Position numbers and translations under genes: made by a program. From an uncultured Poribacteria bacterium (GTDB lineage Bacteria > Poribacteria > WGA-4E > WGA-3G): a stretch of DNA of 64,000 nt. The notes below the pieces were generated by a model. The model was given only the letters and a program-made list of their open reading frames with translations, was not told where the DNA came from and made no database searches. This document shows, one piece after another, positions 1 through 64,000 of the stretch. Each line of letters opens with the position of its first letter. Positions within the stretch are counted from its first letter, which is position 1. The stretch is from positions 3,296,001 to 3,360,000 of the forward strand of contig CATQHZ020000001.1 of the NCBI GenBank assembly GCA_958296135.2. Reading direction: 5' to 3'.

Positions 1-392
1 TGCGGTTTATCCCCCGCTGTCCATTCCACCGAGATAACAACCGTTTCCCCTCTCGGCGGTGTCGGTTCGTCGGTTTCCATGTCGTAGCCGGGTGGAGTGC
101 CGGCTTCAACGCCGAGTGTGCCGAATGCGGCGTGAAGCTCCTGCGCCGTCGCATCCACGACGATAATGCTTTCGTACTCCTTGCCACCGCGCCCACAGAT
201 GAGATATTCTACCGCGCCCCGTAAATGCATATCGTATTCGCCGAGTGCCTTGGAAATTTCTCCCCTTAAGACAACCCGTTTCTCCGCCGCCCTAATTTGG
301 AGATGGGCCTCTGTCCACCCGACGTTCTGCAACGCGATGAGACATAACCCGATGCAGACAATTTTCGCCGCCGTATCAAAGCAAGATTTCAT
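1..392 (-). CDS. YdjY-domain secreted protein (partial, runs off window start)
   Basis: Manual translation from ATG at 392 (AAGGAG RBS): MKSCFDTAAKIVCIGLCLIAL...GAVEYLICGRGGKEYESIIVVDA...; signal-like N-terminus and the E-x-x-x-C-x-x-x-x-K-E-Y-E-S pattern of YdjY-like proteins. Confidence 0.6.
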   Translation of the reverse strand, partial: MKSCFDTAAKIVCIGLCLIALQNVGWTEAHLQIRAAEKRVVLRGEISKALGEYDMHLRGAVEYLICGRGGKEYESIIVVDATAQELHAAFGTLGVEAGTPPGYDMETDEPTPPRGETVVISVEWTAGDKP

Positions 393-413
393 CGGATAAC
401 TCCTTTGCCATTT

Positions 414-1223
414 TCAAAAAGTATAACGCAATCCGTTAAAAATTTCCACATCATATTTTTCAATGCCGGTTGGCGGTTCGCCATCGTACCGGAAATTGAG
501 GCGCAGTGGAAATGCTAGCCGCGTCGTCAAACGGAAGGTGACGTTCCCCTCAAAAAGGAGGCGGTAATCTGCAATCCGCTTGGCATGCACCTGATAATAG
601 CCGGTTGCGCTGGTAGTGATGCGTTCAGCGAGCTGCCCGTTCCAATTGATATAGTTCGTTGCTCGGACAATCCGAGTGTTCATTTCGCCAGCATTCGCTG
701 CGTTAAGCCGCTCGTGCTCCCACATAGCACCGATGCCGAGATAGAGATGCAATCGCGGATTTGAAGGCATCACCGCGAATCGTGCACCACCACCTGCTAA
801 ATTCCGGTCGCTCAGCAGAATAGAGGTGTTGAATTGCTTCTGGACGAAGGCTTCAAGTGAGATGTGCCGCGTTAATCCTCGGATGATTCGTCCATGTATC
901 ATACCTTTGTTCGTGAAAAACGTGCCGCTTTTTCTGCCGAGTTGTAGACTACCGAAAACAAAGCCGTGATACGTCCTTGCCAGATAATCCGAGCGGCATC
1001 GGGCGCGCAGTGTCAGCAACTCCGTATTTCCTGCAAGATAGGTTGAATCAAGCGAGACGCTATTATACCACCCAGGCTCCAACCGCATCTGCTTCATCGT
1101 CTCACCCGTGAAAATGTTCACTTGTGCTGAGGCAGCACCACACAAAGCCAAGCAAAAAGTCACGAGGAAAAGCCGGGCACCTTGCCGTTGGAAATCATGC
1201 ATTGGACATAACCTGCGAATCAA
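414..1223 (-). CDS. DUF481/YdiY-like outer-membrane beta-barrel protein
   Basis: Signal peptide (…GAASAQVN), alternating beta-strand pattern, C-terminal GLRYTF aromatic end; true start probably near 1202. Confidence 0.65.
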   Translation of the reverse strand: MIRRLCPMHDFQRQGARLFLVTFCLALCGAASAQVNIFTGETMKQMRLEPGWYNSVSLDSTYLAGNTELLTLRARCRSDYLARTYHGFVFGSLQLGRKSGTFFTNKGMIHGRIIRGLTRHISLEAFVQKQFNTSILLSDRNLAGGGARFAVMPSNPRLHLYLGIGAMWEHERLNAANAGEMNTRIVRATNYINWNGQLAERITTSATGYYQVHAKRIADYRLLFEGNVTFRLTTRLAFPLRLNFRYDGEPPTGIEKYDVEIFNGLRYTF

Positions 1224-1741
1224 AAGATATTCGTACCACCGAGCGGATGGCTCGGAATATAGCGAAGAGCGCCGTAGGCATCTTGCCGGAGCATCATCGG
1301 AATTATCAACTCGGGCATCTTCAACTCGGCGAGTTTGTCCCGCTGCATCGCTGTTAGTTCCGCTGTTATCTCCTTGACTAATTTCTCAATTTCCCTGAGA
1401 AACAACTCGCGCTGCCGCATGAATTTCCGCGCTTCTTCCCGGAAGGCAGTCAATTCGCGCCGCCTTCCCGGGTCGAAGTAACTGCCAGGATACCGGTCGA
1501 ACTGCTGCTGCCTGATGCCGGACCGGAACACCTGATACTCCGCCTCCAACTGCTTCTTCTCAAAATTGTAGTCCTCAACGATGTCGCTGATGAGTGCCAA
1601 TTTCGGTTGAATTGCCTGCTTCTGGCTTTCAGTGAGTTGCAGTGCAGCGGTGCTTTTGGGGACATCGATCAGCTTGAGTCCGCCGCATGCCGGCAAGAAA
1701 CAGCAGAGGAGTAGGAGCAGGAGTATCTGTCTGTCGCTCAT
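1220..1741 (-). CDS. hypothetical lipoprotein, coiled-coil
   Basis: Hydrophobic signal with lipobox LPAC; RBS AGGAG upstream. Confidence 0.55.
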   Translation of the reverse strand: MSDRQILLLLLLCCFLPACGGLKLIDVPKSTAALQLTESQKQAIQPKLALISDIVEDYNFEKKQLEAEYQVFRSGIRQQQFDRYPGSYFDPGRRRELTAFREEARKFMRQRELFLREIEKLVKEITAELTAMQRDKLAELKMPELIIPMMLRQDAYGALRYIPSHPLGGTNIF

Positions 1742-1844
1742 GACGATTCTCCTTTATGGGCAAGCCCTAACCCGATAAGAGTCCATTAGGCCTGCAAAAT
1801 GTTTAGCAGCATGGCGCGCTGCCAAAGCGCGCCTACCGGGCCTA

Positions 1845-3362
1845 TCAGGCCGCTTTGCCCAAATCATACAACCCTCCATATTTCGTTCGGAGATACGCGA
1901 TATAGGGTTCAATGGACAAAGAAGTTCCTGTCGCGCGTTCAATGAGTTCAGGCGCGGTGTATTTCGACCCGTGTTGGTAGAGGTTCTCCTTCAACCACGT
2001 GTGCAGCGTGCCAAACTCGCCGCGCTCGATCTCCGATGGGATGGCAGGATGCGCGGCAAGCGCGGTCGCGAAAAATTGCGCACCTAAGATATTCCCCAAC
2101 GTGTATCCCTGGAACGAACCGCCGATGAGCCCGAAATACCAATGCACGTCTTGCAAGACACCGTCCTTGTCATCTCGCGGTACAATGCCGAAATCCGTCT
2201 CAAACCGCTCACGCCACGCGTTGGGAAGTTCCCGAATTTCAAGGTTCCCCTCAAGCATCGCTAACTCGAAATCGAAGCGCAACATGACGTGCAGGTTATA
2301 GGTAACCTCGTCCGCGTCGGTGCGGATGAGGGAACGCTCCACCTTGTTAATTGCACGGTAAAACTCGTCCAGCGGGACATCGCTGAGCTGCGCCGGAAAA
2401 ATGCCTTGCAACTTCGGATAAAAGCACTGCCAAAACCCGCGGCTCCGCCCGACAATGTTTTCCCACAATCGCGATTGGCTCTCATGGACACCGGATGACG
2501 TGCCGCCAGCAAGCGGCGTGCCTTCCAACTCCATGCGGATACCCTGTTCATAGAGCGCATGCCCAGTCTCGTGCAAAGTCGTGAACAAGGCATCGCTGAG
2601 GTTATCCTCTCTGGAACGAGTTGTGATACGGACATCCCCAAGGGAGAATTTCGTCATGAAGGGATGATGCGTCTGGTCGCGCCGCCCACGCTGAAGATCA
2701 TAGCCGAACCGCTGCGCGACATCCATGCTAAACTCAAACTGCTGCGCCTCCGGAAAATTCTTGCGCAGACAAGCATCATCGGCTGGCGGTTGTTCGGTAA
2801 TCGCACGGGCAATTGGGACGAGTTCTTCCCGCAAATCAGCAAAAATACGGCTGACATCGGTAGCCTTCATCCCGTAATCGCTTGATTCGATTAGCGGATC
2901 GGCGATGTGTTCATAACCGGGGAAGAAATTGGCGGCTTCGCGACTGTAGTCCAGCGTTTTCTCCAGATAGGGACGCACGCGCTCAAAATCGTTCGCTGGA
3001 CGCGCCTCCGTCCAGACTTGGTAGGAGGCAGAAGTGTGGTTTGTCACCTCTGCCATGAACTCCGATGGGATTTTGGTGGCGCGCTCGTATTCTCGCCGAG
3101 TGACGCGCAGCAAACTCGCCTCATCGGAATCGTAAGCGAGGTTTTCTTCGTACGGCACCAGTGCGTCTAATAATTTCCCGATGCCCAGGGCAGTAAACTT
3201 TTCGTGTGCCAAGCGGCTGAGCGTTGCAGTTTGGCGGGCACGCGCGGCAGCACCGCCAGGCGGCATATAGGTGGACTGATCCCAATAAAGCAACCCCGCT
3301 GCTGACGACAGATCATCCACCTCCATCAAACGGGTTTTGAGTTCCTGAAATTTTGCTTCCAT
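1845..3362 (-). CDS. carboxypeptidase, peptidase family M32
   Basis: HETGH zinc motif, HPF, HESQS, IRTDADE and GVLQDVHW motifs of M32. Confidence 0.95.
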   Translation of the reverse strand: MEAKFQELKTRLMEVDDLSSAAGLLYWDQSTYMPPGGAAARARQTATLSRLAHEKFTALGIGKLLDALVPYEENLAYDSDEASLLRVTRREYERATKIPSEFMAEVTNHTSASYQVWTEARPANDFERVRPYLEKTLDYSREAANFFPGYEHIADPLIESSDYGMKATDVSRIFADLREELVPIARAITEQPPADDACLRKNFPEAQQFEFSMDVAQRFGYDLQRGRRDQTHHPFMTKFSLGDVRITTRSREDNLSDALFTTLHETGHALYEQGIRMELEGTPLAGGTSSGVHESQSRLWENIVGRSRGFWQCFYPKLQGIFPAQLSDVPLDEFYRAINKVERSLIRTDADEVTYNLHVMLRFDFELAMLEGNLEIRELPNAWRERFETDFGIVPRDDKDGVLQDVHWYFGLIGGSFQGYTLGNILGAQFFATALAAHPAIPSEIERGEFGTLHTWLKENLYQHGSKYTAPELIERATGTSLSIEPYIAYLRTKYGGLYDLGKAA

Positions 3363-3498
3363 AGTTGTTCCTCTTCTTGCATAGCTTTCTATAATTTTAC
3401 CATAGTTCGTTGTTCAAATCAAGGAAAATCTGTCTGCAGATATCAGGCGGATATAGAAATCCACCCTGACAATCAGGAACGAGAAAAAAGATGCAAAT

Positions 3499-3566
3499 TT
3501 GTCACATTTATGCCACAGAAAAGCGAAAAAGATGTTATATTATATTGAACCACTGTATGCTATAAT
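3499..3566 (+). promoter_or_regulatory. Pho-box-like direct repeat and extended -10 promoter of the pst operon
   Basis: TGTCACA (3500) and TGCCACA (3511) at 11 bp spacing; TG-n-TATAAT at 3558-3566 upstream of pstS. Confidence 0.55.
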
Positions 3567-3596
3567 TCCCAGAATTCAGCCAGAGAGGCAAACAGC

Positions 3597-4508
3597 GTGC
3601 TAAAAACGTTTTTAAACCTCATTCTCCTGTCAGCGTGCTGCATCGGATTTGGCGGATGCGCGCCGAACGGAGAAATGACGGCCACCGCACAAAAGAGCAA
3701 GCAGGCTATCATAAAAAATAAAGGTTCCGACACTATGGTAAATCTGGCGCAGGCATGGGCAGAGGCCTACACCGATGTCAGCCCTACCGCGTCCGTGGAG
3801 GTATCGGGCGGAGGCTCTGGCACCGGTGTCGCGGCACTTATCAACGGCACCGTCGATATTGCCAACTGCAGCCGGCAGATAAAACCGATGGAACTGGCGC
3901 AAGCAACCGAAAATACCGGCAAAGTCCCACAAGAGTTTATCGTCGGGTATGATGCACTCGCCGTTTACGTGCATCAGGACAACCCGTTGGACCGGATTAG
4001 CATTCGCGAACTCGCCGAAATTTACGGGGAGCGCGGAACGCTAACCAAGTGGAGTCAACTCGGCATTGCGCATGAAGACTGCCCAAGTGATAAGATTATC
4101 CGCATCAGCCGGCAGTCAAACTCAGGCACCTACTTCTATTTCCGGGAGGCGTTGCTTGGCAAGACGCGCGACTTCGCCCTCGGTTCACTAGATTTACACG
4201 GGTCCAAGGATGTTGTCGAAGTGGTGGAGCGCACCCCATGTGCTATCGGATACAGCGGCATGGGATACGCCACCGAGCACGTCAAAATGCTGGATGTCGC
4301 CATCGAATCCGGCGCGCCCTACTATGCACCGAACCTCCAAAACGTGCTGGACAAAACGTATCCTATTGCGCGGCCGTTGTATATGTATTCCCTCGGAGAA
4401 CCGACCGGGGAGGTGAAAAACTATCTGGATTGGATCTTCTCGCGAGAGGGACAAAGCATTGTCGAGAAACTCGGCTTTGTGCCGCTCGAAAACGAGGGTA
4501 GTCCGTGA
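3597..4508 (+). CDS. pstS: phosphate ABC transporter substrate-binding lipoprotein
   Basis: KGSDT, GGGSGTG, SRQSNSGT and YPIARPLY motifs; lipoprotein signal. Confidence 0.95.
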   Translation: MLKTFLNLILLSACCIGFGGCAPNGEMTATAQKSKQAIIKNKGSDTMVNLAQAWAEAYTDVSPTASVEVSGGGSGTGVAALINGTVDIANCSRQIKPMELAQATENTGKVPQEFIVGYDALAVYVHQDNPLDRISIRELAEIYGERGTLTKWSQLGIAHEDCPSDKIIRISRQSNSGTYFYFREALLGKTRDFALGSLDLHGSKDVVEVVERTPCAIGYSGMGYATEHVKMLDVAIESGAPYYAPNLQNVLDKTYPIARPLYMYSLGEPTGEVKNYLDWIFSREGQSIVEKLGFVPLENEGSP

Positions 4509-5410
4509 AGATTCTAGGAAAAAACAGAGGGACGAATGTCCCACTTTCTGAAACCGTTATAGAATTATTCATCCGCTTGTGCGGCATCAGCTCAATCCTC
4601 TTCGTGTTCGGTATTTTCTTCTTCGTGTTTCGGGAGGGAGCCGATTTCCTTTTCGGCGGGTTGGACCTGGGGCAGTTCCTGACGAGCCCGGAATGGTATC
4701 CTACCTCACTGGGCAACAAAAGGTACGGCACACTCGCCTTGATTCTCGGCACATTTAGCGTCACTGCCTTGGCCATGCTGCTCGCTGTCCCGTTCGGACT
4801 TGGCGCGGCCATCTTCGTGTCCGAATTCTGTAGCCCGAAACTGCGAGAGACGTTCAAAATTATCATCGAATTGCTCGCCGCTATCCCATCTGTCGTCTGG
4901 GGATTCATCGGCTTGACGTTGATGAATCAGTTAATTATCAAACTATTTAACGCCCCGATCGGGTTGACAATGCTGAACGGCAGCATCATGCTGGCGTTGA
5001 TGAGTGTCCCCATCATCGTCTCTATTGCGGAGGATGCACTGAAAGCGGTACCGGACTCCTACCGCGAAGCAGCGGAGGCACTCGGCGCGACGCGCTGGCA
5101 ACTGATTTATCGCGTGCTGTTACCGGCGGCGAAAAATGGATTATTGGCGGCGGTGCTACTCGGCGCAGCGCGCTCCATCGGCGAAACGATGGCGGTGCTG
5201 ATGGCGACAGGGCACTCGGTGAACATTCCGGAAGGACCGCTCTCTTGGATCCGCACCCTCACGGCGACAATCGCGGCGGAATTGGGGGAAGTTGCAAGAG
5301 GCGGCGAGCATTATCAGGTGCTTTTTATCATTGGCATCCTGCTTTTTACGATTACGTTTGCGGTGAATCTCATCGCCGATTTGGTTATCAAGGGGATTCG
5401 TAAGGCATAA
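4505..5410 (+). CDS. pstC: phosphate ABC transporter permease
   Basis: IELLAAIPSVVWG, EAA loop, GETMAVLM. Confidence 0.93.
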   Translation: MKILGKNRGTNVPLSETVIELFIRLCGISSILFVFGIFFFVFREGADFLFGGLDLGQFLTSPEWYPTSLGNKRYGTLALILGTFSVTALAMLLAVPFGLGAAIFVSEFCSPKLRETFKIIIELLAAIPSVVWGFIGLTLMNQLIIKLFNAPIGLTMLNGSIMLALMSVPIIVSIAEDALKAVPDSYREAAEALGATRWQLIYRVLLPAAKNGLLAAVLLGAARSIGETMAVLMATGHSVNIPEGPLSWIRTLTATIAAELGEVARGGEHYQVLFIIGILLFTITFAVNLIADLVIKGIRKA

Positions 5411-6394
5411 ATGGGAAAACCGGATACCGTTCAATATCCATCCGCAATGAAAAATATGAACAACACTACACACGCAACAACGGGAGGCACAAGGGACAAC
5501 AGCAGCACTTTATTTACGGAAACCGCCATCGGCAGACGGAAGCGGTGGACAGAAAACGGCGTGAGGATTTTCTTCTTCCTGATGTGCTGTCTCATGATTC
5601 TGCCCCTGCTTTTAATTATCGGGTATCTTTTATATAAGGCACTGCCGGTACTCTCCTTTGAATTTCTGTTTACGAATCCGAAGGACAACATGCGAGCAGG
5701 CGGGCTTTGGGCCCCCTTCCTCGGCACCATCTATCTCGTCGTAGTCTCGCTGCTGGTTTCCGCGCCGATTGGCGTATTCGCTGCAGTTTATCTCAACGAA
5801 TACGCCAGAGACAATTGGTTTACGCGCATCGTCAACCTCGCCGTCGTGAATCTCGCGGGGGTGCCGAGCATCGTGCATGCGCTATTCGGTGTCGGCGCGT
5901 TTGTGCTGTTCGCCGGGTTAGGGGAATCGGTGCTGGCGGCATCGCTGACGCTGGCAATTATGACATTACCGGTTATCATCGCCAGCACAAAAGAGGCACT
6001 CAACGCCGTGCCGATGTCGTTCCGGGAAGCGTGTTGGAATCTCGGCGCAACGCGATGGCAAACGATTCGCCGCATCGTCCTACCGAACGCCATCAGCGGC
6101 ATTTTGACCGGGGTTATTTTACAGGTGTCGCGAGCAGCGGGGGAAACCGCACCAATTATGTTCACCGGGGCCGTTTTTTACAAAACTATTGCAGAAGGAG
6201 ACGTTTTCGCGTATAATATCACCGACCAGTGTATGGCGTTGTCGCTTCATCTTTTTACCATTTCGACGCAGGTGCCGGACGTAACGGAGGGTATCCCTTA
6301 CGGCACGGCGATTGTGTTGGTGGGCAGCGTGCTCCTCGTCAATGCAGCTGCAATCGCCTTAAGGGTCTACCTCCGAACGCGAAAGAAGTGGTAG
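5411..6394 (+). CDS. pstA: phosphate ABC transporter permease (start may be 5447 or 5456)
   Basis: NLAGVPSIVHALFG and RAAGETAPI motifs. Confidence 0.93.
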   Translation: MGKPDTVQYPSAMKNMNNTTHATTGGTRDNSSTLFTETAIGRRKRWTENGVRIFFFLMCCLMILPLLLIIGYLLYKALPVLSFEFLFTNPKDNMRAGGLWAPFLGTIYLVVVSLLVSAPIGVFAAVYLNEYARDNWFTRIVNLAVVNLAGVPSIVHALFGVGAFVLFAGLGESVLAASLTLAIMTLPVIIASTKEALNAVPMSFREACWNLGATRWQTIRRIVLPNAISGILTGVILQVSRAAGETAPIMFTGAVFYKTIAEGDVFAYNITDQCMALSLHLFTISTQVPDVTEGIPYGTAIVLVGSVLLVNAAAIALRVYLRTRKKW

Positions 6395-6444
6395 AATCCG
6401 AAGCGCGATTATCGGTAATTGCGGAATACGCGTGAGACTACCTT

Positions 6445-7185
6445 ATGAGCCAGGGAAAAATGCAAGAAAAAATAAGAGCCATCGTAGAGAGCCGCTGGTT
6501 CAGCATTCTCATCCAGTTGCTGATTCTCGCATCCGCTCTCACCTTTGCATTTGAATCCGGAAAGCAGACCCCGGACTATATTTCCGATCTTTTCCCAATT
6601 ATTGACATGGGGTTCTTGTTTCTATTTGCGGTTGAATACATGCTGCGGATTTGGGCCGCGCCTAAAAAATGGCAGTTCATTTTCAGTTTCTTCGGCATCG
6701 TCGATCTGCTCTCCATTTTACCGGCGATGCTCTTCCTCTTACCCCAATTCCGAATGCTCCGCATCTTGAGATTCCTGCGCATCTTCAGAATCCTCAAAGC
6801 CACCCGGTTCATTCTCGCTGTCGATAGGTTGACAACGGCATTGGATGACGTGAAAAGAGAACTCTTCGCCCTCGTCATTTTGTCGCTGATGCTCGTCTAT
6901 TTGGCGGCGTGCGGCATTCACTACTTTGAAAAAGAGACGCAACCAGAGGCGTTCGGTTCGATTTTTGGTTCAATGTGGTGGGCCATCGTCACACTCACCA
7001 CCGTCGGATACGGCGATGTGTATCCTACCACGACAGGCGGCAAAATTTTTACGGCACTCGTTACGCTCATCGGTGTCGGGCTCATCGCGATTCCATCGGG
7101 ACTGCTCGCCTCGGTTTTGACAGAAGCACGCTCAGAACGCCGAAAATCAGAAGAGATAGAGACGCATGGAAAAGAAGAAGATTGA
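6445..7185 (+). CDS. 6-TM voltage-gated-type potassium channel / ion transporter
   Basis: S4-like RMLRILRFLRIFRILK; selectivity filter TLTTVGYGD. Confidence 0.9.
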   Translation: MSQGKMQEKIRAIVESRWFSILIQLLILASALTFAFESGKQTPDYISDLFPIIDMGFLFLFAVEYMLRIWAAPKKWQFIFSFFGIVDLLSILPAMLFLLPQFRMLRILRFLRIFRILKATRFILAVDRLTTALDDVKRELFALVILSLMLVYLAACGIHYFEKETQPEAFGSIFGSMWWAIVTLTTVGYGDVYPTTTGGKIFTALVTLIGVGLIAIPSGLLASVLTEARSERRKSEEIETHGKEED

Positions 7186-7924
7186 AGTATCGGAACTTAG
7201 GGTGCGCTACGGCAATAAACCTGCCTTGAACGGCGTTTCTTTTGATGTCTACGAAAACGAAATCCTCGGCATCATCGGACCGGCGCAATCCGGCAAAACG
7301 ACGCTGTTGAAGGTTATCAACAGAACGCTGGAGCTCACGCGGGGGACAACCGTTGAAGGCACAGTGAAACTCGATGGCGAGGATGTCCACACTATCACGG
7401 ATGTCTACGGCTTGCGGCGGCGCATCGGCATGGTGTTGCCGTTGCCAGTAGGGTTGCCGCTCTCCATCTACGACAACGTCGCCTTTGCACCGCGCACCGC
7501 CGGGCCCCGCAAGAAATCCGAATTGGATAACATCGTCGAACGGTGCCTAAAGCAAGCCGCCCTCTGGGACGAAGTGAAAGACCGGCTGGATAGCCTCGGC
7601 ACAAAACTGTCCGGTGGACAGCAACAGCGGTTAACCATCGCCCGCGCGCTCTCACATCAACCAGAAATTCTGTGCCTTGACGAATTCTCTATTGCCGTAG
7701 ACCCGGTTACGACGATGCGCATTGAGGAGGTGCTGAAAACGCTCCGCACCGAAATGACAATCCTGCTCGTCACCAATTTAGTGCAGCAGGCAAAACGGCT
7801 GGCGAATCGGACTGCGTTTTTTCTCAACGGTGCTCTAGTGGAAATTGACGCAACGGATGTGATTTTCTCCGATAACCCGGCGAATCAGTCCACCTACGAC
7901 TACGTCAACGGAAACTTCGGGTAA
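7166..7924 (+). CDS. pstB: phosphate ABC transporter ATPase, copy 1 (H-switch His replaced by Asn)
   Basis: GPAQSGKTT, LSGGQQQR, LCLDE; LVTN at the H-loop; C-terminal DYVNGNFG. Confidence 0.85.
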   Translation: MEKKKIEVSELRVRYGNKPALNGVSFDVYENEILGIIGPAQSGKTTLLKVINRTLELTRGTTVEGTVKLDGEDVHTITDVYGLRRRIGMVLPLPVGLPLSIYDNVAFAPRTAGPRKKSELDNIVERCLKQAALWDEVKDRLDSLGTKLSGGQQQRLTIARALSHQPEILCLDEFSIAVDPVTTMRIEEVLKTLRTEMTILLVTNLVQQAKRLANRTAFFLNGALVEIDATDVIFSDNPANQSTYDYVNGNFG

Positions 7925-7941
7925 TTCTGCCCAGTATCGAA

Positions 7942-8030
7942 AACGTAGGCATCAACAACGTTGATGACGGATTACGTAAAAAAGTCATTGCACCAATCAT
8001 GATAAGCGAACGCATTGCGAATAACAAAAA
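7942..8030 (+). repeat. family A ~90 bp palindromic element; overlaps the start of pstB copy 2
   Basis: ACGTAGG-CATCAAC-AAC-GTTGATG-ACGGATTACG…TGCACCAA…CGAACGCATTGCGAATAACAAAAA. Confidence 0.85.
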
Positions 8031-8787
8031 TAGCATTGAGGCAGAAAACCTCAGCCTTTGGTACGGCGATTTTCAGGCACTCATCGATGTCAGCCTAAAG
8101 ATACCGGTCGGACAAATCACCGCGCTTATTGGCCCCTCCGGATGCGGGAAGACGACGCTGCTGCGCTGTTTCAATCGCGTGAATGAACGCTACGGCAACG
8201 TCACCACAACGGGTGAGATTAAAGTGTTGGGGAAAAATATCTATGACGCGGATGTCTCCTTGCCGGAACTTCGCAAAACGGTAGGCATGGTATTCCAGCG
8301 GCCCAACCCGTTGCCGATTTCGATTTATGAGAACATCTTGTTCGGGCTGCGCATCCACTCTCCATTGCGGAGCCTGTCGCGAAGCGATGCGGACGCGATT
8401 GTCGAAGAGGCACTCAGGGCCGTCTTTCTGTGGGATGACCTGAAGGATAAGTTGAAGGCGCGCGCAACGTCGCTACAACTGGAGCAGCAACAGAAACTCT
8501 GCATCGCGCGGTTGTTGCCTCTCAAACCGAAGATTATCTTGATGGACGAACCGTGCTCTGCGCTTGATGCAAAAGGCACACTCGCCGTGGAAGAATTGAT
8601 GTCGGTGCTGTCCGGCGCGTATACCTTCCTCATCGTAACGCATAACATGGCACAGGCGCGCCGTGTCAGCGACGAGTGCATCTTCATGTTCCTTGGAGAA
8701 CTGATTGAACATCGAGAAACGCAGGCTTTGTTTCAAACGCCGGAAAACCCGAAAACCGCGGACTATGTGCAAATGCGCTACGGTTAA
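7999..8787 (+). CDS. pstB: phosphate ABC transporter ATPase, copy 2 (degenerate signature)
   Basis: GPSGCGKTT, GMVFQRPNP, ILMDEP, IVTHNMAQA; signature reads LQLEQQQ. Confidence 0.88.
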   Translation: MISERIANNKNSIEAENLSLWYGDFQALIDVSLKIPVGQITALIGPSGCGKTTLLRCFNRVNERYGNVTTTGEIKVLGKNIYDADVSLPELRKTVGMVFQRPNPLPISIYENILFGLRIHSPLRSLSRSDADAIVEEALRAVFLWDDLKDKLKARATSLQLEQQQKLCIARLLPLKPKIILMDEPCSALDAKGTLAVEELMSVLSGAYTFLIVTHNMAQARRVSDECIFMFLGELIEHRETQALFQTPENPKTADYVQMRYG

Positions 8788-8796
8788 TGTGTACTT

Positions 8797-8870
8797 CCTA
8801 GCGGTGGTTTGGCTGCCCTTGTGCAGAGCCGGTTGACTTAGCAGGCCATTTTGACATCGTCAAAACTTGC
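8797..8870 (+). repeat. family B repeat (CTAG…ACTTAGCAGGCC…TTGAC-nnn-GTCAA-nACTTGCA)
   Basis: Related copies at ~31885-31925, ~35862-35902, ~37850-37928 (reverse), ~57194-57225, ~59694-59737 (reverse), ~33430-33460. Confidence 0.7.
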
Positions 8871-9017
8871 ATCTTTTCGCTAACGTTCAAAAAGAGCAAC
8901 TCAGATTTGCGTAAACCTCAGTAGAACTGACGCAGAAACGAACCCAGTAGGCGCGCTTGGAAACAGCACCTACCGTTGGAGAAGAATGCATTGGCGTAAG
9001 GCCTGCTCAGAAGAAAA

Positions 9018-9617
9018 ATGCAAGTATCAAACACCCTTTCCGGACCGCAAGGAAATCTCTATCTGATGCTACCTGTCGTCTTGCTCTCACTTTTTATCGG
9101 GGTGATATGCGGCATTTACATAGCCGAATGGCTTCCGAAAACCTATTGGCTTCGCCGCGTGATTGAGGGCAAAGTGGCCATCTTCGCCGGCATCCCTTCG
9201 CTTTTATACGGGCTGTTGGGCTTAGAGTTCTTCATCTTTCGGGATGTCGGGTTTAGGGTGCAGGCGTTAGTGTTCGTACTACTCGTGATGCCTATCGCAA
9301 TTCAGGCCACGCAGCGGGCGGTGCAGCGCGTTGACTTACCTCTCCGGGAGGCGGCGTATGCCCTCGGCACGAATAGATGGCGCGTACTGGCAGACCACGT
9401 CTTTCCACTCGCTTTGACGACTATCCTCGCAGGGAGCTGCAGGGCCCTGTCCCGCGCGCTCGCTGTGGCAGGACTGCTCATTATCGTGCATACAGTCTTG
9501 CACAGAGCCACCTCCGGTGAGGGAACAATAGGCGAAATTGGACTGGTTTTAAGCAGCGCGGTGGGTTTAAGTGTCCTCGGCAGCACGCTGGAACGGCACT
9601 CACCGCTCAATCTCTAA
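9018..9617 (+). CDS. short, divergent PstA/PstC-like permease
   Basis: FAGIPSLLYGLLG and LREAAYALG motifs; lacks the N-terminal part of normal PstA. Confidence 0.7.
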   Translation: MQVSNTLSGPQGNLYLMLPVVLLSLFIGVICGIYIAEWLPKTYWLRRVIEGKVAIFAGIPSLLYGLLGLEFFIFRDVGFRVQALVFVLLVMPIAIQATQRAVQRVDLPLREAAYALGTNRWRVLADHVFPLALTTILAGSCRALSRALAVAGLLIIVHTVLHRATSGEGTIGEIGLVLSSAVGLSVLGSTLERHSPLNL

Positions 9618-9640
9618 AAAGGCCCGTAGGGATACCAAAA

Positions 9641-10417
9641 ATGGACAAAAACGTGTTAGACGCGCCTATTTTAAGCATCCGCAACCTCAGCGTCTGGTAC
9701 GGAAACAGCGAGCCAATTCTGCGCGACCTTTCCTTTGAAGTGAAGCGACGGCGGGTTACCGCACTCATCGGGCCATCGAACTGCGGCAAAAGCACCCTCG
9801 TGCGGTGCCTCAACCGTTTAAATGACTTCACGCCGAATTTCAGACTCACCGGCGAAATTCTTTTTAATGGGCAGAATCTCTACGCGTCGGAGGTAGATGC
9901 TACGGAAGTCCGGAAGCAGATAGGGATGGTGTTCGGAAAACCGGTGCCGTTTCACAAATCTATTTATCAGAACGTAGCCTACGGTGCGCAGATATCAGGC
10001 GTGAAGCCCTCCGCGCAACTTGATGTAATTGTGGAGAAAAGCCTCCGAAGCGCGAACCTATGGGACGAAGTAGAGCCCATTTTGAACGAAACGCCTGAGC
10101 GGCTCTCTATCGGACAGCAGCAGCGGCTCTGCATCGCGCGCGCCCTGGCGATTGCTCCCGAAGTGCTCATTTTTGATGAACCGTGCGGTGAACTAGACCC
10201 GGTGGAAACGCCGAAGGTGGAGGCACTCGTCCGAAATCTCAAGCAGGACTACACGCTCATTTTTGTCACAAACAAACGGCGGCAAGCGGCGCGCGTCTCG
10301 GATTTCGCGGGGTTCCTCTATTGCGGCGAACTAGTAGAATTTGGCGCGACAGAAAAGATTTTCACAAACCCGCAAGATGTTAGGACAGAACAGTATGTGA
10401 CAGGAAGACTCGGTTAA
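9641..10417 (+). CDS. pstB: phosphate ABC transporter ATPase, copy 3 (divergent)
   Basis: GPSNCGKST, LSIGQQQR, IFDEP, FVTNK; C-terminal TEQYVTGRLG. Confidence 0.85.
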   Translation: MDKNVLDAPILSIRNLSVWYGNSEPILRDLSFEVKRRRVTALIGPSNCGKSTLVRCLNRLNDFTPNFRLTGEILFNGQNLYASEVDATEVRKQIGMVFGKPVPFHKSIYQNVAYGAQISGVKPSAQLDVIVEKSLRSANLWDEVEPILNETPERLSIGQQQRLCIARALAIAPEVLIFDEPCGELDPVETPKVEALVRNLKQDYTLIFVTNKRRQAARVSDFAGFLYCGELVEFGATEKIFTNPQDVRTEQYVTGRLG

Positions 10418-10474
10418 AGGCGCGGTTGCAAACCGCGCCTACGGGGGCCGCCGAACGCATTGCGACAAACAAAA

Positions 10475-11161
10475 ATGCTAGAAACGGAACTCAAGGTGCT
10501 TCAGCACCAACTCTTAGAAATGGCGGGAATTGCCGAACGCATGCTACATCAGGCAGTTGAATCGGTTCTCACGCGCGATGAAGTCCTCGCGCGCGCCGTT
10601 GTCGCAACAGACGATACAGTCGACTCGTTTGAAAACCAGATCGAAGCTGCCTGTATTCAACTCATCGCGCTCCACCAACCTGTGGCGTTTGAACTCCGGT
10701 TTCTGACCGCGGCGATGAAGATCTGCCGTCACATCGAACGGTTAGCCGATAAAAGCGTCTCCATCGCCAAACGGAGCCTTGAGTTATTGGCATACCCGCC
10801 TTTCCTTTCCGTAGACAGAGCGACGTTCGTCGATTTACCGTACGTCGCGCGCTTCATTCAGGAAATGGTAAAGGACGCACTAGATGCATTTGTCAATCGA
10901 AATGCGGAACTGGCGCGAGAAATCCGGGAACGCGACAGTAAAGTTGATGCCATATACGCGCGCGTCCTCCCCGAAATCCTCTCAATTTTTAGTGAGCATC
11001 CAAAGCTAATTCAGCCAGGTATCAGCATTTTGCTTCTCTTCCGGCATTTGGAGCGGGTGGGCGATTTATCGGCGAATATCGGGGAAGAGGTGTATTATCT
11101 CGTTAAAGGCGATGTGATTCGGCATCACAATGCCACGAAAAAAACACTGAAGTTTCAGTAA
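10475..11161 (+). CDS. phoU: phosphate signalling protein PhoU
   Basis: Two PhoU repeats (IALHQPVAFELR, HIERLAD, HLERVGDLSANIGE). Confidence 0.93.
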   Translation: MLETELKVLQHQLLEMAGIAERMLHQAVESVLTRDEVLARAVVATDDTVDSFENQIEAACIQLIALHQPVAFELRFLTAAMKICRHIERLADKSVSIAKRSLELLAYPPFLSVDRATFVDLPYVARFIQEMVKDALDAFVNRNAELAREIRERDSKVDAIYARVLPEILSIFSEHPKLIQPGISILLLFRHLERVGDLSANIGEEVYYLVKGDVIRHHNATKKTLKFQ

Positions 11162-11258
11162 TGAAGGCGTTCGCCGCGAGAGCGTGTCAGGACAGATGTC
11201 TCTACCCGCCCATCACTCAAAATTACCCGTTTATTTTCTTAATCTTCATATTTTTTCC

Positions 11259-11288
11259 TTGACAAATTTGTTTTGCATGTGGTATCTT
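11259..11288 (+). promoter_or_regulatory. sigma70-type promoter upstream of the Rpn gene
   Basis: TTGACA (11259), 18 bp spacer, TG-G-TATCTT (11283). Confidence 0.5.
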
Positions 11289-11419
11289 ATTGATAGGAAT
11301 TCCCCCTTATACCAAATGATGTTAACGCGTCTTGTTAAGTCGCTTGGCGTATCCTTTCGGCACAATTTGGTATGACTTCATGGGCTGGATTCTAACAACG
11401 AAAATTTGGAAAAGGAGAG

Positions 11420-12313
11420 GTGATGGCATCTTTTGACAGCGCATCGAAAAGACAAGTGCAAAAGAATCCCAGAGATTTCGTGGCGTTCTGTTTCAAACTG
11501 CGGAACATGGCAGACGAGGACTTCACCGACGTGGAACTCATCACGCCGGAGCAACCCACCGTTGAAATGCACCAGACAGACATCCTCATTAAGGTGAAAC
11601 TCCGAGGCAAATATGTCTTGGTGCATTTTGAGATTCAAACTACCGATAGTTTTGAAACGCCCATGGCACTCCGGATGGCAGGTTATATCCTCTGGCTAGT
11701 CAGAAAATACCGGATGGACGTTTACTCCAATGTGATTTATCTGCGTCCCGACGCCGGCCGAAACGACCCGGGGAAGTTTGAACAGAAAATACCGGGCAAT
11801 GAAATTTTGGTTGAATACCAAGTCGTTCGTCTGGCAGAACTGGACGGCCAGACGGTTCTTGACGCGAGCCCTACCGGTTTGCTACCGTTCACGCCGCTGA
11901 TGAAACCGCCTGGCGGCGTGGCTGAGGACGAATGGTTGCACCGGTGCATTGAAACGGCGGATACTGTTGATGTGCCGAACAAGCTGGATACCCTCGGGGT
12001 GATGGCTGTGTTGGGCAACTTACTCTATGACAAGAAACACATTTTGGATATCGTAAGGAGGATAACCATGAACGCAGCACCTATCGTCCAATACTTCGGG
12101 GAGCAGGCCGCAGCGGAAGCACGACGAGAAAACTCGCGTGAACACATCCTAGAAGTATTGGAACTTCGGTTGCACCCGGACATAGCGCGCGATTTTCAAC
12201 CAACGATAGAGGCAATTGACGACTTGCAACGCCTCAAGCAGTTGCATCGTGCCGCAATACGGGCAAACTCCATCGAAGACTTCCGGCGAGCTTTAGACGC
12301 AGATGGAAAATGA
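11420..12313 (+). CDS. Rpn/YhgA-like PD-(D/E)XK nuclease (recombination-promoting nuclease / putative transposase family)
   Basis: TDILI…LVHFEIQT…MALRMAGY nuclease motif; LLPFTPLM; C-terminal IDDLQRLKQLHRAA helical domain. Confidence 0.8.
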   Translation: MMASFDSASKRQVQKNPRDFVAFCFKLRNMADEDFTDVELITPEQPTVEMHQTDILIKVKLRGKYVLVHFEIQTTDSFETPMALRMAGYILWLVRKYRMDVYSNVIYLRPDAGRNDPGKFEQKIPGNEILVEYQVVRLAELDGQTVLDASPTGLLPFTPLMKPPGGVAEDEWLHRCIETADTVDVPNKLDTLGVMAVLGNLLYDKKHILDIVRRITMNAAPIVQYFGEQAAAEARRENSREHILEVLELRLHPDIARDFQPTIEAIDDLQRLKQLHRAAIRANSIEDFRRALDADGK

Positions 12314-12371
12314 GTCACCAAGGGCGCGGTTCATAACCGCGCTGACTCGTCTTTACCAACGGAGACTAACC

Positions 12372-12617
12372 ATGAACGCAGCACCTATCGTCCAATACTT
12401 CGGGGAGCAGGCCGCAGCGGAAGCACGACGAGAAAACTCGCGTGAACACATCCTAGAAGTATTGGAACTTCAGTTGCATCCAGACATAGCGCGCGATTTT
12501 CAACCAGCACTGGAGGCAATTGACGACTTGCAACGCCTCAAGCAGTTGCATCGTGCCGCAATACGGGCAAACTCCGTCGAAGACTTCCAGAAAGTTTTGG
12601 ACGCAAACGGAACATAA
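12372..12617 (+). CDS. stand-alone duplicate of the Rpn C-terminal domain (81 aa)
   Basis: 12367-12588 is a near-identical copy of 12063-12284; own GGAG RBS and ATG. Confidence 0.75.
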   Translation: MNAAPIVQYFGEQAAAEARRENSREHILEVLELQLHPDIARDFQPALEAIDDLQRLKQLHRAAIRANSVEDFQKVLDANGT

Positions 12618-12678
12618 ATCGCAAACGGCGAAGCAGGCAGGACACCGTGCCCTGCCTGCTTTTTGCCGCACTACGCCT

Positions 12679-13809
12679 CTACTCCGAATAAAAATGCACA
12701 TCCCGCTGCGGAAATGGCACGGTAATCCCATATTCCTGAAACTTATCCCAAATCATGAAATGCAAATCGCTGGCGATATCAAAACGTTCAAAAGAATCAG
12801 GAATCCACGCAAACAACTCAAAATCTAAAGAGGATTCCCCGAAACTAATGAAGCGAACGAACGGCGCAGTGACATTCTTCTGTGAAGGCATTGGTGCCTT
12901 GAGCACGCGCGGATGCGCATGCGCCACCTCCAACAACGCCTTTTTGACGAGAGCCACGTCCGAACTATAGGCGACACCCACCGGAACGCGCACCCGAAAA
13001 CGGCTGTTATAGTGCGTCAGATTATGCACCGACTCAGTAATGAGCTGCGAATTCGGAACGATAATCTCTTTCTCATCCAACGCGACGATAATCGTTGAAC
13101 GGAGATTGATAGCACTCACTCTGCCGAATATATTCGTATCTGTGATTTCCACCAAATCTCCGATTTTAATCGGACGTTCAAAAATCAGGATAATTCCCGA
13201 CACGAGGTTTGAGGCGATGTTCTGCAAACCGAAACCGATGCCGATACTCAAACCACCCAGGATGACGATGAGGTTCGTCAAACCTAACCCGATGGTATTC
13301 AGGCTGATTAACACGCCGAGAGTGACAACGCCGATGTGAAAGAACCGCAGGAGGACAAATTGGGTGTGCTCAGCAATGTGAAAAGCGTATAAAATTTGCT
13401 CCCGGATAACCCACTGCGCGTATTTGGACAAGATAAACACGCCAACGACGATGATAAACCCATAAAACAGTTTCGCCAGTGTCAGACTCTTTTCGCCAAT
13501 CAGAATTTCGTAGGTAAAGAGTGCCTCAAGTTGCCCAACGCTAATGTTCGCAATCTCCAGGCCCACCACGAAGCCCACAACCATAATGATGAGGAACAAA
13601 AGCGCGAGCAGCCGGTTCTGCGTGCTGTCAGGCATCCTTAATTTGCTAAAAAGGCGACTGAGGCGCCGCCGCAAAAATCCCGCGAAAGCGACGAACACCG
13701 CCAACGTTCCGATTAACGTGAGAATCTCAAGGAAGTTGACTTCCTGCCCGTTTAATGTCAGGGCCGTCCCATCTAAAAAATCTAGAAGACGTTGAATCAA
13801 TTCACTCAT
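12679..13809 (-). CDS. small-conductance mechanosensitive channel (MscS family)
   Basis: GIGFGLQNIASNLVSG, ERPIKIGD, IIVPNS, VPFPQRDVH. Confidence 0.93.
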   Translation of the reverse strand: MSELIQRLLDFLDGTALTLNGQEVNFLEILTLIGTLAVFVAFAGFLRRRLSRLFSKLRMPDSTQNRLLALLFLIIMVVGFVVGLEIANISVGQLEALFTYEILIGEKSLTLAKLFYGFIIVVGVFILSKYAQWVIREQILYAFHIAEHTQFVLLRFFHIGVVTLGVLISLNTIGLGLTNLIVILGGLSIGIGFGLQNIASNLVSGIILIFERPIKIGDLVEITDTNIFGRVSAINLRSTIIVALDEKEIIVPNSQLITESVHNLTHYNSRFRVRVPVGVAYSSDVALVKKALLEVAHAHPRVLKAPMPSQKNVTAPFVRFISFGESSLDFELFAWIPDSFERFDIASDLHFMIWDKFQEYGITVPFPQRDVHFYSE

Positions 13810-13852
13810 CTGACGCTACCCTGTACCGAAAAACGAAAGAGCCCTGCCACAA

Positions 13853-14566
13853 CTACAACTTCACTCGCAAAATGGTGAGATACTTGTAGTGCCACCTGTC
13901 CGTGAGCGGCGCACTATTGTAATTCAGCGCACCGCTTATCCGCAAACCTAGCCGCGTAGACAAGTCAAACGTGATAGCCGGCTCAGCCGACAGCTTGAAA
14001 TTTTTAAACCCCACTTCCGGCGTGAACTTCAACTGCGTATTGAGCTTGCGCCACCCGACAGACGAAAATGCCAACCACCGAAACGAAGTCGGATCGAACC
14101 TTCTTAAAACCAGCCCACGCCGCGGTTGGATATTCTCAATGAAACCGCCGAAACCGCCGGAGATACGGAGCCGCCCGCGCTCGTAAATTCTCGGACGAAA
14201 ATAGATACCGATTTGCGACGTGAGCGCGCTGCCCGCCGCGATGTTCCGCTCCACATCGGAAAACGCCTCAATCCCGAACGTGCCGATACGGAAACCGCCT
14301 TGAACATGCGCCTTCACAATCTCCGAAAGCACTTCTTCATCGCTAGCCGCACGCGAACTGTAAATGCCAGCCCACCCATTCATTCTCGCAACCGGCACAA
14401 CAACCGTCACCGTGAACGTCTGCGAGGCACCATCGCCGGAAAGCCCAATGTCTATCGTCTTCTCATCGCGCGGCAAATCGGCGAACTGGCAGAAACCGGA
14501 CAGGGCCAACAAAAGTGAAAGGAGCAGGGCAACCCAAACTGCTCGCTGCTCTATATAGGTTTCCAT
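13853..14566 (-). CDS. hypothetical secreted/outer-membrane beta-strand protein
   Basis: Signal peptide, beta-rich sequence; in a same-strand gene run. Confidence 0.5.
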   Translation of the reverse strand: METYIEQRAVWVALLLSLLLALSGFCQFADLPRDEKTIDIGLSGDGASQTFTVTVVVPVARMNGWAGIYSSRAASDEEVLSEIVKAHVQGGFRIGTFGIEAFSDVERNIAAGSALTSQIGIYFRPRIYERGRLRISGGFGGFIENIQPRRGLVLRRFDPTSFRWLAFSSVGWRKLNTQLKFTPEVGFKNFKLSAEPAITFDLSTRLGLRISGALNYNSAPLTDRWHYKYLTILRVKL

Positions 14567-14575
14567 TGCCCCTCA

Positions 14576-15031
14576 TCATAACGCGTTCAGCGAGACAGTC
14601 GCTTCGAGTCCCACCGAAAAAGTCGATTGGATAAGCCCAAAAATTATCAACCCCCCGGCCGCACAACCCGCACCCGCATACCGCAATTGCAACGCACTGA
14701 CCCGGGATTGGTAGGTACTCGTATAGATATTCACATACTCTGGCGGTTTGCCCAAAAACCGTACCGCCGGCGGCGGCAGCGGATACAAATAACTCCCCGC
14801 AAGCCCAGCCGCCGATACCAAGCAACCGTTCTCAAGCAGGGCGACGCTGGAAAGCAGCACGCCCGCACCGAACCACAAAAGCTTATTCACATCTGCCGCC
14901 GCCTCCATCTCAGCAGCCGCTCTCGCCTCTGCTACCATCGAATTATTTTGCGCAAACGCGTCGAAAGGCGCAACACACGCCACGGAAACCATCAAAAAGA
15001 TGGAAAGGTAGGTTATGAAACGAATTTGCAT
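14576..15031 (-). CDS. hypothetical membrane protein
   Basis: Signal peptide (AFA-Q), hydrophobic segments, GGAGG RBS. Confidence 0.55.
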   Translation of the reverse strand: MQIRFITYLSIFLMVSVACVAPFDAFAQNNSMVAEARAAAEMEAAADVNKLLWFGAGVLLSSVALLENGCLVSAAGLAGSYLYPLPPPAVRFLGKPPEYVNIYTSTYQSRVSALQLRYAGAGCAAGGLIIFGLIQSTFSVGLEATVSLNAL

Positions 15032-15047
15032 CTGTTCCTCCTTGATG

Positions 15048-15115
15048 GCGAGGGACAGCCCCTCGCGCTACGGAATATTACGAGCAAGAGCGAGGGACAG
15101 CCCCTCACCCTACGG
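15048..15115. repeat. two tandem GTAG-type REP hairpins (family F, GCGAGGG-ACAG-CCCCTCGC-GCTAC)
   Basis: Two copies visible; relatives at ~18843, 25097, 46451, 46578, 48688, 49451, 49499, 52394, 59657. Confidence 0.75.
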
Positions 15116-15158
15116 AAAATCGCCCGACAAAAAACGGGACAGTTCGGAAACACCAACG

Positions 15159-15590
15159 CTACTCAGCCTTCCCGTCAGCATCGCCATCGTCCTCCTCTTC
15201 GTCCTCCTCCTTCTTGCTCTCCTTCTCAAGTAGATCCCGGTAAGCCTGGTTCTTTTTCTCCAGCCGGTAAATCAGGAACTCCAGAACGAGCAGGACTGTC
15301 ATCAGCAATAACAAGAAGCCGAAAAGGATAACATAAAACCAATGGCTATACGAGCCGCGCAGCGTGCAATAGAGCAGGTGACCGGCAAGAAACAGTTTCC
15401 ACCTGCGAAGGACGAATTGCATGAGACGACTTCGCTCGATGAATTCTTCCCATCCCCCACGTAAGACGTGAAAGATAAACCGAAAAACGTTGAAGACGAC
15501 GAAGCAATCATACGCAAACTGAATCCAACCGAGCACCTCGAGGAACGTCTCGTTCGCGAACGGTGTACCTGAAAGCCAATCAAGAAGCAT
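15159..15590 (-). CDS. hypothetical membrane protein with acidic C-terminus
   Basis: Three hydrophobic segments, KEEDEEEDDGDAD tail, AGAGG RBS. Confidence 0.5.
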   Translation of the reverse strand: MLLDWLSGTPFANETFLEVLGWIQFAYDCFVVFNVFRFIFHVLRGGWEEFIERSRLMQFVLRRWKLFLAGHLLYCTLRGSYSHWFYVILFGFLLLLMTVLLVLEFLIYRLEKKNQAYRDLLEKESKKEEDEEEDDGDADGKAE

Positions 15591-15656
15591 ATCTTTTTTC
15601 CTCTAGGTTATGATGCGTTACAGTGCCATAGGCGCGGACGCAGTTTGAAACCGCGC

Positions 15657-18600
15657 CTACCCTGCGCGCCGCGATTTCTTCGCGCCATCAATGCTCGGCT
15701 CCGCGCACAACTTCGCACGCAAAAGCGCAAGCCCCTCATGAACCTCCGGATGCGTCCCCTCACCGAAACCGAGCACCTCCGATAACAAACGCCTGTCAAG
15801 CTGATGCCGAACCGCATCGCCAACCATCTCGTTGAACGGATACAACACCGCCCCCTTCAACTCATGGAAAATCTGCTCCGCCGCCGCCAATTGCGCCGCA
15901 CTGAGCCGCGTCACATCCAACGTCGGCAAAGCACGCAACGTTCTTTTTCGGAGTATCCCACGGCCCTGCTGTTGCTTGCCGCACTGCAACCAATGACAGA
16001 GCAACCCTAGCGTGGAATTCCCCCACAACGCCCACGCATACTCATAACTTTCGTCTGTAAAGCGAACGTTGGGAAGCGTATTCACACCGATGGTTTTCTG
16101 CTCCGTAAATAGCACCAGCAGCGAACCCGCATTAAACCGGATGCTTTCGCTGTAGTGAATTCGGCTGTTGAGTGCCATGATCTTCGCAACTTTGTCTTCA
16201 CAATCGGGCCGAGGAAGCGCGTGTGCATCAGGTCCGACAAGCATTGTCTTCTGTTGCTTGGAATTCACATGCCACAAACACGGATAATCTGCAGTGTCTG
16301 GACACCCTTTCTCAACGTCAAACGCGCCCTCTCCGCCATCGCCGTAGATAGACAGCGGGCCCATACTCGTTTTAGCGATGTCAGACAACCGGCATATAGG
16401 AATTGAAAGCGGCTCTAACTGCCGCGGGAGGCGTAGCACGCCGTTTGCGAGTTGATGCGCCACCTGCGCCACGCTCATATCCTTGATGCGGCACACGGGC
16501 CAGCCCTCCTCAACGTCTGGCAGCGGTGCGTCCATCGCATACCCTACCGTCTCCGTGCCCACCTTGATTGGGTTTCCACCGGTGATACCGTCTTCAAGCC
16601 GTCGTAGGGGTGAAACCCGTAGCGCGGGGGTCTGTCCCTCACGATGCCCCTTCCCGCATCGGCTGTCAGGCAGTTGGTGGACTTGGTTCGCGATTTCGCG
16701 CGCCTCCAGCACGCCCGCCGGCCGGCGATGGAGGCAGATAAAGGTGCCGCGGCCCGTCGCCTGTCCCTTCCCTTTCGTTGCAACGACGAGGCACTCCGCG
16801 ATGCCGGTATCCGCAGAGAACGTGCTGTTCGCAATCTCCTTATCGGCGATAGTGACGACGATGATGTCGCGATATTCTGTCGCCCAGAGTTTTCGCACCT
16901 TGCGCCAACTAGTGCCGGCGATGGCGTTGGATGGCAGCACTATCCCCATGACACCGTTCGGTTTCAGCATTTTATCAGCGAGTTCGACGAAGTGTGAAGC
17001 AACACCGGCATTTCCATCGCCGATGCTCCCTTTCAGGCTCTTGAGCGATTTTTTCATCGCACGTTCGATCTCCTCGTCTTTGTCGCCGAACGTCGTCTTC
17101 GGCACTTCAGAGTTTTTATCGGTATTCCCTTTGATATAGGGTGGATTTTGGATGACGATGTCAAACTCGCCGTGCCGAAATTCCTGCTGCGCTTGCGTGT
17201 TGATATCGCCCGTGCCGCCGACTCTGCGGCTCGCTGTCATCGGTATCGGCAGCGTCTCCGCGGGGTTACGGAGCAGGTTCAGCGCGCCGATGGCGTATTG
17301 CCCATCGGAACGGTGCGTGCCATATTCCATCGCATAGATACGCGTATCGCCGATTTTGATATTCGGATGCGTGCTAGCGATGATGGCGGCAGTGAGGTGC
17401 ACCGCGTTCGGCAAAATATCGCAACCGACGAGGTTCTTCTCCAGCATAAACTGATGGATATCCTCGCTTTTCCCACCTGCCTGTTCGTGAAAACCGAGGA
17501 GGCGTTGATAAACGCCGTTCAGCAGTGTACCGGTGCCGCAGGCGAAATCGGCTATCTTCGGAAGATGCGCAACCTTCCGAGAGGCAGGTTTGGAACCTGT
17601 CTCTTCGTTCGTCACCGGTGGTGGAGGTGGGAGAACCAACGCGGAAAGAAGTGCCGCCGATTCAGGACGCGTATAGTGCGCCTTGATGAACCGCCGGTCG
17701 GTAATCAATTTTTGGAAGACGATGCCGGCTAGTTCGTGCTCCCGTGCGAGCCCCATCTGCTCCAATTCGCGCGCCGTGTTGCGGAGCGTCCACAGCACCG
17801 CGCCGACAAGCCTGTCATCCAGCGCGATGGCGTTAACAAGCTCGACAGCCACATCGTAGATAGAGTGGTAGTTTACCGTCTGGATAGTGTACCACGCGTC
17901 GAAAACCAGGTCAGAATCCAGCAGCCCGTTTTGTCCCCGGAGGCGGCTGAGTGAGGGCACCGTCTCAAGTTCCGGCTTCCCGGCGAGGGAACTTTGAAAA
18001 ATGAACGCGTTCCCGATGATGAGCATCGCCATCCGGGTGGTTTGCGGACAGGATTCTTGATGGAGAGCCGACTCAATCTGTTTGCCGATTTCGGGCCGCG
18101 CCGCAATGGCAGTATCAACGAGTTTTCCCGCTGCTTCGATGCCGCGCTCCAGAATCTGGGCTGCCTCCTCAATCTTTGCGACAGGTGTCGCCCCGACGCG
18201 GATGGCATCGGCGATGTTTGAGACGCTGCCGGTGAGCCAATCTTCAGGGCCCGGCATCCCGCTGACTTGCGGAAAACGGTGCGGCGCATCCGTGCTGAGC
18301 AGGATATATTTGATGTCTTTTGCCGCTCCCATCTCAGAGAGAAGGCCACCCTGTTCGATAGTTCGGTAGCGGTGCGGGAACCGAATGGCGATGCCGGTAT
18401 GAATTGTCTCGCCGGACTGCTTGAGCGTTTGGCCGAGACAGTCGTCGAGGAGTTGTCCCTCGCCGCTGGTATCCGGCGCGCGTTCGCCATCAACCTTCAC
18501 CTCAATGGCAATAGCGTTCCGCTTCGGTTCGGTGATAACGGCATCCGGCTCCTTCTGATTCTCCCGAAACGGCCGGATCGGATGCGCCGCGACGCTCCAA

Positions 18601-18665
18601 GAATGCCGCATCGGGCGTAGCACATTCAGGAAGGCGACGGTGAGAGTGTTCTCGTTGTTTGGCAT
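15657..18665 (-). CDS. Type IIG-like restriction-modification fusion (PD-(D/E)XK nuclease + N6-adenine methyltransferase + TRD)
   Basis: N-terminal EPDAVI…AIEVK; HYTRPE; motif I DFACGTG; motif IV NPPY; TFSADT. Confidence 0.8.
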   Translation of the reverse strand: MPNNENTLTVAFLNVLRPMRHSWSVAAHPIRPFRENQKEPDAVITEPKRNAIAIEVKVDGERAPDTSGEGQLLDDCLGQTLKQSGETIHTGIAIRFPHRYRTIEQGGLLSEMGAAKDIKYILLSTDAPHRFPQVSGMPGPEDWLTGSVSNIADAIRVGATPVAKIEEAAQILERGIEAAGKLVDTAIAARPEIGKQIESALHQESCPQTTRMAMLIIGNAFIFQSSLAGKPELETVPSLSRLRGQNGLLDSDLVFDAWYTIQTVNYHSIYDVAVELVNAIALDDRLVGAVLWTLRNTARELEQMGLAREHELAGIVFQKLITDRRFIKAHYTRPESAALLSALVLPPPPPVTNEETGSKPASRKVAHLPKIADFACGTGTLLNGVYQRLLGFHEQAGGKSEDIHQFMLEKNLVGCDILPNAVHLTAAIIASTHPNIKIGDTRIYAMEYGTHRSDGQYAIGALNLLRNPAETLPIPMTASRRVGGTGDINTQAQQEFRHGEFDIVIQNPPYIKGNTDKNSEVPKTTFGDKDEEIERAMKKSLKSLKGSIGDGNAGVASHFVELADKMLKPNGVMGIVLPSNAIAGTSWRKVRKLWATEYRDIIVVTIADKEIANSTFSADTGIAECLVVATKGKGQATGRGTFICLHRRPAGVLEAREIANQVHQLPDSRCGKGHREGQTPALRVSPLRRLEDGITGGNPIKVGTETVGYAMDAPLPDVEEGWPVCRIKDMSVAQVAHQLANGVLRLPRQLEPLSIPICRLSDIAKTSMGPLSIYGDGGEGAFDVEKGCPDTADYPCLWHVNSKQQKTMLVGPDAHALPRPDCEDKVAKIMALNSRIHYSESIRFNAGSLLVLFTEQKTIGVNTLPNVRFTDESYEYAWALWGNSTLGLLCHWLQCGKQQQGRGILRKRTLRALPTLDVTRLSAAQLAAAEQIFHELKGAVLYPFNEMVGDAVRHQLDRRLLSEVLGFGEGTHPEVHEGLALLRAKLCAEPSIDGAKKSRRAG

Positions 18666-18686
18666 GTAATTTCTCCGTATTCGTTG

Positions 18687-18891
18687 TCCCCCGCGTGCCT
18701 TGACAGTGGCGAGGTAGGAGAGCCCTCCCGCGTCTCGATGCTCCCTGAAGCCTGTCTCCCGCGTGCGTCGACAGTGGCGAGGTAGGAGAGCCCTCCCGGT
18801 CTCGATGCTCCCTGAAGCCTGTCTCCCGCGTGCCTCGACAGTGGCGAGGGGAACCCTCGGCGATTAGCGTTCGCCGGGCCCTCGCCCTACG
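18687..18891. repeat. tandem 67-68 bp REP-containing units ending in a family F nested hairpin
   Basis: GACAGTGGCGAGG at 18702, 18770 and 18837; units contain GTAGGAGAGCCCTCCCG…CTCGATGC. Confidence 0.85.
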
Positions 18892-18928
18892 TTCCCGGGG
18901 CTGTCCGTAGCGCGGGGGAGCTCAAAGA

Positions 18929-19618
18929 CTAAACCTCGCGAAACCGATATCCTACCCCGTGTACCGTCTCAATATGTCGCCCGAGGTCTCCGAGTTTCCG
19001 GCGGAGGCGGCTGACATGCGTATCCACAGTCCGGTCGATACCGTAATACTCCTGCCCCCAGATAACGTCCATGAGAATCTCGCGGGTGAAAACGCGCCCG
19101 GGGGAACGTGCAAACAAGGTGAGGAGCTTGAACTCCGTGGCGGTGAGCTCGATTGTCTCGTCTTCCGTCTGCACTTGATGCTTGTCCAGATCGATGGTGA
19201 GGCCGTGCGTCCGAATTTTTTGCGTCTCCTCCGTTTCTCGCCCAACTTTGAGACGGCGGAGGACAGCGGCGACGCGCAAAACGACTTCCCTAGGGCTAAA
19301 CGGCTTCGGGATATAGTCATCAGCCCCGTGCTCTAATCCCCTGATTCTGTCCTCTTCTTCTCTCTTAGCAGTGAGCATGACGATGGGGACATGCTTGGTC
19401 CGCGAATCGCTTTTCAGTAAACGGCAGACGATGAGGCCGTCTACTTCTGGAAGCATGAGGTCCAACAGAATGAGGTCCGGCGGTTCTTCGATAGCACGCT
19501 GAAGTGCATCAGCACCGTTCCGGACGTAATCCGTTTTAAAGCCTGCTTCCTGCAGGTTATATCGTAGCAGTTCAACAATATCGCGTTCGTCTTCAACGAT
19601 TAAAATCTTGGCTTGCAT
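18929..19618 (-). CDS. phoB: OmpR/PhoB-family response regulator, probably PhoB/PhoP
   Basis: IVEDE, LLDLMLP, GADDYIPKPF, RTVDTHVSRLRRKL, ETVHGVGY; pst operon nearby. Confidence 0.75.
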   Translation of the reverse strand: MQAKILIVEDERDIVELLRYNLQEAGFKTDYVRNGADALQRAIEEPPDLILLDLMLPEVDGLIVCRLLKSDSRTKHVPIVMLTAKREEEDRIRGLEHGADDYIPKPFSPREVVLRVAAVLRRLKVGRETEETQKIRTHGLTIDLDKHQVQTEDETIELTATEFKLLTLFARSPGRVFTREILMDVIWGQEYYGIDRTVDTHVSRLRRKLGDLGRHIETVHGVGYRFREV

Positions 19619-20008
19619 GGCATCCTTTGCTGTTGGCGTGTAGCGTTTGGCGTTAACCGCGTTTTCTCATTGATATATTTTATCATATAAAAGGGATGAT
19701 GTCAAATCTTTTTGAGAGCCGTGTTGAAAAAAATTGACAGGGGGTGGGTAAGTCTCATTGAATAAGATACGCACAAAATGGGAACCGAAATCGTTCTCGT
19801 TTTCAGGTTTCGGGGGTTCCCACGCGGATTTCCATATCCGCCCGTATCCCGCCGAAAAATTAACCGAATTATTTTCTTAATCCTCAGGCGAGCCCTGACT
19901 CCCGACGGGGAAAACTGAATCGTTTCTCGGCGTTTCGTTTTTAACATTGAAAACGCGCAGGGAAATATGCTATTATCCCTGCAAAACAGAGAAAGAAGGT
20001 GAAGAGAA

Positions 20009-22126
20009 ATCACAACGATAACAACATTCCAACGGTGGCAACGGGGAATCTGTCTCATTTGCCTCCTTGCGACACTACTTTTCGCACGCGCCGCCACCGG
20101 TATCCGCGGGTTCACGGCGGAAAATGCCGTTATCCAAAAGGACTATGAAGCCGCGTATAAAGCACTTGTTTCCCCGGAGATGTGTCGGCAGAAACTACGG
20201 CACCTCACCGAAGAACCGCACCTCGCCGGGACAGAGAATAGCCGGAAGGTGGCAGAATACTTGCGCGATGAGTTTGAAAACTACGGCTTGAAGGTGCAGC
20301 TCTACGAATACCACGTCTACCTGCCACACCCGCTTGAGGTGCAAGTAGAGATGGTCTCACCTACCGCCTACCAAGCCATGGGAAAAGAGGCGAGTTGGGA
20401 GTGGGACAAGGACTCGTACGAAACGGAGATTGTGCCGGGATACAACGCCTATTCGCCCGATGGCGATGTGACAGCGGAACTTGTCTACGTCAACAAGGGA
20501 TTGCCGGAGGATTACCTATTTCTCAGGGAACAAGGCATTTCGGTTGAGGGGAAAATCTGCATTGTTCGGTACGGCGGCAGCTACCGCGGCGTAAAGGCGA
20601 AGGTCGCGGGGGATAACGGGGCTGTAGGCTTAATCCTCTACTCCGATCCTGCAGACGACGGCTACATGCGGGGCGATGTCTACCCGCGCGGCCCGTGGCG
20701 CTCTGCCGATGCAATTCAGCGTGGCACGGTGAAATATATCTTCCAACACGCCAGCGACCCGTTGACACCCGGCTGGGCGGCAACTCAAGATGCAGAAAGA
20801 CTCACTCGCGCCGAAGCGACAGACTTGCCTAAGATACCGGTTGTACCGCTGGCGTATCGAGATGCGCAACCGTTGTTACAAGCACTCGCCGGCCCGAATG
20901 TGCCATCGGCATGGCAGGGCGGCCTGCCCTTCGCATATCACATTGGCCCTGGGCCGGCGAAGGTTCACCTCAAGGTGCGCTGCGAGCACAGCATCCGTCC
21001 CATCTACAACGTCATCGCCACTTTGGCAGGCACGGAATACCCAGATGAATGGGTGATTTTAGGCAATCACCACGATGCATGGGTTTATGGCGCGGCGGAC
21101 CCCGGCAGCGGCACCGCATCGCTGTTAGAAGTCGCGCGATGCCTGGGCGCGCTCGCCAAAGCGGGGACGCGTCCAAAACGTACGATCGTTTTCGCCGCAT
21201 GGGATGCAGAAGAATTCGGCATCATCGGCTCAACCGAATGGGTCGAAGAACTGAAAGCGACGCTGAATCAGAAAGCTGTTGCCTACCTCAACGTTGACAT
21301 CGCCGCCACAGGCGGAAACCTTTATGTCAGTGCTGTTCCATCGCTGCGGCAGTTGGTTCGCGACGTAACGCAAACCGTCACCGACCCGGGCTCCTTAAAA
21401 TCGGTTTACGAGATCTGGCAGACGAGACAGGGGAAAGCAGTTCCGCAGGTTGGCAACCTCGGCAGCGGTTCCGACCATTCGCCGTTTATCGGGCATGCCG
21501 GCATCCCCTCACTCAGCATGGGATTTGGCGGCCCCTACGGTGTCTACCACGCCATGCAGGACAACTTTTATTGGATGTCGCACTTCGGCGACGCAACGTT
21601 TCAGTACCAGGCGGCGATGGCAAAGATTTGGGGGCTGCTCGCGTTGCAACTAGCGAATGCCGATATTTTGCCTCTTGATTACGGAACTTACGCGGTAGAC
21701 CTCGGGATGCCACTGAAGTTGTTGCAAAATGCCGGTTCAGAAATCAAGATTGCCTCGGAAATTGAAAAACTCGCCGAATTACTCGCGGCATGGGAAGAGG
21801 CGGCGGCTGCGCTGCATCAGGCGTTTGAAATAGCCCTGGAATCCGGAAACCTGCCGAATGTCGCAGAGATAAACCAGCGTTTGTATCAACTAGAGCGGCA
21901 TTTGACAAGTGAAGCAGGTTTGCCACTGCGCCCGTGGTTCAAGCATCTCATCTACGCACCGGGACTGAATACAGGGTATGCCGCGGTCATTTTTCCCGGC
22001 GTTCACGATGCACTAGAGGCAGGGAATGATGCCGAGGTCCGCGCGCAACTCACCCAACTGGGGGAAGCATTTCAGCGGATGATCCAAGGGATTCATGAGA
22101 TTCGGGGGCTCCTCCCCGACGATTAG
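20009..22126 (+). CDS. M28 peptidase, glutamate carboxypeptidase II / transferrin-receptor-like
   Basis: PA domain (RYGGSYRGVK, ILYSDP), GNHHDAW, GAADPGSG, WDAEEFG, GSGSDH; frame is open upstream of ATG 20180 through a signal peptide back to a stop at 20000; start uncertain. Confidence 0.88.
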   Translation: MTTITTFQRWQRGICLICLLATLLFARAATGIRGFTAENAVIQKDYEAAYKALVSPEMCRQKLRHLTEEPHLAGTENSRKVAEYLRDEFENYGLKVQLYEYHVYLPHPLEVQVEMVSPTAYQAMGKEASWEWDKDSYETEIVPGYNAYSPDGDVTAELVYVNKGLPEDYLFLREQGISVEGKICIVRYGGSYRGVKAKVAGDNGAVGLILYSDPADDGYMRGDVYPRGPWRSADAIQRGTVKYIFQHASDPLTPGWAATQDAERLTRAEATDLPKIPVVPLAYRDAQPLLQALAGPNVPSAWQGGLPFAYHIGPGPAKVHLKVRCEHSIRPIYNVIATLAGTEYPDEWVILGNHHDAWVYGAADPGSGTASLLEVARCLGALAKAGTRPKRTIVFAAWDAEEFGIIGSTEWVEELKATLNQKAVAYLNVDIAATGGNLYVSAVPSLRQLVRDVTQTVTDPGSLKSVYEIWQTRQGKAVPQVGNLGSGSDHSPFIGHAGIPSLSMGFGGPYGVYHAMQDNFYWMSHFGDATFQYQAAMAKIWGLLALQLANADILPLDYGTYAVDLGMPLKLLQNAGSEIKIASEIEKLAELLAAWEEAAAALHQAFEIALESGNLPNVAEINQRLYQLERHLTSEAGLPLRPWFKHLIYAPGLNTGYAAVIFPGVHDALEAGNDAEVRAQLTQLGEAFQRMIQGIHEIRGLLPDD

Positions 22127-23169
22127 GCATCCGCAACCGGCACGGCGGAAACGGCCTCTAATACAACGCTATCCCCAATCTGGGATGGGCAACCGTAGTC
22201 GGTTTGGACAGCGTAAATCTCTCCTTCCACCTCAACTTGATAGATGAAGTAATTCCCCTTAAACGCGCGGCCGACGATACGGCCGCCTTTCGCATCACAG
22301 CTGGCTTTCATCGTTAAGCATTCAGGACGGATTGAGAGGATGACTTCGTTGGTGGAAGTAGCGCGCTGACAAAGCGCGCCTACACGTATATGTCCAAACC
22401 GGGTCTCGGCCACTCCATCTTTCACGTGCACACGGATAAAGTTGGTTTGCCCGAGAAAATCTGCGACATACGCCGTTTTCGGCTGCCGATACACCTCTAC
22501 CGGCGTGCCAATCTGTTCAACCGTTCCTATCTTCATCACGGCTAACCGTTCGGCGAAACTTAACGCTTCCTCTTGACTGTGCGTAACGAGCACGGCACTG
22601 ATACCTTCGGATTTCAGGAGCGCGCGCACCTCTTCACGGGTTGCCTGCCGTAATCCCGGGTCAAGGCTGGAGAAGGGTTCGTCTAGCAAGAGCAGCCGTG
22701 GCCGCGCGACAATGGAGCGCGCCAAGGCGACGCGCTGCTGTTCGCCACCGGAGAGGTGATGTGGTAACCGCGCGTGGAAATCCGCTAAACCCACCATTTC
22801 TAGCACCTCCATGGCTCTGGCGCGCCGCGTCTTCTTCCGCATTTTTCGGAGTCCGAAGGCGACGTTATCAAGCACGTTCTTGTGCGGAAACAAGGCGAAG
22901 TCCTGAAAAACAAATCCGATGCCGCGCACTTCCGGAGGAACATGCACCTGGCCATTCGCAAACACGCGTCCCGCCACAGTAATCGTGCCAGCATCCGCCT
23001 TTTCAAATCCCGCGATGAGTCGCAGCGTCGTCGTTTTACCGCAGCCACTCGGCCCGAGTAGCGCGAAGATTTCGCCCGAATACACCTCAAAACTCACAGC
23101 ATTGACGACAGGAGGCTGGTCTGCCCCGAATCGTTTGGTAATTCCATTGACAGTCAGTAGCGGTGTCAT
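22123..23169 (-). CDS. ABC transporter ATPase (Fe3+/polyamine type) with TOBE domain
   Basis: GPSGCGKTT, LSGGEQQR, LLLDEPF; real start MTPLLTV at 23169. Confidence 0.9.
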   Translation of the reverse strand: MTPLLTVNGITKRFGADQPPVVNAVSFEVYSGEIFALLGPSGCGKTTTLRLIAGFEKADAGTITVAGRVFANGQVHVPPEVRGIGFVFQDFALFPHKNVLDNVAFGLRKMRKKTRRARAMEVLEMVGLADFHARLPHHLSGGEQQRVALARSIVARPRLLLLDEPFSSLDPGLRQATREEVRALLKSEGISAVLVTHSQEEALSFAERLAVMKIGTVEQIGTPVEVYRQPKTAYVADFLGQTNFIRVHVKDGVAETRFGHIRVGALCQRATSTNEVILSIRPECLTMKASCDAKGGRIVGRAFKGNYFIYQVEVEGEIYAVQTDYGCPSQIGDSVVLEAVSAVPVADA

Positions 23170-25088
23170 AACGTATGTCCCGCGCCGGAGGAGGGCATGT
23201 AGAGATTCAACGCAAAACTGATGAGGCTCAGTAGGCTCCGCGGAATGTAGTCCCCTAAAACGAGTCCGAGGAAAAACGGAATCGCCTTGCGATACGTCTG
23301 CCAACCAGAAAAACGGAGGATGAGGAACTTGATTAACCAACTCACCATCACAGGGAACCAGAAGTAGATAAGCCCGCCCCACGATGCCCCGGAAAGCACA
23401 TATCCCGATGGATGAAGTGTCCACCACAGCAGACGGGTGCGGAGAAAATTGAGGAGAAAGACGAACGCGAAGCCGCCGGACATAAATGCCACCGCGCTGA
23501 TATCCGGCTCCTTCGGATGCTGGAGCCAACTCTGAAGTGGATTGAAACTTTCCCACCCGAAGCGGCCGACAACGCCTTGGCAGCGCGCCAGCACGCCGTA
23601 ATGATACGCCACTTGTAAATATGTCCAGAATGTGGCGAGCGCGCCAACGCCGATAGCGAGTGCCATCCCCAACAGCAAGGTTTTCCCCGGCATACCTGCC
23701 CGTTCCCCAATGCGAAGTGACTCGATCTGGTTCGGCATCGGATGTGAACGGTTGCAACGATTAAAGGCGTAGAGGAACGTCATCACGGTGAGGTTCGCCG
23801 CACCTAATTGCCGCGTCCCGAACATGCTTACCATCATCTGGCGCGGGTTGATACCGATAACTTCGTGGTAAGGCGGCCCGAGTTCCGCGCGCACGCGCCC
23901 GATTGCCAACGCAAATGCAATGAACAGGGCATAGAAAACGCCTATCGCCCACAGCGACATGCCGGCGGCATAACAGAACGCGAACACCAGCCCGACGCTG
24001 ATAACTGTGAGCGCGGTAGTCGTCCGATAAGTGAAGGGTTCGCTGGTATCGTCGCCGCGTTCCCGGCCGAAGACGTGCCGGGCGAAACGCGCGAAATGCC
24101 GCCGCCCCATCCAGAGTGTCAGCACGGCGATGCCCACCCACGCGCCGGAGGCTCTGTCATTGAGATGGAGCACGCTGATGTTCGTCACACCGACAGCACT
24201 CGCAATGACACGCTCAGCACGGGTGAGCCAGAAGAAAAACCACGTCGAAAAGGCAAGATCCAACGGCATGAAATAGGTTAACCCGACAACCGCGAGGTTG
24301 AACGACATGGAGGCATACCCGATAGCGTTCCATGGACGCTCCGTAAAATGACTATCCAAGCGATAGTTCGGCGGCATCGCGGGGACAACCGGAAAAATGT
24401 CATGCAGTCCAGCCAGTACCCGAAGCAGCGCAGCCGCACCGAACCCAAGCCAAAGCGCGCGGGAACGGAAAAAGTTGCGGTTCGTTGTCATCTGCAACGG
24501 CAGCTGCGTTAGTGGGAAACTCAGTTTTTCGCGTTCCATCCACTGCTTGCGGAGAAGCAACCCGAGACAGAGCAGTGAACCGTAGAGCAGGAAAATAAAA
24601 CCAGACCAGATGAGTGCCGGCCTTATCCAGATACGGAGGTGTTCTGCCCAATAAATGCTAGATTCACCCTCATAATAGCCGGCTAGCCATTCGTAGTCAT
24701 GCACAGTGAGCCACGCCGGTATATGGTGCAGGAAGAGTTGGGCCCACTCGTTTTCGGCACTCGCGAACCAGAAAGGATGCGCGAGGGTTCCCATCAGAAT
24801 TGCCATCATCGCATGGCCGGAGATAGTGGACACCATCGTCACCATAATGTAGATGAGCAGCAATTCCGCGGCGGTAAAGGCGACGCTCGGCGACAGTTTC
24901 CGAAGCAGCACGTTGAGCGCGAGGAGCACCACTAACGTAAAAACCGCGTTGGAAAACGGCGAGACTAGCGTGTAGACTGCATACCACAATTCACTAGCTA
25001 TCCCCACCCAATACGCATTGACGATGACGAGGATGAGGCCAACGATTATCGCTTTTTTGGTGATGACATTGGGAGATTTTTGGGGCAT
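23166..25088 (-). CDS. polytopic membrane protein, DUF6785/DUF6784 (OPT-like peptide transporter) type
   Basis: About 15 TM segments, QWMEREKLSFPL, RVRAELG, WWTLHPSG, PFFLGLVLGD. Confidence 0.7.
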   Translation of the reverse strand: MPQKSPNVITKKAIIVGLILVIVNAYWVGIASELWYAVYTLVSPFSNAVFTLVVLLALNVLLRKLSPSVAFTAAELLLIYIMVTMVSTISGHAMMAILMGTLAHPFWFASAENEWAQLFLHHIPAWLTVHDYEWLAGYYEGESSIYWAEHLRIWIRPALIWSGFIFLLYGSLLCLGLLLRKQWMEREKLSFPLTQLPLQMTTNRNFFRSRALWLGFGAAALLRVLAGLHDIFPVVPAMPPNYRLDSHFTERPWNAIGYASMSFNLAVVGLTYFMPLDLAFSTWFFFWLTRAERVIASAVGVTNISVLHLNDRASGAWVGIAVLTLWMGRRHFARFARHVFGRERGDDTSEPFTYRTTTALTVISVGLVFAFCYAAGMSLWAIGVFYALFIAFALAIGRVRAELGPPYHEVIGINPRQMMVSMFGTRQLGAANLTVMTFLYAFNRCNRSHPMPNQIESLRIGERAGMPGKTLLLGMALAIGVGALATFWTYLQVAYHYGVLARCQGVVGRFGWESFNPLQSWLQHPKEPDISAVAFMSGGFAFVFLLNFLRTRLLWWTLHPSGYVLSGASWGGLIYFWFPVMVSWLIKFLILRFSGWQTYRKAIPFFLGLVLGDYIPRSLLSLISFALNLYMPSSGAGHTL

Positions 25089-25251
25089 TTTGACGATGGC
25101 GAGGGGAACCCTCGGCGATTAGCGTTCGCCGGGCCCTCGCCTTCTGCTTATTTCTCAGTAGGGCAAGACTGTCTCGTCTTGCTCTGTTCGGGCTCCCGAT
25201 GTCACTAACATCGGCGAGTTGCGAACCCGAGCGACTCAGGTGAATTCGGTA

Positions 25252-26808
25252 CTATTCCTCAGAAGTTGCCGCGCCTTCTCCCGGTTTTTCAACTTCTGTG
25301 GAGGAGAGGGACTCGGCACTCTCGGGCGGCGGGTTGAGGTATTTGTCAATCTCGCCAGCTTTGATGATGCGGAGGGCCTCCTGCAATTGCTTGTCGTATG
25401 CTAAATTCACGACGCGTTCAATGCCGACGTTGAGGTTAAACAGCTGCTCCGCACGCAGTTTTAACCACCGCAGTCCGACGCGGATGCCATCTGCCTCCAG
25501 AGATTGCTGTAACGCCGGCAGGGCATCCGCCAGTTTCGCGAACTCTTTGGGCGTTTCTCCCGTCCGCTTCAATTCATCCTCAATCCATTCTGTGACGAAA
25601 TCTTCCACTGCGTCTTGCTCCGCAGCCATCCGCTGCATCACCTGTGCAATGCGCCCATATTTCTCAAGAGAGACAGCGACGTGTGGGGTGATGCCAGCTT
25701 TATGGATGGAGGTGCCGTTCGGCGTATAATAGGTGGAAATCGTCAGCGACATTGCACCGATGGTGTCGGAAGGCCCCAGCGGGTAGCGTTTTTGGACGAC
25801 ACCTTTGCCGAAGGTTTTTTGCCCGACTAGGAGGCCGCGGCGGGTATCTTTCACCGCGCCCGCGACGATTTCAGACGCACTCGCGCTGTATTCATTCACT
25901 AGCACAACCAGGGGCATAGCCGCATCACACAAGAGGTGCGGACTTGCAGGATACTCCTCGTTAAACTCACTTCGGCGTTCGTTCCGAGTGGAGACGATCG
26001 GCCCCTCGTCAATGAACGCATCGGCGACGTGATATGCAGCGTTGAGAAGCCCACCCTGATTGTCCCGCAAATCCAGAATGAGTGCCTTCATGCCAGCAGC
26101 GTTATGCGCAGCAAGGGCGTTGTTGAATTCCTCTTCTGTCCCACCCTTCCTGCCGCTCCCGATAAACTTCGTGATATGGATATAGCCGATAGACTCCTCA
26201 AGCATCGTTGACATGACGCTCGTAATCGGAATCCTAGCACGCGTGAGCGTCACCTCAAACGGCTTCAGAAATTCGCGCTGCACGGTAATTGTCACCTCCG
26301 TGCCCAGTTTCCCGCGCAGCATATCAACGACATCGTTAATCATCATACCCGTTTTTTCGGTGAGGTGGATGCGCTGCCCGTTGACTTTAGTGATATAATC
26401 ACCGGCGCGGAGCCCGTGTGACTCAGCAGGAGTACCGGTAAGCGGTTTAGAAATCTTGATGAACCCACGATGGTCTGGATAGATATGGATGCCGAGCCCG
26501 CCAAACCCCGCATTATAGAGATTCTCAACGGAACGTTGATGGTCCCGTTCGGATATGTAGTAGGTATACGGATCGCCGATAGCAGCGAGCGCGCCTTTAA
26601 TCGCACCGAGGTACATCTCATCGCTGTCAACAGGTTCGTAGTAATTTTTCTCGGCGATAGAAACCGCACCCATCAGGGCGCGGTTGAGCATCGCGCGGGT
26701 GATGCGTTCATCGCCACTCATCGCCTCTTTTTCACCGGAATGGATGAGGAAGAACGGAATGCCGATAGCGGCAAGGATGACGATGACGGATAATGTGTAT
26801 CTTTTCAT
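25252..26808 (-). CDS. ctpA: S41 carboxy-terminal processing protease
   Basis: DPYTYY, PDZ domain, LDLRDNQGG, SASASEIVAG, TFGKGVVQ. Confidence 0.9.
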   Translation of the reverse strand: MKRYTLSVIVILAAIGIPFFLIHSGEKEAMSGDERITRAMLNRALMGAVSIAEKNYYEPVDSDEMYLGAIKGALAAIGDPYTYYISERDHQRSVENLYNAGFGGLGIHIYPDHRGFIKISKPLTGTPAESHGLRAGDYITKVNGQRIHLTEKTGMMINDVVDMLRGKLGTEVTITVQREFLKPFEVTLTRARIPITSVMSTMLEESIGYIHITKFIGSGRKGGTEEEFNNALAAHNAAGMKALILDLRDNQGGLLNAAYHVADAFIDEGPIVSTRNERRSEFNEEYPASPHLLCDAAMPLVVLVNEYSASASEIVAGAVKDTRRGLLVGQKTFGKGVVQKRYPLGPSDTIGAMSLTISTYYTPNGTSIHKAGITPHVAVSLEKYGRIAQVMQRMAAEQDAVEDFVTEWIEDELKRTGETPKEFAKLADALPALQQSLEADGIRVGLRWLKLRAEQLFNLNVGIERVVNLAYDKQLQEALRIIKAGEIDKYLNPPPESAESLSSTEVEKPGEGAATSEE

Positions 26809-26928
26809 GGTTTTGCCTCTCTGTCGTTTAAAGTTACCTAGGTATTTCCAAGTGTCCCCTTATTTTAACATAATTTACACGTTCATGCAACATGATTTTC
26901 TAGGCCTGCCGCAAATCTATCATGACCG

Positions 26929-26955
26929 GTAGGCGCGGTTTCAAACCGCGCCTAC
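26929..26955. repeat. GTAG-REP family D, GTAGGCGCGGTTTCAAACCGCGCCTAC
   Basis: Near-perfect palindrome; relatives at ~1814, 8947, 10417, 12321, 15629, 22358, 29592, 54458, 56652, 60518. Confidence 0.85.
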
Positions 26956-28022
26956 GGCGAGTGTGCTGCATCAGTCTTTTTTCCTTCCCGCACGAACCGG
27001 CTTTCCCGTCTCGCCTGCCACGCAGGATGCGGCTGCGTCTTCCACCGGTTGTGAAGCCACAGCCACTGCTCCGGGTATTCGCGAATATACCCCTCTAAAT
27101 GCTTCAGCAGACATGCTGTCCAGACCTCAACGTCGCGCTCAAAATTGTCGGAGACTTCCAGCTGCATCGGTGGCAAAATGTGAACGCGGTGCCGGTCATC
27201 GGGCTGACGGATGTCTAAGGAGAAGAGGAGCGGCGCACCAGTCTTCAGCGCAAGCGCGACGGGGCCCCGCACCGCTGAAGCCGGTCTCCCGAAAAAATCG
27301 ACGAATACGCCTTCCCGGCCGGCGTTCTGATCTGCGAAAAATCCGACCGCGGCATTATCCTTCAGCGCGCGCAAAGTTTCTCGCACGGCGCGCTTCCGTG
27401 GAATTAATTCCAAACTGAGGTGCTCGCGATACTGCCAGATATAGGCGTTCAGTTTCACATTTTTCAACGGAAAAGCGATGGCTTTCGCCTGATGCGGAAT
27501 GAGCGCGCCGTAAACCAGCGAGAGGAACTCCCAATTCCCAAAGTGTGGCAGAAAGACGATGGCCCCTTTTCCTTGTGCCAAAGCGGCATGGAGATGTTCC
27601 GCGCCCTCCACGGTAACCTCGCGCCAGATATTCTCTGCATCAAACAGCGGAAACCGAAGAAATTCGATGCAGGTTTTGCCGAGATTGATAAAGCATTTCC
27701 TGCAAATCTCTGGTATGGATTGAGCGGGCAGATATGAACGACATCCATCCTTACAAGCGTTTTCGCCGAACGCAAGCTGAAGGTTATCTAGGGCGGTCTG
27801 CCGCCGTTTTTTTAGCAAATAATAGAGCAGTTTGCCTATCCCGCTGCCGAGGCGCATCGCCCACGGTTTGGGAAGTTGCCGGCAGAACCAACCGAAACTC
27901 CGAACAATTTGATAGACAAGGGTATCTGTCGCGCGCTGCCAAAGCGAATCAGGATTTTCAGGTTGATAGGATTGGACAAAATTACGGCTTCTGTTGCTGG
28001 AAACGTGATTCTTTAAAAACAT
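26952..28022 (-). CDS. lpxL: lipid A biosynthesis lauroyl/myristoyl acyltransferase (LpxL/HtrB family)
   Basis: HFGNWE, ADQNAG, FVDFFGRPA, PEQWLWLHNRWK; start approximate. Confidence 0.85.
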   Translation of the reverse strand: MFLKNHVSSNRSRNFVQSYQPENPDSLWQRATDTLVYQIVRSFGWFCRQLPKPWAMRLGSGIGKLLYYLLKKRRQTALDNLQLAFGENACKDGCRSYLPAQSIPEICRKCFINLGKTCIEFLRFPLFDAENIWREVTVEGAEHLHAALAQGKGAIVFLPHFGNWEFLSLVYGALIPHQAKAIAFPLKNVKLNAYIWQYREHLSLELIPRKRAVRETLRALKDNAAVGFFADQNAGREGVFVDFFGRPASAVRGPVALALKTGAPLLFSLDIRQPDDRHRVHILPPMQLEVSDNFERDVEVWTACLLKHLEGYIREYPEQWLWLHNRWKTQPHPAWQARRESRFVREGKKTDAAHSP

Positions 28023-28196
28023 GATGGAGAGAGTATACCATATCTCTTCACAAAAGGCAAACCGGGGCCGTCCGCGGCGATTTTTCATTGGCATAAAACG
28101 GGAAATCTTGTAAAATGACTGCAATTCCTATAGATATTAAGGAACTAACGGTGTTATCGGAACGGATTCTTTTTTACTCCAACGGAGGGAAAACCA

Positions 28197-29195
28197 ATGG
28201 CTAACTCAGCGGGAATTACTAGAACAATCGTGTCCATGTATCGTAACCATTTCGGGCTGTTTTGTCGGATTCTGCTGCCCGTGCTTATCCTCGCAATTTT
28301 AGTTGACATCGCGCTGTTTTTCCGAACCGCAGAGGAACTTCCGGCGGAGTTCAAGGTTGGATGGAACGTTAACACAGTTGATGGCATCGGCACCCTGGAC
28401 ATTTCGCAGCGCGAGCCGGGGTTTGACGCGAGATTCGGATTCTTTCCCTCTGTCAGATTAACGAGAGAGGATGGGAGCACTTGGATATGGAGCCTCGACC
28501 TTCGGAATTTCCGAAACGTCAATTACTACAGTCTCCTCCTACTCGTGCTTTGCCCATTATCCCTCGCTGTCGCCCAACTTTATGGCGGACAGAAGATAAC
28601 CGCTAGAGAGGTGTGGCGGCACACCGGGCGCAGCATCTGGAAGGTCTTAGGAACAAACCTCCTCTTGGTGCTCATTTTGGATGGGCTCACTATTTTCTTC
28701 TCCTTCGCGTTACGCTGGTTTATACCGTGGGCAGTTTTCAAATCTATGTTTACAATAACCGTGGCGCACACCTATTTTCTCGTGTACGTCAGTCTCTATA
28801 ATCCGTGCCTCATGCTTGAGCAGCACTCTGTGCTATCGGTTTTCCGCCGCAGCTATGCGTTGGTGAAAGGAAATTGGTGGCGGTTTTTCCTCATTTATCT
28901 CGTGACATCATGGGTGGCCTCAACACTTACCTCGGTGCTTCTGGGTTGCGCATTGCTGACGTTTTCAGTCTTTACGCCGGAACTCTCGTCGATTCGCGAG
29001 ATATTGTTTCCATTCAATTTCTTCACACTGTTCCTCGGTGCCAATGTTGACGTGAGCTTAGCCAATTTACCGGGCGTTCCCACGACGGTGGCCATACTTG
29101 CCGCCAGAGGGTTGATTCTTGCATGCCTAGTCCCTATTTGGGCAATTGTGCCGACGCGTCTTTATCTGGAAAGGGCTACGGAGGAGGCATGCTAG
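28197..29195 (+). CDS. integral membrane protein (GDPD-membrane-domain-like)
   Basis: Multiple TM segments, RRSYALVKGNWWRFF motif, GGAGG RBS. Confidence 0.6.
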   Translation: MANSAGITRTIVSMYRNHFGLFCRILLPVLILAILVDIALFFRTAEELPAEFKVGWNVNTVDGIGTLDISQREPGFDARFGFFPSVRLTREDGSTWIWSLDLRNFRNVNYYSLLLLVLCPLSLAVAQLYGGQKITAREVWRHTGRSIWKVLGTNLLLVLILDGLTIFFSFALRWFIPWAVFKSMFTITVAHTYFLVYVSLYNPCLMLEQHSVLSVFRRSYALVKGNWWRFFLIYLVTSWVASTLTSVLLGCALLTFSVFTPELSSIREILFPFNFFTLFLGANVDVSLANLPGVPTTVAILAARGLILACLVPIWAIVPTRLYLERATEEAC

Positions 29196-29574
29196 AATCA
29201 CCTCCTGCTGCGCAAGCCCATAGACGCGAAACGCCCATCCGCCAACCGATGGGTTTCGCGGAGATCTTGGATACAACGTTCACTCTTTCCTCGCCGCAAC
29301 CTACGATGGGAGCGAGATGAAACTCTACTACGATGGAGAAGTGAAGGTGGAAACCGACGCGAAAGGCAAGATTGATACCAACGACGTACCAGTCTCTATC
29401 GGCAGAAATAGCGAAGGGCATCGAGAGCACTACGTCGGCCTTATTGATGATGTCGCTATCTGGAGCGTCGCGCTCACTGAAGACGAGGTGAACCAAGCGA
29501 TGGACAAGGTTTTCCCCGTTGAGGCGTTGGACAAACTGCCGGCCCGCTGGGGTGAGTTGAAGAGTCGGTTTTAA
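29189..29574 (+). pseudogene. chimeric remnant: N-terminus of a membrane-protein paralogue joined to a LamG-domain C-terminal fragment
   Basis: MLESPP…QPMGFAEILDTTFTL breaks at ~29288 into a different frame reading FLAATYDGSEMKLYYDG…GLIDDVAIWSVAL…KLPARWGELK. Confidence 0.6.
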
Positions 29575-29672
29575 TCGCAGCCCGTTCCCGGTAGGCGCGC
29601 CCCTTTGTGGAACGTCAAACCGTGCCTACGGCCCGTCAGTAGGGTGAGCTCGCTCTACAGACACGCTTAGGA

Positions 29673-30398
29673 TTAGGTTTGCTGCATCATGTCGCAAAGC
29701 TCCCGAATCTCGTCAATAACGGGGCCTTGCCAATTTTCCACATCCGGTCTGTGCGCATCGTAGACACCGGTCAAATCTGTCCGCTTGAGGATGGGAAGCA
29801 TGCCAGCGGTGGCAGCTCCTGTCAATTCCTCACTACTTCCATCACCCACGTAGAGACATGCCTCTGGTTGCACCCGCAGTCGGTGGCACGCTACCTCATA
29901 GATGCTGAGTGATGGCTTCTTGAGATGCACATCACAGGAGAAAACAGGGGTGTCAATGCATTCGGCTAACGGCGATAAGGGAAAGAGCCGCGGCACGGAG
30001 GGACCACAATCGCTGATAAGTCCCAATTTTAAGCCCGCGTCTTTCAGCGTGTTCAAAGCGTCCAAGACTTCTGGCTTGGGGATGAGCGCGTTCGCCATGA
30101 ATTTGTAGTGAATGTTGGCGGCATCGCTGTAGGCGCGAGCTCCTGAGCGCGGTTCGAGCCCCAAGTCCGAACAGATGGCACGCATAAGCTCCTCGATGCA
30201 GGCATAACGGCCTAAGCACCTATCGGCGTAGGTTTCTCCCATGCGTTGCCAGAATTGTGGATAGGGCACGTTGAGAATTTCAGCCATCTGCGCGACAACT
30301 TTGTCGTTCTCGCGGCGGCTGAAGTTGCCTACCAAGGTCCCGAACAGGTCGAAGATGATAGCACGTTTCTTGGGATGACGCAATGAGTGCAATAACAT
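29673..30398 (-). CDS. HAD-superfamily hydrolase
   Basis: IFDLFGTL, LISD, KKP, YVGDGSSEELTGA. Confidence 0.88.
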   Translation of the reverse strand: MLLHSLRHPKKRAIIFDLFGTLVGNFSRRENDKVVAQMAEILNVPYPQFWQRMGETYADRCLGRYACIEELMRAICSDLGLEPRSGARAYSDAANIHYKFMANALIPKPEVLDALNTLKDAGLKLGLISDCGPSVPRLFPLSPLAECIDTPVFSCDVHLKKPSLSIYEVACHRLRVQPEACLYVGDGSSEELTGAATAGMLPILKRTDLTGVYDAHRPDVENWQGPVIDEIRELCDMMQQT

Positions 30399-30544
30399 GG
30401 TTCATCCAGCGTCTTGCGAACGTATTTTTCACAAGAATGCAAAAAGGACAACGTCCGGATAAGTCAGCATTTTTGCGCGAGCCGATGCGAACGACGCTTG
30501 GTGCCAGTAGGAAAGCCGCCGGTCGTTCGCGGCTGGCAACCGGC

Positions 30545-30832
30545 CTAATCCGCGTCTTCGATCGCCACGTGCAGCTTTTCGACTAACCGATGCAGCGGTG
30601 TCTCATAAGATGCCTGGAGCCGCCGCAGTTCATCAGCGATGTGGAAAGCGACGAGCAACGGAATCTTCTGCTCATCAAACCCTTTTTGGCTGTATGAACT
30701 GACAAGTCCTTTGACGTATTCAATGAGTTCGTGAATATCCTCCGCCGATAAGTCCTCACTGGGTCTGATGGAATAAGGGACACCGAGGATAACGAATCGG
30801 ATAGCTTGTTGTTCTTGTTCTTTCTGTTGCAT
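30545..30832 (-). CDS. zapA: cell division protein ZapA
   Basis: Short protein, FVILGVPYSI…LLVAFHIADEL plus coiled coil. Confidence 0.7.
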   Translation of the reverse strand: MQQKEQEQQAIRFVILGVPYSIRPSEDLSAEDIHELIEYVKGLVSSYSQKGFDEQKIPLLVAFHIADELRRLQASYETPLHRLVEKLHVAIEDAD

Positions 30833-30848
30833 AGTGTTTTCCTCGTTT

Positions 30849-31820
30849 CTATGAAATATCAAGAGCGTGCCGGAGTGTCGTGAGACACGGTTTCACGTCT
30901 GTCCACTTTTCAAAGGCGATGGCCCCTTGATGGATGAGCATTCCGATGCCGCCGAGCGTTTTGCAACCGCGTTCGGCTGCGGCGCGCATCAGCGGCGTGA
31001 CAGGTGGCGTATAGACGATGTCATAAACGAAGGTGTGAGGCAGCAACGCATCGATGTCAATGAGCAGCGGTGCATCTGCTTCCATGCTAGACGTTGCCGT
31101 ATTAACGAGAAGCGTGCTATTGCACACTGCCTCGTCGATGCGCGTATCGGTAAGCCCCATCCCTAACATGACAACCCCAGTCTTCTCCTGCATCTCTTCA
31201 GCTAAAGCGCCGGCTTTCGCCGCGGTCCGGTTTGCGATGACGATACGCGTCGCGCCCGCAAGCGCGAGCGCGACGACGACAGCCCGAGCGGCACCGCCCG
31301 CTCCCAACACGACAACATTTTGTATGTCGCAATGCGTTCGGTTAGAGGTTCCACAGCCAAAACGTCTTCTTCCCGGGTCTGCTTGCGAGGTTGTTGCAAG
31401 TTCGGTTTCGGTGTCGCCTGTTGCTTCGCGCAACGCCCGCAGAAATCCTTCCGCATCCGTGTTATCGCCGTGAATCTCTCCCTCGCGAAAGCTGAGCGTG
31501 TTGACAGCACCGATGAGTGCCGCTTCCCGTGAAATTGAAGTTAAATGCGGGAGAACAGCCTGCTTATGCGGAAGTGTGACGTTGATACCGACGATGTTCA
31601 ATGCCTTGAAGCCTTCCAGCGCGTGCGCAATGTCGCCGGGCCGAACGTGGAAAGGCACGTAGACGTAGTCCAGTCCAGCTTTCGCGAGGGCCGCGTTGTG
31701 CATTTGCGGCGAACGGCTGTGCTCAACCGGTGCGCCAATCACACCGAGAATGCGGGTATGTCCAGTAATCCTTTTCGTTGTTCGCAATGTGTTCGGATAC
31801 GTGTGTTGGGGGTATGACAT
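30849..31820 (-). CDS. aroE: shikimate dehydrogenase with repeat-derived N-terminus and internal insert
   Basis: HSRSPQMHN, GINVTLPHK, GAVNT, NTDAEG, LGAGGAARA, NRT, GMLIHQG. Confidence 0.95.
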   Translation of the reverse strand: MSYPQHTYPNTLRTTKRITGHTRILGVIGAPVEHSRSPQMHNAALAKAGLDYVYVPFHVRPGDIAHALEGFKALNIVGINVTLPHKQAVLPHLTSISREAALIGAVNTLSFREGEIHGDNTDAEGFLRALREATGDTETELATTSQADPGRRRFGCGTSNRTHCDIQNVVVLGAGGAARAVVVALALAGATRIVIANRTAAKAGALAEEMQEKTGVVMLGMGLTDTRIDEAVCNSTLLVNTATSSMEADAPLLIDIDALLPHTFVYDIVYTPPVTPLMRAAAERGCKTLGGIGMLIHQGAIAFEKWTDVKPCLTTLRHALDIS

Positions 31821-31865
31821 GGCTTTACGTCATCTGTCATCGACGTTGTCAATGACTCCGTTCCT
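31771..31865 (-). repeat. family A element overlapping the aroE start
   Basis: GTCATTGAC-AAC-GTCGATGAC…CCGAACACATTGCGAACAACGAAAAG on the minus strand. Confidence 0.85.
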
Positions 31866-31934
31866 GGTGCTTTAGTTAACATTGGGGTTGACTTAGCAGG
31901 CCGCCTTGCCGTTGTCAAGACTGACGTTCCTTGG

Positions 31935-34900
31935 CTAAGTTTTTCTCAAAAGCATTTCAATCTGCTCTTTCGCCTGTTCCATCGTCGGATAGCGAATTTC
32001 ACGGTAGCCACGCACTGTCTCCGCCGCTTCAATAGCACGGACGTGGTTTTCGTAACTTTCCGCATCAGTTGGAGCGAAGGTATCAATCACGCGCGCGAGA
32101 TACCAGTCTCGGAACGCTTTCTCCTTCGCGTGCCACCGCGAGAGCCATCGCCGGAGGAACTTCATCCGCTTCATGAGATTGAGCTGCCAATTCCGCGTGT
32201 CAATATCTGCCTCAAAGTCCATCCCCATCACGTTGAAACGAGGACGATTGAGGTGGACGTAGTGTATTCTATCGCCGTTTGCCTCGTCAACTTTATAGCG
32301 TCGCTTATCGCGTAGGAGTTTTTCCTCACTCGTTAACAAGTGCGCGACGTAGACTTCGTCTTTAATCAGCATCACTTTATGGAGCGCGGGCATCGCCGCT
32401 TTCGTGGCGCGATACCCCTCAGCTTCCGAATCACGCGCGTGAATGTGCAACACCTTTTCAACGTATTGGCGAGCGTAGGCGATGTCTTCAAACTGCACTA
32501 TATCGTAAATATGGAGGGCCAGCGTCCGATGCGTGTTGTCGTCCATGTCCAGCGTCGCTACGGTGCTTTCAACGAGCGACTGATAGGCGTGTGCCAACTG
32601 TTTGCCGCGCCGTTTCTTCGCCAAAATTTCGCGCTTTGCCGCAAGTATTTCGTCGTGGCACGAGGCGTTCGGATGCGCGGGGGGTTGTAATAACCCGCGT
32701 TGACGTAATCCATCTTCGCCGTTGGCGAAGCCTACGTTTATAGTGCTATTTTCTACAGCAAGCCGCCGCCCGGCGTTGAAAGCCTTCAGGTTTGTCTCTA
32801 AATCCGCAGGGCGCACCATTTGCTTAAGCGCGAGGTGAATGGGTTCTAATTCCAGCGGTATCAGTCCACGTTGGAAGGCGGTACCGAGCAGCATCATATT
32901 CGCATAGACTTTGTTGCCGAACATTTGTTCAGAAATAGCAAACAGATCTGCGCCGAAGTAAGCATCCGCATCCGTGCTGGCGTGGAGTGCGGTCTCCAAA
33001 GCGGCGACATCAAACGCCTCCTTGCCGATGAGCGTCGACATCGTCTCCGTTTTGGCGGTATTCACAACGGCGGCGGTGCGCGCCGGAGATGCAACACGAA
33101 AAAGAGAATTCGCATTGATACCGCGCACCGCCTCTAAAATGTCAAGCCCTAACACCAGATCTGCCTTGCCGTAGGCGATGATAGGCGCGACAGAAACACC
33201 GGGGTGGCTATAGGTGACGTGCGAGTAGACACCGCCGTTGCGAATTGCTAAGCCTTTCCTATCACAGAAGGTGACATCGTAGCCTTGCAGATGCCCAGCA
33301 ACAACGAGAATTTTGGAGATAGTGCCAATACCCATGCCGCCGACACCTGCCGCATAAGCATGCCACGTTTTTTGTCCTGGCGCAAAGCGTGGTTTGCCCC
33401 CTTCTGGGGTGGGCAACGTTGTCTCATTAGACAGAAAAGACGTTGTCTTTTCTTGCATGTCTGTCCAAGGGAGGGATGCTACCTTGCGGGGCGGACGTTT
33501 GCGAGTAACGATAACCTCTTCAAAAGAAGGGCACGCGGATTTAATGCGCGCGCACGCGCCATCGGTGACACACGTGGACATGTCAATCCCGATTTTATCG
33601 CCGTAGTCGGTAGGAATAATCTTTAACGCCGGACATCCCGTCGATTTCGTGCATTCAAGGCAGAACTCGCAGACCTCGGGGGTGATATTAATGTGTCTTT
33701 CCCGCGCAAGAAACCCGTCCTCGGCTAGCGTCTTTTGTTCTTCGCGCCGCAGGCGGCGCTGATAGGTAATCGCGCACTCCTTATCGGCGATGACAATCTT
33801 GACACCGGGTTTAAGTATCGTTTTCTCGAGATATTTTTTGTAAGTACCCCGGTCTTCGGGGTTCGTACGGACGATGTCTATTTCGGAGTCACCGGCAAGG
33901 CCTTGCGCCACTTTCTCAATGTCTTGCGCGAATGTCGGATTACCGAGGATATCGATGTCGCCAGCCGGTGTCGGTTGGTGGCCCGTCATGGCCGTTGTCT
34001 GATTGTCCAAGATAATATAGGCGATGTCCTGATTGTTTTTTATCGAATCGGAGATGGCCGCCATGCCACCGTGAAAAAAGGTGGAATCACCCATGAAGAC
34101 AACTTGTTTGTTTTGAATGAACGCGTCAATGCCTGCGCCAGCGGCACCACCGAGTGCCATTGCAGAGAGGTTGTGCATCAAGCGCGGAAAGGGTTCATAT
34201 TTGAGCATCGAATAGCAGCCGATATCACCGTGAAAAACCAGATCGACCGGGGACGACTTGTGATGTTTTTTCATGTAAGCAGCATCCATAAACTGCTCCG
34301 TGATTTGGAGGAGGACGCTGGACGAATCGCGATGCGGGCACCCGGGGCAAAACGTTGGTGTGCGCTGCGGCATGTCAAACTGCTGTTCGGATACCTGCTT
34401 TTGCAGTGCTGCTTCGCGGTTAAATATTTGTGTCTTGGCGCGAAGTTTCTCGTATTGGCGCAAGGCGTTCGATGTGCAGTTTTGGTGCACGATGATTTCG
34501 CTGCGTAATGTGTCCTCGGCACTGTCAATAACTCCGTTGCTGGTGCGAAGTTTTTCGTCGGCTTTGGCAGCGAAGTGCTTGAAGAGGGGCACAAGCCGTT
34601 GGATGAGGAGGGAGGTATCTAACCCGGCCTCGGAAGGCAGCCCTGGCAACCCCTCCGGGAACTGCTTTCCCCACACCTGCACACGCCGTGTGAGTTCGCT
34701 GTTCTGATACAGCTGCGTCAGGCATGCCTTGAGTTCATTTTCAAGCAGAGAACGTTTCTCTTCCACAACGTAGCAGGCCTCAACCTGCTCGGCAAATTCT
34801 CGCACGATGTCGGTGTCAAGCGGATGCGTCATACCGAGTTTAAGGATAGGCATGTCTCCCAGAACGTTCAATTCGCCGAGAGCATGCTGCAAATAACTAT

Positions 34901-35786
34901 ACGCGAAACCGGCGGTAATGAACCCGAAGGCATATTTTTCGTCTGGGCGCGAAGCGTTCGGTTGGCGTTGCCTCGGCAGGCCAACTCCTACTACGTCTCG
35001 GCTAACGCGGGGCATCCCTTGGCTAAGTGCTCCTGAGTCTGGCCACTGAATCTGATTTAGCTTCAGGGCGCGGGCGGTTTCAAGTGCCTGAGGCAGTCGT
35101 TCCTCCAAAGTTTCCCGCTCAATACGCGCCGTATCCGGCGGTAAGACGACGCGCCGTGAGGCATCAATCAAGCCGGTATCCAAGAGGGTGGGGTTCTGCT
35201 GGTTTATCGTAGGATAGACATTCGGGTGCAGTTCAACGTTTCCGCCGCCATCCGCCTGATTCTGTGTGGCGAGAAGCACGACATAGAGGTTCGCCGCTTT
35301 GGATATCTGAAAGGCGATGTCCACCCAATCTTTGAGTTCCTGAAAGGTGCCGGGCTCCACCAAGGGCGTGTAGAGATGCCGTGCAAGGAACCGAGAATCG
35401 GCTGGCACCTGCGTGCTATGTCCCCACGTGTCATCCCCAACAACAACAACAGCACCGCCAATGGTACCAGCGAGATTGCTGATGGCGAGCGCATCGGCAG
35501 CGACATGCAAACCGACGCTTTTCATGAACGCAATCGCACGCACTTCTGCCATTTGGGAGCCGTTTAACCGGGCAATGCTCAACGCCTCGTTATTGGCTAT
35601 TTGCGCGACAATACCGTTTTCTTTGAAGAGCGCGGCGTTACGCTGGATGACATCAAACACCTCGGCGAGAGGGGAACCGGGGTAGCCGGTGAGGAGACTC
35701 ACACCGCTCTCCAACGCGCCTTTGACGAGCAGTTCGCAGCCAGTATAGACATTTGTGCCGTGAGCTTGTGTAAATCTTTTGTCCAT
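31935..35786 (-). CDS. indolepyruvate:ferredoxin oxidoreductase family, fused alpha/beta, with four repeat inserts
   Basis: GYPGSP, FCPGCPH, GDIGC, MGDSTFFH…DNQTTAMTG (TPP binding), CEFCLEC…GCP, GVGGMG, KDEVYVAHL; AAGGAG RBS before ATG 35786. Confidence 0.9.
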   Translation of the reverse strand: MDKRFTQAHGTNVYTGCELLVKGALESGVSLLTGYPGSPLAEVFDVIQRNAALFKENGIVAQIANNEALSIARLNGSQMAEVRAIAFMKSVGLHVAADALAISNLAGTIGGAVVVVGDDTWGHSTQVPADSRFLARHLYTPLVEPGTFQELKDWVDIAFQISKAANLYVVLLATQNQADGGGNVELHPNVYPTINQQNPTLLDTGLIDASRRVVLPPDTARIERETLEERLPQALETARALKLNQIQWPDSGALSQGMPRVSRDVVGVGLPRQRQPNASRPDEKYAFGFITAGFAYSYLQHALGELNVLGDMPILKLGMTHPLDTDIVREFAEQVEACYVVEEKRSLLENELKACLTQLYQNSELTRRVQVWGKQFPEGLPGLPSEAGLDTSLLIQRLVPLFKHFAAKADEKLRTSNGVIDSAEDTLRSEIIVHQNCTSNALRQYEKLRAKTQIFNREAALQKQVSEQQFDMPQRTPTFCPGCPHRDSSSVLLQITEQFMDAAYMKKHHKSSPVDLVFHGDIGCYSMLKYEPFPRLMHNLSAMALGGAAGAGIDAFIQNKQVVFMGDSTFFHGGMAAISDSIKNNQDIAYIILDNQTTAMTGHQPTPAGDIDILGNPTFAQDIEKVAQGLAGDSEIDIVRTNPEDRGTYKKYLEKTILKPGVKIVIADKECAITYQRRLRREEQKTLAEDGFLARERHINITPEVCEFCLECTKSTGCPALKIIPTDYGDKIGIDMSTCVTDGACARIKSACPSFEEVIVTRKRPPRKVASLPWTDMQEKTTSFLSNETTLPTPEGGKPRFAPGQKTWHAYAAGVGGMGIGTISKILVVAGHLQGYDVTFCDRKGLAIRNGGVYSHVTYSHPGVSVAPIIAYGKADLVLGLDILEAVRGINANSLFRVASPARTAAVVNTAKTETMSTLIGKEAFDVAALETALHASTDADAYFGADLFAISEQMFGNKVYANMMLLGTAFQRGLIPLELEPIHLALKQMVRPADLETNLKAFNAGRRLAVENSTINVGFANGEDGLRQRGLLQPPAHPNASCHDEILAAKREILAKKRRGKQLAHAYQSLVESTVATLDMDDNTHRTLALHIYDIVQFEDIAYARQYVEKVLHIHARDSEAEGYRATKAAMPALHKVMLIKDEVYVAHLLTSEEKLLRDKRRYKVDEANGDRIHYVHLNRPRFNVMGMDFEADIDTRNWQLNLMKRMKFLRRWLSRWHAKEKAFRDWYLARVIDTFAPTDAESYENHVRAIEAAETVRGYREIRYPTMEQAKEQIEMLLRKT

Positions 35787-35935
35787 TGTGTTATTTAACT
35801 GCTCCTTTACAGGCGCGTTCAAGTCTGGCAGGAGAACCTACAAACCTTGTCTTTCCTGTAGGCTAGCGGGGTTGTCTTAGCAGTCCATCTTGAGGTTGTC
35901 AGTTGGGCTCAGGCGAGCCCCTATACGTGCTTTTG

Positions 35936-37747
35936 CTATTCTCCTAACCTCTCGCGCGCGTGTGCGAGGCCGATTTCAGTTTCTTCCCCGCCGTGCATTC
36001 GCACAATTTCGCTGACGCGTTCTTCGGGTGTCAGCGGTTTCGCTGTAATGAGCGTCCGGTCTCCGATAACCTTCTTCTCCACCCGAAAATGTTTATCGGC
36101 AAACCGGGCTATCTGGGGGAGGTGTGTGATGCAGATAACTTGTGAAAATTCTGCGAGTTGCTTCAATTTTTTTCCAACGACACTGGCGACTTTGCCGCCG
36201 ATACCGCTATCAATCTCATCAAAAATGAGCGTGGGAATATCGTCCACTTGAACAAGCACCGTTTTGAGCGCGAGCATGATGCGCGAGATTTCGCCGCCCG
36301 AGGCAATCTTTGCAATAGGACGCGGCTCCGAACCGACGTTGGGCGCAATTAAAAATTCTACGGCATCGATGCCATCCGGTCCGAAAGCGTATCGTTTCTC
36401 GTCAATTTGAAGCGCGTTTTTTCTCGTGCGCCAGGCGTTTGATAAGGGTTGTGAGTGCAAGCGTAACCCGTCATCGACATTGTCGATAACTACGTTTTCG
36501 TCTTCGTTTTCGTCTTCGTTTTCGTCTTCCTTGGGGTGAACAGCGACAATGAATCTTGCGTTGTCCATCCCCAGTGTCCGCAATTCCCGTTCAATCAGGA
36601 CAGAGAGTCGTTTTGCAACCTGTTTCCGTTTGGCGGAGAGCGCGGTACACAGCTGCTGCGCCTCCTGCGTCACCTCGTCAATTTGCGCGTTCAGTTTCTC
36701 AATCCTTTCGGTACCGAAGTGTAACGCCTGGAGTTGCCGCGACGCATCGGCATGGTATGCCAGTATCTCTTCAATAGTGTTGCCGTAGCGTCGCCTGAGT
36801 TTTGAGAGGAGTTCCAAGCGTTCGGTGACTTCGGCGAGGCGCATCGGATTGAACTCCACCCCCGCCGCATACTGGCGGAGGTGCGCGGCGATATCCTCTA
36901 TTTCATACAGCGATGAATCCAACCGTTCATGAACGTCGGACAGACTTGCGTCCATCTCACACAACTTGCCGAGAGATTTGGAGACAGTTTTCAGCAGTTC
37001 CAACACAGCCCTCTCTGACGCGTCCCGCGTGCGCCTACCGCTTTCCAGCTGGGCATAGACGCGGTTTGCGGTATCAAACAGCGTCTCGGCGTTGCTAAGC
37101 ACCCGTGCTTCAGCCGCGAGTGCTTCATCTTCGCCTTCGACAAGGTTCGCCGCCGCCAATTCGTCACACTCAAATTCAAGGCGTTCCTTCTCACGTTCGG
37201 ATGCTTGCACTGCCTGCGTCACCTGCGTTACCTCGTTTAGCAATTTTTGACGGTGCTGATAGAGCTTGCCAACCTGTTTTCGCATTTCACTGCAATCGCC
37301 AAAGTCATCTAGGAGTTTGACATGCGTTTCAGTCCGGAACAACGACTGGTGCTCATGCTGCCCGTGGATATCAACGAGCAAGGTGCCGAGTGCCTGCAGT
37401 TGTCTTAAATTCGCCATCTGCCCATTGAGATGGCATCGGCTCCGTCCGTTCGCGTTTATCTGTCGGGTGAGAATAGCGGTATCGTCAGCATCTAACACGG
37501 CGGCGGCAGATGCCGCCCAGAAAGGATGCTGTGGCGATGGCGCGACACCCACCTCCACTTTCGCCGCGGCTGTCCCTTCCCGAACAATATCGGCAGTGGC
37601 GCGCTCGCCTAACACGAGGCCTACTGATTTGAGGATGACAGACTTGCCGGCACCCGTTTCCCCGGTGAAGATATTCAACCCCGGCGCGAACTCTAACTCT
37701 AGTTCATCAATGAGGGCAATATTGCGAATAGAAAGGGCTTCTATCAT
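35936..37747 (-). CDS. recN: DNA repair protein RecN with in-frame repeat insert
   Basis: GETGAGKS, IHGQHE, ASGGEISR, IFDEIDSG, CITHLPQIA. Confidence 0.96.
   Translation of the reverse strand: MIEALSIRNIALIDELELEFAPGLNIFTGETGAGKSVILKSVGLVLGERATADIVREGTAAAKVEVGVAPSPQHPFWAASAAAVLDADDTAILTRQINANGRSRCHLNGQMANLRQLQALGTLLVDIHGQHEHQSLFRTETHVKLLDDFGDCSEMRKQVGKLYQHRQKLLNEVTQVTQAVQASEREKERLEFECDELAAANLVEGEDEALAAEARVLSNAETLFDTANRVYAQLESGRRTRDASERAVLELLKTVSKSLGKLCEMDASLSDVHERLDSSLYEIEDIAAHLRQYAAGVEFNPMRLAEVTERLELLSKLRRRYGNTIEEILAYHADASRQLQALHFGTERIEKLNAQIDEVTQEAQQLCTALSAKRKQVAKRLSVLIERELRTLGMDNARFIVAVHPKEDENEDENEDENVVIDNVDDGLRLHSQPLSNAWRTRKNALQIDEKRYAFGPDGIDAVEFLIAPNVGSEPRPIAKIASGGEISRIMLALKTVLVQVDDIPTLIFDEIDSGIGGKVASVVGKKLKQLAEFSQVICITHLPQIARFADKHFRVEKKVIGDRTLITAKPLTPEERVSEIVRMHGGEETEIGLAHARERLGE
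36417..36529 (-). repeat. family A element in frame in recN, preceded by a 12 bp x3 repeat (EDEN)
   Basis: Encodes EDENEDENEDENVVIDNVDDGLRLHSQPLSNAWRTRK. Confidence 0.9.
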
Positions 37748-37923
37748 TTCTTCTGTAATGGCGCAGAGCCTTTTGTATTGGCGCAAAGCGTTCGGCAAAA
37801 CCGGTGCGGCAGGTTAACTAGCAGCCGCACTGCGGGCATCCTCGGCGAAGGTATGCAAGTCTTGACACCGTCACGACGGCCCGCTCAGTGGAGACATCTC
37901 TCCAAGAGAACGTGAAACTACCG

Positions 37924-38814
37924 CTAGGAACGACAAACTTTCCTCTTGATGTTTTCGCCTAACATGAGTTTCTCACGCAGGGCCCTGTAATAGTTATGCC
38001 GCCGTGAACGGATGAGCTGAATGGTGCGTTCCGCCTTGCGAACGTTAATCACTGCCTCCGCTCCAAGGCTATGCGTCTCCCGTTGTCCATCAACGAAGAC
38101 ATCAACGCTCTCGTAAGCAGAACGCATCTTGACAGTAATCTCCGCGTCGCCATGCGCGATGAAGGGCCGCACGGTGAGACTATGTGGCGCGATAGGTGTC
38201 AACAACATCGCCTCCAACTGCGGCGCGACAATCGTCCCCGCGCACGAGAGGGAATAGCCGGTGGAACCACTCGGTGTCGCGATGATGAGTCCATCAGCGG
38301 TATACGGAATAAACAGTTGGCCATCAATATAGGCATCTAATTCAATGAGCCGTGTGTAGTGACGGATGACAACATCGTTGAGTGCGAACGCCCGAAACGT
38401 GCTATTGACAACTACCTCTAACATCATTCGGTGCTCAACACGATAGTCACCTTGCAGCGTTGCCTCCAACGTTGGATAGAGTTCTGTCAGCGAAGCGTCC
38501 GTCAAGAAACCGAGGGTGCCGATATTGATGGCGAGGAGCGGCACGTTTTCAATCCCCGGCGTGTGCGCCGCGCTGAGCAGCGTCCCATCGCCCCCCAGGA
38601 CGAGCAGCATGTCCGCTGCACGCACGATGTCTGTTGTCTGCATGCCTATCTTCGGACACCCCAATGCGGCTGCAGGCTCATCCGCTATGAGCGGCGTAAC
38701 ACCTCGCCGATGCAGCCACTCGGATACTTCTGCGACAATATCGGCGGCGTTCACTTTAGAGGTGTTGACAAAAAAGCCGATCTTTTGTAGTGGAGCAAAG
38801 CGTTCAGAGGACAT
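37924..38814 (-). CDS. nadK: NAD+ kinase
   Basis: GGDGT, GTLGFL, LNDVV, DGLIIATPSGSTGYSLS; adjacent to recN. Confidence 0.95.
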   Translation of the reverse strand: MSSERFAPLQKIGFFVNTSKVNAADIVAEVSEWLHRRGVTPLIADEPAAALGCPKIGMQTTDIVRAADMLLVLGGDGTLLSAAHTPGIENVPLLAINIGTLGFLTDASLTELYPTLEATLQGDYRVEHRMMLEVVVNSTFRAFALNDVVIRHYTRLIELDAYIDGQLFIPYTADGLIIATPSGSTGYSLSCAGTIVAPQLEAMLLTPIAPHSLTVRPFIAHGDAEITVKMRSAYESVDVFVDGQRETHSLGAEAVINVRKAERTIQLIRSRRHNYYRALREKLMLGENIKRKVCRS

Positions 38815-39115
38815 TTCTCGTCTTTCACCTCTCTTCACCAATGCCGTCATCGACGTTGACGTTTTTGTCGTTCGCAAGGCGTTCGGCGGACGTTTCTGCT
38901 AGTTTCACGTCGCTCTACCAATGCCGTCATCGACGTTGACGTTTTTTGTCGTTCGCAAGGCGTTCGGCGGACGTTTCTGATGGTTTCACGTCGCTCTACC
39001 TGTGCCGTCATCGACGTTGACGTTTTTTGTCGTTCGCAAGGCGTTCGGCGGACGTTTCTGATGGTTTCACGTCGCTCTACCTGTGCCGTCATCGACGTTG
39101 TCGATGACTACGTTT
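38783..39115 (-). repeat. tandem array of family A-like units (80-81 bp period; three near-identical plus one degenerate)
   Basis: GCCGTCATCGACGTTG at 38843, 38923, 39004 and 39085. Confidence 0.92.
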
Positions 39116-40211
39116 TCGTTGAAGAACTCTTTGCGGAACGCCTCTCGACATACGAAAAACAGAGAATCACGCCGCAGCCTCCTAAAAACAGCATCAACGT
39201 GATAAATAGGTTCGCATCCAGCTGCGGGAGGATGTGCGCGGTATCCACCCGTTCGCCATCAACCATCACAAATTCGCGAAACGGCCACAAACCGTAAAGC
39301 GAACCTACCATCAAACCTATCAGAAAGGCAACGGTGAGGTTACGGTAACGGTGTAGCAGATAGTTCAGCAGCCGCGTAAATGCCACCAGTCCAAACAGAC
39401 ATCCGAGCGCGAAGGCAGCGAGCGTGAGTAAATCTTCCCACATCGCCGAATTCGGCATCTGCCGCGTGGCGAGGATTTCGGATGCGCCTGTCATCACCCC
39501 GTTAATCGCGGTGAGTAGCGGAAAATAGACACCGAACGCGAGCATCAGAAATGAGCCGCTGATGCCGGGCAGTATCATTGCAGAAATCGCCAGCGCGCCG
39601 CACCCAAACATCTTCGTCGTTCGCAACGCGTTCGACAAGGGTTGTTGGTGCAGTGACACCTCTCTGCGTAAGCCGTCATCGACGTTGTCAATGACTACGC
39701 TCTCTGTTGCTGCGGTTTCACCACCTGTCCCCAGAGAGATGCCGACTATCAGCACCACCGCCATGAGTAACACAACCAGTTCCTTGCCCCCAAACCCTTT
39801 GAGCATTCGTGCCGGTATTGCGATAGATATCAAAATGAGCCCGCTAAAGAAGCCATACGTTGCATCGTGGTGGACATTCAGCAGATAGACTATCAGTTTT
39901 GAGGTAAGCAACACCGCTGCAACCGCGCCTACGCCTAAGAAGGCGAGGAAACCCACATCCGCGCGGCGCAGTTCCGCTAGTGCATCCGCGCAGGCACTTT
40001 TTTTGAAGGAGAGCACACGAAGCACCTTTTTGACAGTAGTTAGTCGAATGTTCTGCAGTGCAGCGATGAGCCGTTCATAAATCCCTAAGACGAGAGCCAG
40101 CGTGCCGCCGCTCATACCGGGAATGATGTTCGCAACACCGATGAGGAAGCCGTTGACAAGATTTCGTATTGGTGCCAAGCGTTCGTCTCTGTTTTTCTGA
40201 TGCTTTGACAT
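39108..40211 (-). CDS. DUF368 family membrane protein with in-frame repeat insert
   Basis: IIPGMSGGTLA, GIYERLI, AMILPGISGS, GLMVGSL..LWPF. Confidence 0.9.
   Translation of the reverse strand: MSKHQKNRDERLAPIRNLVNGFLIGVANIIPGMSGGTLALVLGIYERLIAALQNIRLTTVKKVLRVLSFKKSACADALAELRRADVGFLAFLGVGAVAAVLLTSKLIVYLLNVHHDATYGFFSGLILISIAIPARMLKGFGGKELVVLLMAVVLIVGISLGTGGETAATESVVIDNVDDGLRREVSLHQQPLSNALRTTKMFGCGALAISAMILPGISGSFLMLAFGVYFPLLTAINGVMTGASEILATRQMPNSAMWEDLLTLAAFALGCLFGLVAFTRLLNYLLHRYRNLTVAFLIGLMVGSLYGLWPFREFVMVDGERVDTAHILPQLDANLFITLMLFLGGCGVILCFSYVERRSAKSSSTKT
39611..39700 (-). repeat. family A element in frame in the DUF368 gene
   Basis: Encodes SVVIDNVDDGLRREVSLHQQPLSNALRTTK. Confidence 0.92.
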
Positions 40212-40268
40212 CTCTCTGCCCTAGCCCTCATCAAAAAATTATCGGTTCCCTGCCCAGAGAAAGTTAAC

Positions 40269-40928
40269 TCACCGAAAGGAACGACAGAATAATTGTGTAA
40301 AAAGCCGTATCTCGCGCAGCGGTTTGATGTCGCTTCGGTAATCGCCGTAGCAGGCTGCAATCGGTAAACTCTCTATCCGCAACCCGCGCCGCCCGGCTTT
40401 AATCAGCAGTTCTGACTCTGTCTCATACCGCTCTGTCTCAAGTTGTATCTGCGCTAAGACTGTGGCGCGAATAAGCCGATACCCAGACTGAAAATCTGGC
40501 ACTGTTTGCCCACATAACTTTGAACCGACAAACGAAATGAGCGCGTTATTGACGCGCCGATGCAGCGGCATCGTTTCTCGCGCCCTGACGCGCGCGCCGA
40601 TGAGGATATCAGGCTGTGTGCGCGTAAAATGTGCCAGAAAGCGAGGGATATCCGCTGGGGCGTGCTGTCCATCGCTATCCATGGTGAAAACTGCATCGTA
40701 GCCGCTAGCAAGCGCGTACGCGAAGCCTTTGCGGAGCGCGAACCCCTTGCCGCGATTCGGTGTATGCGCTAAACAGACTGCCCCGCTGTCCACCGCAATC
40801 TCGCCTGTCCTATCCAGAGAGCCATCGTCAATCACGACGATATCGCTGATGTAGGCAGCCGCCTCCTGAATAACCTGTCCTATCTGTTGTGATTCGTTGT
40901 AGGCCGGCAGAAGCAGGCAGATTTTCAT
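40269..40928 (-). CDS. glycosyltransferase family 2 (polyprenol-phosphate glycosyltransferase-like)
   Basis: PAYNE, IDDGSLD, NRGKG, MDSDGQH, DFQSGYR. Confidence 0.9.
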   Translation of the reverse strand: MKICLLLPAYNESQQIGQVIQEAAAYISDIVVIDDGSLDRTGEIAVDSGAVCLAHTPNRGKGFALRKGFAYALASGYDAVFTMDSDGQHAPADIPRFLAHFTRTQPDILIGARVRARETMPLHRRVNNALISFVGSKLCGQTVPDFQSGYRLIRATVLAQIQLETERYETESELLIKAGRRGLRIESLPIAACYGDYRSDIKPLREIRLFTQLFCRSFR

Positions 40929-41097
40929 CTCTTCGTCGTTCGCGAGGCGTAACCCTGTATCGCCGATGTTGGCCCACGAACGTGACATGGGGTTACGCTT
41001 TGCGCGCTACAGGAAACGCCCTATCCCGAAACTGTTTTTAAATTATACCACACGCCCGGATTTATGTCAACAAAATCTGATAAATGTGATACACTTT

Positions 41098-41192
41098 CCT
41101 TCGTTGTTCGCAAGGCGTTCGGTTAAGTTTGTTGGGGCACTAACGTCTGCTTGCATAACCTGTCATCGACGCTGTCGATGACTACGTTCCTG
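41098..41192 (-). repeat. intergenic family A element
   Basis: ACGTAGTCATCGACAGCGTCGATGAC…CCGAACGCCTTGCGAACAACGAAG on the minus strand. Confidence 0.88.
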
Positions 41193-41310
41193 GTGCTATT
41201 TTTTCTCTTGACAATTGTTGCAGTAACGAACGTGGTTTGAGAAAGTGACGCGATATCCTCAATTCACCGTTCTCTCCTGCAATCCTACAAAAAAATTGAA
41301 AGGTTCAAAC

Positions 41311-42228
41311 ATGAAATTTCCGACGCTATCAGAGACAAAACGCCTAGTGAGGCTACAGCCGCCCACCGGGCGCGTCCGAATGGTGCTTGACACCGATACC
41401 TATAATGAAATCGATGACCAGTTCGCTGTCGTCCACGCGATGCTATCGCCGAAACAACTTGACGTTGAGGCTATCTACGCCGCGCCTTTTCACAACAACC
41501 GCTCCTCCGGCCCCGAAGAAGGCATGGAGAAGAGTTACGATGAAATCCTGCGGCTTTTAGACTTCTTGGATGTCCCCACCGAAGGATTCGTCTATCGCGG
41601 TTCAACGGCATTCCTCTCCGATGCCGAGGCACCGGTGAAGAGCGAGGCAGCAACCGACATGGTGGCACGCGCAATGGAAACCGACACAGACGAACCGCTC
41701 TACGTCGTTGCCATCGGTGCTATCACGAACGTCGCCGCCGCTATCTTAATAGAACCGAAAATCATTGAGCGGATAGTCGTCGTCTGGCTTGGCGGCAATC
41801 CGTTGTACTGGCCGCACACGCGAGAGTTCAACCTGCAACAAGACGTGCTGAGCGCGCAGATAGTTCTCAATTGCGGCGTGCCGTTTGTCCATCTCCCCGC
41901 GCGCGGCGTTGTCTCGCACCTACTGACGACTGTGGCAGAAATGGAACGCTACGTCCAAGGACAAGGCAAAATCGGCGATTACCTCGTCGAAATCTTCAAA
42001 GATTACCACAGCGAGCACTTCGCCTGGTCGAAAGTGATCTGGGATATTTCGGCGACAGCGTACCTCGTCAACAGCAACTGGGTGCCAACAGAGGTTGTCC
42101 ACAGCCCCATCTTGACAGATGGAATGACGTGGAGTTTTGATAACAGGCGGCACTTCATGCGCGTTGCAACAAGCGTAGACCGGGATGCCATTTTCCGCGA
42201 CCTGTTTCAGAAGTTGCAGCACAGTTAA
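41311..42228 (+). CDS. inosine/uridine-preferring nucleoside hydrolase family protein
   Basis: DTDTYNEIDD, IGAITN, EFNL, IWD motifs. Confidence 0.85.
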   Translation: MKFPTLSETKRLVRLQPPTGRVRMVLDTDTYNEIDDQFAVVHAMLSPKQLDVEAIYAAPFHNNRSSGPEEGMEKSYDEILRLLDFLDVPTEGFVYRGSTAFLSDAEAPVKSEAATDMVARAMETDTDEPLYVVAIGAITNVAAAILIEPKIIERIVVVWLGGNPLYWPHTREFNLQQDVLSAQIVLNCGVPFVHLPARGVVSHLLTTVAEMERYVQGQGKIGDYLVEIFKDYHSEHFAWSKVIWDISATAYLVNSNWVPTEVVHSPILTDGMTWSFDNRRHFMRVATSVDRDAIFRDLFQKLQHS

Positions 42229-42299
42229 TCAGAAATTGGGCGGATAGAGACATCCGCCCTTACGTTACTGAGGACACGCTTCTTAAGTGCAACTCTTGG

Positions 42300-43109
42300 C
42301 TAACCCACCCACTCATCGCCGCAAATCACATCCAGCTGATCTTGCGGTTTATAGTAATCAGTAGGATGACGGTTTTCCCCCATATCGCCAAACAACCGTC
42401 GGCGACGCAAGGACATCCGTGCGAGCACTTCTGGCGGCAGCGTATCATAGTCGTAAGGGCGGCACCACATCTGTCCATACCGAAACGTGACACTCTTCCG
42501 AATCCGCTCTGTCCGATTCGGGCCGACACCGTGCCATAACGCCCACGGGAAAATGACTGCATCCCCTGCCTCCGCGAGGACTTGAATCGCGCCATCGGGA
42601 TACGTGCCTTTCGTAAACGCGTTTTCTGGGAAACGGTGTTTGTGGCTCCCCGGGACGCACATAAAATTGCCCTGGTCAGGTTCAGAAAGAGCTGTCAAGA
42701 AAAACTGGATTTTGAATTGCAGCGGCAGACTCTCCGGATGCGGATAGATGCGTTGAAGCGAGGGACCGGCATCGGTATGAAACGCCATCAGCGCATCTGG
42801 CTCAGGGTGCCGGACATAAATCTGCGTTCCCATGATTTGGAGGTAGGGCCCCATCAAGGCGAGGATAGTACCGAAGGTGCACGGATGATCGGTGAGCCTG
42901 TCCAGCGCGTCTGTCCGCTCAATCGCGCGAATGATGGTATACGCGCCTTTTCCGCCTTTCAGACTGGGCGTTTGCTGGACATACGTTTCAATTACCGTAT
43001 CCACAGCGATTAAAAGCGTCTCAATTTCAGTCGGTTTCAGCACCTGTTTGAGTAGCAAAAATCCTTGTTCATGCCACTGCTGCTGTTGGGCTTCGGTTAA
43101 GTGTTTCAC
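42300..43109 (-). CDS. phytanoyl-CoA dioxygenase family (Fe/2OG)
   Basis: HTD…PGSH…LWHG…R motifs; GGAGG RBS before GTG 43109. Confidence 0.88.
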   Translation of the reverse strand: MKHLTEAQQQQWHEQGFLLLKQVLKPTEIETLLIAVDTVIETYVQQTPSLKGGKGAYTIIRAIERTDALDRLTDHPCTFGTILALMGPYLQIMGTQIYVRHPEPDALMAFHTDAGPSLQRIYPHPESLPLQFKIQFFLTALSEPDQGNFMCVPGSHKHRFPENAFTKGTYPDGAIQVLAEAGDAVIFPWALWHGVGPNRTERIRKSVTFRYGQMWCRPYDYDTLPPEVLARMSLRRRRLFGDMGENRHPTDYYKPQDQLDVICGDEWVG

Positions 43110-43254
43110 GTTTTGCTGTTCCTCCCGGTAGCAACGGAGCGGGCAAGAAAATAATCGGTTCATTTTGGCGGGCGGATATAGAAATCCGCCCTGACGCTCT
43201 TGGCGCGTGCACGCGTTCCAAAAATGACTTCCTTAATTACTGAAACTTCATGAG

Positions 43255-43582
43255 CCCGCGCCATGATAGAAGGCACAAAGCGATAGCGAGGGACAGTGGA
43301 CATCTCTGCAGCGAGACTGCAGAGATGACAAAGTTAAAGGTAGCGTGTTTACGCGGGGCGACACACGCACATTTTCTGTAGACGTGACCGTGTTTACGCG
43401 GGGCGACACACGCACATTTTCTGTAGACGTGACCGTGTTTACGCGGGGCGACACACGCACGTTTGCTGTAGACGTGACCGTGTTTACGCGGGGCGACACA
43501 CGCACATTTTCTGTAGGCGTGACCGTAACGGCCCTCGCGCTACGGTTAAGGGGACCCCGCGCCATGATAGAAGGCACAAAGC
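43255..43582. repeat. composite repeat: 27 bp direct repeats flanking a split family F REP that contains four 45 bp tandem units
   Basis: CCCGCGCCATGATAGAAGGCACAAAGC at 43255 and 43556; 45 bp units start at 43345, 43390, 43435 and 43480. Confidence 0.9.
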
Positions 43583-43586
43583 CCTT

Positions 43587-44255
43587 CTAGTCAATCCGTT
43601 TGAGTCGGCCCCATGTAGTCGCCAACTTCTCACGCGCGTCAACGGCAAGGGTATCTTTGACGTTATCACCCGTAATCATAACATCGTCAAAACTCGCCCC
43701 GGTCTCCCATGCCCACACGCCGATCTTGCCGGTTTTGTAGGTGCTGTCCTCTTTCTCATCCTGCAGCTCACCGTTGATGTGCAGCTGGAAGGTGTCGCCT
43801 TCAACGACTACTTTGACATCAAACCACTCGCCGTTCTCTATCTTAAGTTTCCCGGCGGCGGGGATGTTGCTGGTAATCGCGACGCGCGTATCCCACACGC
43901 CCTTGCTGTGCTTCCACAACTCGGACTTGTTGTTCTGGACGTTGAGGTAGTAGATGTAGTATTCCATCTCGCTTTTCGCCCGGAAAACTAAGCCTGCCCA
44001 GTTGCCCTCGTCCATGCGGATTTTCGCCTCAACGGTATAGTCATCCCACTTCTCTTCGCCGACGAGGGAATGTTCGGCTTTCCCCCCTTTCTCAACTTGG
44101 TAGATGCCGCCCTTGATTGCCCACTTGCCGTTGGCGACTTCCCAGTCATCGTGCTTCTCCTCAAAATCCCACAGTTGCGTCCCGCTCCACGCGGGAAGGC
44201 AAAGTGCTACGCCGCAGAAGATAATGAGGTTTAAGGCAATAGCCATCTTTCTCAT
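43587..44255 (-). CDS. secreted DUF1080/concanavalin-like protein with KLATTWGRLK tail
   Basis: Signal peptide, WDDYTVEAKI, GKIG, FDDV; terminal AVDAREKLATTWGRLK. Confidence 0.75.
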   Translation of the reverse strand: MRKMAIALNLIIFCGVALCLPAWSGTQLWDFEEKHDDWEVANGKWAIKGGIYQVEKGGKAEHSLVGEEKWDDYTVEAKIRMDEGNWAGLVFRAKSEMEYYIYYLNVQNNKSELWKHSKGVWDTRVAITSNIPAAGKLKIENGEWFDVKVVVEGDTFQLHINGELQDEKEDSTYKTGKIGVWAWETGASFDDVMITGDNVKDTLAVDAREKLATTWGRLKRID

Positions 44256-44551
44256 ACGTTTTCTCCTTTTGCATTCGTATTCAAATAGGACTTACGCAAA
44301 TGCCATGATTCAACGCCCGTAGGTGCCCCACTTTGTGGAAAGAGAAACCGCGCCGATGCAGTTCATTCTACCGTAAGTGAGCCCCCGGGTCTTGACGCGC
44401 GCGTCTGCGGAAGTCCAGTAACAAATAGTATATCATCATACCCGAAAAAAGTCAAAACTTATTAATTGGAAATTTTATTGGGTTTGCGGTATACTGCAAT
44501 TGTTCGCCCGCGCACGCGGGATAAATTTAGACTTTCAAGGAGCATCATAAC

Positions 44552-45544
44552 ATGCACACATTCCGACATCATTGGATTTCTATAACACTTCTTCTCGCCT
44601 GTCTCGCGATCGGGGTAACAGAAACTCCCGCCGCTGTGAAGATTGGCCTCATTTACGATGTCCGCGGCCGTGGAGATCTCTCCTTTAACGATGCCGCCTA
44701 CGCTGGTGCGAAAAAAGCCGCTGATGAATTTAATCTTAAACTCACAGAGGTGAACCCCGGTCAGAGCACCGACACCGAATTAGCACTCCGCCGGCTTGCG
44801 AAACTCAAATATGAGATTATCATCGGCGTTGGGTTTCGGTTCCGCGACCCGATTCACCGCGTGGCGGGTGAGTTTCCGAGCGTCAAATTCGCGCTAATCG
44901 ACGAGGTAGTCCCTATGCCGAACGTCGCCTCGCTCACCTATCGCGCCCAGGAAGGCACGTTCCTGGCTGGTGTTATCGCCGCGCTCAAAACAGAGACGAA
45001 CCGCATCGGTTTTATCGGCGGGATGAAAATCCCGCTGTTGGAAGCGTTTGAGATTGGCTTCGATGCCGGGCGGCAGGCAGCCAACCCCGATGTCCAGCTG
45101 CTCGTTGACTATGTCGGTGTCACACCACAAGCCTTCGATGATCCTGCGAAAGGGAAGGAGTTGGCAATTGCGCAGTATAACAAAGGCGCGGATGTCATCA
45201 TCGCGGCAGCCGGTGCGAGTGGGTTGGGCATCCTCGAAGCGGCGAAGTCACTGAAAAAATGGATTATCTGGGTGGATTCAAACGGCAACCATCTTGCCCC
45301 TGGGCTCGTCCTCACCAGCATCATCAAAGGGGTAGAAATCTCTGTCTATGAGACGATAAAAAGCGTTCACGAGGGCACTTTCACCGGTGGGCAAAAGGAT
45401 TATGGACTGAAAGAAGATGGCGTGGAATACACAGTGGATGACGACAACCGCGCACTGCTCTCGGACGACATTTTGGAACAAGTTGAGGCGTTTAAGGCGA
45501 AAATTATCGCTGGCGAAATCGTCGTCCCCTACAAAAGGGAATAG
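44552..45544 (+). CDS. BMP-family ABC substrate-binding protein (nucleoside type)
   Basis: GDLSFN, IGFIGG, GADVI.AAAG, YGLKEDGV. Confidence 0.9.
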   Translation: MHTFRHHWISITLLLACLAIGVTETPAAVKIGLIYDVRGRGDLSFNDAAYAGAKKAADEFNLKLTEVNPGQSTDTELALRRLAKLKYEIIIGVGFRFRDPIHRVAGEFPSVKFALIDEVVPMPNVASLTYRAQEGTFLAGVIAALKTETNRIGFIGGMKIPLLEAFEIGFDAGRQAANPDVQLLVDYVGVTPQAFDDPAKGKELAIAQYNKGADVIIAAAGASGLGILEAAKSLKKWIIWVDSNGNHLAPGLVLTSIIKGVEISVYETIKSVHEGTFTGGQKDYGLKEDGVEYTVDDDNRALLSDDILEQVEAFKAKIIAGEIVVPYKRE

Positions 45545-45652
45545 AAAATACCGACGCGGCGAGAGTGTCAGGGTGGATTTCTATATCAGCCTGTTACCTC
45601 CAAGGGCGACAGGCGGATACGGACATTCGCCACTACGAGCACAGCACGGAAA

Positions 45653-47347
45653 ATGACACACAAACCCATCATAGAAATGCGCGGCATCAGCAAACGGTTT
45701 GGACAGGTGCAGGCGAACGCCGCCGTGGATTTCACGCTACGCCGCGGGGAAATCCACGCCATCGTCGGAGAAAACGGGGCCGGCAAATCTACGTTGATGA
45801 AGATTCTCTACGGACTTTATCAACCGGATGCAGGCGAGCTCGCCGTTAATGGACACCGCGTGGATATTTCTTCCACTCGGCGAGCGATGCGCCTCGGCTT
45901 AGGGATGATACAGCAGCACTTCACGCTCATCCCTGTCTTCACCGCGCTGCAGAACATTATCCTCGCGAAAGAGCCCCGCAAATTCAGAGCCTTCCTCAAT
46001 TACCAGAAGGCGGAAGCGGAAGTAATGGCTCTCGCCGCGCAACTCGGATTTCAGGTGCCTTTGAATACACCGATTGAATCTCTGCCGATTGGCGCGCAAC
46101 AGCACACCGAAATCTTGAAGGCACTCTACCATGGCGCGGAAATCCTTATCATGGATGAGCCCACAGCAGTGCTAGCACCGCAAGAGATTGAGGGCCTCTT
46201 TCGTTGTATGCACGGCCTCAGACAGGAAGGGAAAAGCCTCGTCATCATCACGCACAAACTTGACGAGGTAATGGCGATAGCCGATACCGTCACGGTGATG
46301 CGGCGCGGAAAGACGGTGGCATCTTTGCCGACTGCCAAAACTGATGCTACACAGCTAGCGGAACTGATGCTCGGTGAGCCTGTCGCACGTCATAACGTGG
46401 CAGGAGGCCCCCAGGCGGGGGGCCGTCGTGAACCGACTGCTTCTCATGCCGTAGGGCGAGGGCCCGTCCCGCACCAGGCACCCCTGCTCCGCTTGGAAAA
46501 CGTCACTGTGCAGGAACAGCAGAAACATAAGTCTTCACAACTTGAAGACAGGCTGCTAAGGCAACTCAAAGCGTTACGTAGGGCGAGGGCCTGTCCCTCG
46601 CCAGGCCAAACAACCGCTAGGGACAACAAAAACGCAACCGGGCGGGCACTCCTACAAGGAATCACCCTTGAGGTGCATCGGGGCGAAATCGTCGGGATAG
46701 CGGGTGTCGAAGGGAATGGACAGACTGAACTTGTTGAGGCATTGACTGGGCTCCGCCAGATTCACGGCGGCACCCTCACCTTAAACGGGGAGGCGATGCG
46801 TGAAGACCCGGCCCTGCTCCGCGAGAAAGGGGTGGCGCACCTGCCAGCTGATAGGCACCGCCACGGCATCAGCCTCAATGACCGGCTCGACGAAAATTTC
46901 ATCATCGGACGGCATAGAAAAAAGCAATTCAGCCGCTACGGCCTGCTGCAACACAAATCTATCCAACGCTTCGCGGCGAACGCGCTGGCGAAATATGACA
47001 TCCGCGTAGGAGATATTGCGCAGCCGATTCGGACGCTCTCCGGGGGCAATCAGCAAAAGGTAGTCGTCGCGCGGGAATTGGCAGGCGGTAGACCGGCTCC
47101 GGAACTCATCATCGCCGCGCATCCGACGCGCGGGTTAGATATCCATGCAGCAAGATTTGTCCACACACGCCTCTTTCAAGCACGCAACAGCGGTAAAGCC
47201 ATTCTCCTCGTTTCCTCTGAGTTGGAAGAACTGCTTCACCTCAGTGACAGAATCGCTGTGATGTTCAACGGACAAATCGCCGGAATTGTCAAACCAGAAG
47301 AGACAGACATGTCAGAACTCGGCGCGTTGATGCTCGGATTGAGCTGA
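45653..47347 (+). CDS. nucleoside/sugar ABC ATPase (two NBDs) with REP-derived inserts
   Basis: GENGAGKST, MDEPT, AGVEGNGQ, LSGGNQQK, PTRGLD. Confidence 0.9.
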   Translation: MTHKPIIEMRGISKRFGQVQANAAVDFTLRRGEIHAIVGENGAGKSTLMKILYGLYQPDAGELAVNGHRVDISSTRRAMRLGLGMIQQHFTLIPVFTALQNIILAKEPRKFRAFLNYQKAEAEVMALAAQLGFQVPLNTPIESLPIGAQQHTEILKALYHGAEILIMDEPTAVLAPQEIEGLFRCMHGLRQEGKSLVIITHKLDEVMAIADTVTVMRRGKTVASLPTAKTDATQLAELMLGEPVARHNVAGGPQAGGRREPTASHAVGRGPVPHQAPLLRLENVTVQEQQKHKSSQLEDRLLRQLKALRRARACPSPGQTTARDNKNATGRALLQGITLEVHRGEIVGIAGVEGNGQTELVEALTGLRQIHGGTLTLNGEAMREDPALLREKGVAHLPADRHRHGISLNDRLDENFIIGRHRKKQFSRYGLLQHKSIQRFAANALAKYDIRVGDIAQPIRTLSGGNQQKVVVARELAGGRPAPELIIAAHPTRGLDIHAARFVHTRLFQARNSGKAILLVSSELEELLHLSDRIAVMFNGQIAGIVKPEETDMSELGALMLGLS

Positions 47348-47399
47348 GCGAGTCCCAGTAGGAAAGACCTCCGTTACGCCTATCCTATAGGAGATCAAA

Positions 47400-48230
47400 A
47401 TGATTATTGATTCACACACGCATGCCTGGCCCCGGTGGCCCTATCAACCGCCTGTTCCCGACGATGAGAGCCGGGGCAGGGTCGAACAACTCCTCCACGA
47501 AATGGATTTGCACAATGTCGACCGGGCAGTGCTTATCTGCGCGCGTATTGATAGGAATGCCGATAACAACGATTATGTCGCGCAGTGTGTCAAACGCTAT
47601 CCGGAACGGCTCATCCAGTTTGCCGATGTCGATTGCTCTTGGACAGAAACGTATCACACGCCGGGTGCAGCGGAGCGGCTCAAAATTGCCGCCCAGACTT
47701 ACTCGCTTAAAGGCTACACGCATTATCTCAGAGGCGATGACGATGGAAGTTGGTTCTTTTCAGAGGAAGGACAACGCTTCTTTCAGACGACAGCAGACCT
47801 CGGTTTGATTGCCAGCATCGCAATGGGCGGCCATCAGCACGCGCCTTTGCAAAAACTGGCGGCTCAGTTTCCGACTATCCCCTTCCTGTGCCATCACATG
47901 GCGGGCACACGGGTAGGTGAAGCCGCGCAATTCAAACAGGTGCTCGCCGCCGCGAAGGTGCCGAATATCTACGTGAAGATGTCGGGATTCGCCTACGTTT
48001 CACAGGTTTCGTGGGATTATCCGTATTCGGATACACACGAGATTGTCCGCGCGCTCTATGAACATTTCGGCCCAGGCCGGCTCTGTTGGGGTTCAGATTA
48101 TCCGGTGGTGCGTTCGTTCATGACATATCAACACGCGCTGGAGGCGTTTCGCACGCATTGCACGTTCATTCCGGAGGCAGACAAGGCGCAGATCTTGGGC
48201 GGCACGCTTCAGGGATTGCTGCGCGAATAA
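47400..48230 (+). CDS. amidohydrolase (Amidohydro_2 family)
   Basis: IDSHTH, HHMA, YVKMSG, WGSDYP. Confidence 0.88.
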   Translation: MIIDSHTHAWPRWPYQPPVPDDESRGRVEQLLHEMDLHNVDRAVLICARIDRNADNNDYVAQCVKRYPERLIQFADVDCSWTETYHTPGAAERLKIAAQTYSLKGYTHYLRGDDDGSWFFSEEGQRFFQTTADLGLIASIAMGGHQHAPLQKLAAQFPTIPFLCHHMAGTRVGEAAQFKQVLAAAKVPNIYVKMSGFAYVSQVSWDYPYSDTHEIVRALYEHFGPGRLCWGSDYPVVRSFMTYQHALEAFRTHCTFIPEADKAQILGGTLQGLLRE

Positions 48231-48261
48231 GCCGCGCCTATTTTCCTTCTGCAAATAAAGT

Positions 48262-48492
48262 TCAAATGAAACTCTTGATTAATGCGCCAATCGCGACTAG
48301 CATAGCTGCGGCGGCAATCCATTCCGCGCGACGCGCGCGGGCACCGATAGCCGCTTTCTCGCGTCCTTCCAACTTGCCGCGAATAAAGTCGACATCGCGT
48401 ACCACGCTGAGAATATGCGTTTGCATCGCCTCCAAGCGCGCGTTTGTCTCCTGTCGCAGGGATTCAATGGCTTGCAATATCTGCTCAGTCAC
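48262..48492 (-). CDS. small coiled-coil protein with C-terminal TM anchor
   Basis: GGAGG RBS before GTG, heptad pattern, hydrophobic C-terminus. Confidence 0.5.
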   Translation of the reverse strand: MTEQILQAIESLRQETNARLEAMQTHILSVVRDVDFIRGKLEGREKAAIGARARRAEWIAAAAMLVAIGALIKSFI

Positions 48493-48776
48493 GGTTAATC
48501 CTCCGTTGGTAGTTAGGGCAAGGTTTAAGGGCTCGCGCTATCGGTATCAATTATTATACACGATTTCATTGCGATTGTCACACTTTTTTGCGGAAACTCT
48601 CAATTTTTCCCTTGTTTTTTTTATACAAAACGGGTATAATAAATTAGCAACGGACGCAACCCATCTTGCGTCACGTATTTAAGTACAGTAGGGCGAGGGC
48701 CCGGCGATAACGAATCGCCGAGGGTTCCCCTCGCCGTGTCCGATTAGAACTGTAAACTGCATAGGAGGAAAAACAG

Positions 48777-49430
48777 ATGAAAAAGGTTTTTGTTTGGACA
48801 ACGCTCGCGCTTATTCTCACGGCAAGCGTAGCATTCGCAACGCAGCTCCCGAGCGTGCAAGGCGAATATATTGAGGCGCGCGCCGCAAGCGTCTACACCG
48901 GCGCATGCCACTTCGGCGCCGAATTTGTGGACGGTGGCAAAGAGGCGACTCTCGTCTGGCACATTCAGCGCGGGACCTGGAACGAAGTACCGCTGGAGGG
49001 CTTAACTGCTGTGGCCATCGTCACTGCCAAGAAGAACTTGGCAATCGATACCGAAACCCGTAAGAGTGTGCTATACGTCAACACGGAAACTACGGCGGCA
49101 CAGCGCACCGCACTCCGAGAGATGTTGGCGACAACGCAGACAGAAGTCCTCGGCGACATCGTTGCTACGCAAACGGCACCGATTGCCTTTACCAAGAAAG
49201 GCACGCAATACGATGTCACAGTAGGCGAAGTCCTCGCGCTTTCAGTGAACCGCTATCCGTGCGCGGCATGCACGCAACCGCTTCAAATCTGGTATGAACC
49301 GCTGATGAACATTCAGAACGCCATCGTCGGCAAATCGGAAGTCTATCGCTACAAAGACACGCATCTCCCCGTGACATGGCATCAAGGCGACGCGGTGAAC
49401 AACGTCTTCGTCGGCGATTTCTCCATGTAA
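48777..49430 (+). CDS. DUF1326-like secreted protein
   Basis: Signal peptide, GEYIEAR…VYTGACHFGAE motif, AGGAGG RBS. Confidence 0.7.
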   Translation: MKKVFVWTTLALILTASVAFATQLPSVQGEYIEARAASVYTGACHFGAEFVDGGKEATLVWHIQRGTWNEVPLEGLTAVAIVTAKKNLAIDTETRKSVLYVNTETTAAQRTALREMLATTQTEVLGDIVATQTAPIAFTKKGTQYDVTVGEVLALSVNRYPCAACTQPLQIWYEPLMNIQNAIVGKSEVYRYKDTHLPVTWHQGDAVNNVFVGDFSM

Positions 49431-49739
49431 CCGAGCCCAACGTTACGTTTGGCGAGGGCCTGGCCCTCGCCAAACAACAAACAACGCCGAAACGAACCGT
49501 AGGGCGGGGGCCTGTCCCCCGCCAATATCACCTAAAAATACCCGACTTACATCTCCGCTCTCCACACCTAAATAACTTGCTAAATTTGTTACCTAATTCT
49601 CAATTCTTTCGTTAACATTTACTGAAACCTGCCAGAAGGAAAAGAACCATTCCGAATAAAAGAAGGCTAGGTCCTGAATGGCTAGCGTTTCGGTGATTGG
49701 CAGGTAAAAATTAATAAAATCTCAGAAAAGGCGGTCCCT

Positions 49740-50294
49740 ATGGACGAAACTGTTGAGGAATATCAGAAAGAACTCCTCTGGCGGACAGCGGCGGAGACCT
49801 TCTATCGTGTGGCGTATGCGGAGGGGCTTATCACCTCTGTGATCCGTGCTTGGCGGCCGATTGATAGCTTCATCAAAAGCATGGTGACGCTCACGACTAT
49901 CGCCTCCGTAATGCTTGGATGGGCGGTGTGGGGCACCCCGGTAGTTGAAGCCGCCGGCACCGACTTAGGGAAGATGATATGGCTGGCAGTGGCCGGCACC
50001 GCGGCATTCTTAAGCCTGTTACATGTCATCTTCAAAATCTCCGACCGGATGGAGGACCTGAGCCACAACGCGCAGTATTTCAAGAGCCTACGTCTCAATC
50101 TGGAACGGTTCATCTATGAGATGGAGATCGATCCGGATTTCCCACTCGAACAATTCAAAACCACGTTTGAGTTGTATCGGGAATGGCTGCTTGTCGGCTC
50201 GCAAATGTTGAAGGATGACCTCCTCCTCACGCGCAGACGGCGGCTGAAGGTTCAGAGAAAGTTGAATCAACAAATGGGAGACATGATTCTATGA
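49740..50294 (+). CDS. two-TM protein, SLATT-like
   Basis: Two adjacent TM helices followed by a helical domain (…YFKSLRLNLERF…). Confidence 0.5.
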   Translation: MDETVEEYQKELLWRTAAETFYRVAYAEGLITSVIRAWRPIDSFIKSMVTLTTIASVMLGWAVWGTPVVEAAGTDLGKMIWLAVAGTAAFLSLLHVIFKISDRMEDLSHNAQYFKSLRLNLERFIYEMEIDPDFPLEQFKTTFELYREWLLVGSQMLKDDLLLTRRRRLKVQRKLNQQMGDMIL

Positions 50295-50524
50295 AAGAGC
50301 AACCTCTTGATATCCAGGCAGCCGTGCAGGAACATTCGGTGGCACAGCGGCCTGTCCACGCGAGTTATGAGCCGCCAGACCCGGTGCCGCAGTTTCGGCC
50401 CCGGCCGAGGCTGCGGCAGGCTCCTGCTTCCACACGGCGGTTATATCCTACACAGAGTGTGAATTTGGCGCAACAAGACCTCGGGCCACAGGAGGCACCT
50501 GAGCCATCACACCCTGAAGCGTAG
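50291..50524 (+). CDS. hypothetical Pro/Gln-rich small protein
   Basis: ATGA overlap with the upstream ORF and a GGAG RBS. Confidence 0.4.
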   Translation: MKEQPLDIQAAVQEHSVAQRPVHASYEPPDPVPQFRPRPRLRQAPASTRRLYPTQSVNLAQQDLGPQEAPEPSHPEA

Positions 50525-50684
50525 CCGGCTCCTCTGTTGTTGCAGGAACCAACAGCACGTGGGCGAAAAAGGTTAGGGCAGAAGGAGACGTTATTATCTG
50601 CAATCATACGAAAAACTCCTGAGCGCGAACACGCTCTATCGCGCTCGGGAGCTCGCTCCTACGCCCAAACCGGAAACAGAGCGT

Positions 50685-52103
50685 CTAATAGGGCCGGTCG
50701 CTCGTTGTCAACGCGCACCACCGCGAGGCGAACAGATGGTTGAATAGCGCGTCCTGCGCCGCCGGCGTATGAATCTGCTTTAACGCCAGCGCAGCATGGA
50801 ATCGGACATATCGGTTCTCGTCTTCCAACCGCTCAACGAGGGTAGGAATTGCCGGTGCCGCGAGTTTCCCTAACTTTGTGAGCGCACGAGCGGCGTTGTC
50901 GCGAACCCAATAGAAATCATCACGTAATCCCGTTGTTAATACTTGCACCGCTTCCGTGAGTTCCGTTTCCGCTGCGACTTGCTGGCCGATGAGCCCTAAG
51001 CCTTCCATTGCGTGTCGCCGCACCCATTGACTGCTGTCTTGTGCGGCGCGCGTTAATGCAGGCACTGCCTCCTGCGCGGTTTTCCCCATATCCGCCAGCG
51101 CATACGCCGCGCTCGCCCGGACAGGCTCGGAATCGGCAGCAAGCGCGTCAATCAGCAGCGGCACCGCGGGAGTGCCCCTGATGCTCAACGCATACCCTGC
51201 ATAATTGCAGACCGCGTCGGAAACGCTATACAACGCTTGTTTCAAGGCAGGCATTGCGGCATCGCCGCCCTGCCCCAAACGATAGGCGGCGTTCAAGCAT
51301 GCGCGCTCGTCTTCGCTTGACAAGGTTTCAACCAGCGTCTCCACCTCAGCCGGCGACGCGCCGTTTGCAGTCCCGTTCGGTTTCCCATAATACCAATCCC
51401 AGAGTGATTCCCACATCGCAGGATGTTCCTCTGAATCTGCGCAGCTGCCGAGGGATTTCCAATCTGAAGTCTGGCTATGCCACGCCGGCTCATTGTGCAA
51501 AGCCGGTTCGTCTAAGCGCGAAAAGAGGAACTTCAACATATACCGCTTTTTGTCGCTCTGATTCGGCATCGCACGATGCCAGAGATCATAGTGGACAATC
51601 GTCACTGTACCGGCCTCACCACAGAGTGCGAGCTCGGGTTGCGCGTGCGCGCTCTCACCGGTATCGTAATACTGCGAACCGGGTAAAACGGCAGTCGGCC
51701 CCATGTCCTCCGTAACGTCCTGCGGATAATAGAACGCCATCGTCCAGCGGCACCGGTGCCGGCGAATCTGCTCATCGCCTTCATAGGTATCCTTATGAAA
51801 TACCTGTCCTTCGCTCCCTACTTGATTGTAGTGGCAGTATCGGTGCGGATGCATCACATAGTTGGGACCTAGGACTCCCTGCATCGCGCCGTGGACAACA
51901 GGATGCTCAAAGACTGCCTGAATTTCTGGGATGAGCGGGAGGACATTGTTGCCCAAATTGCCGGTCTGTGCGAACATCCGCTCCAGTTTGTCATAGATGT
52001 CCTCGTGAAAACTCGGCGGGAAATCAGCTTTCACCTTGACGTAGCCATTCATGATGAAATCCCGCATTGCCTGATCGGTAAGCTGCACTGCATTCGTATT
52101 CAT
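50685..52103 (-). CDS. phytanoyl-CoA dioxygenase domain fused to HEAT repeats
   Basis: HKD, PGSQ, LWHRA; C-terminal VRxxAAxAL HEAT repeats. Confidence 0.88.
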   Translation of the reverse strand: MNTNAVQLTDQAMRDFIMNGYVKVKADFPPSFHEDIYDKLERMFAQTGNLGNNVLPLIPEIQAVFEHPVVHGAMQGVLGPNYVMHPHRYCHYNQVGSEGQVFHKDTYEGDEQIRRHRCRWTMAFYYPQDVTEDMGPTAVLPGSQYYDTGESAHAQPELALCGEAGTVTIVHYDLWHRAMPNQSDKKRYMLKFLFSRLDEPALHNEPAWHSQTSDWKSLGSCADSEEHPAMWESLWDWYYGKPNGTANGASPAEVETLVETLSSEDERACLNAAYRLGQGGDAAMPALKQALYSVSDAVCNYAGYALSIRGTPAVPLLIDALAADSEPVRASAAYALADMGKTAQEAVPALTRAAQDSSQWVRRHAMEGLGLIGQQVAAETELTEAVQVLTTGLRDDFYWVRDNAARALTKLGKLAAPAIPTLVERLEDENRYVRFHAALALKQIHTPAAQDALFNHLFASRWCALTTSDRPY

Positions 52104-52474
52104 TTGACGCGTTCTCCTCCTATTTTCTTGTGGAAATTATAGCAAACATTGCACGGAAAGTCAAGTTTTTGTATTGGCGCAAAGCGTTTGATAACGTCTT
52201 CCTCGTAATCACATCTCTCCGTAACTCCGCAGGGTTACGCCGCTTGAAAACGTGCCTGCGTCGCCTCGCGTAAGCGGGCCACCTTGTTGTTGCATGCTGT
52301 GCTCCTGCGGCTCAGTTTTTATCGGCTCAAAAAATTTGCGTTAAATTTCCGATGCTGCTATACTATTTCATAACGAGAATCAACGCAACCCGCGTAGGGC
52401 GAGGGAAAACCCGGCGAGCGCGAATCGCCGAGGGTTCCCCTCGCCATCGTTCAATAAAAAAAGAGGAACATTGC

Positions 52475-53446
52475 ATGAACGCACCCGAAAGAAAGTGGGA
52501 CGGAACCATCGTCCGCTATCCCGATCCGGCGATTGAGGTAATTGATGCCCGGTTTGCGACATACAAAATCGGCAATTCCGTTGTGGAAAGGCTGTGGACA
52601 GGCGCGCGCTGGTCTGAAGGCCCCGTCTGGTTCGGTGATGGAGGCTACCTGCTCTGGAGTGATATTCCCAACAATCGCATTCTGAAATGGGAAGAATCCA
52701 CCGGTGAAGTGAGCGTCTATCGCCAGCCGTCTAACTATAGCAACGGCCACACCCGCGACCGGCAGGGCAGACTTATCAGTTGCGAGCACGGCGCGCGGCG
52801 CGTCACGCGGACCGAATACGACGGCACCCTCACCGTGCTGATGGATAGTTTCAACGGAAAACCGCTGAATGCCCCGAACGACGTTGCTGTTCATACCGAT
52901 GGGCATATCTGGTTCACCGACCCGGGCTACGGCATTATGCTCAACTACGAGGGGCACAAGGCGGCGTTTGAACTGCCAACCTGCGTCTATCGCCTCAACC
53001 CTGATACCGGCGAGGTTACCGTCGTCACGGATGAACTGGAGAAACCCAACGGGCTCTGCTTCTCACCCGACTACACGAAACTCTACCTCGTTGACACAGG
53101 TGTCACGCACAAAGAGGGAACACCGCGGCACCTCTTTGTCTATGATGTCGTCGACAACGCGCTGTTGGAAAATAAACGGGTTTTTTGCGATATGACACCC
53201 GGGCTCGCCGATGGCATCCGGTGTGATATTGACGGAAACCTGTGGGCGAGTGCCGGCTGGGTAGGCGATGGATATGACGGTGTGCATATCTTCGCGTCGG
53301 ATGGAACGCTCATCGGCAAGATTCATCTGCCGGAAATCTGCGCCAACCTCTGCTTCGGCGGCGTGAAACGGAACCGCCTGTTTATGACAGGCAGCCAGTC
53401 CCTCTACTCAGTCTACGTTGAAGCCCAAGGCGTGCCGCTTTTCTAA
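52475..53446 (+). CDS. SMP-30/gluconolactonase family protein
   Basis: WSEGPVW, SDIPNN, NAPND, PNGLCFSPD, ADGIRCD. Confidence 0.92.
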   Translation: MNAPERKWDGTIVRYPDPAIEVIDARFATYKIGNSVVERLWTGARWSEGPVWFGDGGYLLWSDIPNNRILKWEESTGEVSVYRQPSNYSNGHTRDRQGRLISCEHGARRVTRTEYDGTLTVLMDSFNGKPLNAPNDVAVHTDGHIWFTDPGYGIMLNYEGHKAAFELPTCVYRLNPDTGEVTVVTDELEKPNGLCFSPDYTKLYLVDTGVTHKEGTPRHLFVYDVVDNALLENKRVFCDMTPGLADGIRCDIDGNLWASAGWVGDGYDGVHIFASDGTLIGKIHLPEICANLCFGGVKRNRLFMTGSQSLYSVYVEAQGVPLF

Positions 53447-53469
53447 GACAGAAAAACAGAACCGCAAGA

Positions 53470-53625
53470 AACGTAGGCATCAACGATAGGCACGCCTATC
53501 AAGACAGGCGAGATGCCAAATTTAGCATCGAAAACGTCGTCTTCGCCAACAACGAAGAGGGCTTACGCCGAGACACGTTATGGCACCAACCCACACCTCC
53601 GAACGCCTTGCGAACAACGAAAAAC
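53470..53625 (+). repeat. family A element (with an upstream partial copy) overlapping the methyltransferase start
   Basis: GTCTTCGCCAACAACGAAGAGGGCTTACG…GGCACCAA…CCGAACGCCTTGCGAACAACGAAAAA. Confidence 0.8.
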
Positions 53626-54428
53626 TAGAATCCATTGATTGTCCGACGTGCGAGCGCGATGACTCCGAACTACTCTTCCGGAAAGACTCGCTGTCAATCG
53701 TCGCATGCAAGGGGTGCGGTTTGCGGTATGTAAATCCTCGCGTCCGCAGCCAGACCTTGGAGGAGAACTACGTTGAGGCCTACTATCCGCCTGAAAAAAT
53801 TAACCGCATCCAGACTGACACGATGGAGTGGTTGCAAATGGCGGAACGGTTGGAGGAGTTGGAAAAACATCTCCCGACGCAGGGACGACTGCTGGATGTC
53901 GGGTGCGGGATTGGGACGTTCTTGCATCTTGCAGACGAACGGGGATGGCAGCCGCACGGAATCGAGCCCTCAAAAAGCGGTGCCGCCTGCGCAAAGGAAA
54001 CCTATCAACTAGACGTGCAGCGCGGAGAACTTTTCGATGCAAACTTTCCGACAGCGCATTTTGACGCAATCACTGCCTATCACGTGCTAGAGCATATCTC
54101 GGAATTGAACCCGTTCCTCGGCGAGCTGCGCCGAGTTTTGAAGCCGCAGACCGGGAAATTGGTTATCGAGGTGCCGAACGGGGGGAGTCTGCAGAGTCGT
54201 CTTCAGAACGCGGATTGGCCCTATGTTCACCCCCGCGACCATCTCTACTACTTCTCTGCACGCACCTTGCCGAAACTGCTGCGGAAACACGGCTTCCGAG
54301 ACATCACCTTGGGTAGGCCGAAGCGTGTGAGCCCCAAAGAAGGCGCGAGGTTCGCACTCCGCGGCGCGACGACAGCAGTGCTCGTCCGCCTCCATTTAGG
54401 CACCGTCATCCGGGTGTATGCCAACTAA
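53580..54428 (+). CDS. class I SAM-dependent methyltransferase with N-terminal CxxC pairs
   Basis: CPTC…CKGC, LLDVGCGIG, HVLEH, IEVPN. Confidence 0.88.
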   Translation: MAPTHTSERLANNEKLESIDCPTCERDDSELLFRKDSLSIVACKGCGLRYVNPRVRSQTLEENYVEAYYPPEKINRIQTDTMEWLQMAERLEELEKHLPTQGRLLDVGCGIGTFLHLADERGWQPHGIEPSKSGAACAKETYQLDVQRGELFDANFPTAHFDAITAYHVLEHISELNPFLGELRRVLKPQTGKLVIEVPNGGSLQSRLQNADWPYVHPRDHLYYFSARTLPKLLRKHGFRDITLGRPKRVSPKEGARFALRGATTAVLVRLHLGTVIRVYAN

Positions 54429-54492
54429 TGCTGCTGGAGGACTACAGAACAAACCCCGTGGGCGCGGCTCACCACCGCGCATCAACGCGCGC

Positions 54493-55008
54493 CTACGGAG
54501 AAATTGAAAACGTTTGAATGACATCGTTCATGAGGCACCTGTTGGCGATGGTTTCAAGCAACGCCACGTTCAGCGCGCCGGTGAACCTATATTTCGAGCC
54601 CGTGCAGACCGCGTTGACACCCGTGATGCCCAAATCTTTGACGCCTTTGACAGTGCTATCGCCGACAGCGTCAGTAACACCGGGTTTGAATTGCACCTCA
54701 ATAGTCCAGTCCTCAGTTGAGGTAGTCCTTGAGTGCTCACTTCTACCAGAAGAATTCGGGACAGGAAGGGCTTTCCTACTAGAAAGACGCGCTGCAGTAT
54801 ATGTCTGCGTTATCGGATCGGCGAGCAGTTCTGTACTAATTCTATCAACAGTTTGTGCGTCAAGCGCGCCATCAAGCCAGAAGAGCGTCGCCGTTCGCAC
54901 CGAATCAACGCCGCGAATCCCGAGGTCTGCGATATCCTCAAGGATGCCCTGTCCAACGGTGTCAGGGACTTCCGGTTTATAGTAAACTTCAATTTTCCAA
55001 GTTGTCAT
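54493..55008 (-). CDS. purS: tandem PurS-like domain protein (FGAM synthase small subunit)
   Basis: Two repeats IEVxxKPxVxDxVG…LLADPITQ / LMNDVIQ. Confidence 0.75.
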   Translation of the reverse strand: MTTWKIEVYYKPEVPDTVGQGILEDIADLGIRGVDSVRTATLFWLDGALDAQTVDRISTELLADPITQTYTAARLSSRKALPVPNSSGRSEHSRTTSTEDWTIEVQFKPGVTDAVGDSTVKGVKDLGITGVNAVCTGSKYRFTGALNVALLETIANRCLMNDVIQTFSISP

Positions 55009-55037
55009 ATTTTCTCCATAACCAAGGTGAAATCACC

Positions 55038-55883
55038 ATGTCCGTTAACCGAACACATTACGCCAGACAAAAAATTTTAGTTTTCGGCGCGCATCCCGAT
55101 GATTGCGACATGCAAGCGGGAGGTGTCGCCGCCCTATATACCCAACAGGGACATTGCGTGAAATTTGTCTCTGTGACTAACGGCGATGCCGGCCATCATG
55201 AAATGGGTGGCGGCACCTTGGCGCGCCGCAGGGCCGCCGAAGCACAAGCCGCCGCCGCAACCATCGGCATTGAATATGAACTGTTTGATAACCACGATGG
55301 CGAACTCTTGCCGACGTTAGAGAACCGCTATCAAATCATTCGCACCATTCGCGAGTTTCAGCCAGCGCTAATTATGACACACCGACCGAACGATTACCAT
55401 CCAGACCATCGGTATACGTCGATGTTGGTGCAGGACGCGGCGTATATGGTAACGGTGCCGAACATTTGCGCGCTCACGCCGCACCTACAGAAGAATCCAG
55501 TCATTGTTTACCTGAACGACAGGTTCTTGAAACCCTATCCGTTCACGCCGGATGTCGCTGTCGGCATTGATGCCGTGGTAGAGCAGAAAATCGACATGCT
55601 ACATTGCCATACCTCGCAACTCTACGAATGGCTGCCCTACAATAGCGGGACTTTAGCCGATGTCCCCGCGGGGGAAACAGCACGACGCGCATGGCTAGCG
55701 CAGCGGTTACTGACTCGATTCCACAGCATCGCTGAAAAGCACCGCGCGCTATTAGTCTCCCTCTACGGAGAAAAAGTTGGAAATGAAATCCAATACGCCG
55801 AAGTGTTTGAGGGGTGCGAATACGGGTCTCCGCTCACAGCAGAGAATATCCCAACGCTCTTCCCCTTTTTTTCTAACTCCTAA
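55038..55883 (+). CDS. PIG-L family deacetylase
   Basis: GAHPDD, TNGDAG, DYHPDH. Confidence 0.9.
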   Translation: MSVNRTHYARQKILVFGAHPDDCDMQAGGVAALYTQQGHCVKFVSVTNGDAGHHEMGGGTLARRRAAEAQAAAATIGIEYELFDNHDGELLPTLENRYQIIRTIREFQPALIMTHRPNDYHPDHRYTSMLVQDAAYMVTVPNICALTPHLQKNPVIVYLNDRFLKPYPFTPDVAVGIDAVVEQKIDMLHCHTSQLYEWLPYNSGTLADVPAGETARRAWLAQRLLTRFHSIAEKHRALLVSLYGEKVGNEIQYAEVFEGCEYGSPLTAENIPTLFPFFSNS

Positions 55884-55988
55884 CCCGGTAGGCCGGGCGG
55901 CGCGATTGCTTTTGCGACGCAACGCAATCGCGCAGACTGAAGGCGTAACGGTTTGAAACCGCGCTCGCTACAGCAAGAAAGACAAAAA

Positions 55989-56249
55989 ATGCCAACAGAA
56001 GAAGCCAGTCCACGAACATTGATGGTCATCGTCTGCGTCATCGGTCTGATTTTTGCGATTGTGATGGTAATCCTCTTTTTCAACGCCGCCCCGGCGCGCT
56101 CAAACATAGAGGTGCACCAACAATCGACAGAGGATGCCGCGTGTCTCAAATGCCATTTGAAAGGTGACGAAAAGTCCCCGACGATGCCGCACCTAGACCT
56201 CGGCAACTGCAACCTGTGCCACGGGCTATCAAAAGAGCCGCCGCGCTAA
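55989..56249 (+). CDS. small membrane-anchored diheme cytochrome c
   Basis: TM helix plus CLKCH and CNLCH. Confidence 0.75.
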   Translation: MPTEEASPRTLMVIVCVIGLIFAIVMVILFFNAAPARSNIEVHQQSTEDAACLKCHLKGDEKSPTMPHLDLGNCNLCHGLSKEPPR

Positions 56250-57131
56250 AACTGCTACCCACGTGATGTCATCTTCTGGCTCGCGCGCGACTTGCAGACA
56301 CTCGAAACGGTGCGCCTCCAAAACGGATTTGACTTGGGCGAGCTCTGTCTCCAAAATGCCTGAGAAAATGACGTGCCCTTCGGGATGCAGGCGCGGCACG
56401 CAGTCCGGGATAATAGGGAGAATCACCTTCGTTAGGATATTTCCGACGATGAGATGATAGGTGCCTCGCTGCCCTTTGAGCCCATCACCTTGCAACAATT
56501 GCACCTGCGAATGGACACCGTTATTGCGAAAATTCGATTCAGCCACAGGTATCGCTGCCGCATCTAGTTCAATCGCATCGACATGTTTTGCCCCTAACTT
56601 CACGGCGGCGATGGTTAAGATGCCGGATCCGGTGCCAATATCGGCGACGCTGTAGGCGCGGTTTGCAACCGCGCATCCTTTTACCGCTCCCTCCAACAAT
56701 TCAAGGGAGAGCCGCGTGGTTGGGTGGTAACCCGTGCCGAATGCCATTCCCGGGTCCAGTCGGATGAGGATGTCTGTCTCGGCAGGCGCGATGTCCTCCC
56801 ACGTCGGTGCGATGAGCAACCGTTTTCCAACGCGCTGGGGCGGAAAGGCTGCCTTCCACGCTTCCTCCCAAGCCTCGGATGCCACCTGTTTTAAGGTAAC
56901 CTGCGCTGGATGCGGTTCAATCCCCCACGTCGGCAGTTGTGCAAGAAAATCTCGCAACTTCTGAACCTTCGCGCCGACCCTGTCATCCAATGGATAGTAG
57001 GCGATGAGGCGGGTTGTCGCCGCAGCGTCATCCTTGAATTCAACGCCGAGCGCATTCAATTGAAATAGATAGTTAGCAACCGCTTCGGATGCCTCGTGGG
57101 AGGTAGTTACCGTCATTTGTGCCCAGTGCAT
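56229..57131 (-). CDS. prmA: ribosomal protein L11 methyltransferase
   Basis: WEEAWK, LDPGMAFGTGYHPTT, DIGTGSGIL, SGIL. Confidence 0.95.
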   Translation of the reverse strand: MHWAQMTVTTSHEASEAVANYLFQLNALGVEFKDDAAATTRLIAYYPLDDRVGAKVQKLRDFLAQLPTWGIEPHPAQVTLKQVASEAWEEAWKAAFPPQRVGKRLLIAPTWEDIAPAETDILIRLDPGMAFGTGYHPTTRLSLELLEGAVKGCAVANRAYSVADIGTGSGILTIAAVKLGAKHVDAIELDAAAIPVAESNFRNNGVHSQVQLLQGDGLKGQRGTYHLIVGNILTKVILPIIPDCVPRLHPEGHVIFSGILETELAQVKSVLEAHRFECLQVAREPEDDITWVAVLARRLF

Positions 57132-57267
57132 ATTTTTCGGAGTAGCGCAAAGCGTTCGGCGAACATCTCTGGTGTAAGAACAGTGAACTTCCCAGGCCGA
57201 CTTGACGTTGTCAAGTCTTGCATTTCTTTCTAACATCGTGAAAATCTGTATCGCGCAGCCGCTGATA

Positions 57268-58241
57268 TTACCTTTTCTTTACGATGAGGAGTTCGTGAGC
57301 GTGCTTGACGTGCCCGGTGCCATTCTCAATCCGATTCTTGCCAATGCGGGTTTCGCCCTGCCCTAAGGTATACTGCCATTCAACCTCAATGATTCGGAAA
57401 TCGGCATACCAGCCTCGGATAGTCTTGCAATCGTTGTAGGAAAGGACGAAGCCGCCATTATGCGCGTGGAGCAAGTCGCGTAGCAGTTCATGCTTGAAGC
57501 CGTTATGGTGCACTGGGAAATTCCGTTGTGGATAAATCCCCTTGAACATTTTCCCTTCATCAAGGTAGTAAGGCGGATCGCAGTAGAGGAATTCACCCGG
57601 ATGCAGAGGAAGAGTTTCCTCAAAACTTCCGTGCCGCACAGATAAAAAAGGACACTGGAAATGACGTACCGTTTCCACCGCACGGGCATATTTCCCCGGC
57701 GACTCGTAAATCTTCGACATCCAGCCGAGGAAGCCGGGACCGTAGGAGAGATTGTGATTGAACCAATAATGCGCCCCCAATTCTAACGCATCCTCAATGC
57801 GGTTTTCGTCCTTCCAATGCGCTTTGAGTCTACGCTTAATCTCAGCGTATTGCGTCTTCGTGGGGGCCACCGTTCAAGTCTCTCCGCAAGTTGTTTACCT
57901 GACGTAAGTTGCACATGCCAATAGTTGACGAGGATATCAAAGATGTCGTAGGCTTGCACCCGTATACCGAGTTCTGCAGCGCAGGCAATCTCAACCGCGC
58001 CACCGCCCATAAACGGTGAAACTAGTGTCTCTAAGCCATCGGGCATTTGCTCCACGACATGCCCAACGCCAAGACTTTTCCCACCAGCATAACGCAGCGG
58101 CAGCCCTTTGTAACGCGCGTATTTATACCTTCCCCGGCTTCTCAGCGACTCTAAAAATAGCACTCTCAAAGAAGTGCCAAAAAAGTCCGGATAGATATCC
58201 TTTATCTGAGCAGGACTTGCGGAATAACGTATCACGTGCAA
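57268..58241 (-). pseudogene. Dam-type (D12 class) DNA adenine methyltransferase, frameshifted at ~57865
   Basis: LRYAGGKS and SPFMGGG in one frame; YCDPPY and LSYND in the next frame. Confidence 0.85.
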
Positions 58242-58344
58242 TCTAATGCTCCTTTTTTTCTTCGCGCGTAGCGGACAGATGTAACGCTATAGACTCGGAT
58301 TTGGTGCATCAAGACCGGGGGCTCTCCTACCTCATCAGGCCTGT

Positions 58345-59472
58345 CTACGCAGTGCCTTCATCGGCTGAATCGTTGTGGCGAAAGAGTTTATCCCAAAAAC
58401 CGCCATGCTCCGTTTGAGAAGCTTCACCGAGAGACTCCGCAAACTCTTCTAACTTCTTGCGCTGCGTCTGGGTGAGGTGCCGGGGGGTTTCAATCTCGAT
58501 GCTGACAACCAGGTCACCGGCAGCCGAGCGTTTGTAGTGCGGAACCCCTTTGCCGGGAATGCGCAACTGCGCGCCATACTGCGTGCCAGCCGGAATCCGC
58601 AACTCCTCGGTGCCATCAATCCCCTCCACCTTAATCTTCCCACCGAGCGTCGCTTGGACGAAGGAAATGCGTGCGGAGGTAACCAGATCGTTTCGCTCGC
58701 GGCGGAAGCGTTCATGCGGGACGACATTGACAACCACAAAAAGATCGCCCGGCGGCGCGCCGTTCGTGCCAGCCTCGCCTTCGCCCCGCAACTGATATTT
58801 GAAACCGGTCTCAACACCTTTGTCAATAGTCAACGGGATGTCACGCTTGACGCGGATGAGGCCCTGCCCATCACAAGCCTGACAAGGTTCCGTAATGATT
58901 TCGCCTTCGCCGCGGCAGCGGGGACAAGTGCGGGACATGGTGAAAAACCCCTGCGATTGGGTTACCTGCCCTCTGCCGTAACATTCAGGACAGCTCTGAA
59001 CGCGCGACCCTTTTTTTGCACCGCTCCCCTCACACGTCGGGCAAGATTCAATTCGCGGCACCTCCAGAGTTACCTCTTTGCCATGGATGACATCTTCAAG
59101 CGTGACATCAAGGTTGTATTGCAAGCTGCGCCCGCGCTTCGGCGAACGATGCGACTCCCTGAAACCACCGAGCAGATCCCCGAAGACATCCCCGAAAATA
59201 TCGTCAAGGTTGACACCAAAGCCCCCGTAATTGCCAACACTTCCTTCCATCCCGGCATGGCCGAACTGGTTGTAACGGCTCCGTTTTTCAGGATGGCTTA
59301 GCACCTCGTACGCCTCGGTGGCCTCCTTGAATTTCTCTTCAGCCTCTTTGTTCCCCGGATTCTTATCCGGGTGATATTTAATCGCGAGCTTCCGGTAAGC
59401 CTTTTTAACCTCGTTTCCATCAGCACTACGGCTGACATCCAGAACCTCGTAATAGTCGCGTTTTTGCGTCAT
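58345..59472 (-). CDS. dnaJ: chaperone DnaJ
   Basis: J domain with HPD, four CxxCxGxG zinc-finger repeats. Confidence 0.97.
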
Positions 59473-59798
59473 TAAAGTTCACCTTTTCTAAACATAGGTG
59501 AGGGACAGTGTCCTGCGCTGCAGGGGCACGTCTCTGGGGCAGACACCGAGTCGCGGTTTTCCTGAATCGATGCCCACTGTCCCGCAGAGATGCACGCGAA
59601 ACAGCGGAACTACCCTCGTCCTAGTTTCGTGGGAATTTCTCTCCTTTTTCACTTCAGGCGAAGGACAGGCCCTCGTCCTACGTCAAACCAGAACTGCAAG
59701 GATTTGACAACGTCAATGCGGCCTGATAAGACAACCTCTCAGGATACTGGTAACTAAACAGTGCCCCGCGAACAACAAATTACGCTGCAGCGTCACTG

Positions 59799-60485
59799 CT
59801 AATCCGTTTCCGGAGCCTGCTCTGCATTCTCCGCTGGGCCCTGGGAGACGACGACTTGGGAAGCGCGAAGGACGCGAGTGTGCAACTGATACCCGCGCCG
59901 ATATTCCTCAACCACTTTGCCTTCAGGAACCTCATTCGATGGCACTGCAAGGATTGCTTGATGTTGGAGCGGGTCGAACGGTTGCCCAAGTGCCTCAATC
60001 GGCGTGAGCCCGTGGGCGTTGAGAGCATCCAGCAGCTGCTTTTGGACGAGCTGCACGCCTTCGCTGAAGTTAGCAAACTCCGTGTCGGTGTCGTTGGCAC
60101 CGGTCTTTTCAGCGACGCTTTTTATCGCCGCCTCAAGGCTATCCAACACGGGGATAACCCCTTCCAACAGGGCTTCATTGGCGTACTGAAGTTTCCGAAC
60201 CGTTTCGGCTTCCAACCGCTTTTTGGCGTTTTCTGCCTCGGCAGCGGTACGGAGGAGACGCTCGCGCTCTGCTTCATATTGTTCGCGCGCCGATGCTTCA
60301 ACCGCCTCCAACTGCTCCCTATACTCCGATTGGAGAGCCTCAAGTTCTGCTACCACAGCTTCAAGCGTGCGTTCTTGCGGTGCTGCACAAGTCTCTTCTT
60401 GCGTTGTCTCCAGTTCGTCCTCACACGCCGGAGCCGCTGGTGTATCAACTACAATTTCTATGGGAACCTCTTTAACGTCAGACAT
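59799..60485 (-). CDS. grpE: nucleotide exchange factor GrpE
   Basis: AEAENAKKR, FDPLQHQA, GYQLHTRVLRASQVVVS. Confidence 0.95.
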   Translation of the reverse strand: MSDVKEVPIEIVVDTPAAPACEDELETTQEETCAAPQERTLEAVVAELEALQSEYREQLEAVEASAREQYEAERERLLRTAAEAENAKKRLEAETVRKLQYANEALLEGVIPVLDSLEAAIKSVAEKTGANDTDTEFANFSEGVQLVQKQLLDALNAHGLTPIEALGQPFDPLQHQAILAVPSNEVPEGKVVEEYRRGYQLHTRVLRASQVVVSQGPAENAEQAPETD

Positions 60486-60570
60486 TATTCTTCCTTTGTT
60501 GGGTTAGGTATCGGGCATGCGCGTGTTGAAAGCGCGCCGGTTGCCCCGTGACTACTGAGTTTGGTTCGCG

Positions 60571-61317
60571 TTAGCCATGAACAGCATCGGCGAACTGTTT
60601 CATCAGTTCAAACGAGCCATTTTCTTCAAGCACATTGCCTGTGACGATGAAATCCGCCCCGGCGTTGACTTTTTTCTCGGCGAGCACTGGCGTGCGGATG
60701 CCGCCGCCGACAATCAATGGAATGTTGATGTACGCTTTCACTGCGGCAATCATCGCATCCGAGACAGCGTGCTTCGCGCCACTGCCAGCCTCCAAGTAGA
60801 CGAGCTTCATACCGAGGTATTGGGCGGCTAACGCGTGCGGGCCCGCGATATCCGGCTTATTGCGCGGAATCGGCATCGTGCCACTCACGAATTCAACAGC
60901 AGTTCGGTTGCCGCCTTCAATCAACAAGTAGCCGGTGGGGATGGGTTCTAGCGCGTAGCGTTGAATCCACGGCGCGGCTTTCACCTGTTCCCCGATGAGA
61001 TAGTTCGGGTTTCTGCCACTGATGAGGCTCATGTAGAGAATCGCATCGGCGTGTGCAGTGAGGTGCATTGAGTCCCCCGGGAAAAGCACGATAGGGAGGC
61101 GTGTCGCGTTTTTCAACGTTTCCGCAATCGGATGCAAGGCGGTTGTTAAAAAACTGCCGCCGAGCAGAATCGCATCTGCACCTGCCTGTTCAACGTCGCA
61201 TGCAAGCCGGGCGCACGTCGCAACCTCACACTGCTCCGGATCGAGCAGGACAAGATAGCCAGCACGATGTCTATTCAGGACCTCGTGGAAGTGGTTCAGA
61301 ACCCAATGTGAAGCCAA
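60571..61317 (-). CDS. geranylgeranylglyceryl phosphate synthase (PcrB/GGGPS, group II-like)
   Basis: LLDPE, GADAILLGGS, LFPG, SLISGRNPNYLIGEQ, YLEAGSGA, VGGGIR, TGN. Confidence 0.9.
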   Translation of the reverse strand: MASHWVLNHFHEVLNRHRAGYLVLLDPEQCEVATCARLACDVEQAGADAILLGGSFLTTALHPIAETLKNATRLPIVLFPGDSMHLTAHADAILYMSLISGRNPNYLIGEQVKAAPWIQRYALEPIPTGYLLIEGGNRTAVEFVSGTMPIPRNKPDIAGPHALAAQYLGMKLVYLEAGSGAKHAVSDAMIAAVKAYINIPLIVGGGIRTPVLAEKKVNAGADFIVTGNVLEENGSFELMKQFADAVHG

Positions 61318-61408
61318 ATGGAAACGTTCCTTCTCAATAAAGCGTTTACGGATTTGCGCGTGTTTCCCGCGCGTGTCCTAATTATTTTACCACATTTATG
61401 CCCATTTG

Positions 61409-62662
61409 TCAAATTATTCGCCGCGCCAATTCGTAGAGCAAAACGCCTGCAGCGACACCGACATTGAGCGACGCTTGGCTTTGCCTTCTTCCCGCTGCTG
61501 TTAGCACGCCAGGTGCCATCGGGATACCTACCAAGTCCGTGCAACCTTCGCGTGCCTGCACAGAAATACCGGTATGTTCATTGCCCACGACAACAGCGGT
61601 AGGCGGTTCAAGTTCTAGCGTGTAGAGGGATTTCTCGGTGTGCGCAGTCGCGCCTAGCACAGTCCAACCCGCCTTTTGAAGTGCTTCAAGTGCAGGTGCG
61701 GTATCCGCCGAGAAAAAGAGGGGAAAGCGGCCCACCGCGCCGCGCGCAGCACGAATGCAGTTTTTATGAAAAGGACTTGCGCCTTCGCCACACAGCAAAA
61801 CAGCAGAAACTCCTGCCGCGTCCGCTGTCCGCAGCGTCATTCCTAAATTATCAGGATTCCCGATATTTTCGGCGATGAGCAGCGTGCAACTCGGACTAAA
61901 GTGAAAATTTAGTTCATTAGATGCTGCCAAAAACCGGCGATAGTTGAGATGCACCGAAGCCACTACCAGCGGCACAGGACGAGTTGTGGTAACCGAACCC
62001 ATGATGCCATCGCTGACTTGGTAGTAGGCGAGATTCTCCGCATGCGCCCGCGTGAGAAGGCTTTTCCCTTCTGATGTCGCAAGGAAACCGGCAGTGTAGA
62101 GAATCGTTTCCACCGGCAATCCGTCTGCCACGGCGCGCGCAACGATGCGCGCCCCTTCTATCACAAATTGCTTGTGCGCAAGTTTGCCCTTTAAGGCGGT
62201 TAATTTCCGAAACTGTGAAGCGATTGCATCCTTGCGCCTCGAAATGGTTCGCCGTTCCGCCTTGTTCTCACTGCCCCGTTTGACACCCCGATAAAAGCAC
62301 CCTGCATCGGTTTGGACAAATTCACCCACTAGCACTTCCCTCAGCGCGTTGTCCATCCATGTCTCTGGGACATGAAACATGCCGATACTTTGCCGTGGAT
62401 AAGCGAGCAGAAGTTCGCGCAACGCCCTTTCCGTTGTGGCGGTGATGGACACTTCGTAGTCAACCCTTTCATTTTCCGCGTCCGTTTCGTGTGTCGTGCC
62501 CGTTGGCCACATTAGCATCACACCATCGATTTTTTGCCATCCAGAAACACTCACCTCATAGGAGCAATCCCCTGAGCGCGATGCCTTAAAACGGGAAACT
62601 GCATCGGAAACCTCGGTGCCTTCTCTCTCCAAAAAAGCGATGATGTTTTCGTAGATGTCCAT
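61409..62662 (-). CDS. TrmH/SpoU-family RNA methyltransferase with an extra N-terminal domain
   Basis: IEGARIV, NPDNLGMTLRTADAAG, GNEHTG, SLNVGVAAG. Confidence 0.88.
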   Translation of the reverse strand: MDIYENIIAFLEREGTEVSDAVSRFKASRSGDCSYEVSVSGWQKIDGVMLMWPTGTTHETDAENERVDYEVSITATTERALRELLLAYPRQSIGMFHVPETWMDNALREVLVGEFVQTDAGCFYRGVKRGSENKAERRTISRRKDAIASQFRKLTALKGKLAHKQFVIEGARIVARAVADGLPVETILYTAGFLATSEGKSLLTRAHAENLAYYQVSDGIMGSVTTTRPVPLVVASVHLNYRRFLAASNELNFHFSPSCTLLIAENIGNPDNLGMTLRTADAAGVSAVLLCGEGASPFHKNCIRAARGAVGRFPLFFSADTAPALEALQKAGWTVLGATAHTEKSLYTLELEPPTAVVVGNEHTGISVQAREGCTDLVGIPMAPGVLTAAGRRQSQASLNVGVAAGVLLYELARRII

Positions 62663-62664
62663 AA

Positions 62665-63540
62665 TTACCAAAACGTTCCGAGATAAATCGCCCCAAGCCC
62701 GATAAATATGTCCCACTTCATCCAGCGTTGAATGAAGGCGCAGTTTTCCTTAGCGGCATCTCTCCACAACCGAATGCCCAAGTAGAGGATAACCAGATCT
62801 ACGCCGAGCACAACAACCACTAAATAGATGCCTGAATACCACCCGAATAGGTACGGGATAGGACTCAACAAGATGACTACGGCTAAGCAGACTAACGCGA
62901 TTTTCACGGCGAGTCGCGGGTTGAGAATCGCCAGCGTCTTAACACCGTTTTTCAAGTCGCCCTCCGTGTCCTCGAGGTCTTTCACAATTTCGCGCGGCAA
63001 TGTGAACAAGAACGCGAACATTGCAGGAACAAGCGTGCCTGCCACCGATTCTATCGCTACGCCGCCGGCAATGAAGGTTAACCCTGTCAATCCGCTGACA
63101 ACTAGATTGCCAATGAACGGCGTGCGTTTCAGCCAGAGCGCGTAGGTGAAAACGGCGATGGAGACGAGCATCGCGATGCCGAGTGCGTAAACGTTGATGC
63201 ACGCGCCAAGCCCGATGCCAAGAGCGATGAGGCATATCGCAAAAATCAGCGCGGCGCGCCTGCGAATGCGCCCGGAAGGGAGCGGCCGCTGGGCCCTGTT
63301 GATGCAATCGATGTCGTAATCACAGTAATCGTTTATCGCGTTTCCAGCGGAGAGCAAGACAAGTGCCGAGACAGAGACAAGCCAGATTCGGATATCAATG
63401 AGGTTCTCCCACCTGTCTGCGCTAGCAAACATGCCACCGAGCCACGCGGAAACAAAAGCGATGACACCATTCAGTGGGCGCGCCAACTCAACATAATTTT
63501 TCGTCTGTCGCAATGCGTTCGATAAAGTAGATTGGTGCAA
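62665..63540 (-). CDS. UbiA prenyltransferase, digeranylgeranylglyceryl phosphate synthase (DGGGPS)-like
   Basis: ELARP.N, GNAINDYCDYDIDCINRAQRPLPSG, LKRTPFIGN, REIVKDLEDTEGD, MKW. Confidence 0.82.
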   Translation of the reverse strand: MHQSTLSNALRQTKNYVELARPLNGVIAFVSAWLGGMFASADRWENLIDIRIWLVSVSALVLLSAGNAINDYCDYDIDCINRAQRPLPSGRIRRRAALIFAICLIALGIGLGACINVYALGIAMLVSIAVFTYALWLKRTPFIGNLVVSGLTGLTFIAGGVAIESVAGTLVPAMFAFLFTLPREIVKDLEDTEGDLKNGVKTLAILNPRLAVKIALVCLAVVILLSPIPYLFGWYSGIYLVVVVLGVDLVILYLGIRLWRDAAKENCAFIQRWMKWDIFIGLGAIYLGTFW

Positions 63541-63638
63541 TCACATGTTCCTGCGTAAACCGTCATTACGGTGCCGGTCAAACTGCCGATGCAGCTCGCC
63601 TCTCTTGAGAGGCGTAACGGTGTCAATGACTACGTTCT
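63497..63638 (-). repeat. family A element with an insertion in its hairpin loop; supplies the TTG start of the UbiA gene
   Basis: ACGTAGTCATTGAC[insert]GTAATGACGGTTTACG…TTGCACCAA…TCGAACGCATTGCGACAGACGAAAAA. Confidence 0.8.
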
Positions 63639-63668
63639 TGATGCTACGGACAGCTCCTCGCGCGCCGC

Positions 63669-64000
63669 TTAATCTTTGCCCTCCAACGCTCGGATTTTCG
63701 CCTCCAATTCCACCACTCGTTTCTGGAGTTTGGTAAATTCAGGGAGAAGTTCGGGCAATTTTCGGGTGGCGGCGTGGATGCGCAATTCTTGTTGATGAGG
63801 CCGCGCGGGAAACCCGGAGAGATGACTGCCGGGCGGCATATCCTTCGTCACCGCGGATTTCGCGTAAACGACACTGTCATCACCGAGGGTGAGATGCCCG
63901 GCCGCCCCTGCATGTCCCGCGATGTTCACCCGGTTACCGATGATAGTGCTCCCCGCGATGCCGGCTTGCGCGGCGATGCAACAATCTTCTCCGATAACCA
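63669..64000 (-). CDS. lpxD: UDP-3-O-acylglucosamine N-acyltransferase (partial, C-terminal part)
   Basis: Hexapeptide repeats VIGEDCCIAAQAGIAGSTIIG…GHLTLGD…SGFPARP and C-terminal coiled coil. Confidence 0.9.
   Translation of the reverse strand, partial: VIGEDCCIAAQAGIAGSTIIGNRVNIAGHAGAAGHLTLGDDSVVYAKSAVTKDMPPGSHLSGFPARPHQQELRIHAATRKLPELLPEFTKLQKRVVELEAKIRALEGKD

Follow-up and report, generated by a model that had tools for sequence, protein, structure and literature searches.

The genome of an uncultured poribacterium (G000), from which the 64,000-nt stretch analysed here (the window) is taken, contains a short polar repeat that lies mostly at gene boundaries and also lengthens conserved proteins in frame. 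With slightly better than even confidence, we explain it as a selfish, polar, non-autonomous DNA element, tolerated by the host and presumably moved in trans by an HUH Y1 enzyme. That the element is selfish and tolerated is very probable; that its enzyme may be of the RAYT type, judged by analogy, is about an even call.

Architecture and distribution of the repeat

The repeat is present beyond chance, since nhmmer finds 226 copies in the genome and none in the reversed genome. Copies are about 95–110 bp long. A 5′ module (GTAG, an 8–9-bp stem, and an AAC loop) is followed by a spacer of about 35 nt, constant in length and varying in sequence, and by a 3′ module consisting of a short conserved CGC-NTN-GCG core and a terminal A-run. 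The tag letters G/T/A/G are kept in 102/93/113/100 of 123 copies of G000. Base-pair covariation (34 double-change cells; 0 of 500 shuffles) is limited to the 9-bp 5′ stem, end-to-end pairing is absent, and stem mismatches show no RNA-strand bias (G.T 54, A.C 51). The young copies of G001 have near-perfect stems (8.66 of 9 pairs) of many different sequences and a highly conserved TAG; in old copies the 3′ core is still ~95% conserved, with the spacer down to 55%. Lone modules are of the 3′ type in 144 cases and of the 5′ type in 43, some copies have inverted loops or inverted 3′ cores, and tandem units restart inside the hairpin.

The repeat is restricted to Poribacteria and has expanded recently in G001. 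The genomes of g1 and most of those of g5 are rich in it, G016 is free of it, and it was not found in most genomes of the genera g2 and g4. Rfam gives no match at gathering score in the window, Pfam none with the insert peptide, and viral contigs no exact match to the repeat. A peptide profile has 12 matches among 1.84 billion representatives; by eye these are 7 peptide-bearing short ORFs and 5 chance repeats, and the search therefore says little on host range. No description of the element was found in the main texts of the literature searched; Additional file 3 of PMC3733652, which lists intragenic REPs, could bear on novelty, and Poribacteria genome papers could mention the repeat.

All copies listed by the first-pass annotation are present where it placed them (Table 1). 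The one at 57135, taken for a 3′ half, is however a degenerate full copy, the full copy at 63497 carries an insert in its loop, and the list was incomplete: it lacked the tandem array, the copy within aroE, the 3′ half and the weak remnant in IOR, the truncated copy at the DUF368 start, and the 3′ half at 55025. An assembly artefact is ruled out, as contigs of two sequencing runs span 30800–38866 and 39071–41300 with 0 differences, and two further runs differ over the same region by 1-base insertions only; the four runs are of one sample, possibly the source sample. Joints seen in this check, with sides of 20–33 nt within repeat copies, are read as cross-mapping.

Table 1. Host genes and repeat copies in the window
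Feature	Position	Strand	Remark
Full copy at pstB 5′ end	7939..8030	+	ATG at 7999 inside copy; G002 retains 3′ part only
3′ half at phoU start	10445..10476	+	Called phoU ATG (10475) begins with the last A of the copy
5′-truncated copy in frame within aroE, residue ~141	31318..31398	-	Different frame; empty in G002; missed by first-pass annotation
Full copy at aroE 5′ end	31772..31865	-	ATG at 31820 within copy opens aroE frame
Sister variant of 5′ hairpin module without 3′ module	31886..31938	-	Family D14
Host gene, fused indolepyruvate ferredoxin oxidoreductase (IOR)	31935..35786	-	Family matches below cut-offs
Full copy in frame in IOR, residue ~1017	32648..32740	-	Replaces length-variable loop
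Weak 3′ remnant in IOR	33370..33390	-	E 0.019; G002 has two tandem in-frame copies at same loop
Full copy in frame in IOR, residue ~417	34449..34541	-	Site empty in G002; flanked by 17-nt imperfect direct repeat
3′ half in frame in IOR, residue ~273	34936..34978	-	Missed by first-pass annotation
Host gene recN	35936..37747	-	TIGR00634, 542.6 bits, cut-off 407.85
Full copy in frame in RecN, residues ~418–444	36417..36499	-	A 12-nt host word stands before it in two additional copies
3′ half just upstream of recN start	37771..37800	-	Repeat scan
Tandem array, one full and three 5′-truncated copies	38783..39117	-	80–81-nt units; repeat scan
Host gene DUF368 (undecaprenyl-phosphate translocase-like)	39108..40211	-	PF04018, E 2.4e-61
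Full copy in frame in DUF368/PF04018, residue ~171	39612..39702	-	Low-confidence inter-helix region
5′-truncated copy at DUF368 start	40162..40233	-	Supplies called start codon (40211)
Full intergenic copy	41100..41191	-	Repeat scan
Intergenic 3′ half	52166..52221	-	Repeat scan
Full copy at methyltransferase start	53530..53624	+	Gene takes its called start (53580) and its first 15 codons from copy
3′ half at a gene 5′ end	55025..55074	+	Repeat scan
Degenerate full copy near prmA	57134..57226	-	A-run stops one base before called prmA ATG (57131)
Full copy with 48-nt hairpin-loop insert	63497..63639	-	Overlaps 5′ end of UbiA-family gene

Placement between and within genes

Gene boundaries are the main placement, a behaviour that the first-pass annotation overlooked: of the 219 clusters, 37 are intragenic and the other 182 fall outside called genes. 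Among 164 copies, 36 have a 3′ A-run that ends no more than 8 nt from a called start (control 4.9%), and in 17 of these the last A of the copy is the A of the ATG; in 17/164 the A-run ends within 8 nt of an opposite-strand stop (control 1.9%). The gene edges have a polarity, with the 3′ end meeting start codons in sense and stop codons in antisense, and the native start is sometimes replaced. In the window, the copy at the DUF368 start replaces the first 7 native codons seen in relatives, the last unit of the tandem array provides the called nadK start (38814), displacing the native ribosome site and ATG, and the orthologous aroE N-termini of G000 and G002 use different frames. An ATG adjoins 19 of the 39 motif matches in G069 and G073. 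A downstream sense gene is faced by 136 of the 182 intergenic clusters, and convergent gaps hold 5 (~16 expected); inverted pairs occur in 24 of 96 clusters of G001. Strand counts by replichore (50/25 and 36/29) share the skew of genes and so give no clear replichore signal.

Within genes, 34 of 37 copies in G000 and 10 of 10 in G001 are sense to the host, and antisense frames are open more often than sense ones (89 vs 67 of 99). The encoded peptide has a hydropathy of -0.84 in sense and +0.44 in antisense. The first-pass annotation read the four peptides of RecN, IOR, and DUF368 correctly and in frame, but its statement that they are the same peptide of about 30 residues has to be relaxed to similarity (24–79% identity to the DUF368 peptide). 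The single reading frame it described applies to the hairpin half (20/20 scored), whose two other frames usually contain stops, but not to the 3′ half, where the frames divide 16/11/5 (35 matches, 3 unscored). No excess of change at third codon positions is seen in 19 intragenic copies, which suggests a peptide that is tolerated rather than functional.

Intragenic copies occupy length-variable loops. The RecN insert is a net gain of 33 codons relative to G001 and G002 and is missing from aligned relatives. In the RecN structure model, residues 416–441, between two strands, are the sole segment with pLDDT <50, and both modelled inserts (RecN and DUF368) form low-confidence loops. The DUF368 ortholog of G002 has a degenerate copy at the site of the G000 insert. 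Host motifs are present, as had been claimed: RecN has its Walker A, Q-loop, signature, Walker B, and H-loop motifs, and IOR its CPGCPH, GDSTF, and CxxCxxC motifs. Orthologs without the repeat also lack the peptide, which bears out the earlier proposal of a lineage-specific, non-autonomous repeat that, like Rickettsia palindromic elements (RPEs), lengthens conserved proteins in frame at tolerant loops.

Gain of copies and alternative explanations

New sites are occupied lineage by lineage, and the host usually loses between a few and tens of bases at them. Among 15 intragenic sites of G000, 9 have no same-orientation element in G002; of the 41 sites mapped in G001, 31 are unoccupied in G000 (11 of these 31 are intragenic); and in a set of 25 genomes, 5 have and 7 lack an insertion of 121 bp at an ATGA overlap. 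Target-site duplications show no general excess over shuffled pairs (112 copies), and left and right junction bases are uncorrelated. The base following the 3′ junction is T in 93 cases, C in 68, G in 33, and A in 2, with no CT-type cleavage signature seen.

In the favoured explanation, the element would transpose as single-stranded DNA, a group-3 RAYT-type HUH Y1 enzyme acting in trans would read the GTAG hairpin, and purifying selection may shape the pattern of copies. The hairpin half usually offers only one sense frame without stops, and its hydrophilic peptide would be tolerated and translated as a passive loop; the antisense reading, hydrophobic and ending in hairpin and T-run, may serve as a terminator. 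The RAYT link made by the first-pass annotation agrees with the geometry of group-3 REPs, from which we infer it, but none of 62 sampled Y1 loci is flanked by the repeat; one repeat match (E 0.012) has an IS200-like gene at a distance of ~1.6 kb. G000, G002, G069, G072, and G073 carry RAYT-like genes, and the two in G000 have different REP arrays on their flanks. No Y1 match came from G001 (86% complete), whose copies are the youngest. A tyrosine recombinase occurs only in G069 among 5 genomes, and no pair of lone 5′ and 3′ modules encloses one single candidate gene. A point against the RAYT-type view is that REPs, as described in PMC3733652, do not usually join start and stop codons so precisely at their 3′ end.

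The copies might instead spread and be rewritten without a dedicated transposase, by recombination or gene conversion among repeat-filled loops and boundaries and by template switching at palindromes. Orthologous sites often differ in subtype or length yet share the 3′ junction, loops filled in G001 often carry other GTAG-type repeats in G000, inverted loops and cores exist, and no cognate enzyme was found at the Y1 loci sampled. Since conversion requires prior homology at the site, the clean gains at sites without a prior repeat (RecN and the ATGA overlap) count against this explanation, which we consider unlikely. Still less probable is a domesticated cis element, a portable leader for translation initiation, coupling, or termination (or a protein-binding site) selected by the host, with intragenic copies as by-products. 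It has in its favour the excess of A-runs near starts and opposite-strand stops, the called starts of nadK, DUF368, aroE, and pstB that come from copies, the ATGs adjoining matches in G069 and G073, and the drift of the spacer beside a conserved 3′ core, whose conservation in old copies could reflect a host function. Sister genomes nevertheless gain and lose sites, the element was not found in most g2 and g4 genomes, stem mismatches lack strand bias, and the frame differs between orthologous copies.

Retrotransposition by SINE-like, target-primed insertion of RNA would explain the precise A-rich 3′ end, the variable 5′ truncation, and the sense bias, and is consistent with the surplus of lone 3′ modules, the restart of tandem units within the hairpin, and the direct repeat around one IOR copy. 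It is nonetheless very unlikely: RVT_1 has no match in 6 genomes searched with a positive control, target duplications do not exceed shuffled pairs, the junction bases are uncorrelated, and lone 3′ modules are explained by hairpin deletion between internal AACG words. Even harder to believe is that RNA processing takes the insert out, or that the ribosome passes over it, leaving a normal host protein. The presence of a hairpin agrees with this; yet removal would make the frame irrelevant, and the stop-free frame is used by every scored hairpin half, while all 12 sites with an open coding frame in G002 are open in G000 too.

Relation to known repeats

The element is best placed as a new and very abundant variant of RPE-like and intragenic REP repeats with MIRU-like placement. 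RPE-1 to RPE-10 are described as repeats of 100–150 bp fused in frame into unrelated conserved proteins, with near-neutral effect (gmk being an example), and one orthologous site may hold different or degenerate inserts (PMC10969869, PMC2229807, PMC3767692). The poribacterial element is likewise fused in frame into unrelated conserved proteins. RPEs, however, are reported to form long stem-loops that have terminal inverted repeats (PMC2229807), and RPE-4 and RPE-6 to carry a CGTC tag (PMC3733652), whereas the poribacterial element is polar and GTAG-tagged, with only a 9-bp 5′ hairpin and no terminal inverted repeat, and is intragenic in 37/219 clusters against nearly half for RPEs; this comparison is by description.

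REP-Sm of group 3, as described, has GTAG directly before an 8-bp perfect stem with a 3-nt loop, a geometry equal to that of the 5′ module (PMC8266576), and intragenic GTAG REPs are reported to encode 20–30 residues, with repair genes and N-termini as frequent locations (PMC3733652). The differences are that the poribacterial hairpin is joined, at a fixed distance, not to a second REP but to a conserved 3′ module unrelated to it, that the element avoids the convergent gaps favoured by REPs, that it does not share their location mainly after genes, in co-directional and convergent gaps, often as inverted dimers, and that a repeat-flanked RAYT gene was not found at the sampled Y1 loci. MIRU are described as short mobile repeats that insert at start codons, each bringing a small frame of its own that is coupled to the host gene (PMC12548453). 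Placement at start codons and tandem arrays are shared with them, and one ATGA-overlap insertion is seen in Poribacteria. The junctions here include opposite-strand stops, replaced native N-termini, and many internal in-frame copies. MITEs differ by the target-site duplications, not in excess here. SRM repeats of the Ssn nuclease are likewise abundant short DNA hairpins, of CGTC type and described as flanking a small GIY-YIG gene (PMC11893778); the small GIY-YIG gene in G000 has no copy of the poribacterial element on its flanks.

A bolder reading, which we hold to be improbable, is a polar element of a new kind, whose 3′ module, read by some enzyme, would steer integration to where translation starts or ends (at the A of ATG, or directly behind stops), exchanging the host ribosome site and first codons for its own; it would form the leader and N-terminus of hundreds of genes in some Poribacteria and loop peptides in housekeeping proteins.

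The repeat alters start-codon calls for many genes of Poribacteria. The young expansion in G001, in which the GTAG hairpin is clear and the 3′ junctions are precise, opens the enzyme and the target rule to testing, and the sense-only bias in spite of open antisense frames provides a test of hydrophilicity against transcription termination as the filter. In-frame inserts that arose independently number in the dozens (in RecN, SMC, an EF-G paralog, HisH, PdxJ, GcvP, and AroE) and have filled and empty alleles across many genomes, which makes the repeat a large natural experiment on the creation of new protein sequence by selfish DNA.

Anatomy, support and distribution of the element

The element is well supported as real. 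A profile seeded on nine copies from the window finds 226 matches across the whole source genome, G000, and 0 in its reversed sequence, and half-models at E up to 1 recover the 3′ module 261 times and the 5′ module 158 times and match nothing in the control. The window copies reported by the first-pass annotation were re-located at their coordinates, and the assembly artefact that it named as a possible refutation is countered by X1 and X2 contigs, which span 30800-38866 and 39071-41300 with zero differences (the four sequencing runs used come from one sample). An Rfam search of the window matched no family.

Among 123 near-full copies, the conserved 5′ parts are an A-rich AACG word, GTAG, and a 9-bp stem with an AAC loop; the conserved 3′ part is the core GAACGC-N-T-N-GCG followed by an A-run. 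The intervening spacer has a constant length and only about 55% match to the consensus (95% for the 3′ core). The stem shows covariation, and its mismatches are about equally G.T (54) and A.C (51), which points to a structure of DNA rather than RNA. Copies in G000 are old, with a median nearest-neighbour identity of 0.77. In G001, a relative of the same genus, 167 matches in 342 kb picked for their high element density show an identity of 0.90 and 8.66/9 intact stem pairs.

Among species genomes, the hairpin pattern is matched exactly at 10 loci, each from a record whose title names Candidatus Poribacteria; viral contigs contain none. A covariance model, for which 37 candidates were scored per genome, matches 38/101 genomes of the phylum: G000, its congener G002, and members of genera g5 (31/32), g2 (2/30), g3 (1/1), and g8 (2/4). 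G001 gives 150/150 matches, and the Poribacteria genomes G005, G007, G009, and G016 give none. The g5 copies have another stem sequence and often an inverted 3′ core.

Some further features are tabulated. One window copy carries an insert in its loop, and similar inserts are present in g5 copies. A sister 5′ hairpin variant, often missing the 3′ module, has a stem that includes TTGACA and may be a portable promoter. Contigs C2, C3, and C4 of G000 hold zero copies and have GC contents of 36.8%, 67.0%, and 60.3%, versus 54.4% for C1; they are possibly plasmid, phage, or contamination.

Coordinates of features (window positions unless a G000 contig is given)
Feature	Position	Remark
Loop insert in element copy	63568-63616	48 nt
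Sister 5′ hairpin variant	31886-31938	
Sister 5′ hairpin variant	57182-57234	
Sister 5′ hairpin variant	8831-8883	
Sister 5′ hairpin variant	59705-59736	
Sister 5′ hairpin variant	35870-35901	
45-nt tandem array	43299-43568	
270-nt direct repeat	12057-12630	91% identical, 304-nt spacing
RAYT-like gene L031	G000:C1:3733800-3735300	Between two copies of promoter-like block
RAYT-like gene L032	G000:C1:4790600-4792100	
EF-G with insert	G000:C1:105298-107538	One of three paralogues
REP-like sequence	G000:C1 near 27003	
REP-like sequence	G000:C1 near 29881	
REP-like sequence	G000:C1 near 2314591	
REP-like sequence	G000:C1 near 2896574	

Copies inside genes

Genes were called with a purpose-written caller, whose start positions are approximate. 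Inside called genes of G000 lie 37/219 element clusters, 34 sense and 3 antisense (P = 1e-7); in G001, 10/10 intragenic copies are sense. The single reading frame first claimed for full intragenic copies applies to the hairpin half, read in the NVVID frame in 20/20 scored copies, but not to the 3′ half, read in three frames (16, 11, and 5 copies). Stops account for the former, since the NVVID frame is open in 54/99 non-genic copies and the other two in 14/99 and 13/99. They fail to explain the strand bias, as antisense frames are open in 89/99 non-genic copies versus 67/99 for sense. The antisense reading is hydrophobic (hydropathy +0.44 versus −0.84 for sense) and terminates in a hairpin and T-run, and either property may be the filter against antisense copies. 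Mismatch shows no excess at third codon positions (rates 0.12, 0.20, and 0.20 in 19 intragenic copies).

Outside the window, 20/23 intragenic copies were scanned for host protein families. Hosts include an EF-G paralogue, SMC, L-rhamnose isomerase, HisH, PdxJ, GcvP, a MetH/MTHFR fusion, BamA-like and PorU-like proteins, and a histidine kinase; several match no family. In SMC, L-rhamnose isomerase, HisH, and the MTHFR fusion, the family model spans the insert, leaving 26-33 extra residues.

That the inserts are specific to the lineage is borne out for recN, where neither G001 nor G002 has the insert in its DNA and the protein alignment with relatives is interrupted at residues 428-460, and for the IOR insert at 34449, whose site, like that in aroE, is empty in G002; at the DUF368 site G002 holds a degenerate copy. 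Each of the genus's three genomes carries the EF-G insert, which occurs in 0/25 others shown. The linker that bears it has been lengthened independently by Lys-rich sequence in other genera. In a 1.2-Mb part of G002 (roughly one fifth of the genome; 38 element sites mapped), 9/15 intragenic sites lack a same-orientation element, and the G000 frame is open at 12/12 sites where that of G002 is open. Conversely, of 41 G001 sites that were mapped, 31 lack the element in G000. The proposed location in loops fits the predicted models, in which the RecN insert falls in the one stretch that scores below 50 in pLDDT, and the DUF368 insert lies between helices in a low-confidence region whose length varies among relatives, low confidence being partly expected because other alignment rows are gapped or divergent there.

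Gene boundaries and proposed mobilisation

For 164 non-genic copies, the distance of the A-run to called starts and stops was measured. It lies ≤8 nt from a start in 36 (control 4.9%), of which 17 supply the A of ATG and 15 sit two bases on, and ≤8 nt from an opposite-strand stop in 17 (control 1.9%); 111/164, counting copies overlapping a called start, are at neither boundary. The 5′ ends are near a boundary in only 12/113. A cruder test gives 65/168 versus about 39 expected. Compared with relatives, nadK and DUF368 have lost the native start, and their called start lies in the element. Of 25 g5 genomes compared at one ATGA overlap, between genes that we take to be pyrC and carA, 7 have an empty site and 5 carry a +121-bp insertion at the A of ATG; longer versions occur in 6 and partial ones in 4, and 3 hold other sequence. 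At loci L149/L202 of G069 and L203 of G073, both Poribacteria, a back-to-back doublet with both A-runs outward places one A-run at the downstream ATG and the other at the upstream stop, and a 245-bp composite occupies a TAA-ATG junction in G073 that is empty in G069.

The favoured reading is that the element would be mobilised as a single strand by an HUH enzyme, because its 5′ module matches group-3 REP-Sm in geometry, as described in PMC8266576, and several carrier genomes have RAYT-like genes. Against this count the 0/62 sampled Y1 loci flanked by the element, an association that the first-pass annotation suggested searching for, the lack of any Y1 match in G001, and junctions showing no CT. 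A reverse transcriptase, a tyrosine recombinase, Ssn, and target duplications were also looked for, without support. Net length gain at filled sites is usually below element length, implying that host bases were lost at or after insertion.

Each of the two tabulated RAYT-like genes has, on its flanks, arrays of GTAG REP families distinct from this element. G005, without the element, has 34 Y1 transposase matches. The tyrosine recombinase family PF00589 has no match in G000, G001, G002, and G005, all 14 control genomes being positive; these four may lack XerC/D or have highly diverged forms of it.

Relation to known repeats

The element resembles RPE in its behaviour inside genes, as described in PMC10969869, PMC2229807, and PMC3767692, but fails the RPE shape test. 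At starts it behaves like MIRU (PMC12548453), and it fails the flanking and location tests of REP. In the comparison with Ssn/SRM repeats (PMC11893778), the small GIY-YIG gene of G000 is not flanked by the element. A literature search of main texts found no description of the Poribacteria element in print. Peptide-coding repeats in genes are a known phenomenon, as intragenic GTAG REPs encoding 20-30 residues have been described (PMC3733652).

The four REP-like sites of G000 hold apparently in-frame classic GTAG REP-like sequence in the same protein loops that the element fills in G001. Judged from these sequences, tolerant protein loops seem to be occupied in turn by several families of repeats.

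Follow-up and report, generated by a model that had tools for sequence, protein, structure and literature searches.

Does a bacterial locus with genes for both ether-bond enzymes of archaeal lipid synthesis encode enzymes that act together, and what might its host make with them? The presence of both enzymes in bacteria is relevant to the "lipid divide" that separates the domains; the case has so far come mainly from FCB-group genomes and one heterologous test, and a second, unrelated phylum would widen its base. The host here belongs to Candidatus Poribacteria and lies outside the FCB group. The window, i.e., the whole stretch of 64,000 nucleotides that was analysed, ends in six minus-strand genes in the order lpxD, UbiA, SpoU-family methyltransferase, GGGPS, grpE, and dnaJ, as a preliminary description of the sequence had listed them, and open reading frames, Pfam, and NCBIfam models bear this out. 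The features are:

63669..64000, minus strand: 3' part of lpxD (UDP-3-O-acylglucosamine N-acyltransferase), TIGR01853 90.6 bits on the fragment
62665..63540, minus strand: UbiA-superfamily membrane prenyltransferase of the predicted DGGGP-synthase type, PF01040 156.9 bits
61409..62662, minus strand: SpoU-family RNA 2'-O-methyltransferase (listed ORF 61409-62716, likely ATG 62662), PF00588 and PF22435
61384..61412, minus strand: sigma-70-like promoter match (TTGACA, 17 nt, TAAAAT, with TG), a consensus match only
60571..61317, minus strand: predicted group II geranylgeranylglyceryl phosphate synthase (GGGPS, PcrB family), PF01884 160.9 bits, TIGR01769
59799..60485, minus strand: grpE, the downstream neighbour, PF01025 143.5 bits
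58345..59472, minus strand: dnaJ, with DnaJ, DnaJ_C, and CXXCXGXG domains

The lpxD fragment is the C-terminal 109 amino acids (63669-63998), as the gene runs past the window edge; the full gene (357 amino acids, L003:9669-10742) has LpxD and Hexapep domains and is preceded by skp (OmpH) and bamA (POTRA/Omp85). With lpxD here and LpxC encoded elsewhere in the genome, the earlier description of the organism as a lipid A producer is reasonable. The grpE and dnaJ genes are syntenic context, and grpE is outside the lipid function. A functional tie of the pair to lpxD or outer-membrane assembly was considered and set aside, the conserved position being all that speaks for it.

The GGGPS gene encodes 248 amino acids from a TTG start, with AAGGA approximately 10 nt upstream. 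Its product scores 219.5 bits with TIGR01769 (cut-off 161.55), 286.6 with NF003198 (cut-off 247), and 160.9 with PF01884 (cut-off 23.9); the PcrB model NF003197, whose cut-off is 260, yields 25.3 bits. Among PDB structures, GGGPS of M. thermautotrophicus (4mm1) and of Flavobacterium johnsoniae (4jej) are matched over the full length at 184 and 182 bits, respectively, and share the group II threonine (here T226), while PcrB (4naf) reaches 22.7 bits. The motifs SLISGRNPNYLIGEQ and YLEAGSGA are found in the translation. G178-S179-G180, G204-G206, V225-T226-G227, Y174, and E176 vary little or not at all among 12 sequences and align with MtGGGPS; the roles of such residues (phosphate-binding glycines, the Tyr/Glu, and the Thr that group II has where group I has Asn) are described in sections of a review (PMC9385802). 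Aromatic F143 occupies the hexamer-anchor W141 position, and L86, of medium size and hydrophobic, that of the proposed limiter V86. By NCBIfam and PDB scores, the TIM-barrel enzyme is thus a group II GGGPS, as had been proposed, and not a PcrB-type heptaprenyl enzyme, with predicted C20 transfer to sn-glycerol-1-phosphate. The Poribacteria sequences form a clade within the bacterial group of the GGGPS tree.

UbiA has 291 amino acids if translated from TTG at 63540; an alternative in-frame TTG at codon 10 would yield 282, the usual length among homologues. Both motifs on which the preliminary description had relied, NDYCDYDIDCINRAQRPLPSG and REIVKDLEDTEGD, occur in the translation. The best NCBIfam models are of the DGGGPS type (NF009523, 220.2 bits; NF009521, 207; NF009522, 177.3), and ChlG, haem O synthase, and UbiA models score 84, 68, and 54 bits, respectively; still, all curated DGGPS equivalog cut-offs (269, 296, and 353 for the same three models) are missed, and a relative is named by NCBI merely "UbiA family prenyltransferase." The best PDB match is M. 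jannaschii DGGGPS (6m31; 135.5 bits, E 2e-38, residues 11-288 of 291), compared with 39 bits for chlorophyll synthase and 26 for UbiA. D74, D78, D188, D191, and D195 align with Mj D66, D70, D180, D183, and D187, shown to be catalytic by mutagenesis according to sections of the same review (PMC9385802), and are invariant in 9/9 Poribacteria sequences. The Y-x4-K motif is also common to both proteins: Y133 is invariant in 9/9 sequences, and K138 is present in the protein from the window.

A quick maximum-likelihood tree of 83 rows, with sequences taken from named related loci and not from a protein homologue search, places the Poribacteria UbiA in a clade of their own (SH-aLRT 100) within a 40-row bacterial clade (SH-aLRT 99), which sits among unresolved branches that include euryarchaeal DGGPS clades. 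The 80-row DGGPS-type set is split (SH-aLRT 98) from the MqnP/UbiA-type, haem O synthase, and third UbiA paralogues of the same genome, the comparison set consisting of these paralogues, without chlorophyll and MenA sequences. The homologue search gave at least 120 matches, all of those listed having at least 71% identity, too close for a deep tree; identity to archaeal homologues is approximately 31-40%. Hence, NCBIfam and PDB scores set UbiA apart from quinone, haem, and chlorophyll prenyltransferases, and the tree sets it apart from the genome's own quinone and haem paralogues; it is of the DGGGP-synthase type and groups with archaeal DGGGPS, and conversion of GGGP to DGGGP is predicted.

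The scores below every curated cut-off leave room for a reading in which the enzymes are not consecutive steps of one route: GGGPS, like PcrB, would produce a monoether, prenylglyceryl phosphate, that may undergo later modification, and UbiA would prenylate another acceptor. The clustering of UbiA enzymes is said to follow the acceptor, and the bacterial homologues were long assumed to be otherwise employed (available text of PMC9385802 and PMC7852524). The promoter-like match, which fits the sigma-70 consensus at 11/12 positions and lies within the 91 nt that precede the GGGPS gene, suggests that UbiA and GGGPS need not share a transcript, so that GGGPS may have its own promoter; no RNA data containing the locus were found among the sequencing runs listed (four DNA-holding runs from one sample, and four with almost none). 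Against this stand the clustering of UbiA with archaeal DGGPS, the coverage of quinone and haem prenylation by the other paralogues, the very low PcrB scores of GGGPS, and, moreover, the distribution of the genes, given below; we consider non-sequential action quite unlikely.

GGGPS is present in 100/121 and UbiA in 101/121 Poribacteria genomes, and their presence or absence agrees in 120/121. The order lpxD-UbiA-SpoU-GGGPS-grpE is held in 16/19 Poribacteria-labelled loci. Five genomes (G078, G075, G065, G028, and G029) retain bamA-skp-lpxD-SpoU-grpE-dnaJ-prmA and lack both enzyme genes, while the SpoU gene that lay between them is intact; short remnants of GGGPS persist in G078 and of UbiA in G075 and G065. 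Here, the pair was removed by separate deletions. Joint presence and absence, together with separate deletions around a retained gene, is an argument for a joint function of the two enzymes. As the genes are neighbours, their co-absence from draft genomes could partly reflect one missing contig; the five inspected loci are free of this problem, the inspection having left out G049 and the other 14 genomes without the pair. Estimated against a relative with 82% identical GGGPS, dN/dS is approximately 0.07 for GGGPS and 0.11 for UbiA, with dS near saturation; both genes are under strong purifying selection, which shows that they matter but says nothing on lipid quantity. In Poribacteria the pair is old, keeps a fixed place next to outer-membrane genes, and has repeatedly been lost as a unit.

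The retained SpoU-family protein has 417 amino acids, starting from an ATG (62662) 2 nt past the UbiA stop; its N-terminal part of approximately 150 amino acids has no family match (the best Atlas score, 0.84, is in the chance range). The spacing had raised the idea that it belongs to a lipid module, which we rejected, as the gene is intact where both enzyme genes are deleted; the methyltransferase is probably unrelated to the lipid genes and a bystander.

We prefer the reading that the soluble group II GGGPS and the membrane UbiA of the DGGGP-synthase type act in sequence, with a probability of approximately 0.68. Gene identity, catalytic residues, conservation, purifying selection, linked loss, and supply genes are direct observations; the substrates, and the product with its amount, stereochemistry, and location in the cell, we infer. 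The MEP pathway, of which IspH was found (HMG-CoA reductase was not found in the genome), would supply isoprenoid units, and a short-chain prenyl diphosphate synthase from elsewhere in the genome would make geranylgeranyl diphosphate. There is one short-chain-type synthase, with top scores to IdsA and GGPP synthase models; prenyl synthase candidates are located 0.5-0.7 Mb from the pair, none adjoining it. GGGPS would then join a first geranylgeranyl chain to glycerol phosphate, which going by its family would be sn-glycerol-1-phosphate, and UbiA may attach the second, yielding digeranylgeranylglyceryl phosphate, the unsaturated archaeol core. Bacterial CdsA and head-group enzymes could complete the phospholipid, the precedent being the Cloacimonetes enzymes in E. 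coli; CdsA and PlsC-type acyltransferases were found in the genome. SpoU, lpxD, and grpE adjoin the pair without belonging to the pathway. As a side observation, PlsY was not found in the genome, and the match to GpsA is weak.

For the downstream steps, no PF01864 match to CarS (CDP-archaeol synthase) was found in the genome, which is 94.7% complete, and no confident match to geranylgeranyl reductase, the best candidate having 131 bits against a cut-off of 158.8; this sub-threshold FAD enzyme was rejected as a reductase, a halogenase model fitting it better. Lipid tetraether synthase (Tes) had no model match in 3 scanned of 10 CxxxCxxC ORFs (420-900 amino acids), a look too narrow to establish absence.

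How much lipid the pair makes is a separate matter. That Poribacteria build isoprenoid glycerol diethers into their membranes beside lipid A and ester/alkyl-ether lipids is, in our view, doubtful. The preliminary description had suggested such ether lipids and a mixed membrane, and this is partly supported: the identities of both enzymes came out in its favour, and their conservation and joint loss speak for a shared function, whereas CarS and a confident reductase were not found, so that the mixed membrane is a potential, not a finding. Alternatively, though we regard this as unlikely, the product of the pair may be no bulk membrane lipid but one made in traces or for a special purpose, such as anchoring, signalling, or use in the outer membrane or an inner compartment. 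Several Poribacteria lineages are without the pair, including 13/14 genomes of genus g9 (96-99% complete), and therefore it is dispensable; along with this, the missing reductase and CarS, the PlsC-type acyltransferases and CdsA, which serve ordinary lipids, and the position after bamA-skp-lpxD are consistent with a minor product. At the enzyme level, however, a minor product is compatible with sequential action, and purifying selection is silent on the amount.

Of the partner functions named in the preliminary description, a prenyl synthase was found, CarS was not, and the G1PDH-like gene is below the cut-off and not co-distributed with the pair. This sole G1PDH/AraM-like gene (G000:C1:4504624-4505619) lies 1.15 Mb from the pair in an unrelated conserved context. 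Its product scores 137.3 bits with NF002022 (cut-off 413), still the best model, compared with 73.6 for glycerol dehydrogenase. The AF2 model (pLDDT 91.5) resembles the AraM/G1PDH fold, with 3ce9, Pyrobaculum and M. jannaschii G1PDH, and AraM as the top Foldseek matches (TM 0.73-0.77) and glycerol dehydrogenases near behind (TM 0.64-0.70). H232 and H248 are invariant in 10/10 sequences and D101 is present in 9/10; we take these three residues to be metal ligands. Neither GGGPS nor UbiA was found within 4 kb of the gene in any of 80 loci; the gene was not found in 32/32 genomes of genus g2, 27 of them with GGGPS and 28 with UbiA, and is retained in G078 and G049, both without the pair. Its Chloroflexota relatives adjoin sugar-utilisation genes, and araM of Bacillus subtilis is also in a sugar operon. 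We have downgraded the gene as a dedicated G1P source, its distribution and context being independent of the pair.

As the G1PDH-like gene is a doubtful G1P source, the enzymes could also be thought to salvage or break down lipids of archaea from the same sponge; this we hold to be very improbable, as both retain full catalytic sets for synthesis, and prenyl transfer with diphosphate release is not readily reversed. Salvage was raised as a possibility for FCB bacteria without G1PDH in passages of Coleman et al. (PMC6431249); homologous Cloacimonetes enzymes made lipids in E. coli (main text of PMC7852524).

Sequential action has its closest parallel in these Cloacimonetes, whose pair yielded PG-archaeol in E. 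coli in the absence of CarS (main text of Villanueva et al., ISME J 2020/21, PMC7852524). Judging from that text, Cloacimonetes/FCB bacteria and Poribacteria have in common a group II GGGPS and a DGGPS-type UbiA encoded close together, bacterial lipid genes in the same genome, and no CarS found. The Poribacteria GGGPS and UbiA fall into the same bacterial clades as FCB sequences, and the GGGPS shares 47-48% identity with two Cloacimonadota sequences. In contrast to Cloacimonetes, the Poribacteria pair is split by the SpoU gene and follows bamA-skp-lpxD, no prenyl synthase adjoins it, and no confident reductase was found. Compared with M. jannaschii DGGGPS, the Poribacteria UbiA has both Asp-rich motifs but belongs to its own bacterial clade, below the equivalog cut-offs. 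The PcrB/AraM pathway of Bacillus subtilis is likewise a bacterial G1P-based route to ether lipid; there, however, the GGGPS homologue is of the PcrB type, and Poribacteria have a second prenyltransferase.

Bacterial co-localisation of the pair seemed limited to Cloacimonetes according to the main text of PMC7852524, which has 0 occurrences of "Poribacteria," although its supplements may list them; the open literature searched gave no mention of Poribacteria in connection with these genes. We see the pair co-located in 15/20 and 9/10 of the Poribacteria loci sampled and, outside Poribacteria, in 1/60 GGGPS-centred bacterial loci (Cloacimonadota) and none of the UbiA-centred ones.

The intact pair in sponge-associated Poribacteria, as predicted from its genes, adds a phylum to a trait known from other bacteria. 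Sponges accessible to sampling harbour abundant Poribacteria, among which there are related lineages with and without the pair, and this makes the lipid question testable by lipidomics of sorted cells; if the reading is true, lineages with the double loss would be natural knock-outs for comparative lipidomics. In that case the FCB group would no longer be the only place to look for natural mixed membranes, as Poribacteria would have them too, and bacteria would account for some of the archaeol-type lipid in sponge extracts that is usually attributed to archaea. Not every isoprenoid diether in a sponge lipid survey has to come from archaea.

The genes in question form one row, as the preliminary description had read it (lpxD, a UbiA gene, a methyltransferase, a GGGPS, grpE, dnaJ), and lie on the minus strand; the motifs it quoted for UbiA and GGGPS recur letter for letter in the ORF translations:

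63669 to window end, minus strand: 3' end of lpxD (full gene 357 aa; skp and bamA upstream)
62665-63540, minus strand: UbiA-family protein, 291 aa (ORF)
Listed as 61409-62716, minus strand: SpoU-family methyltransferase (ORF)
60571-61317, minus strand: PcrB-family protein, 248 aa, the GGGPS (ORF)
Downstream of GGGPS, in transcription order, minus strand: grpE, dnaJ, a split D12 adenine methyltransferase, prmA (ORFs and domain matches)

In the raw sequence, the methyltransferase ATG lies 2 nt past the UbiA stop codon; a gap of 91 nt precedes the GGGPS gene, with AAGGA ahead of its TTG start and, inside the gap, a sigma-70-like site that agrees at 11/12 positions, as a match to consensus only. 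The D12-class N6-adenine DNA methyltransferase gene between dnaJ and prmA (57268-58241, minus strand) consists of two overlapping ORFs, of 152 aa (profile positions 1-74) and 200 aa (positions 85-252), and is, by this profile match, probably frameshifted. It appears to be an insertion peculiar to this genome, since dnaJ and prmA are ~40-270 nt apart in most related Poribacteria loci. The genome that holds the window, G000 (5.19 Mb, 4 contigs), is 94.7% complete. In one-genome-per-species collections, the closest GGGPS loci are 19 records labelled Candidatus Poribacteria (65-82% identity), and the next named phylum is Zixibacteria (50%); judged by sequence, the host is a poribacterium, outside the FCB group.

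The TIM-barrel enzyme is predicted to be a group II GGGPS, in line with the preliminary description. It scores above the curated cut-offs of TIGR01769 (219.5 vs. 161.55) and NF003198 (286.6 vs. 247), and the assignment to the PcrB type is disfavored by the heptaprenyl model NF003197 (25, cut-off 260). Among solved structures, the closest are the GGGPSs of M. thermautotrophicus (184 bits) and Flavobacterium johnsoniae (182 bits), with PcrB at 22.7. A review (PMC9385802) names phosphate-binding loops, a conserved Tyr and Glu, and a Thr replacing the group I Asn. The enzyme has them all, and an alignment of 12 sequences spanning the phylum, together with one from Zixibacteria, shows little or no variation at these positions. 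Compared with the M. thermautotrophicus enzyme, F143 stands at the place of the hexamer "aromatic anchor" W141, and L86 at the proposed chain-length limiter V86 (both roles as described in the text of PMC9385802). Only bacteria appear among the best 80 loci by the GGGPS alignment; 20 are Poribacteria, and the others (Bacteroidota, Ignavibacteriota, Zixibacteria, Fibrobacterota, Cloacimonadota, and others) show 45-56% identity. In a tree of 84 rows (locus L205 dropped for length; three archaeal sequences from named genomes and one from Thermoplasmata added), bacteria are split from archaea (SH-aLRT 100), and Poribacteria form one group (87).

For UbiA, the top NCBIfam models are PRK12884 (220 bits), PRK12882 (207), and PRK12883 (177), the latter two named DGGPS; the protein is below the curated cut-off in all three, and thus outside strict DGGPS membership. 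Chlorophyll synthase (84), haem O synthase (68), and 4-hydroxybenzoate prenyltransferase (54) models score lower. Among solved structures, UbiA is closest to the M. jannaschii DGGPS (135.5 bits, E 2e-38, aligned over almost the entire length), with chlorophyll synthase next at 39 bits. D74, D78, D188, D191, and D195 align with the five aspartates of the M. jannaschii enzyme whose alanine mutants are inactive, as stated in the review text (PMC9385802), and do not vary among nine Poribacteria sequences whose identity goes as low as 35%. Among the 80 loci listed in a named-genome scan with the UbiA alignment, 10 are Poribacteria; the rest include FCB-type and allied bacteria (31-42% identity) and Euryarchaeota, e.g., Thermococcus, Methanobacteriaceae, Methanosarcinales, and Halobacteria (31-42%).

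The alternative that UbiA belongs with the quinone prenyltransferases was assessed in a quick maximum-likelihood tree of 83 rows (175-aa fragment L138 dropped; three G000 paralogues added), a short search without bootstraps. The window's protein is nested in a Poribacteria clade (SH-aLRT 100), itself part of a bacterial clade of 40 rows (99) that is one of several unresolved branches, the archaeal DGGPS clades being among the same branches. The whole 80-row set, with the archaeal DGGPS clades, is split from the three G000 paralogues at SH-aLRT 98, which separates UbiA from the quinone and haem enzymes of its own genome, chlorophyll and MenA references being absent from this tree. Of these paralogues, one is a quinone enzyme of the MqnP/UbiA type, one a haem O synthase, and the third an odd UbiA, so that quinone and haem prenylation are already covered. 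The third paralogue, outside the window (G000:C1:1148291-1149259), has altered Asp-rich motifs (NDYFHCETD; FKDLSRDE), matches PRK12884 best (131 bits), and neighbors genes for a beta-helix-like secreted protein and a sulfatase-like protein. The trees of both enzymes show the same pattern as the FCB picture in the main text of Villanueva et al. (PMC7852524). The observation of the preliminary description is real, and both alternatives, the quinone or chlorophyll type for UbiA and the PcrB type for GGGPS, are disfavored as far as computation can tell.

The order bamA-skp-lpxD-UbiA-SpoU-GGGPS-grpE-dnaJ-prmA is kept in 16/19 Poribacteria-labelled loci; the exceptions are L025 and L027, without bamA, skp, lpxD, UbiA, and SpoU in the 6 kb upstream of GGGPS, and L031, without a SpoU match. 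Searching from UbiA, GGGPS is found within 4 kb in 9/10 Poribacteria loci vs. 1/70 others (a Thermoplasmata archaeon); searching from GGGPS, UbiA is found within 4 kb in 15/20 Poribacteria loci vs. 1/60 other bacterial loci (a Cloacimonadota genome). Bacterial co-localization of the two genes seemed confined to Cloacimonetes in the main text of PMC7852524; next to these, Poribacteria are a second case, here with one gene in between.

We surveyed 121 genomes that sample the Poribacteria phylum. Of these, 100 have GGGPS and 101 have UbiA, and, by listed rows and genus tallies, only G103 disagrees; in genus g9, both enzymes are missing in 13/14 genomes of 96-99% completeness. As the genes are neighbors, co-absence in drafts could reflect one missing contig; hence, the loci were inspected directly. 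The N-terminal part of SpoU occurs in 87/121 genomes, confined to families f1 and f2 and including five genomes without both enzymes (G028, G029, G065, G075, and G078). All five retain bamA, skp, lpxD, SpoU, grpE, dnaJ, and prmA in order, with SpoU intact and both enzyme genes gone. Remnants are seen in G078 (GGGPS residues 224-246), G075 (UbiA residues 254-279), and G065 (the UbiA C-terminus within a 74-aa ORF), while in G028 and G065 two unrelated ORFs occupy the UbiA place. Since both genes are gone around an intact SpoU, GGGPS and UbiA were lost by separate events in each of the five. Of the results presented, this joint loss argues most strongly for a mutual dependence of the two enzymes, and it shows that the SpoU methyltransferase is independent of both. 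Relative to a genome with an 82% identical GGGPS, dN/dS is ~0.07 for GGGPS, ~0.11 for UbiA, and ~0.14 for SpoU, with dS near saturation. The pair most likely carries out a synthesis in two steps, whose product would be an unsaturated diether phosphate of the archaeol type.

The insert in G028 (L329, 7935-9250) comprises ORFs of 203 and 235 aa of no obvious family, exactly at the UbiA site; that in G065 (L328, 8513-9853) is the same, except that its first gene is broken into ORFs of 177 and 80 aa. It may be a small element that displaced the UbiA gene. For the first ~150 aa of SpoU (62213-62662, minus strand), neither a Pfam family nor an above-chance Atlas cluster was found.

For the rest of the pathway, IspH of the MEP pathway is present in G000; HMG-CoA reductase, CarS, and PlsY were not found in this genome at 94.7% completeness. 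Two prenyl diphosphate synthases, one long-chain and one short-chain type, score below all cut-offs; the short-chain type fits archaeal IdsA (230 bits) and GGPP synthase (208 bits) best. A geranylgeranyl reductase candidate (131 bits, cut-off 158.8) was rejected, as a halogenase model fits better. Bacterial CdsA is present; according to work cited in PMC7852524, the archaeal core can be used by the CDP-diacylglycerol synthase and the head-group enzymes of E. coli. LpxC is also present; its match (G000:C1:1369630-1370529) sits in a 462-aa open frame vs. a 268-position domain, and may be a fusion. GpsA has a weak match only (27.8 bits). There are three PlsC-type acyltransferases, one within a 1448-aa ORF at C1:3097911, which may be the ElbD-like alkyl-ether lipid protein that a 2026 preprint describes for Poribacteria.

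Five Fe-ADH-like genes were found in G000, of which one (G000:C1:4504624-4505619, 331 aa) has the G1P dehydrogenase model as its best match (137 bits, cut-off 413; glycerol dehydrogenase 74). Among solved chains, it is nearest to 3ce9 (79.6 bits), Pyrobaculum G1PDH (73), AraM (65.5), and M. jannaschii G1PDH (64), with glycerol dehydrogenases at 42-64 bits, except one "probable" entry at 39. In a Foldseek search with its AlphaFold model (pLDDT 91.5, from a 10-sequence alignment), 3ce9, G1PDHs, and AraM reach TM 0.73-0.77, and glycerol dehydrogenases 0.64-0.70. In 45-49 of 54 Poribacteria loci, the gene is flanked by those for a PD40-repeat protein and an M19 dipeptidase, and neither GGGPS nor UbiA is within 4 kb in any of the 80 loci listed. 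Matches of at least 43% identity occur in 48/121 Poribacteria genomes, in none of the 32 of genus g2, which mostly carry the pair, and in G078 and G049, both without it. The gene is not tied to the pair by place or distribution; it is a candidate only, and a doubtful one, for G1P dehydrogenase. The G1P source is likewise left open for Cloacimonetes in the main texts of PMC7852524 and PMC6431249.

Outside the phylum, relatives are Chloroflexota in 21 of the 26 loci, among 80 listed, that are not labelled Poribacteria. Five sampled loci (three Chloroflexota, one Deinococcota, one Latescibacterota) have varied context, with glycoside-hydrolase-like genes in two and sugar-transporter permeases in one. 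In L300, L305, and L312 (Chloroflexota, Deinococcota), the G1PDH/AraM-like relatives, 41-49% identical, come after GH42-like or GHL6 glycoside hydrolases or sugar ABC permeases. In Bacillus, araM is placed in the arabinose operon; the placement here resembles it and, by analogy, may point to a bacterial subfamily linked with sugar utilization.

In the open literature searched, no link between Poribacteria and GGGP-type genes was found, and the two papers that mention both do not relate them; the phylum is not named in the main texts of Villanueva et al. (PMC7852524) and Coleman et al. (PMC6431249), whose supplements may list it. In the 2026 preprint, which deals with sponge-symbiont ether lipids, Poribacteria come up only for the genes elb, agps, and mss, with no mention of GGGP, isoprenoid, geranylgeranyl, or UbiA, and the table of Yokobori et al., in flattened form, appears to give no G1PDH for Poribacteria. 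The Poribacteria locus represents a new phylum and a new gene arrangement for the bacterial archaeal-type ether-lipid pair.
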